Assembly: GCA_963737155.1 (NCBI GenBank)
Contig: CAVTRN010000002.1
Coordinates: forward strand, 1,984,001 to 2,048,000
Direction: 5' to 3'
Origin: Nitrospirota bacterium
GTDB taxonomy: Bacteria > Nitrospirota > UBA9217
DNA: 64,000 nt
The notes beneath the pieces were generated by a model, which had not been told where the DNA came from, did no database searches, and was given only the letters and a program-made list of their open reading frames with translations. A program made the translations under genes and the position numbers. Of the stretch, positions 1-64,000 are shown piece by piece (the first letter of the stretch is position 1; the number at the start of each line of letters is the position of its first letter).

Positions 1-841
1 AAGGTAAATGCCAAGCAGATGGCGAAGCTTGCCAAAATAGTACGCGAGAAAAATCCGCTGCAAATGAAGTTTGAATACGCCCTGTGGACTCTGGCAATTA
101 TCCGTGAGTTGATACGACGTGACTTTGGCATCAAATTGAGTGAGGTCTCGGTGGGGCGACTGATGAGACGGCTTGGCTTTACTCCGCAACGCCCCCTGTA
201 TCGGGCTTGGCAGCAGAATCCTGTGCTGGTGGATCAATGGAAGACGGAAGAATACCCCAAGATCGCTGCGCGTGCCAAGCGAGAAGGCGCGCTGATATTC
301 TTTGCTGACGAATCGGGCGTCCGGTCGGACTACCACGCCGGTACGACGTGGGGAACCAAGGGGCAAACACCGATCGTGAAAGCTACTGGAGCACGCTACT
401 CGATGAATATGCTTTCTGCGGTGAATGCCTTGGGACATTTTCGTTTCATGACAGTCGACGGTCGTGTCAATGGCATCGTGTTTCGAGAGTTTTTGGAACG
501 GCTGATTACTAATATGGACAGAAAGGTTTTTTTGATTGTGGATAGCCATCCTGCCCATAAGTCCAAGTTGGTAAAACAGTTTATTGAGGATAACAGCAAG
601 AAAATCGAACTGTTCTTCCTGCCGCCTTATTCGCCAGAACTGAATCCTGACGAATTGGCGTGGGCTCATGTGAAGGCAAAAATTGCCAAAGCGACTACAC
701 AGACCAAGGTCGAGATGAAGTCCATGATCGGACGAGTGATGCGTCGATTGCAAAAGATGCCGGAAATTGTTGAGAGTTTCTTTCATGTGCCTACTTGTGC
801 GTACGCAAAATTATGAGGTTATACTAACGTAGTTCTTAGTA
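1..841 (+). mobile_element. IS630-family insertion sequence, left part outside the window
   Basis: Transposase ORF 19-816 followed by a short AT-rich end terminating in ...TTAGTA; the right boundary is approximate. Confidence 0.8.
19..816 (+). CDS. IS630-family DDE transposase (5'-truncated by window edge)
   Basis: Motifs FFADESG, LIVDSHPAH, LPPYSPELNPDE; N-terminal winged-helix segment YALWT...SVGRLMRRLGF. Confidence 0.93.
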   Translation: MAKLAKIVREKNPLQMKFEYALWTLAIIRELIRRDFGIKLSEVSVGRLMRRLGFTPQRPLYRAWQQNPVLVDQWKTEEYPKIAARAKREGALIFFADESGVRSDYHAGTTWGTKGQTPIVKATGARYSMNMLSAVNALGHFRFMTVDGRVNGIVFREFLERLITNMDRKVFLIVDSHPAHKSKLVKQFIEDNSKKIELFFLPPYSPELNPDELAWAHVKAKIAKATTQTKVEMKSMIGRVMRRLQKMPEIVESFFHVPTCAYAKL

Positions 842-914
842 ACACAGTAATTATAACTGGCGATAATGAGTTCCTTTTAAACGACTAATTTATTTTTAAC
901 TGTGAATTAAGATT

Positions 915-970
915 TCTTAATGGTCTAAAAAGTCTGAACAATTCACTGCGTACTGGGTTGTTTCACCATC
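915..970 (-). mobile_element. IS630 right-end scar
   Basis: Minus strand reads DGETTQYA followed by a degenerate terminal IR resembling the end of the IS630 at 36814-37932 (NETTKYAA*). Confidence 0.5.
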
Positions 971-1597
971 TACCTATTGCCGATGCTAAAACCGTCAGCG
1001 AGCCGGCCATCCTTTTACAACTATGGCGTAAATTATGTAAAGGAGATATGATTCTAGTTACGATCATTAAATGAAGGTTCGGTCGTTGGACAAGCACCTC
1101 TTTCGCTAAATATGTGGATTTTTTTTGGATAACGAATCCATATTTTTTCTTTGAGATGCAATTCCTGTAGCTTGCTACAAGGTCAAATTAGAGAGAGGAG
1201 AGCACGAGAAGCCGCAGGCTTTCATATGATAACCATTTCATGGATGCCACGCAGCTCGCTGTGAGGATATTTTTTACGTATGGTTCCAAGGTTTAATCCT
1301 TATTGAATTGGCTATAAATATCACATCAGACTTATCGAATAAGTTGTAAACAACGATGAGTGAAAATAGCAATTGAAAATGAGCCGTCGATGCAACTCTA
1401 AATCAGCGTAATGGCTATGCCAGCATGCGAGACATTTCTTTAAAAGCTGATTTTTCATCCACAGATTCAGATGAGGAGCCTTATAATTTATCTTATTTTA
1501 TCCGGCGAAACTGCAAATTCCCATACTAAAAGCTATAGCGCATAGGTTTTTATTAATATGCGGTCATAGATCATAATGGTCTAAATATATCTAGTTA

Positions 1598-2794
1598 TTA
1601 TAATACTGTTAACAATAGACTTGTAATCCGGTCAATCTCTTCTTCGGTCAATTCTGGGTTATTGGGAAAATAAAAACCATGATTGTGGATAAAATCTGCT
1701 TCAGGCAGATTCCATGTGGAATCATTATACTTACTGAAAAAAGGTTGCCTTGCCATGTTGCCACCAACTATAGGACGAATTTCAATACCGTTCTTTTTAA
1801 ACGCTTCTCGACATTTTATGAAATCATCAACCCCTCTGCAGATAACAGGGTAGGCGAAATTAGAAATAACGTCTAGGTGATCGCATTTGAAAGGCAATAT
1901 ATGCGGATTTCCGATGGCGGCATTGTAAAACCGACCAAAATTGGATTCTCGTTTATCAATGATAGTCTGTGCTACTTCCATCTGTAAAAGACCTAAAAAT
2001 CCGGTAATCTCCGTGGGGCGCAAGTTGAAACCCAAATCATAGAACGTATAGAGATCATAAAAGGAATCAACTTGAAAGCGTTCACGCAATTGATTTTGAA
2101 CTTCCGGGGTTGAACTGCGATCCCACCCATGGGCCCGAACAATTTTCAACATTTCGTATAACTGCTGGTCGTTAGTGCAGACCATGCCTCCTTCAATAGT
2201 TGAAAGATGGTGACCAACATATGTAGAGAAAGTAGAAGCAAACCCAAAGTTACCTAATTTCCGTCCCTGATAGATTGATCCAAAAGATTCACAGTTATCT
2301 TCGAGCAAGAGAATTCCCCGGCTGTCGCAAATAGCAGCAATCGACTCCAAGTCGCTACAGAAACCAAGTATATGTGAGATAAAAAAAGCCTTAATATCTG
2401 GTTGTTGGCGAAGCGTTGCCAAGAGGTTCCCCGACCCGACGTTCAAAGTCTCTCGCTCAATGTCTACAGGTATAGGCACGAGTCCTAGTTGCATAAGCGG
2501 CATAACGTTTGTAGACCACGTGACAGCAGAGAAGGCAACTTTGTCTCCTCGGTTCAAATGACCCAAATTAAGAAGTGCTTGGATCAGAGCAAGATTCGCT
2601 GAGCTGCCACTATTGTAAAGAGCAGTAAAATTACGTCCTTGAAAAGAGGAAAAGGCATCTTCGAAAGTACTACACTGTTCTCCCATACTGAGACGGGTAG
2701 AACTCATAATAAAGTCTGCCAAGCGTCTTTTAATTTCATGCTCACCATAAAATGTTGATTTGATAAGGCTGATCGTTTCCAGGTTTGTTTTCAT
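1598..2794 (-). CDS. DegT/DnrJ/EryC1/StrS-family PLP enzyme, ColD-like NDP-4-keto-6-deoxyhexose 3-dehydratase
   Basis: NSGSSANL, EDNCES, FSTYVGHHLSTIEGG (His at the usual Schiff-base Lys position), RAHGWDR. Confidence 0.8.
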   Translation of the reverse strand: MKTNLETISLIKSTFYGEHEIKRRLADFIMSSTRLSMGEQCSTFEDAFSSFQGRNFTALYNSGSSANLALIQALLNLGHLNRGDKVAFSAVTWSTNVMPLMQLGLVPIPVDIERETLNVGSGNLLATLRQQPDIKAFFISHILGFCSDLESIAAICDSRGILLLEDNCESFGSIYQGRKLGNFGFASTFSTYVGHHLSTIEGGMVCTNDQQLYEMLKIVRAHGWDRSSTPEVQNQLRERFQVDSFYDLYTFYDLGFNLRPTEITGFLGLLQMEVAQTIIDKRESNFGRFYNAAIGNPHILPFKCDHLDVISNFAYPVICRGVDDFIKCREAFKKNGIEIRPIVGGNMARQPFFSKYNDSTWNLPEADFIHNHGFYFPNNPELTEEEIDRITSLLLTVL

Positions 2795-3741
2795 TGGCTC
2801 CCTCTATCGTCATGACAAGCTTTTATATTTTTTATCCTGAATAATAATTTTATATATTGTTTCAATTTGGCTCTAAAGGAATAGGAAAATAGTTTTCGCG
2901 TAGCATCAACTATTCTAGGGTCAACTTTCAAGTTAGATGGTAAAGTGAACGTATTTTCCCATTCAGTAAGTTTGCTCTGCAAATATTCGTTTTCTGTACC
3001 GCAGTGAACGCCGGTGCCATCAAAACCAATATTTATAACTAAGTTACCGACAGGGGCGACTGAAAGCAATCCCAGTTTAAAACAAGAATAGTCGAAGCGT
3101 ATAGACCAGGAATCCATTGCTCCTGCCATTTGCATGTCCAACATCGAAGACATGTCTGGACCTGCAACGTTAAACTCCCTTCGTGCTCTACGATCATTCC
3201 TGAAATGATTATAGTCTTTTACATCCCAATCAATGCCACGCCACACTCGCCTCCATGTCCCCCACCCCCAGCTGCTATGACGATAGGTCAGATAGACTCG
3301 TTCCAAATAGTCAGGCGGTATAGAAAGCGGTAGGCTGTAACCAGAAACAGAGCTAATCTTTGGATTATCTTGGTAAATATTGAGCGCCTTATTCATAAAC
3401 GTCAGAAAACTTGGTGATGTGATAAGGTCGTCTTCAATGACAATTACTTTGTCGAATCTGTCTAAAATGTCTGATACTCCACTTATTATGGAATTTGCCA
3501 AGCCAAGATTTTGAACTTGTTCAACAATGTTAACTTGCGCGAACCCATTGACCGCTTTTAAGTATTGGCGAACCTCAGTAACCTTCTCCATATTGCTGGC
3601 GTTCTTCGGGCCATCGGAGAAAACAAAGAGTTCGCTCTGTTTTGCAAGTTGATTTTTTTGGAGTTCTTCTAATACCTTACGAATATGATCAGGACGATTA
3701 TATGCAAACAGTGCAATGGGCGCAATATTTTGCATATTCAA
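2791..3741 (-). CDS. GT-A fold glycosyltransferase (GT2-like)
   Basis: APIALFAYNRPDH, FSDGPK, VIEDD, SWGWGTW, NIGFDGTGVHC. Confidence 0.85.
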   Translation of the reverse strand: MNMQNIAPIALFAYNRPDHIRKVLEELQKNQLAKQSELFVFSDGPKNASNMEKVTEVRQYLKAVNGFAQVNIVEQVQNLGLANSIISGVSDILDRFDKVIVIEDDLITSPSFLTFMNKALNIYQDNPKISSVSGYSLPLSIPPDYLERVYLTYRHSSWGWGTWRRVWRGIDWDVKDYNHFRNDRRARREFNVAGPDMSSMLDMQMAGAMDSWSIRFDYSCFKLGLLSVAPVGNLVINIGFDGTGVHCGTENEYLQSKLTEWENTFTLPSNLKVDPRIVDATRKLFSYSFRAKLKQYIKLLFRIKNIKACHDDRGSQ

Positions 3742-4349
3742 TTCTTAAATGCATCAACAATCAGTGAAGTATAGTTGAGATTACCATCTTTGTTTCTTTC
3801 ATCAAAGCGGCTTGAACGTATAATCAAACCGTCAGTTGAATCCCATTTTTCATAATGGAAAAGATGGTTTTCATCAAAATACTCTAATAACCGTACCTCA
3901 AATCCGACTGATTGCAGCAATTTGGTTAGCGTTAAATAGTTGTACAATACTTTATGATCATCAGAGCCAAGCCCTGAACCACCAGGATTTACTGATTTTA
4001 TGTAATTGTCAGAAAAATGATACCCGTCAGGAACCGCAATACGTAAATATCCCTTCGGTTTAAGGAACCGGAAACAGTTCTGCGCCGCCAGAAAAGCATC
4101 TTCCTTTGTGAGATGTTCCCAAACGTGTTCAGCAAGTATTGCGTCTATCGAGTCTTGACAAAAATACTTCTCCCAATTTCTACGGATTAATAAATTGAGA
4201 TTTTGAATATCTGTCGGATACCATCCTTGTTGATACACACCAGATGCACCAATTACGAGCTTAATCGATCTATTCCGAATAAATAATCGTAAGTTAATAT
4301 CCTGACAAACAACATTTAGTCGATGCTTTACTGAAGCTAAAATTGACAT
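3738..4349 (-). CDS. Class I SAM-dependent methyltransferase
   Basis: KLVIGAS, AILAEHVWEHL, LKPKGYLRIAVPD. Confidence 0.8.
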   Translation of the reverse strand: MSILASVKHRLNVVCQDINLRLFIRNRSIKLVIGASGVYQQGWYPTDIQNLNLLIRRNWEKYFCQDSIDAILAEHVWEHLTKEDAFLAAQNCFRFLKPKGYLRIAVPDGYHFSDNYIKSVNPGGSGLGSDDHKVLYNYLTLTKLLQSVGFEVRLLEYFDENHLFHYEKWDSTDGLIIRSSRFDERNKDGNLNYTSLIVDAFKN

Positions 4350-4359
4350 ATTAATATCC

Positions 4360-4829
4360 CTATATACCCAGTATATGGTTTTTATCTCTAGAAAATGGAG
4401 GTTTCCGATTTAACATTAATAATGGGGCACATTCCAATGAACTCTATTTTATTAAAACCATTTGCAGAAGATATTCAATGCTTTCTCCATATTATTCTTG
4501 ATCACAGTTATCTAAAATTATGACATCTCCTGATGTCAAAGTCGCAAACGAATTTTTAACAAATTATTAACGGTCTCAAAATAGTCTGAACATTAAGCAG
4601 CGTACTTTGTTGTTTCGCCATTAAAGTAGGCTTGCACACGATCCCTCTTTTTTTAGGTAATCGATGGCGGATAAGTTATCCAAGGTAAAGGCTTACCTTC
4701 AGAATCAACGAAAATATTTTTTTGGAAACTTTTAAACCAGCCATCTTCTCTGAGAGACAGCGAATAAATTCCTAATTTATTCGCTATGATATTTATAGAT
4801 CACTTAATAGTCTTTTGAAAATAACTCAT
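4360..4829 (-). pseudogene. Degraded FkbM-like methyltransferase interrupted by an IS630 scar and a deletion
   Basis: Fragments DSEGKPLPWITYP and DVIILDNCDQE...IEFIGMCPIINVKSETSIF with stops; ATG overlaps the wzx stop. Confidence 0.6.
4565..4643 (-). mobile_element. IS630 right-end scar
   Basis: Minus strand DRVQAYFNGETTKYAA* plus IR TGTTCAGACTATTTTGAGACCGTTAATA, close to the end of the IS630 at 37850-37932. Confidence 0.8.
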
Positions 4830-6187
4830 TACCAGATTTTTGGATAAATAATAGATTTTGTCAGCATAACACCCGTCCTGAACATCGGCTTATACAGAAA
4901 ACAAGAACCATGAGCAGCAAACCAATAGGCTACGCACGTAGCAATTGCGGCTCCCATTCCGCCGTAGCGTGGGATAAGGACAATGTTGAGCAATACATTC
5001 ACAATAGAACCTAAAAAAACAGTTAAAAAATGCACACGTGTCCAGTTCATCGATATAAGAAAGGAGCTTCGCGCGACGCCTAAATTAACAAATAGTCCGG
5101 CCCATATAAGCACTGCCAGCATAGGCCCAGCTTTCGAATATGAAACACCAAAAAGAATTTCGACTAATGGAACAGAAAAAAAGGTTACCGGGATCGCAAT
5201 AATATACCCAAATAGTGACATTGCATTATAAAGTTTTTGTAAACGCTCAAAAAAGAGTGTTTGGTTTTCATGAAGAACAGACACTAAACTTGGGAAAGTA
5301 GAGGATACAATAGCCATGGGTATAAAGTACCATAGCTCGGAGAGGCGGACAGCAACAGAATAGACTCCAACTTCACTTGGCCCAACTATTTCACCAATCA
5401 TTATCTGGTCTATCCGCATATATACCATTATGACTATTCCAGAAAAAATAAGGGGCCAGCTATCTAGAATTAGTTTTTTACCTACTTCATAGCTTCTTCT
5501 CCAAGAAGAAACCAATCCGCCACTTATACGATAAGCAAGCAAAAGCCCTAGTGATCCCATCACTATTTCAATTGTCGCGACCCATGCAAAATAAATGAGC
5601 GGTGCTTTTATAACAATTAACACGATCTTAATTAATGAACTAGCAATATAGGCGCTATTTTTTGCATAAACAGTATACTTAGATCGTACTTGAGACTGAA
5701 AAGACAAGTCAATGACATCAACAGCCTGAAATATTGTGCCTAGTGACGTTATTCCCACGAGCCAATGCATAAGGTGGTCGTTTGGTCGTAGAACCAGGAT
5801 TGCTGTCATAGTTAATATAAAAGCAGCCAATCCACCGCACAATTTAAGAATAAAGGCACTTCCAAGGATTACTTCTTTGTATTCTGGTTCTTTAACTATA
5901 TCTCTAATAACGATGCCATCAAGCCCAAGTGATGCAATTGCCGAGAAAAGAGCAACAAAAGCTCCAGAATAGCTTAAAAGGCCATACTGTGCAGGTTTTA
6001 AATATCGGGCAACCCAAACACCAATAAAAAGGCCACCCACCAAACGCAGAAACCGATCAAAAAAAAGCCAGCCTGTATTTGCGATGATATTCTGCAGGCC
6101 GCGACGTCCTTTCAATCGTTGAAGGAGAAATGATGGCAAATATTGATCAACCTGCACTTTGAACCGTCCTTCGCCTCTTTTCGACAT
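4829..6187 (-). CDS. wzx: O-antigen/polysaccharide flippase
   Basis: Multi-TM protein with NTGWLFFDR, VARYL...YG, IDQIMIG...VGVYSVAVRL, LIPRYGGMGAAIAT. Confidence 0.9.
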   Translation of the reverse strand: MSKRGEGRFKVQVDQYLPSFLLQRLKGRRGLQNIIANTGWLFFDRFLRLVGGLFIGVWVARYLKPAQYGLLSYSGAFVALFSAIASLGLDGIVIRDIVKEPEYKEVILGSAFILKLCGGLAAFILTMTAILVLRPNDHLMHWLVGITSLGTIFQAVDVIDLSFQSQVRSKYTVYAKNSAYIASSLIKIVLIVIKAPLIYFAWVATIEIVMGSLGLLLAYRISGGLVSSWRRSYEVGKKLILDSWPLIFSGIVIMVYMRIDQIMIGEIVGPSEVGVYSVAVRLSELWYFIPMAIVSSTFPSLVSVLHENQTLFFERLQKLYNAMSLFGYIIAIPVTFFSVPLVEILFGVSYSKAGPMLAVLIWAGLFVNLGVARSSFLISMNWTRVHFLTVFLGSIVNVLLNIVLIPRYGGMGAAIATCVAYWFAAHGSCFLYKPMFRTGVMLTKSIIYPKIW

Positions 6188-6289
6188 TTCGATGGTGTAT
6201 GAAGCACCGATTTAACATTCTATCTTATTGTTAAATAGCAAAAAATGCGGTTTTCAATAGTTTTCTCGTCGATTGGTCTGTTTCAATCT

Positions 6290-6990
6290 ATTTCAGCGGC
6301 CCGGTTTTTGGGACTTCGCGGTTCACCACGTCCTCACCGGGAAGTGGCTTCAAATCCTGAAATCCTGATCAGTCCGGATTACACTCGGCCTGCGTTGATC
6401 GGCTTTTTCTTTCGTCGTGGCATTACTGAGGCAAGGTGAGTCACTCCTCCACCGCCCTTGATTGCTAAAAGCAGCTTTCTCGCATAACCGCTGCTCAGGA
6501 TCTAAAACAAGCGATGAAGAGTTTGCCTTGACTTCTGCCAGATGTCTTTCCAACCCCAATTGTTCTTAGCCTGATTGAGCATGCTCTCAATCGGCGCTCA
6601 CCTAGCATATATCCAGATGGCGCCAGATGCCGAGTCAAATTAGAGGCAAGGATCAGCCGGTCCTTCGGCATGCTATCCCTATCGTCTTCGATGGACGATT
6701 AGACTGCGATGACGTGTTGTTCAGATACTGTAGTTGGTGGATTAGTGGCATTTCATCGGTAAACCAGATAAGTCTGAATGACAAACTCGGTCTCGTCGAG
6801 CATGATGCTAATCAAGAGTTCAATGAATATGGGCACCAACCGAAGCGGTAACACCTCGACCAAATACGTGCTAACGTGGAACAGAACATGACGAATGTCG
6901 GTGCATTCTAACGAGTTCAAAATGGCAGCCTCCGGAAGATTTAAATGAACATCTATTTCCGGATGCCCATACTGACTGTCATGTAAAGTA
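6290..6990 (-). mobile_element. Highly degenerate, internally deleted DDE transposase remnant (IS701-like)
   Basis: Fragments LPLRLVPIFIELLISIML (N-terminal-like) and PIESMLNQAKNNWGWKDIWQKSRQTLHR...HFPVRTW (C-terminal-like) with stops and frameshifts. Confidence 0.5.
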
Positions 6991-7715
6991 TTTTTTATAT
7001 TTTTATAAACTTTTTTTGAAAACATTTCCTCCGCGTGAGGATTATGACAGTCTAACGTATATCTCTTGTTTGTAATTTATTGTTTTGATATGGCTCCGCC
7101 CCGTCAGTCACATTCAACAAATCAAGAATATGCCGATGAACGGTATGCGATGGCTTCTATTGAATCGCTTGGTTCTAAACGCGCCTGTCTAAATTCAGGT
7201 GCATCTTAATCATGGTGCTTTAAAAACTGATACTCTTCATATTTGTATTGATAGTCAATTCTTCCCAGATTGAGTGGTATAGCAATTACGATTTGAATGC
7301 GCGAGATACTCGCCTATGCTGGAGGACTGTAGCTGGTGTGGACGAAGAGATAGCAAAGGAAGAGGGAAATTGGTATTCGTTGCTGTCTGTTCTAAGCGCA
7401 CTAATACGTTCCATCGAGGGAAGACTGCATCGTGCCGTTACCCTCGTCATCCGTTCGAACACCAGAAATTTTGGTAGTCCATGCACACAGGCGGGACGCC
7501 GACGTTTCTGATCATAAATGTTTTCGTTTTGAAGATTTTAGATAATAAAGCAATACCTTTTTATTATCCGTTATTATATAGAATGACAATTAAAATGTAA
7601 AGAAAATAAATTAAAATATAGACTTGCAACTCTCCAAAAGATTTGAGGAAAAATGGAAGCAGGCTCGATTATTCAATTGGATAACTGTTATTGGAATAAG
7701 ATCCCAATGCCTACG

Positions 7716-9074
7716 TTATAAACGGACTTCAATACCTAATCCTGAGATGATTTCATCCCGTCTGGTTCCGGGATGGATGTCGAACAGCGTTGGGTCGGTG
7801 CTCAAATTCAAATTCCGGTAATGGTTATAAATCAGGTCGGCGAAAAGTGTAAGGGTTTTTGAGAATCTGTACGATGGCTTTATGCCGACTTCGTATCTAA
7901 ATTGCGGTGGTGGAAAAGCAGCAGCATCATTTTGCTGTTCACCCTGCCGCTCCTGGTCATAGAATAATTTCGTATTCCATGGATTATCATGAACATCAAA
8001 TTCAAAATACAGATCGTCGGCCAAATTACCGGCAGAATCGCCCATTATAACTCCTTCCCGGACATTTGTTATATTGTACCAAGGTACAGTGTTAATATTA
8101 TTGGCATATTCAAAATGAAATTCTGTGTTTTCCGTGCTCAATGCTAGTCCGGCACGCCACGCTGTATTCATTAATACAATCCCCAATCCTTTCCATGCGA
8201 GACCTCGGTCGACAGTCTTCCACCAAGCGTAATAATCGTCGAATGCATACTCGCCATAGATTTTTCCGCCTGTAAAGAAAGAAATATCGGCCAGAAACGG
8301 CATATCAATGGCAAGATCGAAGCTACACTTCGTGGAGCTAGTTCCCGCTTCGGCTCCGGTCGTAGAAAAAAATACACCAGGATATTCGTATAGAGCATAG
8401 TGTTTCGTTTCCGGGATATAGACGACTTCATTGAATCCCAATTGGACAATGGACGTTGGTAACCAGGTCAGGCTCTGGCCGAGCAGGCTTGAATTATCCG
8501 ACCATCCGCGAAATATGTCGTACTTAAAATCACCGAGCGACGATAAAAACCAGGGAAATCTGAATGGTTCATCCGTCTTGACCCTGGCTAAAAGGAAGTC
8601 GTCGGCATTGTCCGACAGCAAAAAAGATCCGTGATATCCCACCCCGACCCAGATCGAGTCCCGACCGACTTCCCAGGACCAGATGCCCGTCTTCAGTACT
8701 CCAAAGACTTTCTTGATCGTGGGCTCAGCGTTCAGAAATTCCGCCTTGTAATAAACCGAAAATCGATCGTCGTATTTCGCGCCGCCTTCGATATCGGTAA
8801 ATAAATTGTAATCTTCTTTCAGGCATCTGCCTTCCTCATTGGCAAAGCAATAGACGTGTTTTGACGCGTCGGGATCGTAAATTCCTTCAATGGTGATTTT
8901 ATCGATTGGTTTTATGACAAAAGGACTGCTGACCGGCATTGATTCTCCTGTGACATTAATATTTTCAATGGGTTCATCGGCGCGAGCAGTTGGCGGCACC
9001 ATAAGCAGGATAAGTACGACTAACATTGATAGAAAGACTGACCGAGCAGGTGTTATCTTATTCTCTATCTTCAA
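7716..9074 (-). CDS. wzi: Capsule assembly Wzi-family outer-membrane beta-barrel
   Basis: Signal peptide; EVGRDSIWVGVGYHGSFLLSDNA motif; aromatic-rich beta strands. Confidence 0.7.
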   Translation of the reverse strand: MKIENKITPARSVFLSMLVVLILLMVPPTARADEPIENINVTGESMPVSSPFVIKPIDKITIEGIYDPDASKHVYCFANEEGRCLKEDYNLFTDIEGGAKYDDRFSVYYKAEFLNAEPTIKKVFGVLKTGIWSWEVGRDSIWVGVGYHGSFLLSDNADDFLLARVKTDEPFRFPWFLSSLGDFKYDIFRGWSDNSSLLGQSLTWLPTSIVQLGFNEVVYIPETKHYALYEYPGVFFSTTGAEAGTSSTKCSFDLAIDMPFLADISFFTGGKIYGEYAFDDYYAWWKTVDRGLAWKGLGIVLMNTAWRAGLALSTENTEFHFEYANNINTVPWYNITNVREGVIMGDSAGNLADDLYFEFDVHDNPWNTKLFYDQERQGEQQNDAAAFPPPQFRYEVGIKPSYRFSKTLTLFADLIYNHYRNLNLSTDPTLFDIHPGTRRDEIISGLGIEVRL

Positions 9075-9257
9075 AACTTTCTCCGTGGTCCAAGTTTCTT
9101 ATTAACCGTTTGATCCATCTGAAAAGTCGATATTTCAGCTTGTTCAAAGCGTTATTGTTGAATAATGCCTTTAAAAAAGATAGATTCCGAACAAACCGGA
9201 ATACTGACAATAAAAAAGAAAAACACGGTTTTATCTAATAAAGTTGGCGAAAAATAC

Positions 9258-9866
9258 TTAATGATTCCGCCCTATTTTCGACTCCGTGCCGGCCAGCAGT
9301 CTTTTGATATTGTCGCGATGACGGTAATAGATCGTGGCGAATACAAACAGGGAGAGAGCACGATAAGGAATGTCTTCCTGCGATGATGTCGCGAATGTCA
9401 TGAGCGGGTATGATGCAAAAGCGATCAGCGCAGCCAATGAAGAATAGCGCCAGATGACTGCAGCCGCAAGCCACACGAGGAGTGCGATCAAGCCGATCAA
9501 GGGCGCAATCGCAAGCATGACTCCGAAGCCAGTGGCTACGCCCTTTCCACCTTTAAACTTCAGATAAACCGGATAGTTATGCCCTAGGATCGCGGCGGCG
9601 CCCGACAGCGTAGCTAGCGTTACATTATTGAAGTGAGAGCGAACGATGAATACTGGAAGAAACCCCTTGAGCCCATCGGCCAACAGGGTCAGGACGGCCG
9701 CTTTTTTCCCGGCTGCGCGAAGAACGTTCGTCGCCCCGATATTCCCACTTCCGACCGTACGAACGTCCACCCCCGATAATATTTTGGAAAACAGGAGTCC
9801 AAACGGCACGGCGCCGATAAGATAGGAAAGGAAAACCACGGAAATCGCGTTTAGTTCGAAGTTCAT
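9258..9866 (-). CDS. plsY: Glycerol-3-phosphate acyltransferase PlsY
   Basis: YLIGAVPFG, GSGNIGATNVLR, GHNYP...FKGGKGVAT, RHRDNIKRLLAGTE. Confidence 0.96.
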   Translation of the reverse strand: MNFELNAISVVFLSYLIGAVPFGLLFSKILSGVDVRTVGSGNIGATNVLRAAGKKAAVLTLLADGLKGFLPVFIVRSHFNNVTLATLSGAAAILGHNYPVYLKFKGGKGVATGFGVMLAIAPLIGLIALLVWLAAAVIWRYSSLAALIAFASYPLMTFATSSQEDIPYRALSLFVFATIYYRHRDNIKRLLAGTESKIGRNH

Positions 9867-9923
9867 AGTTCAGGGTAGTGAATTCAGGTTTTCAGGCCCA
9901 GCGTCAAAAGTCCGAGAGGAATC

Positions 9924-10478
9924 TCATTGATTATCCAGTTGGGTCCAATAGCGCATAAAATATGTGACGGCCGAGTAGACCGCCAGAACCATTGCGACCC
10001 AGAGGGCGATGATCCCCAGATATCTCAGCAATTCATGGGACATATAATAATCCAGAAGCAGCGACAAAACCGCCGTGATCTGTGCACCGACTTTATATTT
10101 GCCCACGGACTCAGCCGGGATGACGATGCCTTCGCTGGATGCTATCGCTCGAAGACCGGTTACTGCGAATTCCCTGCCGATAAGCACGATAGCTATCCAG
10201 GCGTGTACCTCCTTCGGACGAATCTCAACAAGAACGACCAGTGCGGCCATGATCAGTATTTTATCGGCGATCGGGTCGAGCAGCTTGCCAACTTTAGTCA
10301 CCTGACCCCATTTCCGTGCGAGGTATCCATCGAGCCAATCAGTGGCGGAAGCAAGGGAAAAAACGATTCCGGCGGCTAGCGCGCGGATGGGGGTGGGTTC
10401 AAGCATGAGCACAATGAACACTGGCACCGATAAAATCCGGCTAAGGGAGAGCATATTCGGAACGTTGAAAATTTTCAC
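9924..10478 (-). CDS. pgsA: CDP-diacylglycerol--glycerol-3-phosphate 3-phosphatidyltransferase
   Basis: NVPNMLSLSRI, DWLDGYLARKWGQVTKVGKLLDPIADK; GTG start overlapping the lpxL stop preferred over 10514. Confidence 0.95.
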   Translation of the reverse strand: MKIFNVPNMLSLSRILSVPVFIVLMLEPTPIRALAAGIVFSLASATDWLDGYLARKWGQVTKVGKLLDPIADKILIMAALVVLVEIRPKEVHAWIAIVLIGREFAVTGLRAIASSEGIVIPAESVGKYKVGAQITAVLSLLLDYYMSHELLRYLGIIALWVAMVLAVYSAVTYFMRYWTQLDNQ

Positions 10479-11377
10479 GGTTGCCTCCTCCACCGTCGGT
10501 GCATCCAGACCCATTGCTCCGGCTCATTCAATATACAGTCCCCTATTTTCTTCGTCAGCATGGCGGTATTGTCGATGATGTCCTTTTCCCTGTTTCCGGT
10601 CAGAATGAGGTCCAGTGGACCCTCGATAGTAAACGTATGCCGGCCATTCTCATTGCGCTTGATATAACCGAAGAGCACCGGTGCGTCGAACTTGATGGCC
10701 ATGGAGGCCGCTGCAGTTGGTGTCCAGGCAGGCCTGCCCAGGAAGTCGACAAATGCGCTCTCGACATCGGTGTCCTGATCGATCAGGATTGCCAGCGCCC
10801 GATTTTCCTTGAATACCCGAATTAATTCCTTGGCTGCACCGGGTCGGCTTCGCAGAATAGTCCTGACCCCGAGCTTTTCCCGGAGACGGACTATCATGTC
10901 ATTAACCTGTTCCGGCTCAAGAGGTGCGGCGATCACGCTGATTGGATATTTTTTTGATGCAATAGCATAGGCTGCAAGCTCCCAGTTACCGATGTGACCG
11001 GTAACGTAAACCACTCCCCGTCCCCGGTCAAACGCTTTATCAACATTATCAAGCCCCTCGATATCGACAATGCGCGATGCGCGCCAGGACGACATCATCA
11101 TGACTTCGAGCAGCGATTTGCCCAGGTGAACAAAACTGCTTCGTGCCGTTTTCCGTATCCAGGAACGGTCCTTATCTCTGAAAACTTGGGTCAAATGCTC
11201 AAGTGCCCTGCCCCTTTCCCGGGGAAGCAGGTAAAACGCCATATAACCGACCATCCCGCCTGCCAGGACACCTGCACGGTACGGAACGAGATGGGCGAAA
11301 AGCTGAATGAACCTGGCCAACCATAACAGGGAAGTCCGGGAAATGCGCTTTCTCATTTGACGGACCCAATTGTTCAT
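10475..11377 (-). CDS. lpxL: Lipid A biosynthesis late acyltransferase (LpxL/HtrB family)
   Basis: GHIGNWE, ILIDQD, PEQWVWMHRRWR. Confidence 0.9.
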   Translation of the reverse strand: MNNWVRQMRKRISRTSLLWLARFIQLFAHLVPYRAGVLAGGMVGYMAFYLLPRERGRALEHLTQVFRDKDRSWIRKTARSSFVHLGKSLLEVMMMSSWRASRIVDIEGLDNVDKAFDRGRGVVYVTGHIGNWELAAYAIASKKYPISVIAAPLEPEQVNDMIVRLREKLGVRTILRSRPGAAKELIRVFKENRALAILIDQDTDVESAFVDFLGRPAWTPTAAASMAIKFDAPVLFGYIKRNENGRHTFTIEGPLDLILTGNREKDIIDNTAMLTKKIGDCILNEPEQWVWMHRRWRRQP

Positions 11378-11937
11378 GAGGCGGGTTTGCCACGGTTTTT
11401 TAAGATAAGGTTGATTAACTCCCGCACCGCGCCCCTTCCTCCTTCAGCCTTGGTAATCAGATCAACGTGGGGTTTGACCGCAGGATCGGCATCCGCGACA
11501 GCCACTGCAAATCCGGCGCGTTTGAAAATACCCAGATCGACGATATCATCGCCCATATAAGCGACCTCATCGTCCTGCACGCTGTATTTCGTAATAAGAG
11601 ATTCATAGACGACGATCTTTTCAATGGCTCCCTGGTGAACTTCATGGATGCCAAGTTCCCGTGCGCGGATATTGACAACCTCCGATTTCCTCCCGGTAAT
11701 GATCCCGATGACAATACCGGCGCGCTGAGCCAGTTTGATTCCATGACCGTCGCGGACATGAAAAGCCTTGAGTTCATTCCCCTGGTTGTCCAGGAATATT
11801 CTGCCATCTGTCAGAACTCCATCGACGTCAAGCAGAAGTAGTTTTATCTTTCTTGATTTTGTAAGGAGGCTCGTTCTTGTTTTACGCATGATAAGTAAAT
11901 CCGTGACTCGAAATGGAGAACTTTGTACTTTTTTCAA
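11374..11937 (-). CDS. kdsC: KDO 8-phosphate phosphatase
   Basis: LLLDVDGVLTDG, AYMGDDIVD, GGRGAVRE; true start may be the ATG near 11890. Confidence 0.95.
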   Translation of the reverse strand: MKKVQSSPFRVTDLLIMRKTRTSLLTKSRKIKLLLLDVDGVLTDGRIFLDNQGNELKAFHVRDGHGIKLAQRAGIVIGIITGRKSEVVNIRARELGIHEVHQGAIEKIVVYESLITKYSVQDDEVAYMGDDIVDLGIFKRAGFAVAVADADPAVKPHVDLITKAEGGRGAVRELINLILKNRGKPAS

Positions 11938-12902
11938 ACTACGCCTGACTTCAACAGATCGTGGAGATGAATCACTCCCTCCGGTTTCGCGGACGTATCG
12001 GCAACGATAAGGCAGGTAATGGAGTTTTTTTCCATGATGGCGACTGCTTCCGCAGCGAGGGAATCCTTGTTGGCAATTTTCGGATTTCTGGTCATAATAT
12101 CTCCGGCTTTTTTGGCGAGGAGGTTATCACCCGTTTTTTCCGTTTTTTCCATCCAGCGCCTGAGGTCTCCATCGGAGATCACGCCGATCAGTTTTCCTTC
12201 GGTATTGACAACGGCAGTGACGCCCATCTTTTTTGATGATATTTCATAAATCGCATCTTTAATCAACGTTGTTGCCGAGACAATAGGAACAGCATCTCCC
12301 ACATGCATCAGATCCCTGACGCGGAGCAACAATTTTTTGCCAAGAGTTCCGCCAGGATGAAAACAAGCAAAATCCTCCTCTTTGAATCCCCGCTTATCCA
12401 GGAGCGAAACAGCCAGGGCGTCTCCCATGGCAAGCTGCGCTGTCGTGCTGGCCGTTGGCGCCAGACCGAGCGGGCATGCTTCCTCTTTCACCCCGACATT
12501 GATGATTACATCGCTATTTTTGGCGAGTGTTGAATCGGGATTCCCGGTTAAAGCGATAATTTTTATCCCGAGCCGCTTAAGCGAAGGCAGCATCCTCGAC
12601 AGTTCCTCGGTCTCACCGCTGTTCGAAAGGGCAATGACCGCGTCTCCTCGCGTGACCATGCCGAGGTCACCGTGGATGCCCTCTGCGGGATGGAGGAAGA
12701 GGGCCGGCGTACCCGTTGATGCGAGCGTTGCGGCAATCTTTTTCCCGATAAGGCCTGACTTGCCCATGCCGGTTACGACTACCCGCCCTTCGCATTCCAG
12801 GATTATCTGGACGGCCATTTCGAAGCGCTCATCTATCCGGTCGATAAGCGCCGCTACAGCCTCTGATTCTATTTTGAGAACTTTTTTTGCCCGATTTATC
12901 AT
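11934..12902 (-). CDS. kdsD: Arabinose-5-phosphate isomerase (KpsF/GutQ; SIS plus CBS pair)
   Basis: [39 protein letters not shown]. Confidence 0.95.
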
Positions 12903-13720
12903 TGTCGTATAATCCGATCTATTTTTATGACTTGCCTCAGCAGCCCGGGTAATTCGTCAAGGCTTAGCATGTTAGGCCCGTCGCACAAAGCTTTGTCCGG
13001 GCAAGCATGAATTTCCATGAACAGTGCGTCGATGCCGACTGCAACGGCAGCGCGCGTCAAATGCGGAACGAACTTGCGATCACCCGATGAAGCTGTTCCG
13101 CCGGCGCCAGGGAGTTGAACGGAATGAGTAGCATCAAAAACCACAGGATAGCCGAATTCCCGTATAATTGGCAGGGATCGCATGTCTGCAACAAGGTTGT
13201 TATAACCGAAGGACACTCCACGCTCGGTGATGATAATTTTGTCGTTGCCCGTGGAAGCCGCCTTCTCGGCCGCGTTTTTAATGTCCCAAGGTGCGAGGAA
13301 TTGCCCTTTCTTGATATTCACCACCCTGCCGGTTCTGGCCACGTCCAGGATGAAATCGGTCTGTCTGCACAAGAATGCCGGAATCTGCATAATATCCAGG
13401 ACTTCCGCCGCTGGTCCAATATCCTCAAAACGATGCACATCGGAAAGGACAGGAAGGTCCAATTCTCGTCCGACGCGACCGAGTATCTTAAGACCCTGCC
13501 GCAAACCAGGCCCCCGAAAGGATGTCAGGGAACTCCTGTTTGCCTTGTCATAAGATGATTTAAAGATAAATGGTATGGAAAGTTCAGTGGTTATTGTTTT
13601 GAGACGAGCCGCTGTTTCCAGCGCAGTCTGTTCCGATTCAATGACGCAGGGGCCCGCAATGAGGACAAGAGGATTGTTCCCGCCTATCCTGATTCCGCGA
13701 ATATTGATTTCCCTAGTCAA
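12899..13720 (-). CDS. kdsA: KDO 8-phosphate synthase
   Basis: [38 protein letters not shown]. Confidence 0.97.
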
Positions 13721-13722
13721 AG

Positions 13723-15390
13723 TTATTTCCCCTGTTCCTCATGTTTCAAGGCGGCAGCGATGAAAGCAGTGAAAAGAGGGTGAGGTGTGCGCGGATTCGA
13801 TTTAAATTCCGGATGAAACTGGCACCCGAGGAACCAGGGGTGGTCCTTAAGCTCAACGATTTCGACCAGCGTTTCATCAGGAGAGACTCCGCTGATTACG
13901 AGGCCGGCATTTTTTAACGATTCAAGGTATTTATCGTTGAATTCATAACGGTGGCGGTGCCGCTCCGATATCTCCTCTTTGCCGTAGGCCTGGTGGGCGA
14001 GTGTTCTCTTCTCAATCTTGCACGGATAAGCGCCTAGACGCATACTGCCGCCTTTGTCGCTCATAAGGTCCCTTTTTTGGATGGTCTTGTTTCGATGATC
14101 GTACCACTGTTCGATGAGATAGATGACCGGATGGGGCGTCTGTTGGTTGAACTCAGAGCTGTTCGCGTTCTGAAGATGGGCCAAGTTTCTCGCTATTTCG
14201 ATCACGGCACATTGCATGCCCAGGCATATTCCGAAGTACGGGACTTTGTTTTCGCGGGCAAACTTTACCGTTGCTATTTTCCCCTCGACGCCGCGGATGC
14301 CGAATCCTCCGGGGACCAATATCCCGTCCATCCCCTGGAGCATCTCTTCCGCACCCTTGACTTCAATCTCCTCGGAGTCTACCCAACAGATATTAACTCT
14401 GGCATCATTCGCGATACCGCCATGCGTAAGCGCCTCACACAGGCTTTTATAAGCTTCCTTAAGGTCTATATATTTCCCGACCAGCGCTATGGTGACTTCC
14501 CGGGATGGGTGCTTGATCCGATGAATGATCGTTTCCCAGGGTTTTAAATTATTTACGGAAACTTTGAGGGCGAGAGCTTCGACTATGCGGTCATCGATCC
14601 CCTCTTCATGGAGATGGATCGGCACCTCGTAAATCGTTTCCACATCCTGGGCGGCTATTACACAATTCTCCTCCACGTTGCAGAACAGCGCGATTTTTCG
14701 TTTCATCTCCTTCGGAATGAAGCGGTCGCTCCGGCAAACGAGAATGTTCGGCTGGATTCCTATGGACAAGAGTTCTTTGACACTGTGCTGCGTGGGTTTG
14801 GTTTTCAGCTCATCCGCCGCCTTGATGAAAGGCACAAGGGTGAGATGGATATAGAGGACATTTTGTCTGCCCATGCTGTGTTTCAACTGCCGGATGGCTT
14901 CCAAAAAGGGCAGACTTTCAATGTCGCCTATGGTCCCGCCGATTTCGACGATAACGACATCTTCATCGTCGGCAAGGTCAGTGATCGCTCGTTTTATCTC
15001 ATCGGTTATATGGGGCACGACCTGAACCGTGCCGCCCAGGTAATCGCCGCGCCGCTCCTTGGTGATTACGTTGTAGTATATCCTGCCGGAGGTAAAATTA
15101 TTTTTCTGGCCGGTGGTTACGTTTGTATATCGTTCATAATGTCCTAAGTCGAGATCGGTTTCTGCGCCGTCGTCGGTAACGTATACCTCGCCGTGTTGAA
15201 AGGGGCTCATGGTTCCCGGATCTACATTGATGTAGGGGTCGAGTTTCAAGAACGTGACCTTCAGTCCTCTGCTTTCGAGGAGAGCACCGATCGATGAGGC
15301 CGCAAGCCCTTTACCCAGCGACGAGACCACACCGCCAGTGACAAAAATATACTTTGTTACCTTTTCCTTTTTTTCCATGCCTACTCTCAA
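13723..15390 (-). CDS. pyrG: CTP synthase
   Basis: [42 protein letters not shown]. Confidence 0.98.
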
Positions 15391-16229
15391 CTTTCTTTTA
15401 GTCGTTGCAGTATTTTACTCAAATCATCAGGGATGTCAACACCAAAGGATTCATGCGCAGTCGGGGTTACCTTGATCCTGCGGCCGTGTTCAAGCACGCG
15501 GAGCTGCTCCAGCTTTTCCGCAGCCTCAAGCGTTGTTTGCTGCATTCTGGAATAGTCTAACAGAAAGTCCCGTCGGTAGACATACAAGCCGATATGCTTG
15601 TACATGACGCCGTCAAGCGACAGATCGGAAAAAGACTTTTTCCCCGCCCAGCTGTCCCGATTCCACGGAATAGGGGCGCGAGAAAAATAGAGTGCAAAGC
15701 CGTTACTGTCAAAAACGACTTTCACAACGTTCGGATCAAAAGCCTCCTCTTTTTTCTCTATTTTCTTACAGAGCGTGGCCATAGGTACTGACGGATCTAG
15801 TACCAGCGGCAATATCGCTTCATCGATCATGGAAGCCTGTATAAGAGGTTCATCACCCTGCACATTTACGACAATGTCGCAATCGAGTCTTTGAGCTACT
15901 TCGGCAATCCGATCAGTGCCGGTGACATGCGATGACAACGTCATGACCGATTCACCGCCAAATGAAGAAACAGCTTTCATGATGCGCTCATCATCAGTGG
16001 CAACGATTACACGGTTTACCAGGCGGGACATGCGGGTTCGTTCATAAACCCACTGGATCATCGGTTTATCCTGTATAGGGACAAGCGCTTTTCCTGGAAA
16101 TCTGGTGGAGCCAAAACGGGCGGGAATAATCGCTATGATCGTATTGCTTTTTTTCCCCATGGGAAGACTGTTACCTCGTGTGCCGTATTCGAGGATGCTA
16201 ACGGGACAACTCCTTTTTAAAATACTCAA
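15387..16229 (-). CDS. kdsB: CMP-KDO synthetase
   Basis: [28 protein letters not shown]; true start probably the ATG near 16160 (MGKKS). Confidence 0.96.
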
Positions 16230-17130
16230 TGGTCCTGGTCATCCCGTCGGTTACGGAAACCGCAGGCTTCCATCCCAGCTTTTGTCCGGCCAGCGTGATA
16301 TCTGGTTGGCGCTGAGTCGGATCGTCCGACGGTAATGGTTTATATTCAATTTTCGATTTCGAACCGGTCATAGCGATGATTTTTTGTGCTAGCTCTAAGA
16401 TCGTATATTCTTCGGGGTTTCCCAGGTTTACAGGCCCAGTGAAGTTTTCCGTATTCATCATGCTCACCATGCCTTCGATTAAGTCATCGACGTAGCAAAA
16501 TGACCGTGTCTGGGACCCTTTACCGTATACCGTGATGTCCTGCCCTTTCAGCGCTTGGATGATGAAGTTGCTCACTACACGACCATCATTGGGCAGCATT
16601 CGGGGACCATAGGTGTTAAAAATCCGGATGATCTTGATATCCACATTGTTCTGGCGATGGTAATCCATCATCAGGGTTTCTGCAACCCGCTTTCCCTCGT
16701 CATAACAGCTTCTGATCCCTATGCAGTTTACGTTGCCCCAGTAATCTTCTTTTTGCGGATGTACAACGGGATCGCCGTAGACTTCCGATGTGGAAGCGAA
16801 CAGAATTCTCGCTTTCACTCTCTTTGCCATGCCAAGCATGTTGATTGTGCCGAGAACATTGGCTTTGATTGTCTTTATTGCGTTGTACTGATAATGAATT
16901 GGAGATGCAGGACAGGCCAGATGGTATATCCTGTCAACTTCGAGCAGGATGGGATTAGTTACATCATGGCGGATCAACTCAAAGTCCGTATTACTCAGCA
17001 GATGACGGACGTTTCCTCTCTTGCCCGTGAAATAATTATCCAAGCATATTACTTCATTTTTTTCACGAAGCAATCGTTCACATAGATGAGAACCTAAAAA
17101 GCCTGCGCCGCCGGTTACGAGATACCTCAT
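16198..17130 (-). CDS. uxs: UDP-glucuronate decarboxylase (UDP-xylose synthase)
   Basis: [34 protein letters not shown]. Confidence 0.92.
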
Positions 17131-17232
17131 AGCTTCTCCTTATTTAAAAGCGCAAATGCCGAAAGGTGGAACAGGTATGGATCGAAGCATTCCGGTCCTG
17201 ATTCTTTTCTTTTTCGAGCGTTGTTCTATGCG

Positions 17233-18564
17233 TTATTTTCTTCCAATACCGTAATAGGTGAATCCCAGCTTGCGAAGTTCAACTTTATTGTAAATATTTC
17301 TGCCGTCGAAAATGACCGGCTTGTTCATGAGCCGCTTTATTTTCCGAAAATCGGGCGTATGGAATTCACTCCACTCGGTCACTACAGCGAGTGCGTCAGC
17401 ACCTTTCAGGGCGTCGTAAGCAACCGGCAAATATTTTAATTTGTTCTTGAATATTTTACGAGCTTCGTCCATAGCTACCGGGTCATGAGCTCTGACCGAG
17501 GCGCCAGCGCGAAGAAGGTTTTCTATGATAACCACCGAAGGGGCTTCACGCATATCATCGGTCTTCGGCTTGAACGAAAGACCCCAGACTGCTATCGTTT
17601 TGCCAGCAAGAGGCTTTTGAGTATTTTTGCTCCTTCCGGCTCCTTTGCCGAAATGATTGAGGATCATAGTGGAAAGAAGATTTTTCTGGCGTTCGTTAAC
17701 TGTCTCCACAGACTTCAGTACCCTGGCATCAACGCCATGCTCCTTCGCAGTCTGGACCAACGCCTTGACGTCCTTAGGGAAACATGAGCCGCCGTACCCC
17801 ACCCCCGGGAACAGGAATTCAAATCCGATCCTGCGATCGTAACTCATTCCTTTGCGAACGCTGTCGATATCGGCGCCAAGGCTGGCACAGATAATCGACA
17901 TTTCGTTGATGAACGATATTTTGGTGGCAAGCATCGCATTCGAAGCATACTTGGTCATCTCCGCGCTCCGGATGTCCATGATGAGAATCCTGTCTCCTTT
18001 CCGGACAAAGGATGCATAGAGGTTCTGCATGAGCACGGCAGCTTTGGGATTGTCAACACCGATGACCACTCGGTCAGGCTTCATGAAATCCTCAATCGCG
18101 GCCCCTTCCTTGAGGAATTCAGGATTTGAAACAACGTCGAATTTATGGCGGGTGTGACTCTTGATAGCTGCTCTGACTTTATCTGCCGTCCCAACAGGGA
18201 CCGTGCTTTTATTGATGATGACCCTGTATCCATTCATGTATCTTCCGATTTCCCGGGCCGCGCCGACTACATATTTGAGGTCGGCCGAGCCGTCCTCTCC
18301 TGGTGGCGTACCAACTGCAATAAATATTAAATCGGATATACTCACTGCTTTGGCCATATCGGTAGTGAAACTCAACCGTCCGTGACTGGTATTCCGTTTG
18401 ATGAGTTCTTCCAATCCTGGCTCATAAATAGGCACAGTGCCGCTGTTAAGGGAAGCGATTTTCTGTTCATCGATGTCCATGCAGATTACCTCATTGCCGC
18501 TTTCCGCCAGACAGGTGCCGGTCACAAGACCAACGTAACCGGTTCCAATAACCGATATTTTCAT
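17233..18564 (-). CDS. ugd: UDP-glucose 6-dehydrogenase
   Basis: [35 protein letters not shown]. Confidence 0.95.
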
Positions 18565-18579
18565 GTTTTCGTTTTTCTC

Positions 18580-19698
18580 CTATTTTCTCATTGTATAGTT
18601 ACGTTCAATCCACTTTGTATATTCGCCGCTTCTAATTTTTTCCACCCAGTCCCGGTTGTTGAGGTACCAGCTAATCGTCTCACGCAAGCCGGATTCAAAC
18701 TGGTGATTCTGTTTCCATCCCAAATCGCTCTTGATTTTATCACAGTTGATCGCATAACGTCGGTCGTGTCCAGGACGGTCAGGAACAAACGTAATAAGAT
18801 CCCGATAGTTTCCAGTGGAAGAATCCTTTCGAGGATGAAGTTCCTCAAGCACATCGCAAATCGCGTGAACTACTTCGATGTTTTTTCTTTCGCATTCACC
18901 ACCGATATTATAGGTATCGCCGGACCTTCCCTTTGCGAGAATGAGCCAAACTGCCTCGCAGTGGTCTCCCACATAGAGCCAGTCACGTACATTATTACCA
19001 TCGCCATAAACCGGCAACGGTTTTCCTTCGAGTGCGTTCAAAATAATCAATGGTATCAATTTTTCCGGAAAATGATAAGGACCATAGTTGTTCGAGCAGT
19101 TCGAAATGGTGGTCTGCAGGCCGTAAGTATGACCATAAGCCCTCACCAGATGGTCCGAAGCTGCCTTAGATGCCGAATAAGGACTGCGTGGATCGTAGGG
19201 TGTCGATTCAAAAAAGTATCCCGTATCGCCGAGAGAACCATAGACCTCGTCCGTACTGATGTGATGAAATCGAACGTCCTTCCTGCTTCCCCATACCTGG
19301 CGGGCAACTTCAAGGAGGCTGAAAGTACCGTTGATGTTCGTCTCAACGAAATCCTTCGGACCGAAAATGGAGCGGTCTACATGACTTTCCGCTGCGAAGT
19401 GAACAACGATGTTTATGCTATATTTATTGATCGTTTTATGGACTTTTTCAAAATCACGGATATCCCCTTGTTCGAACACATATTGCCTGCCGCCGAATTT
19501 CTGACTGATGTCGACGAGGTTCATAAGATTGCCTGCATATGTAAGCTTGTCGTAATTGATCAGAGTGCCATTGAAGTTTGTTTTATTAAAAACATATCTG
19601 ATGAAATTTGAACCGATAAAGCCGGCCCCGCCGGTTACTAGAATGTTCGCTGAGTGGAGATGGAACGAAGCTGATTTATTTTCGATCATACTATTCAC
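18580..19698 (-). CDS. rfbB: dTDP-glucose 4,6-dehydratase
   Basis: [39 protein letters not shown]. Confidence 0.97.
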
Positions 19699-20560
19699 CA
19701 GAGAGTCCTCCCTCGCTCATGAATGAAGCAACCGCATCTTGCCACGACGGAATATTCACATTTAACAGCCGTTCAAGCCTGCTGTTACTCATTGCGGAAA
19801 ACTTGGGCCGTCTTGCCGGGAGTTGAAACGCATCCATGGAGACGGGTCTGATGAATTTGTTGACACCCAAGACGTTAAGAATCACTTTCGCCCATTCATA
19901 TCGTGAACAATATCCGCCATTCGTGAGATGATATCTCCCGACTATTCCTGCCTCGATCGCTTTGAACGTTACATCCACTACCGTATCGGTATAAGTAGGA
20001 ACCGAAAACTCATCGCAGGCGATCTTGAGATACTCATTGTTTTTGGACCACTCGCCCAATTTATAAATAAAATTTTGTTTACCAGGACCGAAGACCCAGC
20101 TCAGTCTGAGCACCAAGCAGCGTGTACACTCCTCGAGAACGTACTGTTCACCGGCGAGTTTGCTTTTCCCGTATTCGTTTAAAGGATTTACAGAATCGTC
20201 CTCGGTGTACAAGCCGGACTCCTTGAGCCCGTCGAAAACATAATCGGAGCCGAAATGCACAAGAAGGGCTTTCTGTGCAGCAGCGGCGCGCGCGAGATTT
20301 TTCGGCCCTTCTGCGTTCACTCTGAATGCCGCTGCGCGATCCTGTTCCGCTTTGTCCACAAGATTATAGGCTGCACAGTTGATGATAACATCGGGCCGGT
20401 AAGCATCGATGGCAGCGGAAACAATTCCGGGGGCTGTGATGTCAAGATGTGATTCATCGGGAGCATGGAAATCGATATTTTGCCGCTCAAATCGACGGAT
20501 GAACGCCCTGGCCAGTTGCCCTTTTTTCCCCGTAAGCAGATATTTCATAGCACCACTCAT
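19691..20560 (-). CDS. rfbD: dTDP-4-dehydrorhamnose reductase
   Basis: [31 protein letters not shown]. Confidence 0.95.
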
Positions 20561-21111
20561 AGTTTAAAATTGTTGTCGGCATCCCGCAGTCGGGGATGGA
20601 CCGTATCCTTGGCGGACAAGATCGGGCTGTCGAGCGGCCAGACTATATCGATATCCGGGTCGCTCCAGATGATACCCCGATCATCGGCCAGGGAATACTC
20701 GTTTGTGCATTTGTATAAAACCTCTGCAGTGTCGCTCAGAACCTGAAACCCGTGGGCAAAACCGGGAGGCACGTAAAGCATATGTTTATTGTCCTCAGTC
20801 AGGTTGACGCCCACCCATTTGCCGTATAGCGAAGAGCCTTTGCGGATATCCGCCGCGACATCAAATATTTCCCCTTTGATGCACATAACCAGCTTGCCTT
20901 GCGCCTTTGGCGTCTTCTGGTAGTGTAGGCCCCGAAGGACTCCCCTTGACGATTTAGAATAATTGTCCTGGACCAGATGTTCCTGAATGCCTCCACGCAC
21001 GAAGTCTGAGTGCTTATATAATTCAAGAAAATAACCGCGATCGTCTTTGAATATCTTTGGTTTCACGAGAACGAGACCGGGAATCTCAAGTTTTTCAAAC
21101 TCAAATGGCAT
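20557..21111 (-). CDS. rfbC: dTDP-4-dehydrorhamnose 3,5-epimerase
   Basis: [24 protein letters not shown]. Confidence 0.96.
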
Positions 21112-21994
21112 TCGGCACCTCTTGCTCTGCTACCATTCTGAGATAGGCTCCATAGGCGTTCTTGTTATGGTTTTCTGCAGCCTTAAGAAGTACTTTTTTG
21201 TCTATGTAGCCCAGCCTATAAGCGATTTCCTCGATGCATGCCATTTTAAGCCCCTGTCGCTTTTCGATTGTCGCAATAAATTCTCCAGCTTCAAGCAGGC
21301 TTTCATGTGTTCCCGTATCGAGCCACGCATATCCTCTGCCCATGAGTTCCACACGAAGTTCTTTCTTATTCAGATACTCCCTGTTCACATCAGTAATTTC
21401 AAGCTCGCCTCTTCCAGACGGCTTGATGCTTTTCGCGATACGGATCACATCGTTATCATAGAAATAAATCCCAGTGATGGCATATTTGGACTTCGGCTGT
21501 TTTGGCTTTTCGTCCACGGACAACACAGTGCCGTCCTTGTCGAATTCCACAATGCCGTAGCGTTCGGGATCGTTTACATAATAGCCGAAAACCGTGGCGC
21601 CGCCGAGGGTTGTTACATCGCGAACGGCCTTGTTTAAAAGTCCTGTGAGTCCCTGGCCAAAAAAGATATTGTCGCCCAGTACCAGACATACCGTATCGTT
21701 GCCGACGAAGCCATCGCCGATCAAGAACGCCTCAGCGAGACCGTTCGGATGCGCCTGTTCCTGGTAGGTAAAACGAAGCCCCAGATCGTCGCCGCTGCCA
21801 AAAATGTCTTGGAACCGGGGAAGGTCGACAGGTGTAGAGATTATTAGAATATCCCTGATTCCGGCCAACATGAGCACCGAGAGGGGGTAATAGATCATAG
21901 GCTTGTCATAGATCGGCAGCAGTTGCTTGCATACACCCCGAGTAATGGGATAGAGTCGCGTACCGCTTCCACCTGCAAGAATGATCCCTTTCAC
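21101..21994 (-). CDS. rfbA: Glucose-1-phosphate thymidylyltransferase
   Basis: [45 protein letters not shown]. Confidence 0.98.
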
Positions 21995-22166
21995 TTGTCA
22001 CCTCCTGAATTTATTTCGCTGATAAAGTTCTATCTACTCTTACTGTCTCACGTGCATTCTTTGGGTGTTTCCTGATTTACCGAGGTTTCAGAAAAATGTA
22101 CATCTGATAAGATTTGAATGATGACGTTAAAATGCAAAAAGAACATGTTTTATGTCCTGCGCCTGC

Positions 22167-23162
22167 CTAACCCAGAAGTATTCGTTGTTTAAGCTGATCC
22201 GGCTTAACCACGGCAGTGCCGACGATACCTACGACAATTCCCGCGGCATAATTAGAGATCCGAGCTGCCTCGGTCATGCTTGCTCCGGAAGCCATGGCGA
22301 GGGTGAGCGTGGCGATGACTGTGTCGCCAGCGCCGGTGACGTCGAAAACTTCCCGGGCTACGGTGGGAATGTGAGTCACCTTTCCCCCGTGTTCGAAGAG
22401 GCTCATCCCCAGCTCACCACGGGTGATAAGAACCGCAGCGCAATTAAGGCGCTTCAGGAGCAGAGTCCCGACCCTCAAAAGGGATTCGTCATCCGTAATT
22501 TCAACCTTTGATCCGATGGAAGCCTCGCTGACGTTCGGCGTAAGGATAGTGACACCCCTGTACATGTTAAAATGACTCACTTTTGGATCGACGGATACGA
22601 TCACATTGTTTTTCCGTGCTATCTTAACGATTTCATGTACCAGTTCATTGGTGACCACCCCTTTACAATAATCTGAAAGCACGATCCCATCAAGCCCGAC
22701 TGCGATGTGCCGTTTTATCTGATCGAATATCCGACGGTGAAGATCCTTCCCGATCCGTTCCTTGGTCTCACGGTCGAAGCGAACGACCTGCTGGCTATGT
22801 GCGATAATCCGTGTTTTTATGGTCGTCGGTCTTCCCTCATCCACAAGAAGTCCGTCAGTCTGAATATGCTGCGAATGGAGAAGCTGCATAACCTTGCTGC
22901 CGGCCTGATCGCTGCCGATCACGCCGCATACATTCACAGAGCCTCCGAGAGCATGAATATTCTGTACCACGTTCGTAGCGCCGCCAAGGAGCAGATTTTC
23001 CTTGGTGACATTCACCACAGGGACCGGCGCTTCCGGAGAAATACGGGAAACGTTGCCCCAGATATAATGATCGAGTACGATGTCTCCGACGACGAGTATT
23101 CTTGTCGCGGGGAACCTGTCAATACGGGCATTCAGCCGCTTTCGTTCTTTTGCAGATATCAT
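22167..23162 (-). CDS. rfaE1: D-glycero-beta-D-manno-heptose-7-phosphate kinase (stand-alone RfaE domain I)
   Basis: RISPEAPVPV, SDYCKG, DVTGAGDT. Confidence 0.93.
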   Translation of the reverse strand: MISAKERKRLNARIDRFPATRILVVGDIVLDHYIWGNVSRISPEAPVPVVNVTKENLLLGGATNVVQNIHALGGSVNVCGVIGSDQAGSKVMQLLHSQHIQTDGLLVDEGRPTTIKTRIIAHSQQVVRFDRETKERIGKDLHRRIFDQIKRHIAVGLDGIVLSDYCKGVVTNELVHEIVKIARKNNVIVSVDPKVSHFNMYRGVTILTPNVSEASIGSKVEITDDESLLRVGTLLLKRLNCAAVLITRGELGMSLFEHGGKVTHIPTVAREVFDVTGAGDTVIATLTLAMASGASMTEAARISNYAAGIVVGIVGTAVVKPDQLKQRILLG

Positions 23163-23953
23163 GGTTTATCTTGGACTCCTTGCATATCTATGAGTGTTGC
23201 GACGATGGACCCGATGGATACGATGCTCTTCATGAGCACCGGGATTTTCCGAGTATCATCGGTGAACCAGATGTAAATTTCTCCCTTGTTCATGAATACA
23301 CCTTCATATTTGGGGTGGGTCCTGACTTTGATGGTGTCGAACACGCCAGCCGGCGTGGTGATTTTTTCCTTGGCCAGGACTTGGACGTCAACTGCCCAAT
23401 TCTTTTCGCTATCGTGTACTTTAACGACAATTGTCTTACCGAGGGTCAAATCCGGAAGTGTACGCAAGTAATAAAGCGAGGAGAATGCATCCTCCTCGCG
23501 TGGCGGTATCGCGAATTGTTTTGGAGGATCTTGATTGACAATATCACGTACTATCCCGTTAGTCTGATCGAAAATTATCCTTCGCGAGCGGATCTTCTTT
23601 CCATGATGCTCCCGCAGGTCGAAGGACAGGCTGTAAAGCCTCTTGGCGTCAACGATGCTGACGATTTTATCTTGAACAGGAAAAACAAGGTTGAGCACGC
23701 CTACGGAATGGGTAGTCGAGACAAGAGTGTACGTCTGCCTGCCGTTTATCGTGTCTCCGGATTTCACTTCCATAATGGAAACGCCTGCATCTATGATCTT
23801 GGACCAACTAATGTTGTAGGTGAGTTTTTCACCCGGAGCAAACGCCTTTTTAATTTTGGAGACGGAATCATGCGTAGACTGAGTGGGGGCAGCCCATGAC
23901 GGTTGGCTTAAAAACAAAACCGCGCAAAGCACGAAAACAGCCCCTTGCCACAT
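23159..23953 (-). CDS. DUF3108-family exported protein
   Basis: Signal peptide; GEKLTYNISW, TPAGVFDTIKV, WFTDDTRKIPV. Confidence 0.8.
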   Translation of the reverse strand: MWQGAVFVLCAVLFLSQPSWAAPTQSTHDSVSKIKKAFAPGEKLTYNISWSKIIDAGVSIMEVKSGDTINGRQTYTLVSTTHSVGVLNLVFPVQDKIVSIVDAKRLYSLSFDLREHHGKKIRSRRIIFDQTNGIVRDIVNQDPPKQFAIPPREEDAFSSLYYLRTLPDLTLGKTIVVKVHDSEKNWAVDVQVLAKEKITTPAGVFDTIKVRTHPKYEGVFMNKGEIYIWFTDDTRKIPVLMKSIVSIGSIVATLIDMQGVQDKP

Positions 23954-24966
23954 TAAGCGATCGCCTTTTTTACTGCTTCAAAAACATCATCAACGGTAAT
24001 AGCATCCATGCACGCACGGCTCTCAATTGGGCAATGTTTGGCCTCACAATGAACACAGGAAAGCTCCTTGAATAATACCTGGTGACCTTTGCCCAAGGGA
24101 CCGGTACGATCCGGATCAGTTGATCCGAAAAGACCTACGACAGGCGTTTGAACGGCTGCCGCAAGATGCAGCGGGCCTGTATCGGAGCTTACGAGACAAG
24201 CGCAATGCGCCAAAAGAGCGGCGGACTCCGCAATAGAAAAAACTCCGGCTGCTGACAATGCCTTCTCTTTCATCATCTTCATGACACTGCCGACCAGTTC
24301 CTGGTCTTCCTTTCCGCCGATGAAGATAACTGCTGCGCCAAGTTCTCTGATCAACCGGTCACCGAGGGTCGAGAACCGTTCCGGGAACCAATTCCTCGCA
24401 GGTCGTGCCGCGCCGACGCTGCAGTTTAGTGCTATCAAAATCCTGTTTTTTTCGTGTTTTTCCCTTAACAAGAAAAGATCAACAGACCGTCTGGCTTCCT
24501 CATGAATTGACAGTTCGATGTTTTGAACAGCGTCGGCAATGCCGAGGGGTTTGAGCGTTTCCATGAAGTTTTCTGCGGCATGTAGACGGCGCCCACCGGG
24601 TCTGATTTTTTTTTGTTTTCGATAAACAAGACGTCGCTTTGCGCCGCTTAACTGCCGTAAAAGGAACGACCGTATTGAGGGCTGTAGGTCGATGAACAAG
24701 TCGTAGTGACACTTACGAAGCTGCAATCCAAATCTGAAAAAGTCTTTGAAACTTTTTTTGAGTTTCGCTTTATCGAATACGAGAACTTGATCTGCAATAG
24801 ACGTATCCTGAATAAGAGGTTTCAGTTCAGGTGAGACTACGACAGTAATATGCGCAGCGGGGAATTTATGCTTTAACGCCTTCAATGCCGGAAGCGTATG
24901 GAGGAGATCGCCGATTGCCCCTGGCTTGAAAAAAAGTACCCTCTGTATGTCCATTTTCCTGGGCAT
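23953..24966 (-). CDS. GT9-family LPS heptosyltransferase (WaaC/WaaF-like)
   Basis: GAIGDLLHTLP, SSDTGPLHLAAA, LFGSTDPDRTGP. Confidence 0.9.
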   Translation of the reverse strand: MPRKMDIQRVLFFKPGAIGDLLHTLPALKALKHKFPAAHITVVVSPELKPLIQDTSIADQVLVFDKAKLKKSFKDFFRFGLQLRKCHYDLFIDLQPSIRSFLLRQLSGAKRRLVYRKQKKIRPGGRRLHAAENFMETLKPLGIADAVQNIELSIHEEARRSVDLFLLREKHEKNRILIALNCSVGAARPARNWFPERFSTLGDRLIRELGAAVIFIGGKEDQELVGSVMKMMKEKALSAAGVFSIAESAALLAHCACLVSSDTGPLHLAAAVQTPVVGLFGSTDPDRTGPLGKGHQVLFKELSCVHCEAKHCPIESRACMDAITVDDVFEAVKKAIA

Positions 24967-25377
24967 TATATTCCAATGTACTTAATTTGTAAAGAAAATA
25001 TTCCTGAACAAAAATCTGGCAGGGAGCAGGTCAGCTTTGAGGAATAGCATAGAAATGATCCCAAACATGGTGTAAAAATAGGCTTATGAAACCGTCATAA
25101 ATGACGATGTCAGTGACTCAATTACCAATACATCCGCAGAAAACTCCCTACTTTTAGCCATGGGAGGAATACGGGCAAGCAATGATGATGATAATACCCG
25201 CGACTACCAGCAGGCAGTCGATAACTATCCGGTAACAGCAATATTATTGGAATCACAAGCTGAGATCTTTTGCGAAGCGTGTTCTCCCCCGACACTTTAT
25301 TTTTGTCTTTTTTCTTTTTCAACCTTGCTTAATTGTCTTTTCGAGCAGGCGGTCCCTTTTTTGAATTGACATTTTTC

Positions 25378-25405
25378 TTGACAATTTGTCTCGATTCTAT
25401 AATAT
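25378..25405 (+). promoter_or_regulatory. Candidate sigma70 promoter of tRNA-Leu
   Basis: TTGACA at 25378 and TATAAT/TAATAT at 25398-25405 upstream of the tRNA; spacing 14 or 16 nt. Confidence 0.5.
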
Positions 25406-25435
25406 TCATTATCGAATCCATTTATCTTTTCTTAA

Positions 25436-25521
25436 GCCGCTGTGGCGGAATTGGCAGACGCAAGAGACTTAAAATCTCTCGACGGGCAACTGTCGTACCG
25501 GTTCAATTCCGGTCAGCGGCA
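25436..25521 (+). tRNA. tRNA-Leu (anticodon TAA)
   Basis: Acceptor stem GCCGCTG/CAGCGGC, anticodon arm AGAGA-CTTAAAA-TCTCT, long variable arm, GGTTCAATTCC T-arm; followed by CTA, not CCA. Confidence 0.95.
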
Positions 25522-25759
25522 CTACAAAATCAACGGTTTATCCACTCTCATCCAATATGGATATGGATCTTCCTCAAACCCACACAATGTGGCGCGCAGG
25601 TTAGGCTCGGTGGTTTTATTCGGCGTCCTCAACCCTAGCTTGAAGACATCTGATTATAATCAGTCAAATATGAGCGAGCACTGGTAATCTTTTTATCTTT
25701 TTAATCTCCTTTGCACTTGGTGAGTGTGTTACATGATATAGATCCCAAGCTAACTGCAA

Positions 25760-26824
25760 GTCATGACCACCGGCGTAGCCGGTGGCTTGCTTAAGCCCCA
25801 TAGGGGCAGTGTTACTTGCACCCCTTAAGGGGTTATCTTCTTTTTCTGTCCATCGTGGTGCACTTGGCTGTTCCGATAGCCATTTGTAGGCGACAACCGG
25901 AACGGGGACGATTCTGACGATGATGTCCCCGCTGAATTTCAGAAAAAGGCGCACTTGAATAGTGAGTACGTTCCCTGCGGCCACGATCTCTATTAGGCTG
26001 ATTTTTAAGGTTGTAGTGGGTCTGAAGCCAAATAGACGCGTTCTTCGATAGAACCTCCAAGATTGAGGTAAAGGAAATATAGCATAAATTCACAAGAAAA
26101 GGACAAAATTGGCTTTTAAGGTAAGGTCAAAAACATCGAAAGCCTGTTTCCAACACCGAGGACACGGCCGCTATAATCGTCCCCGAAATCACCGATGCTA
26201 ACACCATTCGCGTCACGTGGTTTATTGCTGCTAATTGCTCTTGCTACGGGCACCCCTAGAAGGGGTCATGGACATCCCGATCATACTTATCCACAATTGC
26301 TTCGTTGATTTCCTGATCCTTGATATATTTCCGTATTTTCGCTTCATCCAGCCCCACCGTACTGACATAGTACCCGCGTGCCCAAAAACTATGACCTTTG
26401 AAATTCCGCTTGTGTTTGCTGTACCGTTCAAACACAATCATCGCGCTTTTTCCCTTTATATACCCCACAATGGTCGCTACTGCATACTTGGGCGGTATCG
26501 ACAGACACAAATGGATGTGGTCTATACAGGCTTTCCCTTCCAAAATGCCCACCCCTTTGTATTCGCACAACCGACGCACAGTATCGGGCCAACTTCCTGT
26601 CGAAGCCGTCCGTATATGACTTTTCTCCTGAGCTTCGGCACAAATACAATATGGTATTTACATTCATGGACTGTGTGTGCTAAACTTTCCTTCACCTGGT
26701 TGCTCCTTTCTTACGATGACCATCGGAACAGCGGTCTTATTGTAGGAAAGGAGCTTTTCTTTTTCAAATACTACAGCATAGCTTTTTCTATTCTCCCCGG
26801 CGAAGCCGGGGGTTTAGCTTTGGA
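25760..26824 (-). mobile_element. IS200/IS605-family element (tnpA only) with extra internal sequence
   Basis: Absent from higA copy 2; no target duplication; subterminal hairpins CCACCGGC-GTA-GCCGGTGG and CCCCGGC-GAA-GCCGGGG. Confidence 0.9.
26256..26695 (-). pseudogene. tnpA: IS200 Y1 HUH transposase TnpA with a +2 frameshift near 26580
   Basis: ECKYHIVFVPKLRRK, DHIHL (HUH), FWARGYYVSTVG, YIKDQ; GTG start with AAGGAG RBS. Confidence 0.9.
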
Positions 26825-27064
26825 ATTAAGCCAAAACTGCGCCTCCATGCCGAACAGTTTTTCTAAGCGAAGTGCGGTATCTGGGGTATACCCCGCTTTC
26901 CATGAATTAACTCATTAACACGGGGATATGAAACCCTGAGTTTATCTGCCAAATCACTCTGCGTTATCTTAAGTGGTTTGAGAAAATCTTCCAATAGCAT
27001 TTCGCCAGGATGCATCGGCGGACCATTTTTAGGTATGCGAATCATTTTTTACCTCCTTACTTAT

Positions 27065-27361
27065 TCAGTGGCAATCTGTAATTTCTACGTTTTCTGCACC
27101 ATCATCTGTCCAAACAAAACAAACCCGGAATTGATCGTTAATCCGTATGCTGTGTTGACCTTTTCTATCTTCCTTTAAGGGAGTCCAAATAGTTTCCTGG
27201 CGGAATTTTCAACGATTCTAAGGAAACGACACAACATTGAGCTGATCAAGTTTTCGCTGTGCCACTCGCCAGATTTGCTGCGAGCAGGCCTGACGCGTTT
27301 CTCTGGTATTTTTTCTGTCGAAAATATCTTCTGTGCCTTTGCATCGCAACGATTTTATCAC
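27065..27361 (-). pseudogene. higB: HigB (RelE-family) toxin, copy 1, frameshifted
   Basis: VIKSLRCKGTEDIFD...QQIWRVAQRKLDQLN, then a +2 insertion and TAG; distal GQHSIRINDQFRVCFVW retained. Confidence 0.88.
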
Positions 27362-27408
27362 CAGCCATCCCCTCTTTGGAACATCTTCTTATCATAATAT
27401 TTATAATG

Positions 27409-27420
27409 TATAACGTTATA
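27409..27420. promoter_or_regulatory. Palindrome TATAACGTTATA, candidate HigA operator in the higBA promoter spacer
   Basis: Perfect 12-bp palindrome between minus-strand TTGCTA and TATAAA, 17 nt apart. Confidence 0.6.
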
Positions 27421-28172
27421 TATAGCAATATAAATCTCTGAATCGGAAATCTTTAGCGCTCAGGGCCACCTAATATTAAGATATTCATAATAGTAATATT
27501 TTCATTCCCTATCTTAAGATTAACAAGAGTAATTTGAAATATGCAGAGACAGTTATATCCGAAGATCAACTGATAAAGGACGGTTTATGCACTGAATGAT
27601 TTCCGGGTAGACCTACAAAAAGAATAGATTTATGAAACTCGATACCACTTGTTTCATTGCGAAGTTTTTTAACAGCAGATAAAAAATTATTTATCTTATT
27701 TAAATAATCATGATCATAGATGTCCTGAACTTTGTCAGTTAGCTCTTATTGGTCCGAATCATTATTTTTTACGATATTTCTCCAAAACCCATTTTCATCT
27801 GCAGAGCAACAGAGCTTAATGCCAACCGCGATCTGTCGTATTTGACGGTTCTGTTAAATACGACAGGTTCTCTTGACGGCTTTATCTTGGCCTCTGCATC
27901 TCACTTTCCCTCTTAATTCAAAAGATTCAATGTTCTTCTCTTCACCATAGCCGAAGTTTATTTCTGGCATGTTATTTGTGTTATTCCTGAGGAGTAAGAC
28001 CATTATTATTGCAGATTGTTGGTTTTCAAAATTTATTTTAATGAAGAGAAATGACTCACATGTAGCAGATAGCCTGTGGGCTGGTGTTAGCGTTGGAGCG
28101 GACACATGATGCAGGTAAGGCTGGGGAATTCTATCTCAAATCTGTGTTGTTGTTTTACGGACTTAAGTAGCA

Positions 28173-28200
28173 TTGACATTGTGTAAATAGAAGGTACTCT
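28173..28200 (+). promoter_or_regulatory. Candidate sigma70 promoter
   Basis: TTGACA-N16-TACTCT upstream of ORF 28301. Confidence 0.45.
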
Positions 28201-28300
28201 TAATCAAACTTTTAATTAATAAAAAAATGTGAGCAACGCAATCTTCGTGTAATGATAGAAACAGGAGACGATAAAATGCCGGCCGTGAAGGAGGTCGAAA

Positions 28301-28855
28301 ATGCTACCCAATTTGTTTAATCAACATGGAGTCAGAGATTATTCGGTATGGCAGCGCGGCTACGATGACCATCTACCAAAACGGATCGAGGCAGGGCTCA
28401 CTGAGACGCATCTGTTTCGCGATAAAATTGGTACAATTAAGGTGCTTATACTGTTTGCGGCAGGAGGCCTCGTACGCAATTATTTAGCAACGTTCTTTTT
28501 CGTAATATTCTACACTTCTTCTTTCGCGGCAGCAACTGAACTGAACATGCAGTCTGATAATATTAGTCAGACTATGCACTCAACAAATGATTCGCAAATA
28601 TATTTATCTCCAGGGTATAACATTTATGGAATCATTGGAGATTTCAAAAACTACAAGAGCGAGGCCACTGCTTTGGAAGGTAAAGATGTGCCTATCGGTT
28701 CGATAAAGGATTTCATTGAAAAAGTTGCTTTTATTGCACTGCTCAAAGACGGCGATAAGGTTATATGGAGCCTTGCTCCAGTGCTTAATCGGTTCACTCT
28801 CCATCCTAGAGACGATATCAAGAATCTCCAAGTAGTGTTGAGGTACAGGTTCTAG
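28301..28855 (+). CDS. Hypothetical protein, possibly chimeric
   Basis: 184-aa ORF with AAGGAGG RBS; internal signal-like stretch; ends VVLRYRF. Confidence 0.5.
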   Translation: MLPNLFNQHGVRDYSVWQRGYDDHLPKRIEAGLTETHLFRDKIGTIKVLILFAAGGLVRNYLATFFFVIFYTSSFAAATELNMQSDNISQTMHSTNDSQIYLSPGYNIYGIIGDFKNYKSEATALEGKDVPIGSIKDFIEKVAFIALLKDGDKVIWSLAPVLNRFTLHPRDDIKNLQVVLRYRF

Positions 28856-29047
28856 AAAAGAATCTCATCTGCTTCTCTTTTTCGGATTATTACGGAGGAT
28901 AGACGGCGTATTTTGGTATTCCCGACTGGCAATTTCTTGATGTATACTGCAATTTCAGCAAGACGAAATAGTCGCATAATTCAGGAATGCGATTGTAATT
29001 TCAAAAAAGATTGACTCTTTGTGACTCCGATCAAGCGAAGTGCCTAG

Positions 29048-29731
29048 TTAATTAAACGTTTGCAGATCTATATCACTGGCTCGTCTATTATAAACTTTCT
29101 TGACAATCGCTGGAACACCTGCAACAAGGGTTTTTTCTTTCACATCCCTGATAACGACTGCTCCGGCCGCGACCACAGCGCCTTTACCAATAACGAGTTC
29201 TTCTATTACGTTTGCGCCAAGCCCAATTATCGCATTGTCAAATATCTTAACGTGGCCGGCAATATTGCATCCTGGATTCAATCGCACGTAGTCATGTAGG
29301 ATTGTGTCGTGTCCCACGGTTACTCCGTGGTTGATGAATACGTGGTCCTTGATAAAACATCCCGGGCTAATAACACTATTGGCGCCAATAAAGACACCTT
29401 GTCCAATCTTTGCAAAGGGAGAAACATATGCTGTCGGATGAATTAGTTGCGCGAATTGCAGCTGATAATTTCTTTTAAGGAACTCTACAAGAACGGACTT
29501 TCTTGATGTGGTTGGCACAACGGAATACTCTTCACCTTTCTGAGGACTAAACTCCTCCAAGGGCATGATCAGTGGTCGCTCACGGAACTCACTGAGCCGT
29601 GTTTCAAAGTCCTTTGTGCGCTCACGCTTCAGTTCCGGCGCGTTTAGAACAATTTTTGTGATTTTCTTATTCTGCAAGTGTACACACTCGTATATGTCAC
29701 TAAGCATGTTGGAAACACCGAATAATATCAT
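29048..29731 (-). CDS. NeuD/PglD-type sugar acetyltransferase (hexapeptide repeat)
   Basis: LIHPTAYVS...IGQGVFIG, VGHD, VAAGAVV, VAGVPA. Confidence 0.88.
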   Translation of the reverse strand: MILFGVSNMLSDIYECVHLQNKKITKIVLNAPELKRERTKDFETRLSEFRERPLIMPLEEFSPQKGEEYSVVPTTSRKSVLVEFLKRNYQLQFAQLIHPTAYVSPFAKIGQGVFIGANSVISPGCFIKDHVFINHGVTVGHDTILHDYVRLNPGCNIAGHVKIFDNAIIGLGANVIEELVIGKGAVVAAGAVVIRDVKEKTLVAGVPAIVKKVYNRRASDIDLQTFN

Positions 29732-30525
29732 GCAATCCTCCAGCTTAGATATTTTCCTATTTTCATCTTCAGCAATTATAGCTCGTTAAGTAAAAATATC
29801 TTATATTTATAGGGTCTCATATGTCGAGTACAAGTTGTAATAACTTTAACAGCTTCAAGTCGGATCTCGCAACATATTGCGAAATCCCACCTTCGCGATA
29901 GCCCAAACCTGCCACCCGTAAGAGGGCTACAGATTTAGGGATTTCTCAACGGTGCCGTTTGGCGATAGTTTTGGTTTGCTGGACATCATGATAATTGACT
30001 CCCTCATCAAGGGCGGTCATCTCCCCGAGTTTTCGGGTCAGATCAAGAATTTGGATGGCGGCTGGTGAATCCCTGTTTATTTCACTCCCTGCTGAATAAA
30101 GTGCCACCATCTACCGGGAATTTACAATGAATGTCAACAATTCAGATGTTGTATTTAAGAGTAACTAAATGAACTCTCCGGTTCCCAAATTTACTGTAAC
30201 TCTCAATTGTTTCAACAAGCCGTATATAACCTTATTCCTTTCTTGCAGTTGTCATTTTAGATAAAATTGGGAAACCCCTTAGCTCAAGGAACCCCTCTAT
30301 CTAGAATCGTATCCCAGATAGACCCACTCGGGCATGGGAGCCTAGATTTACACTGCGTCTCACTACATGAAAACCGTGCGCCGTCAGGATCCAAGTCATC
30401 AGAAACTAAGGCGGAACCACTTTATCGTGAGCGGGGCTATGCCCCCGCCCACGAAGTCGAGTACTGCGAATTGAACGGTATGAGCTTACATACTCTTTTA
30501 TTGTTGTTCAATGTAGTAAGACACA

Positions 30526-30693
30526 TTAATATCTGTAAATCATTTGCCCAGGTCTTCGTCCCTGGATAATGCTGATCAGAATCATAACAATTGCGAGCAC
30601 AAGCAAAATATGGATGAACCCTCCCATTGTGTAACTGCTCACCAGCCCGAGTGCCCACAGAACCAGCAGTACCACAGCAATTGTCCACAACAT
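30526..30693 (-). CDS. lmo0937-family small membrane protein (55 aa; below the ORF-track cutoff)
   Basis: MLWTIAVVLLVLWALGLVSSYTMGGFIHILLVLAIVMILISIIQGRRP; AAGGAGGAG RBS. Confidence 0.88.
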   Translation of the reverse strand: MLWTIAVVLLVLWALGLVSSYTMGGFIHILLVLAIVMILISIIQGRRPGQMIYRY

Positions 30694-30770
30694 TGCTCCT
30701 CCTTACGGATTGCTCTGGCCCGTTGCTCAAGCCCGCATCGATCCAGCAATCTATGTGTATCTGAACTCAA

Positions 30771-31526
30771 TTATTCGACGGTCATCTGGTTTTTTACGCT
30801 CTTCACGCCCTTTACATCCTTGACGAGTTTGGCCGCTAGGTCTTTTTCGGACGCGTTCCTAGCCTTGCCGCTCAAGGTGACTACGCCCCGCTTCGTCGTG
30901 ACCGTGGTGTGTAAAGCGCTGGTCGAGCGATGATTTAGCAGTGTCATCTTGGCCAGAGCGGTGATGGAAGCATCGTCGATCTTTCCACCAATTGTTTGGG
31001 GTGTCTTTTTCGAGGCCTTAGACACAGTCATCTCATTATTGACGTCTTTGACCCCTTCAACATCCTTGGCGTATTCAGCTGTCAGATCCTTTTGCGCCTG
31101 GCTCGTTGCGTTGCCCTGCAGCGTAACGATTCCATCTTTGGTGGTAACTTCCGTCATGGCGCTCACACTCCGGTGAAACAGGAGCATTGTTTTCACTTTC
31201 ATACTAATCCACGCATCCGAGTTTTCGGCAGGTGGCATACCTTTTACTTCAAGGCTATTGTCAACGCTTTTGACTCCGGGCAGGCTTGCCACGGTCTCTT
31301 GGGCCAATGATTTATGGGACTCTTCTGAGACGGTTCCCGTCAAGGTGACAGCGCCATTTTTGGATTCTATTTTAATATCATCGTCCTTGAGATAGGTCTT
31401 GAATACATACGACTTTTTGGCTGATGATTCGATGCGGTCATCCGTCTTGGTCGCGTACGCAGGCACACCAAGCGCCAGCACAACCACAACTGCCGCCATT
31501 AGTGATTTAAAACATATTGCTTTCAT
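30771..31526 (-). CDS. Exported triple-BON-domain (OsmY-like) protein
   Basis: Signal peptide; three repeats of GxVTLxG...GVKxVxNxL/M. Confidence 0.9.
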   Translation of the reverse strand: MKAICFKSLMAAVVVVLALGVPAYATKTDDRIESSAKKSYVFKTYLKDDDIKIESKNGAVTLTGTVSEESHKSLAQETVASLPGVKSVDNSLEVKGMPPAENSDAWISMKVKTMLLFHRSVSAMTEVTTKDGIVTLQGNATSQAQKDLTAEYAKDVEGVKDVNNEMTVSKASKKTPQTIGGKIDDASITALAKMTLLNHRSTSALHTTVTTKRGVVTLSGKARNASEKDLAAKLVKDVKGVKSVKNQMTVE

Positions 31527-31673
31527 AGTACGTTCTCCTTTTATTGATGTTACTGTTTTTATTGAATACGTTCACTCTGACGACCTCATGCCTTTCGGAG
31601 TCCTCGTTGTGGTGTATCACTGCACCAACAATCGAACCCAAAGGACACGCCGATGCCTGATACACCAGTCTCA

Positions 31674-31853
31674 CTATTTTTCTAGAACCCTCTTGACTTG
31701 ACCGATCTTTTTCTGCACCTTACCGACCATCTTTTCGCCTTTTCCTTCTACCTCCAACCTGGGATTATCGGTGATTCTCCCGGCAATTTCCTTGACCTTG
31801 CCGTGAACCTCGTGATAGGCGCCTTTCGCTTGGTCCTTCATGCTGGATTTCAT
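31674..31853 (-). CDS. csbD: CsbD-family general stress protein (59 aa)
   Basis: MKSSMKDQAKGAYHEVHGKVKEIAGRITDNPRLEVEGKGEKMVGKVQKKIG; AGGAGG RBS. Confidence 0.88.
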   Translation of the reverse strand: MKSSMKDQAKGAYHEVHGKVKEIAGRITDNPRLEVEGKGEKMVGKVQKKIGQVKRVLEK

Positions 31854-31906
31854 AACATTCCTCCTTTAATTTCAACGTCTTTGTTCTTGAGATGTCGTGC
31901 TTTCTT

Positions 31907-32953
31907 CTACAGCATATCCGCCAATTCGATCTGTCTGGAACTCGTTGTGTTGCGAAGTTTCCAGATCGCCTGGTTCTCAATCTGGCGGATCCGTTCGCGG
32001 GTGAGGCCAAATTGCCTGCCGATGCTGTCCAGTGTATGCGGATCCTGGGTGTTCAGACCGTAGCGCATCTCAATGATGCTTCGTTCCATGGACGGCAATT
32101 CACTGATCCATCCTCCGATATACTTGCTCCGGCTCTGCTCCTCGCTTGCGGAGGATGGCGCTGGCATATTGTCGTCTCTCAATAAGTCCTTCAGGGTGTC
32201 TTCGCTATCACTGTTGATCAACATATCAAGGGAGTAGGTCTCCCGGGCCAACTGGGCGACAGCCCTCACGCGCTGGACGCTCACGCGCATCTTTTCGGCT
32301 ATTTCCTCGTGAGACGGATCGCGGCCGAGAATCTGCGTCAGTTTCCTGACCGTGCGGGTATAAAAATTCACCAGCGCCAACACGTGGACCGGCAGGCGAA
32401 TTATCCTCACTTGGTTGGAGATCGCCCGTTCAATGGACTGTCTAATCCACCACGACGCGTAAGTGCTGAACTTGAAGCCCAGCTGATATTCAAACTTATC
32501 GACCGCCCGGATGAGTCCGAGGTTTCCCTCCTGGATGATGTCGGAAAAGGTAAGACCGCGATTGATGAACCGCTTGCCGATGGCCACCACGAGCCGCAGA
32601 TTGGATTCGATCATCCTGGAGCGCGCCTCCGGGTCACCGTCGGCAACGCGCTTGGCCAGTGCCTGTTCCTCCGCAAAGTTGAGGAGCGGTGATTTCCGGA
32701 TCTCAATAAGATACATCTTGATCGTATCGAGATCGCTTGATGCGACTCCGTGGGCAAGTTTGGCGCCGACGGGCACAGCCTCTTCACGGCCTTCGTCGGC
32801 AACAACGACTTCCCCGTACTCGCCCCCTTTACCCCAAGGGTCGTCGATAAATTGTTCTTGCAGTTGTTCTTCCTCAAATGCCGTAAATGTCTTGGTCGTC
32901 ACTCTGCCTCCAAAATTTGTATTCTCTAGACGATGGTTGCCGGCTTTTGCCAA
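31907..32953 (-). CDS. Group 2 sigma70-family factor (RpoS-like)
   Basis: MIESNLRLVV, DIIQEGNLGLIRAVDKF, FSTYASWWIRQ, LTRERIRQIE; no region 1.1; start may be the GTG at 32902. Confidence 0.9.
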   Translation of the reverse strand: MAKAGNHRLENTNFGGRVTTKTFTAFEEEQLQEQFIDDPWGKGGEYGEVVVADEGREEAVPVGAKLAHGVASSDLDTIKMYLIEIRKSPLLNFAEEQALAKRVADGDPEARSRMIESNLRLVVAIGKRFINRGLTFSDIIQEGNLGLIRAVDKFEYQLGFKFSTYASWWIRQSIERAISNQVRIIRLPVHVLALVNFYTRTVRKLTQILGRDPSHEEIAEKMRVSVQRVRAVAQLARETYSLDMLINSDSEDTLKDLLRDDNMPAPSSASEEQSRSKYIGGWISELPSMERSIIEMRYGLNTQDPHTLDSIGRQFGLTRERIRQIENQAIWKLRNTTSSRQIELADML

Positions 32954-33420
32954 TAGCTATTAGTGTCAGTCATGTGTTTCATACTCAATCGTTCGTATCC
33001 TTGCAGTTTGCCGTGGTCTTTGGGGACCAAGGCTTCCAAGTTTGTACGCCGGTTTGCTCTCAATGCCACTTTCAGAATCGATTTGGCGATGCTTTGCAGG
33101 TCCAACGGCTTTTCAATATAGTCGGCGAATCTCAGACCCGTCAACTGCCCTTCCATGGCATCGCGGGGACACGCGGACATGACGATTACGGGAATGTGGG
33201 GATATGTTTTATCCATCCAAGCCGGCAAAGCATATCCACTCACACCGGGCATATTCAATTCTGTGACCACTACGTCGATAACCGCGGTCTTCAATATCTC
33301 TAGCGCCTTTGAGACGCTGTTCGCCGTGTATATACGTATTTTCATTGTACTTAATCGGAGTCCTTTAGCAAGAGTCCCCAAGAAAAACGCTTCGTCGTCA
33401 ATTAATAGAACATCCGTCAC
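32926..33420 (-). CDS. Single-domain response regulator receiver
   Basis: VLLIDDE, VVVTELNMPGVSG (Glu at the phospho-Asp position), VMSA, EKP. Confidence 0.8.
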   Translation of the reverse strand: MTDVLLIDDEAFFLGTLAKGLRLSTMKIRIYTANSVSKALEILKTAVIDVVVTELNMPGVSGYALPAWMDKTYPHIPVIVMSACPRDAMEGQLTGLRFADYIEKPLDLQSIAKSILKVALRANRRTNLEALVPKDHGKLQGYERLSMKHMTDTNSYWQKPATIV

Positions 33421-33524
33421 TGTTGACTCTCCTTAACCTTCATCTAGGCAATATTTGAGCAGTTAATATAGCGTCCTCATTCCGACGATTGTGCTAACCG
33501 CCAACCCGTTCAATTCTATTCCCC

Positions 33525-33716
33525 CTATCTCGTCCGAGCCGCTCGTATCGCATCCAAGATTGCTGTGAATACACTGGGGTTGAACCTGATGCCCGACTCT
33601 ACGTAGAGCAATCTCATTACAGCGTTCAATACATCGAAATAGTCGGACCTCAGATCTTTTCCAAGTCCTCTGGCCTTACACTCCTCCTCGAAGAGCAAGA
33701 CTCTTTCAACCTCCAT
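33525..33716 (-). CDS. Small hypothetical protein
   Basis: 63-aa ORF co-oriented with the downstream regulator genes. Confidence 0.35.
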   Translation of the reverse strand: MEVERVLLFEEECKARGLGKDLRSDYFDVLNAVMRLLYVESGIRFNPSVFTAILDAIRAARTR

Positions 33717-34070
33717 TTACGCGTAGCATTTGTAGCTTATGCAGCCGCGCTCCCGCCGGTCGGGCCAAGTATCATTATTACCATTTGAAAGACCCCCTCG
33801 GGTTTTTTTAACAAGTGCGCATCGTTGCTATCATCGAATAGGATCGTCTGCTCCTGATCGCTCGATGATATCCGCTAATCTTGTACGAGCTGTTGTTGTG
33901 ATCTTTTATGTTTCCCTACCCCCTACAGTCACGACGCTGCAACGACGGCCGGGCAGCATCGGCAGGGACAGCCTGAACTAGCGACCGTTGGAGGCAATTT
34001 TCTGAATATGTTCTTTTTCGTTACCTCCTCAGTTAAATATAAAAAGACAGACTCTTAGAAGATATTTTAT

Positions 34071-34086
34071 ATCAACTTTTGTGCCA
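34071..34086 (-). promoter_or_regulatory. Candidate sigma54 (-24/-12) promoter
   Basis: Minus strand TGGCAC-AAAAG-TTGAT versus consensus TGGCAC-N5-TTGC; GAGGAGG RBS about 40 nt downstream. Confidence 0.55.
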
Positions 34087-34183
34087 GAGTAGAACTGCGA
34101 ACTATGCGGATATAATACGTTGATTGTGTGGGATAATATGGAAATTGAAGTTGCAGAGGTAAAGAAAAGCCGCTAAGGCAACC

Positions 34184-34215
34184 CGTCGTATTTGACAGAA
34201 ACGTCAAATACGACG
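34184..34215. promoter_or_regulatory. Perfect 13-bp inverted repeat, candidate enhancer-binding protein site
   Basis: CGTCGTATTTGAC-AGAAAC-GTCAAATACGACG, about 100 bp upstream of the sigma54-like site. Confidence 0.55.
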
Positions 34216-34391
34216 ACCACGAGGAGAGAATATTTGGATCGGGGAGGTTGTCGGAATGACACTTATCAAGTCTGCCTGCAATTGTCTACTTGCGTTTTTT
34301 GGCGGCTTGAACTGACCCCCTCTGTTTAGACAAATTATGTTAGACTATCAGGCAGGATCCCCGGCCCGGGATGGGCAGAAAGGATCTTGTC

Positions 34392-36104
34392 ATGAGAAAA
34401 CAGAGAAGTTTCAGCATCGAGTTCAAGCGCCAAGTAGTTGAAGAATATCTGAGCGGTGCCGGTACTGCGGCCCAGCTCTGCCGAAAACATAGCATTTCTT
34501 CCGGACTTTTATATCATTGGAGACGGCAATATCTTAAAAACAGCTTTGAAGCCGATTCAGCCCGGGAAGTTGCCCAGGAAGAACGGATTCGCCTATTGGA
34601 ACAGGCACTTGAAAAAGCCCACCTGGAGGTTGAGTTTTTTATAAAAAGCTCTGCATCAGAGCTTCGAACAGTCCCGGAAAAAAGGAAGTTCATTACCGAC
34701 AACCGAAACTTTATCGAAACCCTCACGAGGGGGTGCGAACTCATGAACCTCCCTCGAAGCAGTTACTACTATAAGCCGAAGCTCCGGGAGATATCTCCTG
34801 AGGACCAAGCCCTTATCTCGCGGATCGAAGGGCTCGCCGAGGACTTCGCTACGTACGGCTACCGAAAGATCACGGCTCAGTTGCGCCGGTATGGCATTGT
34901 GGTCAACCGCAAGAAAGTTCAGCGGATCATGCGGGAAAAGGGTCTTTTTGCGAAGAAGACTCGACGGTTCGTCAAAACCACAGACAGCAACCACCCTTAT
35001 CCCGTATACCCGAACCTGCTCAAAGGCCTGAAGGTGACAGGCGTCAATCAGGCCTGGGTTGCTGATATCACTTATAGTGCGCCCAGCCAACGATACCTGC
35101 CTGTATGGGGGTGAAGTTGCTTGAGCATGTTTGGAATGCATTCTCTAAAGATGTAATAGTGAGCATGCCCTCTTTCCGCTACGGGAAGGAGTGAGCCGAA
35201 GCGGCGGTGATTTGCCGAACACTGGCAAGGTGACGAAGCCCGCAGGAAACGGGACTTGCGGCGAAGCGGTTACGCCAAGATGAGTCTCTAGGATGAGCAC
35301 GGGACGGTTGAGGAACACGAACCTATTGAAATGCATCTGAGGGTTGAAATGTCACCCCTGCCTACACCGCTTAACAGGCAGGATGCGGATTGGCACCAGC
35401 CATATGTAGGGAGCTGGGCTGCGAATGTTGACTGGATGAGTGAGCTGGTCAGCAGGGAGCCTCGGGAAGTGCGTAGCTAAACTGAGGCATGCGCAACGAC
35501 TTGCGGTACGCAAGGATAAAGACTGCTATAGGCAACCTCGCCCGTGCGTTTGAGTCCAACATGTGAACTGGGGAAGGCTTGCACAGATGCTAAGGGAGTG
35601 TGTCCCCGATGATGTGCAAGCTGGCGGAGCCCTCGTAGTAGTCCTAGGCCGGGAAAGCCGGTCACATGGCGAAGGGGGGCAGTTCAAGCAGTTTGCTAGG
35701 CTGCTTAGCTGACTTTAATGAGGTGAAGACCTCTGATAATCAGTGAAATGCAAAGCAAGCAGGCGAAGAGATTTCGCTTTTGCATTGAGCAATGCTTGGA
35801 TGGAGAGCCGGATGCGCTGAGAGGTGCAAGTCCGGTTCGGAGAGGAGAGGTCGGGAAATAGCTCGACTACGCCCGACCTCTTACTCTACTCCGAATCGTT
35901 GCTTCCTTCGTTTACCTTGCCGTCATTCTGGACCTGTACTCAAGGAAGGCGATTGGATACGCCATCTCCCGGTCTATCGATACGGACTTAAGCCTTGCCG
36001 CGCTTCAGATGGCCATCGAAACAAGGAATCCCCGTGCCGGGCTGATCCATCACTCGGACCGGGGCGTGCAAATACGCAGCACACGACTACGTTGACGTAC
36101 TCAC
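34392..36104 (+). pseudogene. IS3 OrfAB transposase in two exons (34392-35076, 35890-36104)
   Basis: FSIEFKRQVV, RSSYYY, YGYRKIT, WVADITY|IRIVASFVYLAVILDLYSRKAIGY...IHHSDRGVQ; then frameshifted and truncated before the catalytic Glu. Confidence 0.9.
35077..35889 (+). ncRNA. ORF-less group II intron (813 nt)
   Basis: 5' GTGCG; domain V GAGCCGGATGCGCTGAGAGGTGCAAGTCCGGTTC at 35805-35838; domain VI ending CTCTAC; removal restores the transposase frame. Confidence 0.93.
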
Positions 36105-36126
36105 GAAGACATCTGATTATAATCAG

Positions 36127-36444
36127 TCAAATATGAGCGAACACTCGTAATCTTTTTATCTTTTTTATCTCCTTTGCACTTGGTGAATGCCTTACATGAT
36201 ATAGGTCCCAAGCTAACTGCAAATTAAGCCAAAACTGCGCCTCTATGCCGAATAGTTTTTCTAAGCGAAGTGCGGTATCTGGTGTTATACCCCGCTTTCC
36301 ATGAATTAACTCATTAACACGCGGATATGAAACCCCGAGTTTATCTGCTAAATCACTCTGCGTTATCTTAAGTGGTTTGAGAAACTCTTCCAATAGCATT
36401 TCGCCAGGATGCGTCGGCGGACCATTTTTAGGTATGCGAACCAT
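36127..36444 (-). CDS. higA: HigA antitoxin (intact)
   Basis: THPGEMLLEEFLKPL, KRGITPDTALRL, FWLNLQLAWDL. Confidence 0.93.
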   Translation of the reverse strand: MVRIPKNGPPTHPGEMLLEEFLKPLKITQSDLADKLGVSYPRVNELIHGKRGITPDTALRLEKLFGIEAQFWLNLQLAWDLYHVRHSPSAKEIKKIKRLRVFAHI

Positions 36445-36463
36445 TTTTTACCTCCCTAATTAT

Positions 36464-36756
36464 TCAGTGGTAATCTGTAATTTCTGCGTTTTCTGCACCA
36501 TCGTCTGTCCAAACAAAACAAACCCGGAATTTATCGTTAATCCGTATGCTGTGTTGACCTTTTCTATCTTCCTTAAGGGATTCCAAATAGTTTCCCGGCG
36601 GAATTTTCAACGATTCTAAGGAAACGACACCATTGAGTTGGTCAAGTTTTCGCTGTGCCACTCGCCAGATTTGCTGCGGCAAGTCTGACGCGCTTCTCTG
36701 TTGTTTTTTCTGTCGAAAATAACTTCTGTGCCTTTGCTGCGAAACGATTTTATCAC
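36464..36756 (-). pseudogene. higB: HigB toxin, copy 2, 1-nt deletion near 36678
   Basis: VIKSFRSKGTEVIFD...RQTC is out of frame with QQIWRVAQRKLDQLN...HSIRINDKFRVCF...ITDYH; span 293 nt. Confidence 0.85.
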
Positions 36757-36813
36757 CAGCCATCCCCTCTTTGGAACATCTTCTTATCAATATAATTATA
36801 ATCTTATAATATA

Positions 36814-37932
36814 TATTAACCGTCTCATAATAGTATTGACATAATCTTGCATCTGTGGTATAGTATTTCTCATGAAGAAAAAAGCAGATGCGAGAAATCT
36901 TGACCATAAAACTCTGACTGAGCTGAGAAAGCGTGCGGTAAATAGTGTCCAGGAAGGACAAAGCCCCGAACTGGTGGCCAAAGCTCTGGGTATAAATCGC
37001 GTCACCATCTATGGCTGGTTGGCACGATATCGAAACGGGGGCTGGGGTGCTCTTGATGCCAACAAACGAGGCGGCCGTCCACCAAAAATGGATGCTAAGG
37101 CTATAGAGTGGGTTTATCGTACCGTGACCACGAAAAATCCGCTTCAGTTGAAGTTTACCTATGCCCTGTGGACAGCGAAGATCATTGGGCAGGTAATATA
37201 TAAGCGATTTGGTATGAGATTGAGCAAAGCATCCGTTTGTCGTTTGCTGGGACAGTTGGGATTGACTCCACAGCGTCCTGTTTGGCGTGCCTATCAGCAA
37301 AAGCCGGCAGCGGTTCAGGAATGGCTGGAGAAGGAGTATCCTCGGATACGAAGCATGGCGCGTCGCATGAAGGCTCAAATCTTCTTCGGAGATGAAGCTG
37401 GCGTTCGCTCTGATCATCATGCGGGCACCACTTGGGCCATGAAAGGTGAGACCCCGATTGTGAGCAGCACAGGAGCGCGCTTCGGATTGAATATGATTTC
37501 GGCTGTTAGTGCACAAGGCGAATTTAGGTTCATGGTAGTCAAAGGTCGCGTAGCGTCGCAGCAATTTATTGAATTCATAAAGCGGCTTATTCAAGGCAGC
37601 AAACGGATGATATTTCTCATCGTTGATGGTCATCCGTCACACAAGTCTCGCAAGGTTTCTAACTATATTGAAACCATTAAGGAAAAGTTTCGTCTGTTCT
37701 TTTTACCGCCGTATTCTCCAGAGCTGAATCCCGATGAGAGAGTCTGGAATGACCTGAAGAACAATGCAGTTGGTCGTCAGGCAATTAGTTCACCGGAACA
37801 ATTACATGGTGCAGTAGTCAGTCATTTGAGGTTTATCCAAAAGTCTCCTGATCGTGTGCGTGCTTACTTTAATAACGAGACAACAAAGTATGCGGCATAA
37901 TTAATGTTAATACTATTATGAGACGATTAATA
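36814..37932 (+). mobile_element. Complete IS630-family element with duplicated TA target
   Basis: IRs TATTAACCGTCTCATAATAGTATTGACA and TGTTAATACTATTATGAGACGATTAATA; absent from cassette copy 1. Confidence 0.95.
36872..37900 (+). CDS. IS630-family transposase (intact, 342 aa)
   Basis: HTH, FFGDEAG, IVDGHPSH, LPPYSPELNPDE. Confidence 0.96.
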   Translation: MKKKADARNLDHKTLTELRKRAVNSVQEGQSPELVAKALGINRVTIYGWLARYRNGGWGALDANKRGGRPPKMDAKAIEWVYRTVTTKNPLQLKFTYALWTAKIIGQVIYKRFGMRLSKASVCRLLGQLGLTPQRPVWRAYQQKPAAVQEWLEKEYPRIRSMARRMKAQIFFGDEAGVRSDHHAGTTWAMKGETPIVSSTGARFGLNMISAVSAQGEFRFMVVKGRVASQQFIEFIKRLIQGSKRMIFLIVDGHPSHKSRKVSNYIETIKEKFRLFFLPPYSPELNPDERVWNDLKNNAVGRQAISSPEQLHGAVVSHLRFIQKSPDRVRAYFNNETTKYAA

Positions 37933-38594
37933 ACGTTATATAGCAATATAAACCTCTGAATCGGAAATCTTTAGCGCTCAGGGCCACCTAATTATTAGGA
38001 TATCCATAATAGTAATATTTTCATTCGCTATCTTAAGATTAACAAGAGTAACTTGAAATATGTTGAGACAGTTATATCCGAAGATCAACTGATACAGGAG
38101 GGTTTATGCGCTGAGTGATGCAACCGATATTCTACAATTCTGATAGGGCACGATACTCATCAGCTACATCTACTAGAGTGGAATGGACAATTTATCAACG
38201 GACATGCAGTATTCTGGTTGTATCTCAGCATTAGCCATGAGTTGAGGGTGCGGCCGTCTTTTGCCCGACCCTCTCAAACGACAAGTTATTAAAATCGTAT
38301 CTTTGAAATAAATTCTACTCAGCGAATCCTGAATTCAGAATTCTAAATTCCCTCGTCTTGCCATCTTTTTCGATAAGGATATTTGAGACAGAAAATATCG
38401 GATGTCGTGATACTTATTTTTTGTCTTTTGTCTCTTAATCAATTCTGCGTCAGGTAGGCTGTCGTTACAGGCAGGGGCCACATCTTCAGCTTGTTCTTTT
38501 GTCTACCTGTATCTCGCCAGCAGCAGACTCGGCAGTTGATCCGGTCTCTCGTCTCCCATATTAAGCTCATTGTCAATGAGCACCCCACCACTGT

Positions 38595-40170
38595 TTACTG
38601 CGCTTCTTCATTGCTTCCAATCGTCCTGTCATGTGTTTTATGCATGCTTCTTATGCCTCTTTTAGTTTCTTCCACATTCATCGAACGTGCCTGCTTCTCA
38701 AATACCTTACGGAAATGGTAACCGTAGATCGAGAGAGTGATAGCCTGTGGAAAGAGGCTGGGACGTCTGAATATCGTCCAGAACAAAAGCCTCCAATAAT
38801 GGAATCTTTCTTTCCCGATGATCCCGAGGACGACAATGGACTTGAAGAACGCGGCCAGGTAGTTGGGCCGAAATCGAAAGGGCATCTTTTTTTCTTTGGG
38901 GGGCATATTCCCTCAGAAATGTCCTGACCCTTTCATAGTAGCATCTGGGTGAATAGAGGGTGCTGAGTACCATCTTGTAGCCGTTGATCAACAGGTCATA
39001 GTCCATTCTGGGGATAAAATTGGTCGCGAAATCCGTATTGTCCCCCGAGGTCTCATTCAACAGTCGTTGCTCCTTTTTGAGTCTTTCGTAGAGTTTCGTG
39101 CGTGGAAGGGCAATGAGAATGCCTACCATTGCCGTTACAACCCCGCTCGCCTGGATAAATTTGATCTGGGTGTCGAAAATCGTAGGGGGGTCGTTGTCGA
39201 AGCCAACAATGAATCCGCCCTGCACCTCGATGCCGGATTTCTGGATATTCCTGACACTGGCCAGGAGATCGCGGTTCTTGTTCTGGAATTTGCTGCATTC
39301 CTCCAGGCTCTGCTCATGCGGGGTCTCGATGCCGACGAAGACGACATCGAATCCTGCCCTGACCATCATCTCCATGAGGTCTTTATCATCGGACAGTTCT
39401 ATGGATGCCTGCGTATTAAAAGTGAAGGGCTGCTTTCTCCTGTCCAGCCATTCGATGATGGCAGGGAGAATCTCCGCCTTCAGCTTTTTCTTGTTCCCGA
39501 TAAAATTGTCATCAACAAAGAAGACCTGGCCTCTGAACCCTGATGCGTAAACACTCTCGAGCTCCCTGATGAGCTGGTCTTTACCTTATGTGCGCGGTTT
39601 GCGGCCGCAGAGCAGGGTAATGTCACAAAACTCACAGTTGAAGGGGCAGCCTCGGGAATACTGGATATTGATTGAGGCATAGCGCTTCATATCGATGAGC
39701 CCCCAGAGCGGGATGGGCGTATCCTGTATGTTGGCCCACTGATCAGTGGTATAGAAATGGCCTGCGGCTCCATTCCGGAGATCTTCCAGGAAACGGGGCA
39801 TGGTGATTTCGGCCTCGTTCAGCACCAGATAGTCTACATCTCCGAACGTCTCATATTCGGTCGTGAAAAGAGGACCACCGGCGACAATTCTGACGCCGGC
39901 TGCCCTGCATCTCGCAATCACTCCTTTCGCCGATTCCTTCTGGACAGACATCGCGCTCACAAAGACAAGATCAGCCCATTTCAGGTCGTCGTCATGCAGT
40001 CTTTCCACATTCATGTCGACCATTTTTTTCTCCCACTCATGAGGAAACATCGCTGCAATGGTCAATAAGCCGAGGGGTGGACTGCTCGCCTTTCTGTGAA
40101 TGAATTTCAGGGCATACCTGAAACTCCAGAAGGTGTCAGGGAATTCAGGATAAATGAGCAGTGCTTTCAA
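38595..40170 (-). pseudogene. B12-binding radical SAM protein (DUF4070-type C-terminus), disrupted
   Basis: PPLGLLTIAA, SRGCPFNCEFC (CxxxCxxC), VFFVDDNF, GGFIVGFDND; in-frame TAA at 39586-39588 and +1 frameshift near 38900. Confidence 0.9.
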
Positions 40171-40609
40171 TGAACTCTCCTATCAATCTATTTGTTCTCT
40201 CTCGCTTGAAGAGGCTCTTCATGGATTTATATACCACTGATTTCTCAGATCTTTGTTATAAGCCGTTCCTCGGTCACTCAGCTATTCACAAAATCCTGCA
40301 GCTATCCACTGTGCGCCACGATAAAAGACTGACGCTTGAAAAAATACTTGCAGAATACCACTTCAAAATTGCACACGGGTTCGTCTGGCCGAAAGTGCAT
40401 AGTTAAGGAAGAATCCATAGTTTCTTTAATATATCATAGATCGCACAATACAGAGAGAATCTTTTGCATAGCGAATTGCCTCACAATAAATGTTACCCCA
40501 GTGAATTCCGAATATGTACTTATAGAAAAGTTCGTTCTCATTATAAAGTAAAAAATAATCCTAAAAATGGTAGTTGACGCGATAGTTTCTTACAAAATCA
40601 ATAAGATGC

Positions 40610-42310
40610 TTAAATTCTGCCTTCGTTGCCAGCTGACCTCTTGTCATACGCGCTTACTACTGCATTGATGGTATCGTAGAACGCATCTTTCCCAAACAGA
40701 TCGGTAAGCTCATACGTATCTAGCTCAGCCTTGACTATGTCAATCATTTCGGAAAACACAATTCGGACCCCCTGAATCTTCAGGATGCCGTGGATATCGC
40801 GTAGGGTTGATGCCGCAGTGAAGTCCACATCTGCAATCGCTGACGCTTCGATACAGAACCAGACCAGAGGGGGCTGTGCCTTGTTTGCGAGTTCGACAAC
40901 CTCCATCGAGAGTTGCTCGGCATTTGCATAGTACATAGTGTGACTGAAGCGATATACCAGTAGGCCGGGCCGGATTTGTTCGGGACTGCTCACCGGCAAT
41001 GCCCGCCAGCCACCCGTCTTGTCAGGTGCGAGCACAGCATTCTTACATCGATAGCTTCTCCGCACGTGCTCTATGAGTGACAGTACCATCGCAAGGAGAA
41101 TACCCTGCTCGACGCCGACACCGACCACTACAATGGCGGTGATCAACGCCACCCAGAATTCTGGCGGGCGTTGTACCCAGATTTTTCGCATCCCCTTGAC
41201 ATCGATCAATTCAACGGCGATCATGAAGACCACCGCAGAGAGGGCGGCAATTGGCATGCTGGCCAGCGAACCCGTCAGAAACAGCAGCACCAGCAAGACA
41301 ATGATGCTTGAGGTAATCTGCGCAATCTGACTGCTACCGCCGGCACTATCGACAATCTGAGTCGCGGTCGGGCTTCCGTTCACAACAAAAGTCCCGCTCA
41401 ATGCGGCTCCGATATTGGCAAGGCCCAGGCCCACCAGATCCACATTTTCGCTGAAGCGCTCGCTGTAGCGGGTTGCATAGACGCGGGATGTCGCTGCGCT
41501 CTGGGCCAGGATCACTATGAACATTGCAAAAGCGGTGGGAAACAACTTCAGGATAAGGCCAAGATCCCAATGTATTTCCGGCAAACCGATCACTGGCAGG
41601 CCCCTTGGAACCGCACCAAGCACATGTGCGCCGTGAGCTTGAAGATTGAGCGCCGAGCTGGCGACGATGGCAGCCGCCACTGCGATTACTGCACCAGGGA
41701 TCTTTTTCGAAATCTTTTTTGCTCCGATGATAATCGCGAGCACAGCCACGGAGACACCTAGGGCGTAGAAATTAGTCTGTTGGACCTGATGTAAATCGTT
41801 GATGATGTTGTAGATTGGACCATGCCCTCCTCCAGGAAGCCCTAACATACTCGATATCTCACCGAAAGCAACTTGGACGCCTACTCCTGACAGAAACCCG
41901 ACGAGCACAGTTCGCGACAGAAAATCCGCAAGGAACCCCAGTCGAATGATACGGGCGATGATCAAGAAACCAGCCGACAGAACCGCGAGAACTTCTGCCA
42001 GTGCAAGCCACTCTGCTGACCCGGACACGGCCATCCCGGTTAGAGCACCTGAGAGAATGGCCGCTGTGGCAGAGTCGGCACCGACGACAAGGTGCCGGGA
42101 TGAGCCGAAAAGGGCGAAAAGGGCCGTTGGGATGAGGATGGTGTAGAGGCCCGTGATCACCGGGGTACCTGCAATTTTTGTGTAGCCCATCACCTGAGGA
42201 ATGGCGAGGGCAGCAAGCGTAAGACCGGCTATGATGTCTTTGAGCACCTGAGATCCTTTTATTGGGAGGATCCCTTGAAAAACGGGCAACCGCATGCCTT
42301 GTGCCTCCAT
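40610..42310 (-). CDS. SulP/SLC26-family anion transporter with STAS domain
   Basis: DIIAGLTLAALAIPQVMGY, FGSSRHLVVG, C-terminal YYANA...DVDFTA. Confidence 0.93.
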   Translation of the reverse strand: MEAQGMRLPVFQGILPIKGSQVLKDIIAGLTLAALAIPQVMGYTKIAGTPVITGLYTILIPTALFALFGSSRHLVVGADSATAAILSGALTGMAVSGSAEWLALAEVLAVLSAGFLIIARIIRLGFLADFLSRTVLVGFLSGVGVQVAFGEISSMLGLPGGGHGPIYNIINDLHQVQQTNFYALGVSVAVLAIIIGAKKISKKIPGAVIAVAAAIVASSALNLQAHGAHVLGAVPRGLPVIGLPEIHWDLGLILKLFPTAFAMFIVILAQSAATSRVYATRYSERFSENVDLVGLGLANIGAALSGTFVVNGSPTATQIVDSAGGSSQIAQITSSIIVLLVLLFLTGSLASMPIAALSAVVFMIAVELIDVKGMRKIWVQRPPEFWVALITAIVVVGVGVEQGILLAMVLSLIEHVRRSYRCKNAVLAPDKTGGWRALPVSSPEQIRPGLLVYRFSHTMYYANAEQLSMEVVELANKAQPPLVWFCIEASAIADVDFTAASTLRDIHGILKIQGVRIVFSEMIDIVKAELDTYELTDLFGKDAFYDTINAVVSAYDKRSAGNEGRI

Positions 42311-42760
42311 CTGGCCTTTTGTGATTATATGCGCCGATCATTTCTACAGGCTGAGGCTGGATGGTTTTGATGTATGAAAGGCGTAGCCAAGCGTATATCT
42401 ATCGGCAATAACCTTTAGGTCTTGCTTATCGGTCTTATTCGGGTGCGAAGGCACAGCATTCTTTGTCATCTATTAATGAAGTGTGTAAGATATCTGTGCA
42501 CCCAGCCTATTAGGAATGCTTCTGAACCTATTTTTTCTGGCTTGTTGACCCTTGAATGGCTATCCAATTGGCTTAGACGCGGCCGTTGGTATTTATTTGG
42601 AGTACATTGCCTAGTGCTCCAGTAACCATTTTTTTGCTAACTCAGACATTGTTGAGAACCATGAGTAAAAATCAAGACCGCAGTCAGTGCCGGGAGGGAC
42701 CCGATGATGTAGAGCGCGCCAGCACACCAAGTATGTTATGCGCGCAACTAGTCAGGGCCC

Positions 42761-43627
42761 TTACACGCTCAAAACTGGAATCGGCACCGCACAAATGATT
42801 GCGTAGCCGTGGGTCCTCAGGTGACCGCCATAAGGGTGACACCCCATAACCAGCAAGTCCGCCTTCGTCTGTTTCGCAGCTTGGCTCAGTACCTTGGGCA
42901 CATCACCACTACCGATAAATACGTCTGACTTGATGCCTATGCCTTGCTGGAGCTCTACGATATGCTGCGAAGCGTCGCCGACGAGCGCCGCTTTCCACTT
43001 TTGATTAACGTAGTTGCCACCCGGCCCCCAAAACTCCACCCCGGCTGTGACATGTGCGAGCGTAAGATGGGCACCAAATTCGTCCGCCATTTGCGCGGCC
43101 CACGACACAGTTTTGTGATCATAGGGGTTAAATGCGACCGCACACAAGACGTTGCGGACCATAAACTTCTGCAGTGTCGACTCTTGCACGTGGGCGTCGG
43201 TCCAAACCGGGCACTCGGTCCCTTGCATTACTTTCGCTGTCACAGAGCCTAGAAGAAACTGGTCGAACGTGTGGCCGTAGGACGGCATCATGATCAGGTC
43301 GGCTTTTTCTTCCTGAGCTGTCTGCACGATTGCCTGGGCAGCGCTGCCTTTGACCAACACACGCTGAATGGTAAGGTCAGAAAGCTCCGATATTAGAGAC
43401 TGGCCCAAGTTTTTCTCGGCACCTCTCGTGATCTCCGCGAGTATATCCCAACCAGCGAGTTCGGGGCCGTCCTCTGGAACACCGGCGGCATGGCTCAGCG
43501 CTGTTACGTTGTGCAGCATCACGATCTCAGAATGGAAATGATGGGCCAATGTCGCAGCCTGATGAATCACACGCAGCGAGGTATTCGGGAAATCAACCGG
43601 AAGAAGAATTTTCTTAATATTTAACAT
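42761..43627 (-). CDS. Tandem universal stress protein
   Basis: IKKILLPVDF, ADLIMMPS, LLGSVTAKV...CPVW, second USP domain. Confidence 0.9.
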   Translation of the reverse strand: MLNIKKILLPVDFPNTSLRVIHQAATLAHHFHSEIVMLHNVTALSHAAGVPEDGPELAGWDILAEITRGAEKNLGQSLISELSDLTIQRVLVKGSAAQAIVQTAQEEKADLIMMPSYGHTFDQFLLGSVTAKVMQGTECPVWTDAHVQESTLQKFMVRNVLCAVAFNPYDHKTVSWAAQMADEFGAHLTLAHVTAGVEFWGPGGNYVNQKWKAALVGDASQHIVELQQGIGIKSDVFIGSGDVPKVLSQAAKQTKADLLVMGCHPYGGHLRTHGYAIICAVPIPVLSV

Positions 43628-43813
43628 CTCGCACCAGCCGAAGAGTCAAAATGTCCCTGGCCATCTACCTCGGGACGTTCTCAACTTTATTTGGGTCACA
43701 CGCAATCCTCACGATCCCCGAACGGCGAGTCGACAAAGATGGGCGGATTCGGCACATCGTCATTTCAGCCGTTTGGGTGATAATTTGCAGCAGAGACAAG
43801 TCAGTTTTAAGTT

Positions 43814-45348
43814 CTATGGTACTTTATTCATCAGTTGCTCAGGCGACGGGAGTTGCGAGGCGTCCCAACCTCCACCTAGCGCCTCGATCAACCCAACGCT
43901 TGCCGTCATCTGCTGAATTAGGAGATTGACCGCAGTTTCCTGATTGGATAGCAATGAGGTTTGCGCTGTAATCACATTCAGGTAAGGATCGATTCCCAAT
44001 CTGTAGCGTTCCTTGGCGAGCGTGAGGCTTCTTTCCGCCGATTTGACCGCCGTGTCCTGATATTGAATTTCCACAGAGAGGATCCGCAACAACGCGAGGT
44101 TGTCTTCAACTTGTTGAAAAGCCGTAAGCACCGATTGTCTATAGTTTGCCACTGTCTGATCATACTGGGCGCTAAATTGTTCGACCGTGGCCTCGGCGCA
44201 ACCCCGCGTCAAAAATGGTTTCCGCGGCCGCCGCGCCAATCGAGAAAAAGCGGCTCGGCCATGTGAACCAGGTCGCGAACGAATTGCTTTCGAATCCTGC
44301 CGCTGCGCTTAATGTAATCGTCGGGAAATATGCTGCTTTCGCAATGCCAATCTGTGCGTTGGCCTGAGCAACCAGGCGCTCTGCTGCGGCAATGTCGGGA
44401 CGCCGCTCAAGAAGCTGGGACGGGACGCCGAAGGGAATCGCCGGAGGACTGGATTTGAGCGGTTCGACCGGAATTGAGAACGTCGACGCCGGTTGGCCGG
44501 TCAGCATGGCGATGGCATGTTCAAACTGCGCTCGTTGGACGCCAAGAGCGGCATCCTGTGCTTGCGTGGCTTCGAGTTGAGTCTCGGCTTGTGCCACGGC
44601 TTCGTCCGTCACCGATGCCTGTCTCATACAGAGCCCTCGTCAGTTCAAGTGACTGTTGATAAGCGAGAACAGTAGAATCCAACAATCGCTTTAACGCATC
44701 CTGACCGCGAAGTTGAAAGTAATCCGATGCAACATCGGCCTGGATAGTGAGACGGGTAGTCTCGAGATCCGCCGCGCTAGCCTGTGCCCCGTAGGTAGCC
44801 GATCTTACAGTGTTCTGGATACGGCCGAACAAGTCCGGCTGCCAGGTCGCATCAAATGGAAAGGTGTAGTCAGTAAAGGTAACCCGGGAGGAGGAACCTC
44901 CCGCCATGCCACTGGATAATGTGGATGACGCCCCTTGCCGAGTAATGGCTGGGTTTGTCGTCACTGTAGGGAAAAGCTGTGATCGAGCCTCCTTGACCAG
45001 GGCGCGCGCTGCAAAAAAGCTTTCCGCAGCAGCTACTATGTTTTGGTTTGAAACATTGACCTTCTCTTCCAGCGCATTCAACTGAGGATCGTGGAAAAGT
45101 TCCCACCATTTACCACGAAGCGAATCATCTTTGGGCTGCGCCACTTTCCAACCTTCCGTATTGTTGAAGTCGGCAGGAGTGAGTTCCTTGTATGCCGCAG
45201 GAGTTTCCGTGGTCGGTCTATGGTACTTCGGGCCGACCATGCACGCTGCTAGGAGACAAGGTGTCACGGCGAGACATAGTGTGGCTCTTAGATGGAAAAG
45301 AGTCATAAGCTTATGCACCCCATAATAGCTCCAATTAACCTTCATCAC
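43814..45348 (-). pseudogene. RND outer-membrane factor lipoprotein (NodT/OprM type) with two +1 frameshifts
   Basis: LAACMVGPKY lipobox, WWELFHDPQL, PSQLLERRPDI, ALGGGW spread over three frames; breaks near 44610 and 44192. Confidence 0.88.
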
Positions 45349-48300
45349 TGGGGGATAATCTAACCCCTTGGTTAAGGACGTCGTGCTGCTTTCCCTGCAT
45401 CCGTAGGCGCAGCCGGTCGAACGTCAAATAAACGACCGGCGTTGTATAGAGCGTGAGCAACTGACTTACGAGCAGTCCTCCCACAATAGTGATGCCAAGG
45501 GGCCGGCGGAGTTCATACCCCGTGCCCGTCTCTAGCGCCAACGGAAGAGCACCAAATAGCGCAGCCATCGTCGTCATGAGAATCGGACGGAAACGCAACA
45601 TGCAAGCTTCAAAGATTGCGTCGGTTGTGCTCTTTCCCTCTTGGCGCTCTGCCTCAAGAGCGAAATCGATCATCATGATGGCGTTCTTTTTTACGATACC
45701 GATCAGCAGCACGATGCCAATGATGGAGATAATGTTCAGATCCTCTTTAAAGAGCATCAATGCGAGCATTGCGCCTACGCTTGCCGACGGTAGAGTGGAG
45801 ATGATCGTCAGTGGATGGACCAGGCTTTCATACAAAATACCGAGAACGATGTACACTGCCAGCAGCGCCGTCAGAATCAGCACGGGCTCGGCGCCAAGAG
45901 ATTGCTGGTATGCCAGCAGCGTGCCGGCAAAAAAACCTTGCAGCGTGGAAGGCGTGCCGAGTCGCTTTTTCATTTGGTTGATGCGCGATGTGGCATCGCT
46001 CAAAGATACATTCGGCGCGAGGTTAAAGGACACGGTGACCGATGGGAATAAGCCCGTATGGTTGACGGCCAATGGTGTTGTGTTGGCTTGACCCTTGGCC
46101 ACCGTGAGAAGTGGAATGTTACGGCCGCCAGACGACTGAAGATATATGTTTTTCAATCCTTCCGGGCTTTGCCAATACTGGGGAGCAACTTCCAGCACCA
46201 CGTAATACTGATTTAATTGCGTGTACATGACGGATACTTCCGATTGGCCAAATGCGCTATACAACGCTGAGTCCAGAGACTGTGCAGTAAGGCCGAGCTT
46301 TGCGGCAGTGACGCGATCATAAGTCATCAGTTCATCAAGGCCACCATTCTGCTGGTCCGAGTTCACGTCCTGCAGACCGGGCAGGCGTTTCATTTCACCC
46401 AGCAGGATCGGTCCCCACTTGGAAAGTTCCTGCACATTGTCGGCTTGGATCGTGTACTGGTACAGCGCACTACTGGACCGGCCACCGATTTTTAGATCTT
46501 GCACGGGTTGGAGGAACGCAGAAGCCACCGGCAGACGATTCAATTGGGGGCGCAGGCGGTTGATGATTTGAGTGACACTAACCTTGCGTACCGCTAGTGG
46601 CTTGAGCGCAACATAGATGAATCCGGTATTTGTGGCACCATTGCCGCCAGTAAACGCAATCATATTCTCGACGGCAGGGTCGTTTTTAATCACGCCGCCG
46701 AGCTGCCGTATGGCGTTGTCCATCGCCGGAAAAGATGAATCCTGCGGCCCTTGGACTCCACCAACCATCGCTCCTGTGTCCTCCAACGGGAAAAAGCCCT
46801 TGGGTATCTTGACGATCAGCACTACATTGAGCGCTATGGTAAGGAAGAGTACGACGAGGATGAGCGTTGGATTGTCTAGGGCCCAATGCAGGCTTCTGCG
46901 ATATACAGACAGCACCCAGTCAAAAAACTTTTCGCTGGCCATATAAATACGGCCATGCTTTTCCGCGCGCTCGTTCCTCAACAGGTAGGCGCACATCATT
47001 GGCGTGGTGGTCAGTGAGACGATCATGGACACGAGAATGGCCGTCGAGAGAGTGACGGCAAATTCGCGGAAGAGACGGCCAACGATTCCGCCCATCATTA
47101 GAAGAGGGATAAAGACGGCAATGAGCGAAATGCTGATGGTGAAGACGGTAAAACCGATTTCTTCTGCGCCCTTCAGCGCCGCGGCAATGGGCTTTACACC
47201 GTTTTCCAGATGGCGCACGATGTTTTCCATCACAACGATGGCATCATCAACCACAAATCCTGTTGAAATGGTCATAGCCATGAGCGAGAGGTTGTCAATG
47301 CTATAACCGAACAGATACATAACTGCGAATGTACCGATCAGCGAAACCGGCACAGCAACGCCGGGAATGAGCGTAGCGCGGCCGTTGCGCAGGAAGACAA
47401 ACACCACGGCGATGACGAGGCCGATGGAAATGAGCAGCGTCCATTCGACATCACTCACGGAAGCGCGGATGGTTGTGGTCCGATCAAGAACGATGGTGAT
47501 ATCGATGCCGAGCGGAATAGATGCCTTGATAAACGGAAGTTGCGCGCGGATGCGTTCGACCGTGGCAATGATGTTGGCGCCTGGCTGGCGGTAAATGATG
47601 ACCATAACCGCGCGCTTGCCGTTCAAATAACCAGCAGCACGAACGTTTTGCACAGAGTCTGTCACCTGAGCGACATCAGACAGGCGGATAGCCGCGCCGT
47701 GGTTATAACCGACGACGAGCGGCTTATAATCGTCCGCAAGCAACATTTGGTCGTTGGCAAGAATGTCTGCGGTCACAAAACCATCAGAGATTTGACCTTT
47801 CGGCAGGTCAGCGTTCTGCAGGCTCAGCACGGACTGCAAATTCGCAAGGGTAAGTCCGTAGCTGGCCAATTGTGTGGGATTTGCGTCCACACGCACAGCC
47901 GGCAATGCGCCACCTCCGGCAACGACCTGCCCTACGCCCTGTATCTGCGACAACTTCTGTATTATGACGGTTGAGGCCTCGTCATACAGTTTAGCGGGGC
48001 CGTATTTGTCTGAGGTAAGACCGAGGATCATGATCGGCGCATCGGCGGGATTGACCTTGCGATAGAGCGGATTGGCCGGCAGGTTGGTGGGCAGATAGGT
48101 TCTCGCCGCATTGATGGCAGCCTCCACATCGCGTGCCGCGCCATCAATGTTGCGGCTGAGATCAAATTGAATGGTGACAGAGGTGTTGCCGAGCGTGCTT
48201 GCGGAGGTCATCTCCGTCACACTTGCAATATGACCGAACTGCCGCTCCAGAGGAGTGGCAACGGACGACGCCATTGTTTCAGCACTGGCTCCCGGCAAGG

Positions 48301-48448
48301 CTGCACTGACTGAAATAGTCGGAAAGTCGACCTGTGGCAGAGGTGATACCGGCAACACCTCATACGCAATCGCTCCGACAAAAGCAATCGCCACCGTGAG
48401 CAGCGTCGTAGCCACTGGCCGGCGAATGAACGGTTCGGAGATATTCAT
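45335..48448 (-). CDS. mdtC: RND efflux permease MdtC-like
   Basis: FIRRPVATTLL, LPQVDFPTI, GFVVDDAIVV, GIVKKNAIMMIDFA. Confidence 0.9.
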   Translation of the reverse strand: MNISEPFIRRPVATTLLTVAIAFVGAIAYEVLPVSPLPQVDFPTISVSAALPGASAETMASSVATPLERQFGHIASVTEMTSASTLGNTSVTIQFDLSRNIDGAARDVEAAINAARTYLPTNLPANPLYRKVNPADAPIMILGLTSDKYGPAKLYDEASTVIIQKLSQIQGVGQVVAGGGALPAVRVDANPTQLASYGLTLANLQSVLSLQNADLPKGQISDGFVTADILANDQMLLADDYKPLVVGYNHGAAIRLSDVAQVTDSVQNVRAAGYLNGKRAVMVIIYRQPGANIIATVERIRAQLPFIKASIPLGIDITIVLDRTTTIRASVSDVEWTLLISIGLVIAVVFVFLRNGRATLIPGVAVPVSLIGTFAVMYLFGYSIDNLSLMAMTISTGFVVDDAIVVMENIVRHLENGVKPIAAALKGAEEIGFTVFTISISLIAVFIPLLMMGGIVGRLFREFAVTLSTAILVSMIVSLTTTPMMCAYLLRNERAEKHGRIYMASEKFFDWVLSVYRRSLHWALDNPTLILVVLFLTIALNVVLIVKIPKGFFPLEDTGAMVGGVQGPQDSSFPAMDNAIRQLGGVIKNDPAVENMIAFTGGNGATNTGFIYVALKPLAVRKVSVTQIINRLRPQLNRLPVASAFLQPVQDLKIGGRSSSALYQYTIQADNVQELSKWGPILLGEMKRLPGLQDVNSDQQNGGLDELMTYDRVTAAKLGLTAQSLDSALYSAFGQSEVSVMYTQLNQYYVVLEVAPQYWQSPEGLKNIYLQSSGGRNIPLLTVAKGQANTTPLAVNHTGLFPSVTVSFNLAPNVSLSDATSRINQMKKRLGTPSTLQGFFAGTLLAYQQSLGAEPVLILTALLAVYIVLGILYESLVHPLTIISTLPSASVGAMLALMLFKEDLNIISIIGIVLLIGIVKKNAIMMIDFALEAERQEGKSTTDAIFEACMLRFRPILMTTMAALFGALPLALETGTGYELRRPLGITIVGGLLVSQLLTLYTTPVVYLTFDRLRLRMQGKQHDVLNQGVRLSPSDEG

Positions 48449-51400
48449 GCCGACCCTCCCCGTTCTGCGTCTCCGGTTTCCGGCTTGCTCGATTTATGCG
48501 CAAAGCGCTTCGCTAGATTGTCAAAAAAGATATAGATGACGGGCGTGGTGTATAGCGTGAGGGCTTGGCTCAGCAGCAGTCCGCCGACCATGGCGATACC
48601 CAGTGGCCTGCGCAACTCGGAACCGAAACCAGTTCCAAGCGCCAGCGGTATCCCAGCCAGCAGCGCGGCCATGGTGGTCATCATAATGGGGCGGAAGCGG
48701 AGCAGACAGGCCTCGTAAATTGCATCCGTCGCATTCTTTCCGTGCTTACGCTCGCCTTCCAGGGCGAAGTCGACCATCATAATTCCGTTCTTTTTCACAA
48801 TACCTATCAGCAGGACGATGCCGATGATCGCCACCACGCTTAAATCCTGGTGAAAGAGAATCAATGCGAGGAAAGCCCCAACGCCCGCTGACGGTAACGT
48901 GGACAGAATCGTAATCGGGTGGATAAAACTCTCGTACAAAACACCAAGCACGATATACACCGTGATCAGCGCGGCAAGAATGAGCAAAGGCTCATTGGAA
49001 AGCGAATTCGTGAATGATGCCGCGGTGCCTTGAAAACCGGCTTGAAGGCTGGGAGGCATGTGCATATCTTTCTGTACTTTGTTGATCGCCGTAATGGCGC
49101 TGCCAAGCGCGGCATTCGGCGCAAGATTGAACGACGTGGTGGTCGCCGGAAATTGACCCTGGTGTGTAATTACGAGCGGCTCCGTCGTGTTCTCAAAGTG
49201 CGAGAAAACGCTCAGCGGTACGGCGCTACTCATGGTCGAACTGGGAGCGCCTACAGAGTTTGCTTGCACGCTCGCCGAAAGCGCGTTTGCGGGAGGAGTA
49301 AGCGCAGCTGCCGATGGAGTGTACAGCGCCGAATTTGTTAGCGCGTTTGATCCCGCAGCGGACGATCCGGAAGACGCGAAAGAGGAAGAAGCTCCGGGAC
49401 CGGCTACGCCGGAGGACGTATTATACTTGATGTATAGTTGATTCAGCTTGTTCGGGTCATTCTGAAATTGCGGCTCACTCTCAAGCACGACGTGGTACTG
49501 ATTCACCTGCGTATACATGGTGTTAATTTGCCTTTGGCCGAAGGCGTCATACAGGGTGTTGTCGATGGTCGACGGCGCAATTCCCAATCGCGAGGCTGTA
49601 ACCCGGTCAATCGCCAGATATACGGCCAGCCCTCCCAATTGTTGGTCGGTCGCGACGTCTTCTAGTTCCGGCAACTGCTTCAGCCGTTCGACGAAGCGGG
49701 TGGTCCAGGTATTCAGCTCGTTGGCATCGGGGTCTTCGAGCGTGTACTGAAATTGCGTGCGGCTCACCCGGTCATCTATGGTAATGTTCTGCACAGGCTC
49801 CATAAACAGTTGTATCCCCTGCATCCGGTCCAATCTCGTCTTGAGCCTGCGAATCACATCTGATGCGCTGATTTTGCGCTGGTCGAGCGGTTTCAGATTG
49901 ATCGACATTCGGCCGCTGTTGACCGTTATATTCGTGCCATCCGCACCAATGAATGACGAAAGGCTTTCAACAGCTGGGTCCTCTAGAACCGCCTTGGCAA
50001 GTTCCTGCTGCTTCTCAGCCATGGCCCTTGAGCTAATCGTCGGCGGCGCCTGCGATATGCCCTGGATGACGCCTGTGTCCTGTACCGGGAAAAAACCTTT
50101 TGGGATAATGATGTAAAGGGAAATCGTTAGCAGGAGTGTAGCCAATGCGACCAACAGGGTAATCGTCTGGTATCGAAGGACAAACTTCAGTGTCTTCCCG
50201 TAGAACGCGATCATCCACTCAAAAAAGCGCTCCGAGGCTCTATAGATGCGCCACTGCTGCTCTTTTGGCTTGCGCCGCAAGATTCTCGCGCTCATCATGG
50301 GCGTAAGGGTAAGGGAAACCACTGCCGAAACGACGATAGTGACTGCAAGTGTCACGGCAAACTCGCGAAACAGGCGCCCAACAACATCGCCCATGAATAA
50401 GAGCGGAATCAGCACGGCGATGAGTGACACGGTCAACGAGAGAATGGTGAAGCCAATTTGTTCAGCACCCTTGAGCGCTGCTTCCATGGGTGGATCTCCC
50501 GCTTCGATGTAACGCGATATGTTCTCGATCATCACAATGGCATCGTCCACAACGAAACCCGTGGAGATAGTCAGCGCCATTAACGATAAGTTATCCAGGC
50601 TATATCCGAGGAGGTACATCGCAGCGAAGGTGCCAATGATTGACAGTGGCACAGCCACGCTCGGAATAATGGTGGCAGAGAGGCTACGCAAAAAGAGGAA
50701 TATGACCAACACGACGAGTGCGACCGTCAGCAGCAATTCGAACTCAACGTCGGAAACCGATGCTTTGATGGAGGTCGTAAGATCGGTAAGAGTGGTCACT
50801 TGAATGCCCGTGGGCAGGTTGGCCTCCATCTGCGGCATTAGTCGCTTGATGTTCTTGACCACGCTGATTGTATTGGCTCCGGGCTGGCGTTGCACATTTA
50901 GTACCACCGCAGGGGTCTGATTCATCCACGCGGCCTGGTTATTGTTCTCTATGCCATTCACGATGCGTGCTACGTCGGTCAGCATCACCGGCGCACCGTT
51001 ACGGAATGCAACTACAACGTTCCGATATTCGTCGCTGGTGACCAACTGATCGTTGGAATCGATCTGATAATCCTGGCGCGGCCCATCGAAGTTCCCTTTG
51101 GCGGCGTTCACACTGGCCTGTGTCAGCGCAGTGCGCAGGTCTTCCAGGTTGATTCCATAAGATGACAGTGCCATTGGGTTGGCTTGAATGCGCACTGCTG
51201 GTTTTTGCCCGCCACTAATGGTTACAAGGCCGACCCCACTGAGCTGCGAAATCTTTGGCGCAATGCGCGTGTCCACAAGATCCTCGAGCTGAGGAAGCGG
51301 CATGCTGCTTGAGGTGAAGGCCAGCGTGAGCACGGGAGCATCGGCTGGATTCGTCTTACTATAGATAGGCGGCGAGGGCAGGTTGGATGGCAACAAACTC

Positions 51401-51747
51401 TGTGATGCGTTTATCGCGGACTGAACTTCTTCCTCGGCCACGTCCATAGCCAGAGTGAGATTGAACTGCAGCACGATGACGGAAGTGCCGCCAGAGCTTG
51501 AGGAGGTCATCTGGCTCAAGCCCTGCAGTTCGCCAAATTGGCGTTCCAGTGGCGCCGTTACAGTCGTCGACATGACGGTCGGGCTTGCGCCTGGATAAAA
51601 CGTGAGTACCTGAATGGTCGGATAATCGACTTCCGGCAATGCAGAAACCGGCAGCTGCGTATAGCCAACAAGACCGACCAAGAGGATTGCAGCCATCACC
51701 AAAGAGGTCGCTACTGGTCGCAAGATAAATGGACGTGATGGATTCAC
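48445..51747 (-). CDS. mdtB: RND efflux permease MdtB-like
   Basis: MNPSRPFILRPVATSL, LPEVDYPTIQV, GFVVDDAIVMIENI. Confidence 0.92.
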   Translation of the reverse strand: MNPSRPFILRPVATSLVMAAILLVGLVGYTQLPVSALPEVDYPTIQVLTFYPGASPTVMSTTVTAPLERQFGELQGLSQMTSSSSGGTSVIVLQFNLTLAMDVAEEEVQSAINASQSLLPSNLPSPPIYSKTNPADAPVLTLAFTSSSMPLPQLEDLVDTRIAPKISQLSGVGLVTISGGQKPAVRIQANPMALSSYGINLEDLRTALTQASVNAAKGNFDGPRQDYQIDSNDQLVTSDEYRNVVVAFRNGAPVMLTDVARIVNGIENNNQAAWMNQTPAVVLNVQRQPGANTISVVKNIKRLMPQMEANLPTGIQVTTLTDLTTSIKASVSDVEFELLLTVALVVLVIFLFLRSLSATIIPSVAVPLSIIGTFAAMYLLGYSLDNLSLMALTISTGFVVDDAIVMIENISRYIEAGDPPMEAALKGAEQIGFTILSLTVSLIAVLIPLLFMGDVVGRLFREFAVTLAVTIVVSAVVSLTLTPMMSARILRRKPKEQQWRIYRASERFFEWMIAFYGKTLKFVLRYQTITLLVALATLLLTISLYIIIPKGFFPVQDTGVIQGISQAPPTISSRAMAEKQQELAKAVLEDPAVESLSSFIGADGTNITVNSGRMSINLKPLDQRKISASDVIRRLKTRLDRMQGIQLFMEPVQNITIDDRVSRTQFQYTLEDPDANELNTWTTRFVERLKQLPELEDVATDQQLGGLAVYLAIDRVTASRLGIAPSTIDNTLYDAFGQRQINTMYTQVNQYHVVLESEPQFQNDPNKLNQLYIKYNTSSGVAGPGASSSFASSGSSAAGSNALTNSALYTPSAAALTPPANALSASVQANSVGAPSSTMSSAVPLSVFSHFENTTEPLVITHQGQFPATTTSFNLAPNAALGSAITAINKVQKDMHMPPSLQAGFQGTAASFTNSLSNEPLLILAALITVYIVLGVLYESFIHPITILSTLPSAGVGAFLALILFHQDLSVVAIIGIVLLIGIVKKNGIMMVDFALEGERKHGKNATDAIYEACLLRFRPIMMTTMAALLAGIPLALGTGFGSELRRPLGIAMVGGLLLSQALTLYTTPVIYIFFDNLAKRFAHKSSKPETGDAERGGSA

Positions 51748-52973
51748 GGAGCGCTGCTCCCGTTCATGCCGGTCGTGGTAGGCTTAGTCGAAACGACAAC
51801 CGCAGCGTTATCCTGCAACTTATCAAAGCTGCTGTTGGCGACAACGTCTCCTGGGTTGATGCCTTCAACCTGCGTGACACCGCCGTCTGTAACTCCCGGC
51901 TTTATACTTCGTATATGAGCGATATTGTTTTGAATCACATATACAAACGATGCTTGCCCATTGTGCTGAATGGCTGATGCCGGAATCAGCGTCACTCCAT
52001 GCAATGTATTCACCAGCAGGCGCGTGTTTATAAATTGGTTCGGGAAGAGTGCATCATTATTGTTACCGAAGAGTGCTCGCCCTTTTACTGTCCCAGTCGT
52101 CGTGTCGATTTGGTTGTCGAGCGTTAACAGCTTCCCGCTTGCAATCTTCGTCTGCGCAGTGTGATCAAATGCATCGACGGTGAGCCTAGCCTTCTTGAGT
52201 AAGCGAGCTTCAACCTGGCCCAGACTGTCTTCCGGTATCGTGAAAATTACGGTGATGGGCTCCAACTGTGTAATGACTGCGAGAACTACGGTTCCAGCGG
52301 ACTGCACCACGTTGCCCGGATCCACCAGCCGTAAACCCACTCGGCCGTCAATTGGAGCAGTGATATGGCAGTAGTCGACCTGAATCTGGTCATATTGTAC
52401 CGTTCCCTGGTCGTTTTTTACCGTGCCCTCGTCCTGCAGTACAAGCTTTTCCTGGTCATCCAGGATTTGCTTTGCAATGGCGTTGCGTGACCATGCGACA
52501 CGGTAACGTTCAAGATCCATCTGTGCTTGGGCGAGCAGATTCTTGTCTCGTTCCAGTGCCCCTTGCGCTTGTAAAAGAATTGCGCGGTACGGACTCGAAT
52601 CGATGTCAATCAGTGGATCGCCCTTACGTACTCGCTGACCCTCCTCATAGTGCACGGCAATGACTAGGCCAGTCACTTGACTGGTAATCAAATCGGTATA
52701 GACCGGGGTGACTGTGCCGATTGCATTAAGGTAGACTCCGATATCACCCTTTTGAGCAGGTGCACTCGAAATGGTGATCCCTGGAGACTTCGCTTTTGGG
52801 GTGCCCTTGTGGTGGTGTAAGACCAGTACGAACGCAAGCGCAAATACCAGTAGCACCAGGCTCCATATGACGACTCGCACAATCTTACGTCGGGGACGTG
52901 CCGGAACGGGAGTCGGGAGTTGATGATCAGGGTTGATGGCTGATTGCTCGTTTATCTCGGGTGTCAATTGCAA
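51744..52973 (-). CDS. mdtA: RND periplasmic adaptor MdtA-like
   Basis: N-terminal TM, AIGTVTP, ITAPIDGRVGLRLVDPGN, DNQIDTTTGT. Confidence 0.9.
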   Translation of the reverse strand: MQLTPEINEQSAINPDHQLPTPVPARPRRKIVRVVIWSLVLLVFALAFVLVLHHHKGTPKAKSPGITISSAPAQKGDIGVYLNAIGTVTPVYTDLITSQVTGLVIAVHYEEGQRVRKGDPLIDIDSSPYRAILLQAQGALERDKNLLAQAQMDLERYRVAWSRNAIAKQILDDQEKLVLQDEGTVKNDQGTVQYDQIQVDYCHITAPIDGRVGLRLVDPGNVVQSAGTVVLAVITQLEPITVIFTIPEDSLGQVEARLLKKARLTVDAFDHTAQTKIASGKLLTLDNQIDTTTGTVKGRALFGNNNDALFPNQFINTRLLVNTLHGVTLIPASAIQHNGQASFVYVIQNNIAHIRSIKPGVTDGGVTQVEGINPGDVVANSSFDKLQDNAAVVVSTKPTTTGMNGSSAP

Positions 52974-53914
52974 GCTCCTTTTTCAGTATCGAATCCCTCT
53001 CATAGCACTGCTCGTAAGCGACTCCGCAAGGTACAAAATCTCGGACTAGTCAGTCCCGGTCTCTTTAGGGAGCGGAACTTACCTAGCCTGAATTTCTCCG
53101 GTGCAGAATTCCCCTAAGTAATTACGGATTTTTCACCGCTGAGCTAAGCGGTCAATTGTATAGCGGCAATCCTTTCAACCACAGGACGGAGACAGAGCGG
53201 TTCATGAGTCCTGAGCGAGAATAATCAGCAGATGCCCACGCCGGTGAAATCTGACATCGGTCCCGGTAGAGTTTAGTTCTGATTCATTTGCGTCGCTTAC
53301 CGCCACGTTTTTGCTCGTAGGTCTAAAGTAGACCCTGTCGTCATCTGAATAAGGCCGTACAGGGCTTATTTGTCCACGGTGTCGGTATCCTATGGGCCTC
53401 TAAAGCTTCCATCTATCCACGACGAAAATAAATACTGCATTCCCGTGCCGCCGTTCTGAGACGATAGCACCACTCACGCATTGCTTGAACCTGCCGCCCA
53501 ACTGAATTTATGAGGCGTCACTGCTTTACTCTTCATCGGGTGATCATCAATTGATTTCCCCGTACACCACGTAGAACAAAGCCCGATAAAGAACAGACTC
53601 ATAATTGAATGATGTTCATCAGCAAGAAACTTGGCTCTTTCACATCTCAAATGGGTAAGTCGACCTTCTTGCAAGTCTAACTCACCTTTAAGCATGTAGA
53701 TGGTAATTTTAAAAGTTATTGAATTTACAGCATTTTCATACCATCGATTTTGCAAACTATAATTAAAGTATCTGAAAACACTGCCCTCTTAATTATGAAA
53801 AGAAACCAGAAACTTTATTCCCTGAAGAAAAAATTATCATTTAATAAATCATCTGTCAAGTTGCCCAGGAAAAGCGATAGAGAATTGCTAACGTCTTTTT
53901 TAACGAGACTAACA

Positions 53915-54210
53915 GGGGTTTTCGTCGAATTTGCCCCTTATGAACACACGGAGAAACCTCCTGGAGCGGCCCTCCCCTATCGCTCCACCTTGCGGCAACT
54001 TTTCTCCGTGAGTAGAGACAGAGCGCATATTGTAAAATATATTCAAACGCGCGTTTAAATATTTTGATACTCATATAAAGGGCACTAACTGAGTCAAACG
54101 GAGCGATGTAACACTGGCATTCTTGTAATAAGTGTTTTCCCCGTGGAGGTTCAGATGGTCCCACCACGATGCCGGTATTGTGCCCTTGACAATATCCTTG
54201 AAATGGATGG
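53915..54210 (-). mobile_element. Possible Tn3-family remnant
   Basis: Minus-strand IVKGTIPASWWDHLNLHGE resembles the Tn3 TnpA C-terminus; GGGGTTTTCGTCGAATTT at 53915 resembles a terminal IR. Confidence 0.3.
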
Positions 54211-54214
54211 CCAA

Positions 54215-54261
54215 ACGTACTTCACATGCGTGGAACCGATGTCGATGACTAGAATTCTCAT
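54215..54261 (-). pseudogene. N-terminal stub of a ROK/polyphosphate glucokinase
   Basis: MRILVIDIGSTHVK immediately after zwf. Confidence 0.45.
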
Positions 54262-54292
54262 GCTAACGGATATTGCGTACTATATCTAGTTA

Positions 54293-55848
54293 CTAATTCT
54301 TTCTCTTCTTCTCGCAATGCCCCACCAATTCGGCAGGCAACGGCCAACTGTGTCCTTGAGCGAGCAGACCCTGAGCTTCCTCCGGTCCCCAGGTGCCTGC
54401 GGCGTAATTAGGGAAATCACTGGGCGGAGCCGCCGCCCAGACTTCGAGTACTGGCATCAACAACCGCCAAGCGGCCTCCACCTGATCGGCGCGCATGAAC
54501 AAGGTAGCGTCATTCTTCATGATGTCCCAGAGCAACGTTTCATAAGCATCAGGCGATCTGGCCGGCGAAGGCGTCCTGGTAATTGAACTGCATCTCCACG
54601 GAGCGCAGGTGCATCTTTGGCCCGGGGTGTTTTGCCTGAAAGTGCAATACAATGCCTTCATCGGGCTGGATGGACATCACAAGTCGTGACGACTGCCAAT
54701 CGAGGGTGGCCTCAGACGGAAACGACTGATGCGGCACTCCGCGAAACTGGATCGTAATTTCAGAGGCCTGCCGGGTGAGCCGCTTCCCGGTGCGGAGGTA
54801 GAAGGGCACGCCCTGCCAGCGCCAGTTGTCGAGGAACATCTTGAGCGCAACAAAGGTCTCGGTCTGGGAATCAGGGGATACCCCATCTTCTTCGCGGTAA
54901 CCCGGAACTTTTTTACCTTTGATCCAACCCTGGCCGTATTGACCACGTACGACGCATTGATGGACGGCGTCTCGGTGAATCGGACGCACGGCATGGAGAA
55001 CGTCCACTTTCTTATTGCGAATCTCATCAGCCTCGAAGGAGACCATCGGTTCCATCGCAACGAGACAGAGCAGTTGCATCAGGTGATTCTGCACCATGTC
55101 GCGCAAGGGCTCCGGCGTTGTCGTAATAACCGCCTCGATGCTCTACGCCCACCTCTTCTGCCACGGTGATTGTCACGTAGTCAACGTAACGCCGGTTCCA
55201 AATCGGCTCGAACAGGGGATTGGCAAAGCGGAACGCTAGAATGTTCTGAACCGTTTCCTTACCCAAATAATGGTCGATTCGAAAGATTTGGGATTCTTCG
55301 AAATTGGCGGCAAGGATGGTATTCAGGGCGCGGGCGGATTCCAGATCATAGCCGATCGGCTTCTCGATCACAATTTGCGCCCATTCCCGGTCACGCGCTA
55401 GTCCAGCCTTGCCAAGATATTTTGGAATTTCACCGAACATACTAGGCGGTGTGGCCATGTAAAAGATACGGTGAGCTTTGACACCCCATTCCTTTTCCAG
55501 CTTCGTGCATTGTTCGTCCAGGGCCGTATAAGTTTGCAGCTTCTTGAAATCGCCCTGCCGGTAGCTGATATGCCTGGCAAAGTCGCTCCAGTCGCCGGTT
55601 TTCACTATTCTTTGGCGTGAAAACTTTTTGACTCCGTCATGGAGGCGCCGACGCAATTTATCGTCGCTCATATCAACGCGATCCACCGCGATAACCGAAA
55701 AATCAGCAGGCATACTCCGGTCCTGGGAAAGGTCAAACAATGCCGGCACGAGTTTCCGCCAGGTCAAGTCACCGGCTCCGCCAAAAATGACGAAAACTGT
55801 CGGTTCGAGTTGGTCGTTCGTCGGCATGATTTTCATTCTCTCTCCCAT
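54293..55848 (-). pseudogene. zwf: Glucose-6-phosphate dehydrogenase with two +1 frameshifts
   Basis: [46 protein letters not shown]; breaks near 55107 and 54562. Confidence 0.93.
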
Positions 55849-56130
55849 TCGGTATGAAATGTGCCCTTGGCATCGATCCGTTCATAGGTGTGGGCTCCGA
55901 AATAGTCGCGCTGGGCCTGGATGAGATAGGCTGGCAGCCAGGCGCTGCTATATATGCGTCGAGATAACCTAACGAAACCATCAACCCCGGAGCCGACACC
56001 CCTAACTTGGCCGCCTGGCACACCACCTTACGCACGTATTCCTGATGAGCCATGACCCGCTTCGACAGGTTTGGATTGAGCAACAAATTGGGCAGATTAT
56101 GCCTCGCTGGGGCGCCGTGTAGATATCTTC
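55833..56130 (-). pseudogene. gnd: C-terminal remnant of 6-phosphogluconate dehydrogenase
   Basis: LPNLLL...SLGYLDAY, then frameshift, then [23 protein letters not shown]. Confidence 0.88.
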
Positions 56131-56164
56131 CGGCCCGGCAACACAGCGCGGATGATGCATCCAC

Positions 56165-56278
56165 ATTGTGGGTCCCCACTTTTTCGAAACGCTCGTTACA
56201 GGTGGTGGTGCTCTCATCCATGGTCAGAAAGCCTTTGGCCGCGGCGACCATCTCCCCAGCTGTATCTTGTGAACTCAT
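56165..56278 (-). pseudogene. N-terminal remnant of class I fructose-bisphosphate aldolase
   Basis: DTAGEMVAAAKGFLTMDESTTTCNERFEKVG, matching the KGxLAxDES motif. Confidence 0.7.
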
Positions 56279-56363
56279 CTCTCATACCACTATAATTTTA
56301 TCAATTATTAATCGAAATTGCTCCATCCGAGTCTCAGGAATGCAGGCAAAGTATTTTCTTCTA

Positions 56364-56822
56364 TTAAGACTTTTTCTCTCTTTCCAATGCCGCAATTTTC
56401 GCAAGACGGCGCCTAAACCGTTCGTCCCCCTTGAAATCGGCATTCAGGAACGTCTGGACCAAATCCCAGGATAGAGCATACCCTGTGACCCGGCCACCCA
56501 GACACATAACGTTCATGTCATCGTCCTCTACTCCCTGATGAGCGGAGAAGGAATCCGTGATCAAGGCAGCACGTACGCCCATCACCTTGTTGGCCGCAAC
56601 GCAAGCTCCTACTCCGCTGCCGCAGATGGCCAGTCCTCGGGTAATCTCACCCCTCGCCAGCGCTCTGGCCAGGGGCACCACAAAATCCGGGTAGTCATCT
56701 CCTGGAACCATCTCGTGTGCTCCGAAGTCCGCAATCTCATGACCGGCAGCCTTGAGAGCCGCAGTTAGTTGCACTTTCAACTCAAACCCGCCATGATCAG
56801 CAGCTATACCAATGCGCATCAT
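56364..56822 (-). CDS. rpiB: Ribose-5-phosphate isomerase B
   Basis: [29 protein letters not shown]. Confidence 0.93.
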
Positions 56823-59224
56823 TTTTCCTCCACACTCAACCCTTTCTCTTTAGACCTTTCGTCCGTATTCCACTTCCAGTTCCGGATTTCCGGCATGTCC
56901 TGACCATGCTTGTCGATGTACTGCTTGTGCTCGATAAGCTTGTCCTGTACCATCTGTTTCAGGTAGGCCCCCTTAGCTCCCAGCTGCGGTAGCCGATCAA
57001 CCACGTCTTGCACCAGGTGGAACCGGTCCAGTTCGTTCTGCACCCTTATGTCAAAGGCCGTCGTGATCGTGCCCTCTTCCTTATAACCTCGGACGTGCAA
57101 GTTGCGATTGGTCCGGCGGTATGTCAGCCGGTGGACCAGCCAGGGGTATCCATGAAAGCCAAAGATGATGTGTTTGTCTTTCGTGAAGAGAGAGTCGTAA
57201 TCCTTGTCGCTCAGACCGTGCGGGTGCTCCGTGCTGGGCTGCAACTTCATGAGATCGACGACATTGATCACCCGAATTTTCAGATCGGGCAGTTGTTTGC
57301 GAAGGATGGAAACAGCGGCCAGAATCTCCAGCGTGGGTGTGTCTCCGCAACAGGCCATTACCACGTCCGGCTCGGCGCCTCTATCATTGCTGGCCCATTG
57401 CCAGATACCAATGCCTTCCGTGCAATGCACGACAGCTGCATCCATTGTCAGCCACTGAGGCAGCGCATGTTTTCCCGCAACCACCACGTTGACGTAATGC
57501 CGGCTTCGCAAGCAGTGATCTATGACCGACAACAGGCAGTTGGCATCGGGAGGTAGGTAAACGCGTACAATATCGGCCTTCTTGTTGGCGACGTGGTCGA
57601 GGAAGCCGGGATCCTGGTGCGTGAAGCCGTTGTGATCCTGCTGCCAGACGTGAGAGGCGAGCAGATAGTTCAGCGACGCGATCTTTCGGCGCCAGGGCAG
57701 TTCCGATGTTACCTTCAGCCACTTAGCGTGCTGGTTGAACATCGAATCAATTATATGAATAAACGCCTCGTAGCAGTTAAACAACCCGTGCCGACCGGTA
57801 AGCAGATAACCCTCCAACCAACCCTCGCATTGGTGCTCGCTGAGCATCGAGTCCAGCACACATCCGGCAGGCGCGAGGAATTCATCATTCTTTACTGCTC
57901 TGGCGTCCCACTGACGATTGGTTGCCTCAAAGACCGCACCCAGGAGATTCGAAAGAGTCTCATCGGGACCGAAGATACGGAAATTGCGCTGATCCTGATT
58001 CAGCTTGGCCACGTCACGCAGGAACTTGCCCAGCACGAACGTGTCCTGGCCGTCAACGGCGCCCGGCGAAGGCACATTCACCGCATGGACGTGGAAGTCC
58101 GGCATCCGCAGATCGCGTAACAGAATGCCGCCGTTGGTGTGCAGATTGGCGCCCATCCGCCGGTCGCCTTTAGGCGCCAGTTCGGCCAATTCCGGGAGGA
58201 GTCGGCCATCGTCATCGAACAGCTCCTCGGCCTTGTAGCTTTTCATCCAGCTTTCAAGTTGCTTGACATGATCGGGATGCTCGGAATCCACCAGGAGCGG
58301 CACCTGGTGCGCTCGGAAGGTGCCCTCGACTTGCAGGCCATCGATGACTTTCGGTCCCGTCCAACCCTTGGGTGACTTGAGGACGATCACTGGCCAGCGC
58401 GGCCGAGTGGCGTCGTTTTTGTTCCGTGCATTGCTTTGAAATTGCCGAATGTCCTCGATGGCCTTTTCCAAAGAGCTAGCCATGAGCTGATGCATCTTTT
58501 CAGGGTCATCTCCTTCAACAAAGTAGGGTGTCCACCCGCAGCCTCGTAGAAATTGATCCAATTCCTCATGCTCGATGCGGGCCAGGACGGTCGGGTTGCT
58601 GATCTTGTAGCCATTGAGGTGCAGGATCGGCAGCACGGCTCCGTCGGTAATTGGGTTGAGAAACTTGTTAGAGTGCCATGCGGTCGCCAAGGGGCCCGTT
58701 TCCGCCTCGCCGTCTCCGATGACGCATGCAACGATCAGATCGGGATTGTCGAACGCGGCCCCGAAGGCATGGCTGAGCGAATAGCCCAACTCGCCACCTT
58801 CGTGAATCGACCCCGGCGTCGAGGGCGCAACATGGCTGGAAATTCCTCCTGGAAACGAGAACTGCATGAACAGCTTTTTCAGCCCGGCTTCGTCCCGGCT
58901 AATGTTCGGATAAATCTCACTGTAGGTGCCTTCTAGGTAAGTATTGGCCACCAGAGCCGGGCCGCCGTGACCAGGACCAGCGATGTAGAACATATCCAAT
59001 TCATACTTCTTGATGATCCGGTTCAAATGCACATAGATAAAGTTCTGGCCCGGCGTCGTACCCCAGTGTCCAACCACCAGCGGTTTCACGTGAGACAGTT
59101 TCAGCGGCTGTTTCAGCAGCGGATTGTCGTAAAGATAAATCTGGCCAACCGACAGATAGTTCGCGGCCCGCCAGTAGGCGTCCATCTTGTGGAGCAGCTC
59201 CGGGGAAAGAGTTTTTTTCTCCAT
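56819..59224 (-). CDS. xfp: Xylulose-5-phosphate/fructose-6-phosphate phosphoketolase
   Basis: [39 protein letters not shown]. Confidence 0.97.
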
Positions 59225-59241
59225 GGTTTAATTCTCCTTTT

Positions 59242-60252
59242 TTAACGTGCCATACTTGTTTCCTTCGGCGATGAACGACTTTCGGCCTGAGCGGCGCACA
59301 GGCATGCGCCGAAGATGAAAATACACCCAGAAAGGTAAATCCATAGCAGCAATGCCATGATTCCACCAAACGCCCCATAGACCGCGTTTAACGTGGCGAA
59401 GTTCTTAAGGTAGATCACGAATAGACTTTCGGCCGCTAGCAAGAGTGCCGTGGCGCACAGGGCGGCGCCCCAGACTTCGGCAAACCTGGCAGGCAAGCGC
59501 GGAGCCAGCTTGTAAAACAGGCTCAGACTGAGAAACACCACCAGCAAAGGGATGACAAAACTCACCAGGGCATAGACCCAGGAGCGGAAATCATGCACTG
59601 GAAAGAGCCAATACTTCGCCATTTTCGCCAGCACCGTCGCCGCTGTGCCCAGGAGGAATGCACCCATCGTGATACCGAGCAGCGCAAGGCTTTTCAGCGG
59701 CAGCCGCCACCAAGTGTACACCGCGGCGCCCCAGGCGCGGTTGGTCGCGTGGATGAGGGTGGTGAAACATTGAAGGGCGGCCCAGATCAGGATGAAAAAT
59801 GCGACCGCGCTCGCCTGCTGACGCGCTTTGATAACACCGCCGATGGCGTCAAAAATGTGAAGTTGCATCTCACCACTAATCGGAACGTAGCTTTTCATGA
59901 AGGCTATGACCACTTTCCCGGACTTTTCCCGGTCAATAAAGAACGAGACAACCGTGACGAGCAGGATCATCAAAGGAAACAACGAGAAGAATGCATGGAA
60001 GGCGAATGCTCCCGCCCACTGTGCTCCGTCAACCTGCAAAAACTTTTTTATGGCAAGAAAAAGTATCGCCCATCCCCTGCGAATTTTTTGGTCAAGTTGG
60101 CTTGGCATATTCATATGGCTCAGTCTTTCTTTGCCGCACGTCCTGCGTTTCACTGTCAAGCAAGTCACGCATATAAGAAAGCCCTTTCTCGCGTTTGCTT
60201 CAAGGCGAATGCTCCTTGGCAGCCGGTTCAGCGACCCAGTATCCTTGGCCAT
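59242..60252 (-). CDS. YihY/virulence factor BrkB-family membrane protein
   Basis: AFAFHAFFSLFPL, YGAFGGIMALLLWIYLSG; true start probably near 60116. Confidence 0.9.
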   Translation of the reverse strand: MAKDTGSLNRLPRSIRLEANARKGFLICVTCLTVKRRTCGKERLSHMNMPSQLDQKIRRGWAILFLAIKKFLQVDGAQWAGAFAFHAFFSLFPLMILLVTVVSFFIDREKSGKVVIAFMKSYVPISGEMQLHIFDAIGGVIKARQQASAVAFFILIWAALQCFTTLIHATNRAWGAAVYTWWRLPLKSLALLGITMGAFLLGTAATVLAKMAKYWLFPVHDFRSWVYALVSFVIPLLVVFLSLSLFYKLAPRLPARFAEVWGAALCATALLLAAESLFVIYLKNFATLNAVYGAFGGIMALLLWIYLSGCIFIFGACLCAAQAESRSSPKETSMAR

Positions 60253-60299
60253 TATAATGTCGATGAGTGCGGTCTCATAATCCCGAATTAGCAGAGACT

Positions 60300-60430
60300 C
60301 CTCTGACCTCGACAGGAAACTTGCCCTCCTGCCACCATCTCCACGCAGTACGATAGCTGATTCCTTGTTGCTTCGCCTATACGCTTAATTAATATGAATA
60401 TAATGTCATAAATGTCCATAATAGTTGACG
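60300..60430 (-). mobile_element. IS607-family left-end remnant (TnpA N-terminus)
   Basis: LSV*AKQQGISYRTAWRWWQEGKFPV, matching the IS607 serine-recombinase N-terminal HTH. Confidence 0.65.
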
Positions 60431-60655
60431 ATTAAGGCACAGTAAGCCATCCTTTAGTGTTTTGACTTTTTTTAAAATAGGATGCTCCTTTCGTTCTTTG
60501 AGTTTCGTGTTTGTTAGCTGTCGCCGCCCGACTAACAACGTGTTCGGGAAATCGGCTTCACCGCTATATGCACGGGTATCAACACTCCTATTGCGCAGGC
60601 GAGGCGGCTTCGCTCTGAGGGGACCGCGCACCGAAAACGGATCCGGCTGAAAGAT

Positions 60656-61888
60656 TTATTTCATCGCATGGTCCGAATTACTTTTTTCACCGGCCATGCC
60701 AAGGCTGAGGACGCGGCAAACCGTCTCGGCTATCATGCGTTCTTCGTCCGTGTGAATTACGCGAACAACGACTCGACCGGTATTCGCGGAAATCACGCCA
60801 TCATTCTCCATGTTTCGCTTTTTTTCTAGTTCAATCCCCAGAAATCCCAGCCCATCGCAAATCCGGGCACGGATCGTGGACGCATTCTCTCCTATGCCAC
60901 CAGCGAACACCAACGTGTCCAGTCCTCCCAACACCGCCGCAAATGCACCGATCCATTTCTTGATCTGGTAACAAAACAGCGCGACCGCTTCAGCCGCCCG
61001 TACATCCTGCATTTCGCGCTCCAGCAAGTCGCTCATGTCGGGACTGGTTTCGGATATTCCGAGCAGCCCGGACTTGAAATTTACCATCTCATTGAATTGC
61101 TTCGCGCTCATTTTTTCGGTGCGTGCCAGATACCAAACCAGTCCGGGATCGAGATCACCGGAGCGGGTGCTCATCGGCACTCCGGCTGACGGGGTGAAAC
61201 TCATGCTTGTGTCAACCGGTTTGCCGTTACGCACCGCCGCCAGGCTCGCACCATTGCCGAGGTGAGCGAGGATGACTCGGCTTTGTGTCGTGGCCGATCC
61301 GTCCAGGCGGGCCAGTTCGTCCATGAGGAACGAGTATGATAAGCCGTGAAAGCCGTACCGCCGCACTCCCTGCGCTTCGTAGCGGCGCGGAATCGGCAAC
61401 AATCGGGCCAAGCGCGGCAGGTCATGGTGAAAAGCGGTGTCGAAACACGCCACTTGGGGCAGGTCAGGAAATCGGCGATGAAACGCCTCGGTCAACAGGA
61501 TCTCCTCCGGCAGATGCTCGGGATCAAACGGACTGAGCCGGTGCAGCTCCTCAACCATTTCCGCAGTGATGCGCTCCGGCTTGCTATACTTCGGTCCGCC
61601 ATGCACCACACGATGCCCGACCGCGGTCAATGCGTCACGCCCGCTGCGTTTCTCGATCCAGTCCATCAAAGCGCCCACCGCCACGGTGTGATCCGGCGCC
61701 GACACTAAACGCGAAAAATTGTCCGCCTGGTTCAAACCTTTCACCCGCAAGGTGGCCTCCGGCAGTCCAATCCGCTCAATCCCGCCCTCCAGAATCCGTT
61801 GGAGCGAGTCACCGGCCTCGAACAGTGCGAACTTGATGCTCGACGAACCGCCATTGACCGTCAGAATGCACGGGTTAGCTGGTTTCAT
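60656..61888 (-). CDS. ackA: Acetate kinase
   Basis: VNGGSSSIK, GHRVVHGG, FDTAFH, YGFHGLS, HLGNGAS, FAGGIGEN. Confidence 0.95.
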   Translation of the reverse strand: MKPANPCILTVNGGSSSIKFALFEAGDSLQRILEGGIERIGLPEATLRVKGLNQADNFSRLVSAPDHTVAVGALMDWIEKRSGRDALTAVGHRVVHGGPKYSKPERITAEMVEELHRLSPFDPEHLPEEILLTEAFHRRFPDLPQVACFDTAFHHDLPRLARLLPIPRRYEAQGVRRYGFHGLSYSFLMDELARLDGSATTQSRVILAHLGNGASLAAVRNGKPVDTSMSFTPSAGVPMSTRSGDLDPGLVWYLARTEKMSAKQFNEMVNFKSGLLGISETSPDMSDLLEREMQDVRAAEAVALFCYQIKKWIGAFAAVLGGLDTLVFAGGIGENASTIRARICDGLGFLGIELEKKRNMENDGVISANTGRVVVRVIHTDEERMIAETVCRVLSLGMAGEKSNSDHAMK

Positions 61889-62462
61889 GGATAACTCCTT
61901 CGTTATTCTGCAATCCGAACGAAGTCAGTTCCGCGCACGTTGACCGGTAATCCGTGTGAAGAATGCTTCGAATCCCCAAACCTTCCCCGATCTGGACGAA
62001 CATCGAAGTGTTTCCGATATAGACTATTTGCCCGGCTGGCGTCTGGGCTATGTCCAGCGCAAGCTGAAAGATATCCTCGTCGGGCTTCCGCAAGTGGACA
62101 AGGGGGGAGATAATGAAAAAATCCACGAATGCATCATGCTTGGACTTTCGAATCCGGTACATATTAAGCTCCCTTTGCTTCGTTTCTGACCACGACAAGC
62201 TTCAGCTATAACGTCTTAATCCGGCGGACCAACTCGACCATCTCGTGGTATGTTTTCGATTGGGTGAACATGAAGCGCCGAAGCTGAGCCTGCTGAACGG
62301 TTGCTTTTGGTGAAAACCACCAGACTTAATTATATTTCCAGCGTGATCTTTCCCTCCTCGTAAGCTTCGAAGGTCAGTTGATGCTGAGCCTCCATTTCGG
62401 CCAACACCATCTTGAAGTTTTTCGCCGCCCGTTTGCAGGCATGATGGTCCCGTCCGTCGGTG
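61875..62462 (-). pseudogene. HAD-family phosphatase, degraded and lacking its N-terminus
   Basis: HQLTFEAYEEGKITLE, RRFMFTQS, RKPDEDIFQLAL; stops and frameshifts. Confidence 0.75.
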
Positions 62463-62772
62463 CCGCCGCGGGATAATTGACTTTCCCCTCGCTCTTGGAG
62501 ATTGAAATCTCGATATCCTGGCGGCCAAGCAGACCCTGCTCAACCAACTGATCGGGACTCACCAGGAGTGGATTACCCTCAAAGGCAAACAGTGACTGGT
62601 AAGGCGAATCTTCTTCTCCTGTTGGTCCGATGGGAATCATTTGCCAGCAACGCTGTCCACTCTTGACCATGATTTCCGCAAAAACAGTTGCCGCAGGCCC
62701 CAGATCGCCACCGGGATAGGGGTTGGAAAGGGAGGTTGGATGGAGCAGTATCCCTGATGCTGGTTGATTCAT
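62463..62772 (-). pseudogene. malQ: 4-alpha-glucanotransferase N-terminal fragment
   Basis: SGILLHPTSL, GDLGP, WQMIPIGPTG..DSPYQS..AFEGNPLLVS; truncated after about 100 aa. Confidence 0.85.
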
Positions 62773-64000
62773 TCGGACCCGCCTTCCAAGACATATTCCT
62801 GCTTCCGGGCTAGAATTATCACGCTGGAGCGGGCTTCTACGTGATAGGTCGTTGAATTTTCCAAGAGCGTTTCTTCCCCTGTGGTAGACAAGTCTTGCGG
62901 TGCCAAGCGCGACGTGTCTACCGCGAGCCACCAGCGATACCCTGGCGGCTGCGGCGGCAAACCAAAGTCGGTATCTTCCATACCAGCGTTGAACATCAGG
63001 AAAAGTGCGAGATGCTCATCCTCATGGATGAGACAAGCAAATTGTTTTTCTTTCGGGTCGTTCCAGTTGGGCAATCCTCCTTGCGGGCCAAACCAATGGA
63101 TCTCGGTGTCCGTGTAGAATTGCTCCTTACACAGAATCGGATGGGCATGACGAAAAGCAATCATGCCGCGAGTAAAGCGGAAAATCTCCCGGTGCTGTTC
63201 CAGACGTTTCCAGTCATACCAGCTCGTTTCGTTGTCCTGGCAGTAGGCATTATTGTTGCCGCCTTGTGTTCGGCAAAATTCGTCTCCGCCGAGCAGCATC
63301 GGCACCCCGCGGGAGATTAACAGAGTCAGCAGGAAGTTCTTGATCTGGCGCCTCCTGATAGACTCGATCCCGGCATCCGTTGTCTCGCCTTCAGCGCCGT
63401 AGTTCTCGCTGAAGTTGTAGTTTGTGCCGTCATGGTTGTTTTCCCCGTTTGTTTCATTGTGCTTGTAATGATAACTCACCAGGTCGTTCAGTGTGAAGCC
63501 GTCGTGGCAGGTGACGAAATTAATGCTGCTCTCGGGTCCTTTGCCCGACTTGGCGTAGATGTCAGCACTGCCACAGATGCGGCTGGCAAACAAACTGAGC
63601 ATCCCATCATCGCCGCGCCAGAACCGTCGTACATCATCACGGTACCGACCATTCCATTCCGCCCAGCGGCATTCGGAGAAGCTCCCGACCTCATACGCTC
63701 CGGCGGCATCCCATGCCTCAGCGATGATTTTCACGTCTCTCAAGATCGGGTCCTCGGCGATCCGGACGAGAAGAGGAGCATCAGCTAGCAACTTGCCGGT
63801 GCCGTCTCGGCCGAGAACCGACGCCAGGTCAAACCGGAATCCATCCACATGCATCTCTACCAACCAATAACGGAGCGCGGTCAAGATGTGCTCTCGCACC
63901 ACGGGATGGTTAGCATTAATAGTGTTGCCGGTGCCCGTGTAGTCCCTGTAAGAACGTTTATCGTCCGCCAACATGTAAAAGATGCTGTTATCAATCCCGC
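62769..64000 (-). CDS. glgX: Glycogen debranching enzyme (5' end outside the window)
   Basis: DGFRFDLA, IAEAWD, NFVTCHDGFTLNDLVSY, QGGNNNAYCQDN. Confidence 0.95.
   Translation of the reverse strand, partial: GIDNSIFYMLADDKRSYRDYTGTGNTINANHPVVREHILTALRYWLVEMHVDGFRFDLASVLGRDGTGKLLADAPLLVRIAEDPILRDVKIIAEAWDAAGAYEVGSFSECRWAEWNGRYRDDVRRFWRGDDGMLSLFASRICGSADIYAKSGKGPESSINFVTCHDGFTLNDLVSYHYKHNETNGENNHDGTNYNFSENYGAEGETTDAGIESIRRRQIKNFLLTLLISRGVPMLLGGDEFCRTQGGNNNAYCQDNETSWYDWKRLEQHREIFRFTRGMIAFRHAHPILCKEQFYTDTEIHWFGPQGGLPNWNDPKEKQFACLIHEDEHLALFLMFNAGMEDTDFGLPPQPPGYRWWLAVDTSRLAPQDLSTTGEETLLENSTTYHVEARSSVIILARKQEYVLEGGSE

What the first reader, a model, noticed from the sequence alone, without database searches (positions are those of the whole stretch)
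34308..36104. ORF-less group II intron inserted beside the first catalytic Asp of an IS3 transposase
Seen: an 813-nt insert starting GTGCG and ending CTCTAC, with a canonical AGC-triad domain V, splits WVADITY|IRIV; removing it rejoins the frame exactly. The intron-encoded protein is reduced to stubs (LIISEMQSK near 35735-35760 joined to RDFAFALSNA), implying a deletion of the RT/maturase ORF. A candidate EBS1 TATAGG (35527-35532) pairs with exon IBS1 CTTATA. Established: group II introns that home into IS3-family elements are known (E.c.I4/S.f.I1 in IS629). Inference: this is a non-autonomous ribozyme targeting a conserved transposase motif, which could spread using a maturase supplied in trans.
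Basis: partly seen in the sequence, partly recalled or inferred. Interest (0 to 1): 0.7.

Follow-up and report, generated by a model that had tools for sequence, protein, structure and literature searches.

The report
ORF-deleted group II intron in dead IS3
An 813-base self-splicing-type intron that has lost its own reverse-transcriptase gene sits at its family's usual target inside a broken IS3 jumping-gene copy; it is a real but probably stranded relic of a known kind of mobile intron.

Summary
Window 35077-35889 is an 813-nt group II intron (Rfam domain V/VI, 62 bits; six-domain consensus fold). It splits WVADITY|I of an IS3-family transposase. A metagenome contig of a related IS3 lacks exactly these 813 nt.

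The ORF loss is confirmed. A same-genus sibling at the same site, and 14 full-length relatives (2276-2294 nt), carry a ~512-aa RT/maturase. The window keeps only its first 12 and last 9 codons, a deletion of about 1.47 kb.

The lineage resembles E. coli E.c.I4 (class A), which published work places in IS3-like transposases. Here 52 of 80 related loci are flanked by IS3-like exons.

Better candidates are EBS2 35349-53 and EBS1 35405-10 or 35439-44.

Trans-mobilisation is unsupported for this copy:
- the genome holds one copy and no cognate maturase;
- its only group II RT gene is 31% identical and interrupted;
- the host IS3 is frameshifted and truncated.

It is most likely an immobile relic.

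At least five independent ORF deletions in this family end at the same domain IV stem. One 819-nt derivative is 99.8-99.9% identical in three contigs whose host exons differ by 5-11%.

An overlapping window of this scan flagged the same stretch.

The parts
34308..35076 (+). Left end and 5' exon of an IS3-family element. The orfA and orfB frames are fused into one ORF (34371-35076 continues into the intron).
   Evidence: Homology to two other IS copies starts at 34307/34308. Pfam HTH_Tnp_1 and HTH_21. ORF list.
34634..34648 (+). Former frameshift site. It is one base longer than in the C1 and G003 copies, so orfA and orfB read through without slippage.
   Evidence: Read by eye against the sequences printed.
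35064..35068 (+). IBS2 candidate GATAT (exon positions -13 to -9; codons of the catalytic Asp and Ile).
   Evidence: Best complementarity of 2440 position/offset combinations, mean 5.18 of 6 over 45 sequences. 5 of 5 pairs in the window.
35071..35076 (+). IBS1 CTTATA (exon positions -6 to -1).
35077..35889 (+). ORF-less group II intron, 813 nt.
35082..35572 (+). Domain I (consensus fold).
   Evidence: RNAalifold on the window plus 14 relatives with ORF columns removed.
35349..35353 (+). EBS2 candidate ATGTC in a conserved hairpin loop.
35405..35410 (+). EBS1 candidate TGTAGG (loop 1). It makes 6 of 6 pairs with CTTATA, two of them G-U.
   Evidence: Mean 4.80 of 6 over 45 sequences, rank 2 of 678. 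29 of 5000 permutations reach the observed value. Position 1 covaries with exon -1: C-G in 11, U-A in 10.
35439..35444 (+). Second EBS1-like loop. It reads AGTGAG here and TGTAYG in relatives; four window-specific changes lie in 35438-35443.
   Evidence: Mean 4.87 of 6, rank 1 of 678. 20 of 5000 permutations reach the observed value. Window-derived changes are listed.
35527..35532 (+). It lies in a conserved, paired stretch of domain I.
35573..35625 (+). Domain II.
35629..35680 (+). Domain III. It carries a window-specific T at 35645, where all 15 relatives and the laid contigs have G.
   Evidence: table 3.
35682..35801 (+). Domain IV, reduced to 120 nt.
35733..35768 (+). N-terminal stub of the RT/maturase ORF (L I I S E M Q S K Q A K). 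The start codon TTG has changed to CTG.
   Evidence: Alignment to L014 and 14 relatives.
35761..35779 (+). Short hairpin that caps the domain IV stem at the deletion junction (35768|35769).
   Evidence: RNAfold of domain IV. Junction comparison.
35770..35799 (+). C-terminal stub of the ORF (D F A F A L S N A), in another frame than the N stub. The former stop TGA now reads TGG.
   Evidence: Alignment.
35805..35838 (+). Domain V, with AGC at 35806-35808.
35841..35887 (+). Domain VI, with a bulged A at 35883.
35890..36104 (+). 3' exon: the rve (integrase core) part of the IS3 transposase. It has an extra A in the run 36070-36072 and is cut off at 36104, before the rest of the catalytic domain.
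   Evidence: Pfam rve. One base left out at 36072 in an X5 contig, and loose ends at 36070 and 36103 where other contigs run on with sequence unlike the window. Homology to a second higA region starts at 36105.

Best explanation
This is an ORF-deleted derivative of a bacterial class A-type (E.c.I4-like) group II intron. That lineage retrohomes into the codons for D-I-T-Y at the first catalytic Asp of IS3-family transposases, using EBS2 against GAYAU and EBS1 against CNUAYR.

A full-length parent of about 2.3 kb lost about 1.47 kb of domain IV. Both strands of the stem that encloses the ORF were kept, so the ribozyme scaffold (domains I-VI) is complete.

In its present setting the element is most likely stranded. 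It cannot make a reverse transcriptase/maturase, the genome encodes no cognate one, it is present once, and the IS3 copy around it is frameshifted and truncated, so nothing selects for splicing.

Shown: the identity, the boundaries, the deletion, the target preference of the lineage, and the absence of a cognate maturase gene in the assembly. Inferred: the class A assignment, that it is immobile now, and that the deletion arose by a jump across the domain IV stem.
For: Identity and boundaries:
- Rfam domain V/VI match, 62 bits.
- Six-domain consensus fold with 242 of 253 consensus pairs intact in the window.
- An empty-site contig joins 35076 to 35890.

Deletion:
- The same-genus sibling L014 has the same IS3, the same site and the ORF start.
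- 14 full-length relatives of 2276-2294 nt carry an ORF of up to 512 aa (open frame read in L020) that scores RVT_1 and GIIM, with no endonuclease domain.
- Stubs and junction were mapped.

Target:
- Of 80 related loci, 52 have IS3-like exon homology in register on at least one side and 32 on both sides.
- In nearly all of the 45 sequences examined (most chosen by that exon homology), the intron follows GAY-NNN-NCN-TAY plus one base.

Link to E.c.I4:
- The E. coli relative L061 is 73% identical in the first 220 residues of the intron protein.
- L061 is the ykfC locus of K-12. PMC3522654 lists one E.c.I4 fragment in MG1655.

Stranded:
- One full copy plus a 3' fragment (homology about 170 nt by eye; BLAST hit 114 nt) that still carries ORF codons.
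- PF00078 and PF08388 find a single RT-bearing group II intron gene (plus one short isolated GIIM fragment at C1:876562-876771). That gene is 31% identical and is split by a ~345-nt insert with inverted ends.
- The host IS3 has a frameshift and is truncated.
- The window lineage has 29 derived changes at conserved sites, against 16 in L014. It has 11 broken pairs, against 0-7 in relatives.
Against: - The ribozyme is only mildly degraded. Many window-lineage differences from the 14 relatives are compensatory double changes, for example 35172/35189, 35177/35184, 35300/35544, 35690/35793 and 35851/35876.
- Domain V/VI scores higher than any other copy in the genome.
- EBS2-IBS2 (5 pairs) and an EBS1-IBS1 (6 pairs) are still possible.
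- The domain IV stem, the usual protein-binding region, is kept.
- ORF-less relatives elsewhere appear to have spread, so this type of derivative can be mobile.
- The assembly has two contigs. A plasmid carrying a cognate maturase could be missing.
- No RNA data exist for or against splicing.
- The class A label rests on identity to an E. coli copy plus a paper's listing, not on a phylogeny made here.
Confidence: 0.75

Rival explanations
1. It is a live non-autonomous retroelement. The ORF-less intron is still spliced and mobilised in this organism by a maturase/RT supplied in trans.
For: - The domain IV stem, the EBS-IBS pairs and most helices are kept.
- In metagenome contigs L098, L100 and L102 an 819-nt ORF-less relative is 99.8-99.9% identical, while the 5' host exons are 89-95% identical and the outer flanks are unrelated.
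- A second, unrelated 690-nt ORF-less intron in this genome has two copies 99.3% identical at different sites.
- Passages of PMC2882425 document this behaviour in Thermosynechococcus.
Against: - There is a single copy in the 4.84-Mb assembly.
- There is no cognate protein. The only group II RT gene is 31% identical and interrupted.
- The exact junction is absent from the metagenome collection and from 400 other genomes of the phylum.
- 60 relatives searched with the whole intron gave only the ORF-bearing sibling and short pieces.
Confidence: 0.07
2. It is a splicing-only intron. It is immobile but still excises, by itself or with host factors, like C.te.I1 of Clostridium tetani.
For: - The catalytic core is intact and 242 of 253 pairs are kept.
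- The boundaries match the family consensus.
- Passages of PMC4424553 describe one bacterial ORF-less intron without any related protein in its genome.
Against: - Splicing would only restore a frameshifted, truncated transposase reading frame, so there is no selection to keep it.
- There are window-specific changes at otherwise invariant unpaired positions, for example 35645 and 35438-35443.
- Bacterial introns of this kind generally need their maturase in vivo (recalled general knowledge).
Confidence: 0.15
3. It is an assembly artefact. The ORF was lost by a collapse or mis-join in the assembly of a repeated element.
For: Mobile elements are often mis-assembled. The sibling in G003 ends at a contig end.
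Against: - Contigs of run X1 bridge the 5' junction (34909-35132), and together the deletion junction and the 3' junction (35648-35905), with 0-2 differences. X1 may, however, be the source sample.
- The junction forms a clean hairpin.
- Independent relatives show the same kind of deletion.
Confidence: 0.02

Closest known systems
E.c.I4 / S.f.I1 (bacterial class A group II introns of Escherichia and Shigella)
   Same: - Both insert at a specific conserved position of IS3-like transposase genes (IS629, IS911, ISEc16, ISEc31 per passages of PMC3522654).
- The intron protein lacks an endonuclease domain (PMC3552965 passage; Pfam on relative L020).
- The first 220 residues of the sibling protein are 73% identical to the E. 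coli K-12 ykfC copy.
   Different: - The window copy has lost the ORF.
- It comes from a different, uncultured-type lineage (soil and wetland metagenome holders).
- Its closest ORF-bearing relatives are 82-90% identical at the DNA level and come from a same-genus genome, Nitrospirota, Acidithiobacillus and Burkholderiales records.
TeI3 ORF-less introns of Thermosynechococcus elongatus
   Same: Both have a deletion of about 1.5 kb in domain IV that removes most of the ORF and leaves N- and C-terminal remnants (PMC2882425 passages). Both are derived from an ORF-containing parent.
   Different: - TeI3 introns are a different class (IIB1).
- They are present in 17 copies with one shared breakpoint.
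- They have been shown to be mobilised by proteins of sibling introns in the same genome.
- Here there is one copy and no sibling protein.
C.te.I1 of Clostridium tetani
   Same: Both are ORF-less bacterial group II introns in a genome without a related intron protein (PMC4424553 passage).
   Different: C.te.I1 lies in an expressed surface-layer gene and splices. The window intron lies in a defective IS copy, and its splicing is untested.
RmInt1 of Sinorhizobium meliloti
   Same: Both are bacterial group II introns without an endonuclease domain whose natural home is a transposase gene of an insertion sequence (titles and abstracts listed).
   Different: RmInt1 is a different class with a different IS family as target, and it is ORF-containing and active.

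Membership tests
Group II intron (ribozyme) | Domain V hairpin with catalytic triad, followed by domain VI with a bulged adenosine | tested here: met
   RF00029 at 62 bits, against a gathering score of 40, E 8.7e-10, full model 1-77. AGC at 35806-35808. Bulged A at 35883 in the consensus fold.
Group II intron (ribozyme) | Consensus ends (5' GUGYG, 3' AY) and precise exon junction | tested here: met
   GTGCG ... TAC. The frame is restored on removal. An empty-site contig joins 35076 to 35890.
Group II intron (ribozyme) | Six helical domains around a central wheel | tested here: met
   RNAalifold of the window plus 14 relatives gives six top-level helices. 242 of 253 pairs are canonical in the window. 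No Rfam domain I-IV family matched, even at E <= 1.
Group II intron (ribozyme) | EBS1-IBS1 and EBS2-IBS2 pairing with the 5' exon | tested here: inconclusive
   The EBS2 candidate 35349-35353 is the top of 2440 combinations. Two loops, at 35405 and 35439, rank 2 and 1 of 678 for IBS1, and both show weak covariation. Which of the two is EBS1 is not settled.
Group II intron (ribozyme) | Splicing through a lariat | not testable with these tools
   No RNA run was listed.
Bacterial class A (E.c.I4-like) introns | Intron protein of the class A clade, without a DNA endonuclease domain | tested here: inconclusive
   The relative's protein has RVT_1 and GIIM only. It is 73% identical to the E. coli K-12 ykfC copy, which I equate with the E.c.I4 fragment listed for MG1655 in PMC3522654. 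No phylogeny with class references was made.
Bacterial class A (E.c.I4-like) introns | Homing site in the conserved region of IS3-family transposases | tested here: met
   52 of 80 related loci are flanked by IS3-like exons in register. The site follows the DITY codons.
Mobile ORF-less (non-autonomous) group II introns | Several copies with the same deletion at different sites | tested here: not met
   One copy in the genome. Junction 24-mer: 0 matches in the metagenome collection. 0 of 400 other genomes of the phylum.
Mobile ORF-less (non-autonomous) group II introns | A related intron protein encoded elsewhere in the same genome | tested here: not met
   PF00078 and PF08388 searches and tblastn found only a 31%-identical, interrupted gene and two stubs.
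IS3 family insertion sequence (host element) | orfA (HTH) plus orfB (rve, DDE) and terminal inverted repeats | tested here: inconclusive
   HTH_Tnp_1, HTH_21 and rve are found. The left end is shared with other copies. The right end and the last part of the catalytic domain are missing.

The most novel reading that the evidence does not exclude
Class A IS-homing introns may repeatedly give rise to ~0.8-kb mini-introns through a structure-guided loss of everything inside the domain IV stem, for example a reverse-transcriptase jump across the stem during cDNA synthesis. These derivatives would then spread through IS3 and IS6 transposase genes as parasites of full-length introns. The window copy would be a fossil of that process.

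Evidence so far:
- Five ORF-less lineages each have a different ORF-bearing intron as nearest relative.
- Four of the five junctions lie within a few bases of the stem apex.
- One derivative is nearly identical in diverged host elements.

Caveat: two of the five lineages were found with a pattern that required a short domain IV.
Probability: 0.3. Interest if true: 0.55.

Novelty: new member of a known kind. Interest (0 to 1): 0.35.

Why it matters
[quoted passage not shown] This copy is a clear example without such a partner. It therefore records how a retroelement ends: the ORF is lost, the host IS decays, and the ribozyme outlives both for a while.

The side result may matter more than the copy itself. 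Independent ORF deletions in this family end at the same stem, and one derivative is shared by diverged IS copies. That gives a testable route from autonomous introns to small non-autonomous ones, a step often invoked in accounts of intron evolution.

Tried and rejected
- RNA evidence: the look-up of sequencing runs listed no RNA holder, so splicing could not be examined.
- Rfam at E <= 1 gave no domain I-IV family for this intron.
- Mutual information between intron columns and exon positions was noisy and was not used beyond the 35439/-1 signal.
- EBS2 in the loop 35434-35446: considered and dropped. No register pairs well with exon positions -7 to -14, and the loop at 35349-35353 does better.
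- A GNRA tetraloop at the junction: considered. RNAfold gives a 5-nt loop instead.
- The idea that the 114-nt match at C2:1696248 came from the ORF-less copy: rejected. Its homology to full-length relatives runs further 5' into ORF codons.
- Orthology of the window and G003 copies: rejected. Homology starts at the IS end, and the G003 flank matches nothing in this genome.
- PMC2525955 (Simon et al. 2008) is not held. I know it only from other papers' reference lists.
- Han 2004 was not seen. It is cited only from the reference list of PMC3522654.
- Supplementary tables of PMC3522654 (insertion positions) and figures of PMC2882425 were not available and may bear on the target-site and breakpoint comparisons.
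- NZ_CP178306.1 is not in the E. coli collection. I searched by similarity instead.
- I did not determine the organism's taxonomy.
- I did not search the papers library specifically for recurrent domain IV breakpoints. The statement that this pattern is new is therefore not made.
Full report
**What is there**

Window 35077-35889 is an 813-nt insert that begins GTGCG and ends CTCTAC. Rfam's group II intron model (domains V and VI) matches 35803-35889 over its full length at 62 bits, E 8.7e-10. It is the only RNA family in the window besides a tRNA.

Removing the insert rejoins GAT ATC ACT TAT A|TC, which reads W V A D I T Y I R I V. The upstream ORF scores HTH_Tnp_1 and HTH_21, and the downstream piece scores rve. 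The host gene is therefore an IS3-family transposase. That the D of DITY is the first catalytic Asp of the DDE triad is recalled knowledge, not tested here.

The boundaries have independent support. When contigs of four public runs were laid on 34300-36200, one contig of run X5 joined 35076 directly to 35890 (skips 813, ends GT..AC). This contig has 10 differences in its 171 left-hand bases and 3 in its right-hand part. It is an intron-less copy of a related IS3. Contigs of run X1 bridge both splice junctions and the deletion junction with 0-2 differences, but X1 may be the sample the window came from.

**The ORF was deleted**

- Within the window's own 4.84-Mb genome the whole intron occurs once.
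- Among 61 genomes searched (G000 plus 60 relatives), 4 had a match. A same-genus genome, G003 (locus L014), matches intron positions 1-692 at 90%.
- In L014 the same IS3 carries the intron at the same site. An ORF starts MIISEMQSKLAKWSTKEKERKF... exactly where the window reads LIISEMQSKQAK. That ORF is frameshifted, and the contig ends inside it.
- A scan of named genomes with this protein kept 80 loci. Fourteen close ones hold complete introns of 2276-2294 nt, with an ORF of up to 512 aa (open frame read in L020) that scores RVT_1 and GIIM and has no endonuclease domain.
- Alignment shows that the window follows these relatives up to 35768 and again from about 35769, so about 1.47 kb is missing.
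- The last nine ORF codons survive as DFAFALSNA (35770-35796), in a different frame from the N stub. The stop TGA has become TGG.

**The fragment elsewhere in the genome**

C2:1696248-1696361 matches the last 114 nt at 92%. Aligned with full-length relatives, its homology runs on into the last ~25 codons of the ORF (tblastn 72.7% over 22 residues). It is a 5'-truncated remnant of an ORF-containing intron, not a second copy of the ORF-less one.

**Target preference of the lineage**

- Of the 80 loci, 39 have a tblastn match to the window's 5'-exon peptide that ends within one residue of the Y of DITY, and 45 have a match to the 3'-exon peptide that starts within its first 8 residues.
- 52 have one or the other, 32 have both, and 28 have neither. 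Several of the 28 are short contigs.
- In nearly all of the 45 sequences whose 5' boundary I could place, the intron follows GAY-NNN-NCN-TAY plus one base; two sites look ectopic. Those 45 comprise the window, L014, 38 loci chosen by that tblastn match and 5 placed by DNA homology.
- This agrees with the literature. [quoted passage not shown] A passage of PMC3552965 calls the E.c.I4 and S.f.I1 proteins class A and counts them among those lacking the endonuclease domain.
- The E. coli locus in my list (L061, 73% identity over 220 residues) is the ykfC locus of K-12. PMC3522654 lists one E.c.I4 fragment in MG1655.
- I therefore file the window intron as class A-like by inference, without a phylogeny.

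**Ribozyme state**

An RNAalifold consensus of the window plus 14 relatives, with ORF columns removed, gives six top-level helices:

| Domain | Window coordinates |
|---|---|
| I | 35082-35572 |
| II | 35573-35625 |
| III | 35629-35680 |
| IV | 35682-35801 |
| V | 35805-35838 |
| VI | 35841-35887, bulged A at 35883 |

- Of 253 consensus pairs, 242 are canonical in the window and 11 are broken. The relatives have 0-7 broken pairs.
- Many window-lineage differences from the 14 relatives are compensatory double changes.
- Polarised with the 14 relatives, the window has 29 derived changes at conserved sites against 16 in its sibling L014.
- These include changes at positions invariant in all others: 35645 in domain III, and 35438-35443 in a conserved loop.
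- This is mild decay, not wreckage.
- The 5' GTGCG differs from the GTACG of the closest clade but matches more distant relatives.

**Exon-binding sites**

- Across 45 sequences it averages 3.44 of 6 and ranks 37th of 678. It shows no covariation: 4301 of 5000 permutations reach the observed value.
- Two hairpin loops carry YGUAKG complementary to the exon's CNUAYR. The loop at 35405-35410 (TGTAGG) makes 6 of 6 pairs in the window; its mean is 4.80, and 29 of 5000 permutations reach the observed value. The loop at 35439-35444 has a mean of 4.87, and 20 of 5000 permutations reach the observed value; it is mutated in the window to AGTGAG, 5 of 6 pairs. I could not decide which one is EBS1.
- ATGTC at 35349-35353 pairs with GAYAU, the Asp-Ile codons. 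It is the best of 2440 position/offset combinations, with a mean of 5.18 of 6. I take it as EBS2.

**Can it still move or splice here?**

- PF00078 and PF08388 searches of the genome find one RT-bearing group II intron gene, at C1:831228-832967, plus a short isolated GIIM fragment at C1:876562-876771.
- Its protein is 31% identical to the cognate type.
- It is split between the PQG and GVISP motifs by a ~345-nt insert with ~91-nt inverted ends.
- The host IS3 copy is dead. An extra A lies in 36070-36072, where a related X5 contig lacks one base. Homology to IS3 stops at 36104, where X5 contigs run on with sequence unlike the window. From 36105 the window repeats a higA region found at 25642-25737.
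- The deletion junction as a 24-mer has no match in the metagenome collection.
- A looser pattern found it in 0 of 400 other genomes of the phylum.
- No RNA run is listed.
- The simplest reading is a stranded relic.

**What relatives add**

- The looser pattern (ORF start within 30-60 nt of domain V) found five metagenome contigs.
- L098, L100 and L102 carry an 819-nt ORF-less intron with one shared junction. L101 has a junction 4 nt longer. L099 has a different junction.
- The three 819-nt copies are 99.8-99.9% identical. Their 5' host exons, an IS6-like WRVDETY| transposase, are 89.5-94.7% identical over 304 nt, and the sequence beyond is unrelated. L100 has an rve-type 3' exon instead of the IS6-like one. 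Spread, or exchange between copies, after the deletion is the simplest account.
- A similarity search of plasmids found further derivatives. L105 (Bradyrhizobium) is joined at the same stem apex but truncated at both ends. L104 (Caballeronia) has similar end points with filler. L106 (Mycetohabitans) has a different internal deletion.
- Each ORF-less lineage has a different ORF-bearing intron as nearest relative: window-L014 90%, L098-L027 87%, L099-L043 81%, L105-L066 93%, L104-L025 93%. The deletions are therefore independent.
- In full-length relatives the ORF lies inside a stem, GGCGACRU paired with AYGUCGCC, with a covarying case in L035 (read). Four junctions fall at its apex.
- Caveat: the pattern search could only find short domain IV versions.
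- The same anatomy, a ~1.5-kb deletion in domain IV with N- and C-terminal remnants, is described for the TeI3 introns (PMC2882425 passages).

**Novelty**

- ORF-less bacterial group II introns are known and catalogued (PMC4424553 and PMC8919778 passages). IS3-homing by this lineage is also known.
- The window element is a new member of a known kind.
- It is unusual mainly in lacking any related protein in its genome, which the 2015 review calls the exception. It is probably not functional.

**Earlier notes of this scan**

Earlier notes flagged the same stretch and the ORF scar, and noted other ORF-less intron-like pieces in this genome.

Noticed in passing
G000 C2:1595642-1596331 (+) and C1:364818-365521 (-); partial copy C2:456975-457471: A second, unrelated ORF-less group II intron of about 690 nt (starts GTATGCC, domain V/VI 46.3 bits). 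Two copies are 99.3% identical at different sites, each just after a hairpin. The C2 copy splits a ~150-nt repeat that is uninterrupted in 25 or more other places. This looks like recent mobility of an ORF-less intron in a genome without an intact intron protein.
   Followed up: partly
G000 C1:831228-832967, insert about 831940-832286: The genome's only group II intron RT/maturase gene is split between RT motifs by a ~345-nt insert with ~91-nt imperfect inverted ends (a MITE-like element). Its domain V scores 39.2 bits, just under the Rfam cut-off.
   Followed up: partly
G000 C1:1327189-1327265 (-) and C2:1404197-1404273 (-): Two further domain V/VI matches (48 and 32.6 bits) have no RT nearby. 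They are 74% alike over ~280 nt and are probably short intron relics. Earlier scan notes describe mini intron relics in this genome.
   Followed up: no
G000 C1:74867-75622 (-): A second copy of the same IS3 (88.7% identical) ends within GATATCACC, about 5 bases before the intron insertion site, and runs into unrelated sequence. This may be coincidence or a deletion linked to a former intron; it is not resolved.
   Followed up: partly
window 34634-34648: The A-rich frameshift site of the IS3 is one base longer than in the C1 and G003 copies. As a result orfA and orfB are fused in one frame in this copy.
   Followed up: partly
window 36105-36200 and 25642-25737: A 96-nt direct repeat (93.8%) marks two higA-like antitoxin gene ends. 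The copy at 25664-27045 is interrupted by an IS200/IS605-type transposase gene and lies about 120 nt after a tRNA gene (25436-25521). The copy at 36127-36444 abuts the truncated IS3 and is followed by a HigB-like frame that seems disrupted and by an IS630-like transposase (36872-37900).
   Followed up: partly
L100:3479-4297 (metagenome contig): The 819-nt ORF-less intron has an IS6-like 5' exon (WRVDETY) but an rve-type 3' exon of another IS family. This suggests recombination between two intron copies that sit in different insertion sequences.
   Followed up: partly
L014:877-1500 (G003): The sibling IS3 copy has a 133-nt internal deletion in orfA and sits at a non-homologous locus. Its IS part and intron part are both about 90% identical to the window, as if the IS and the intron diverged together.
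   Followed up: partly
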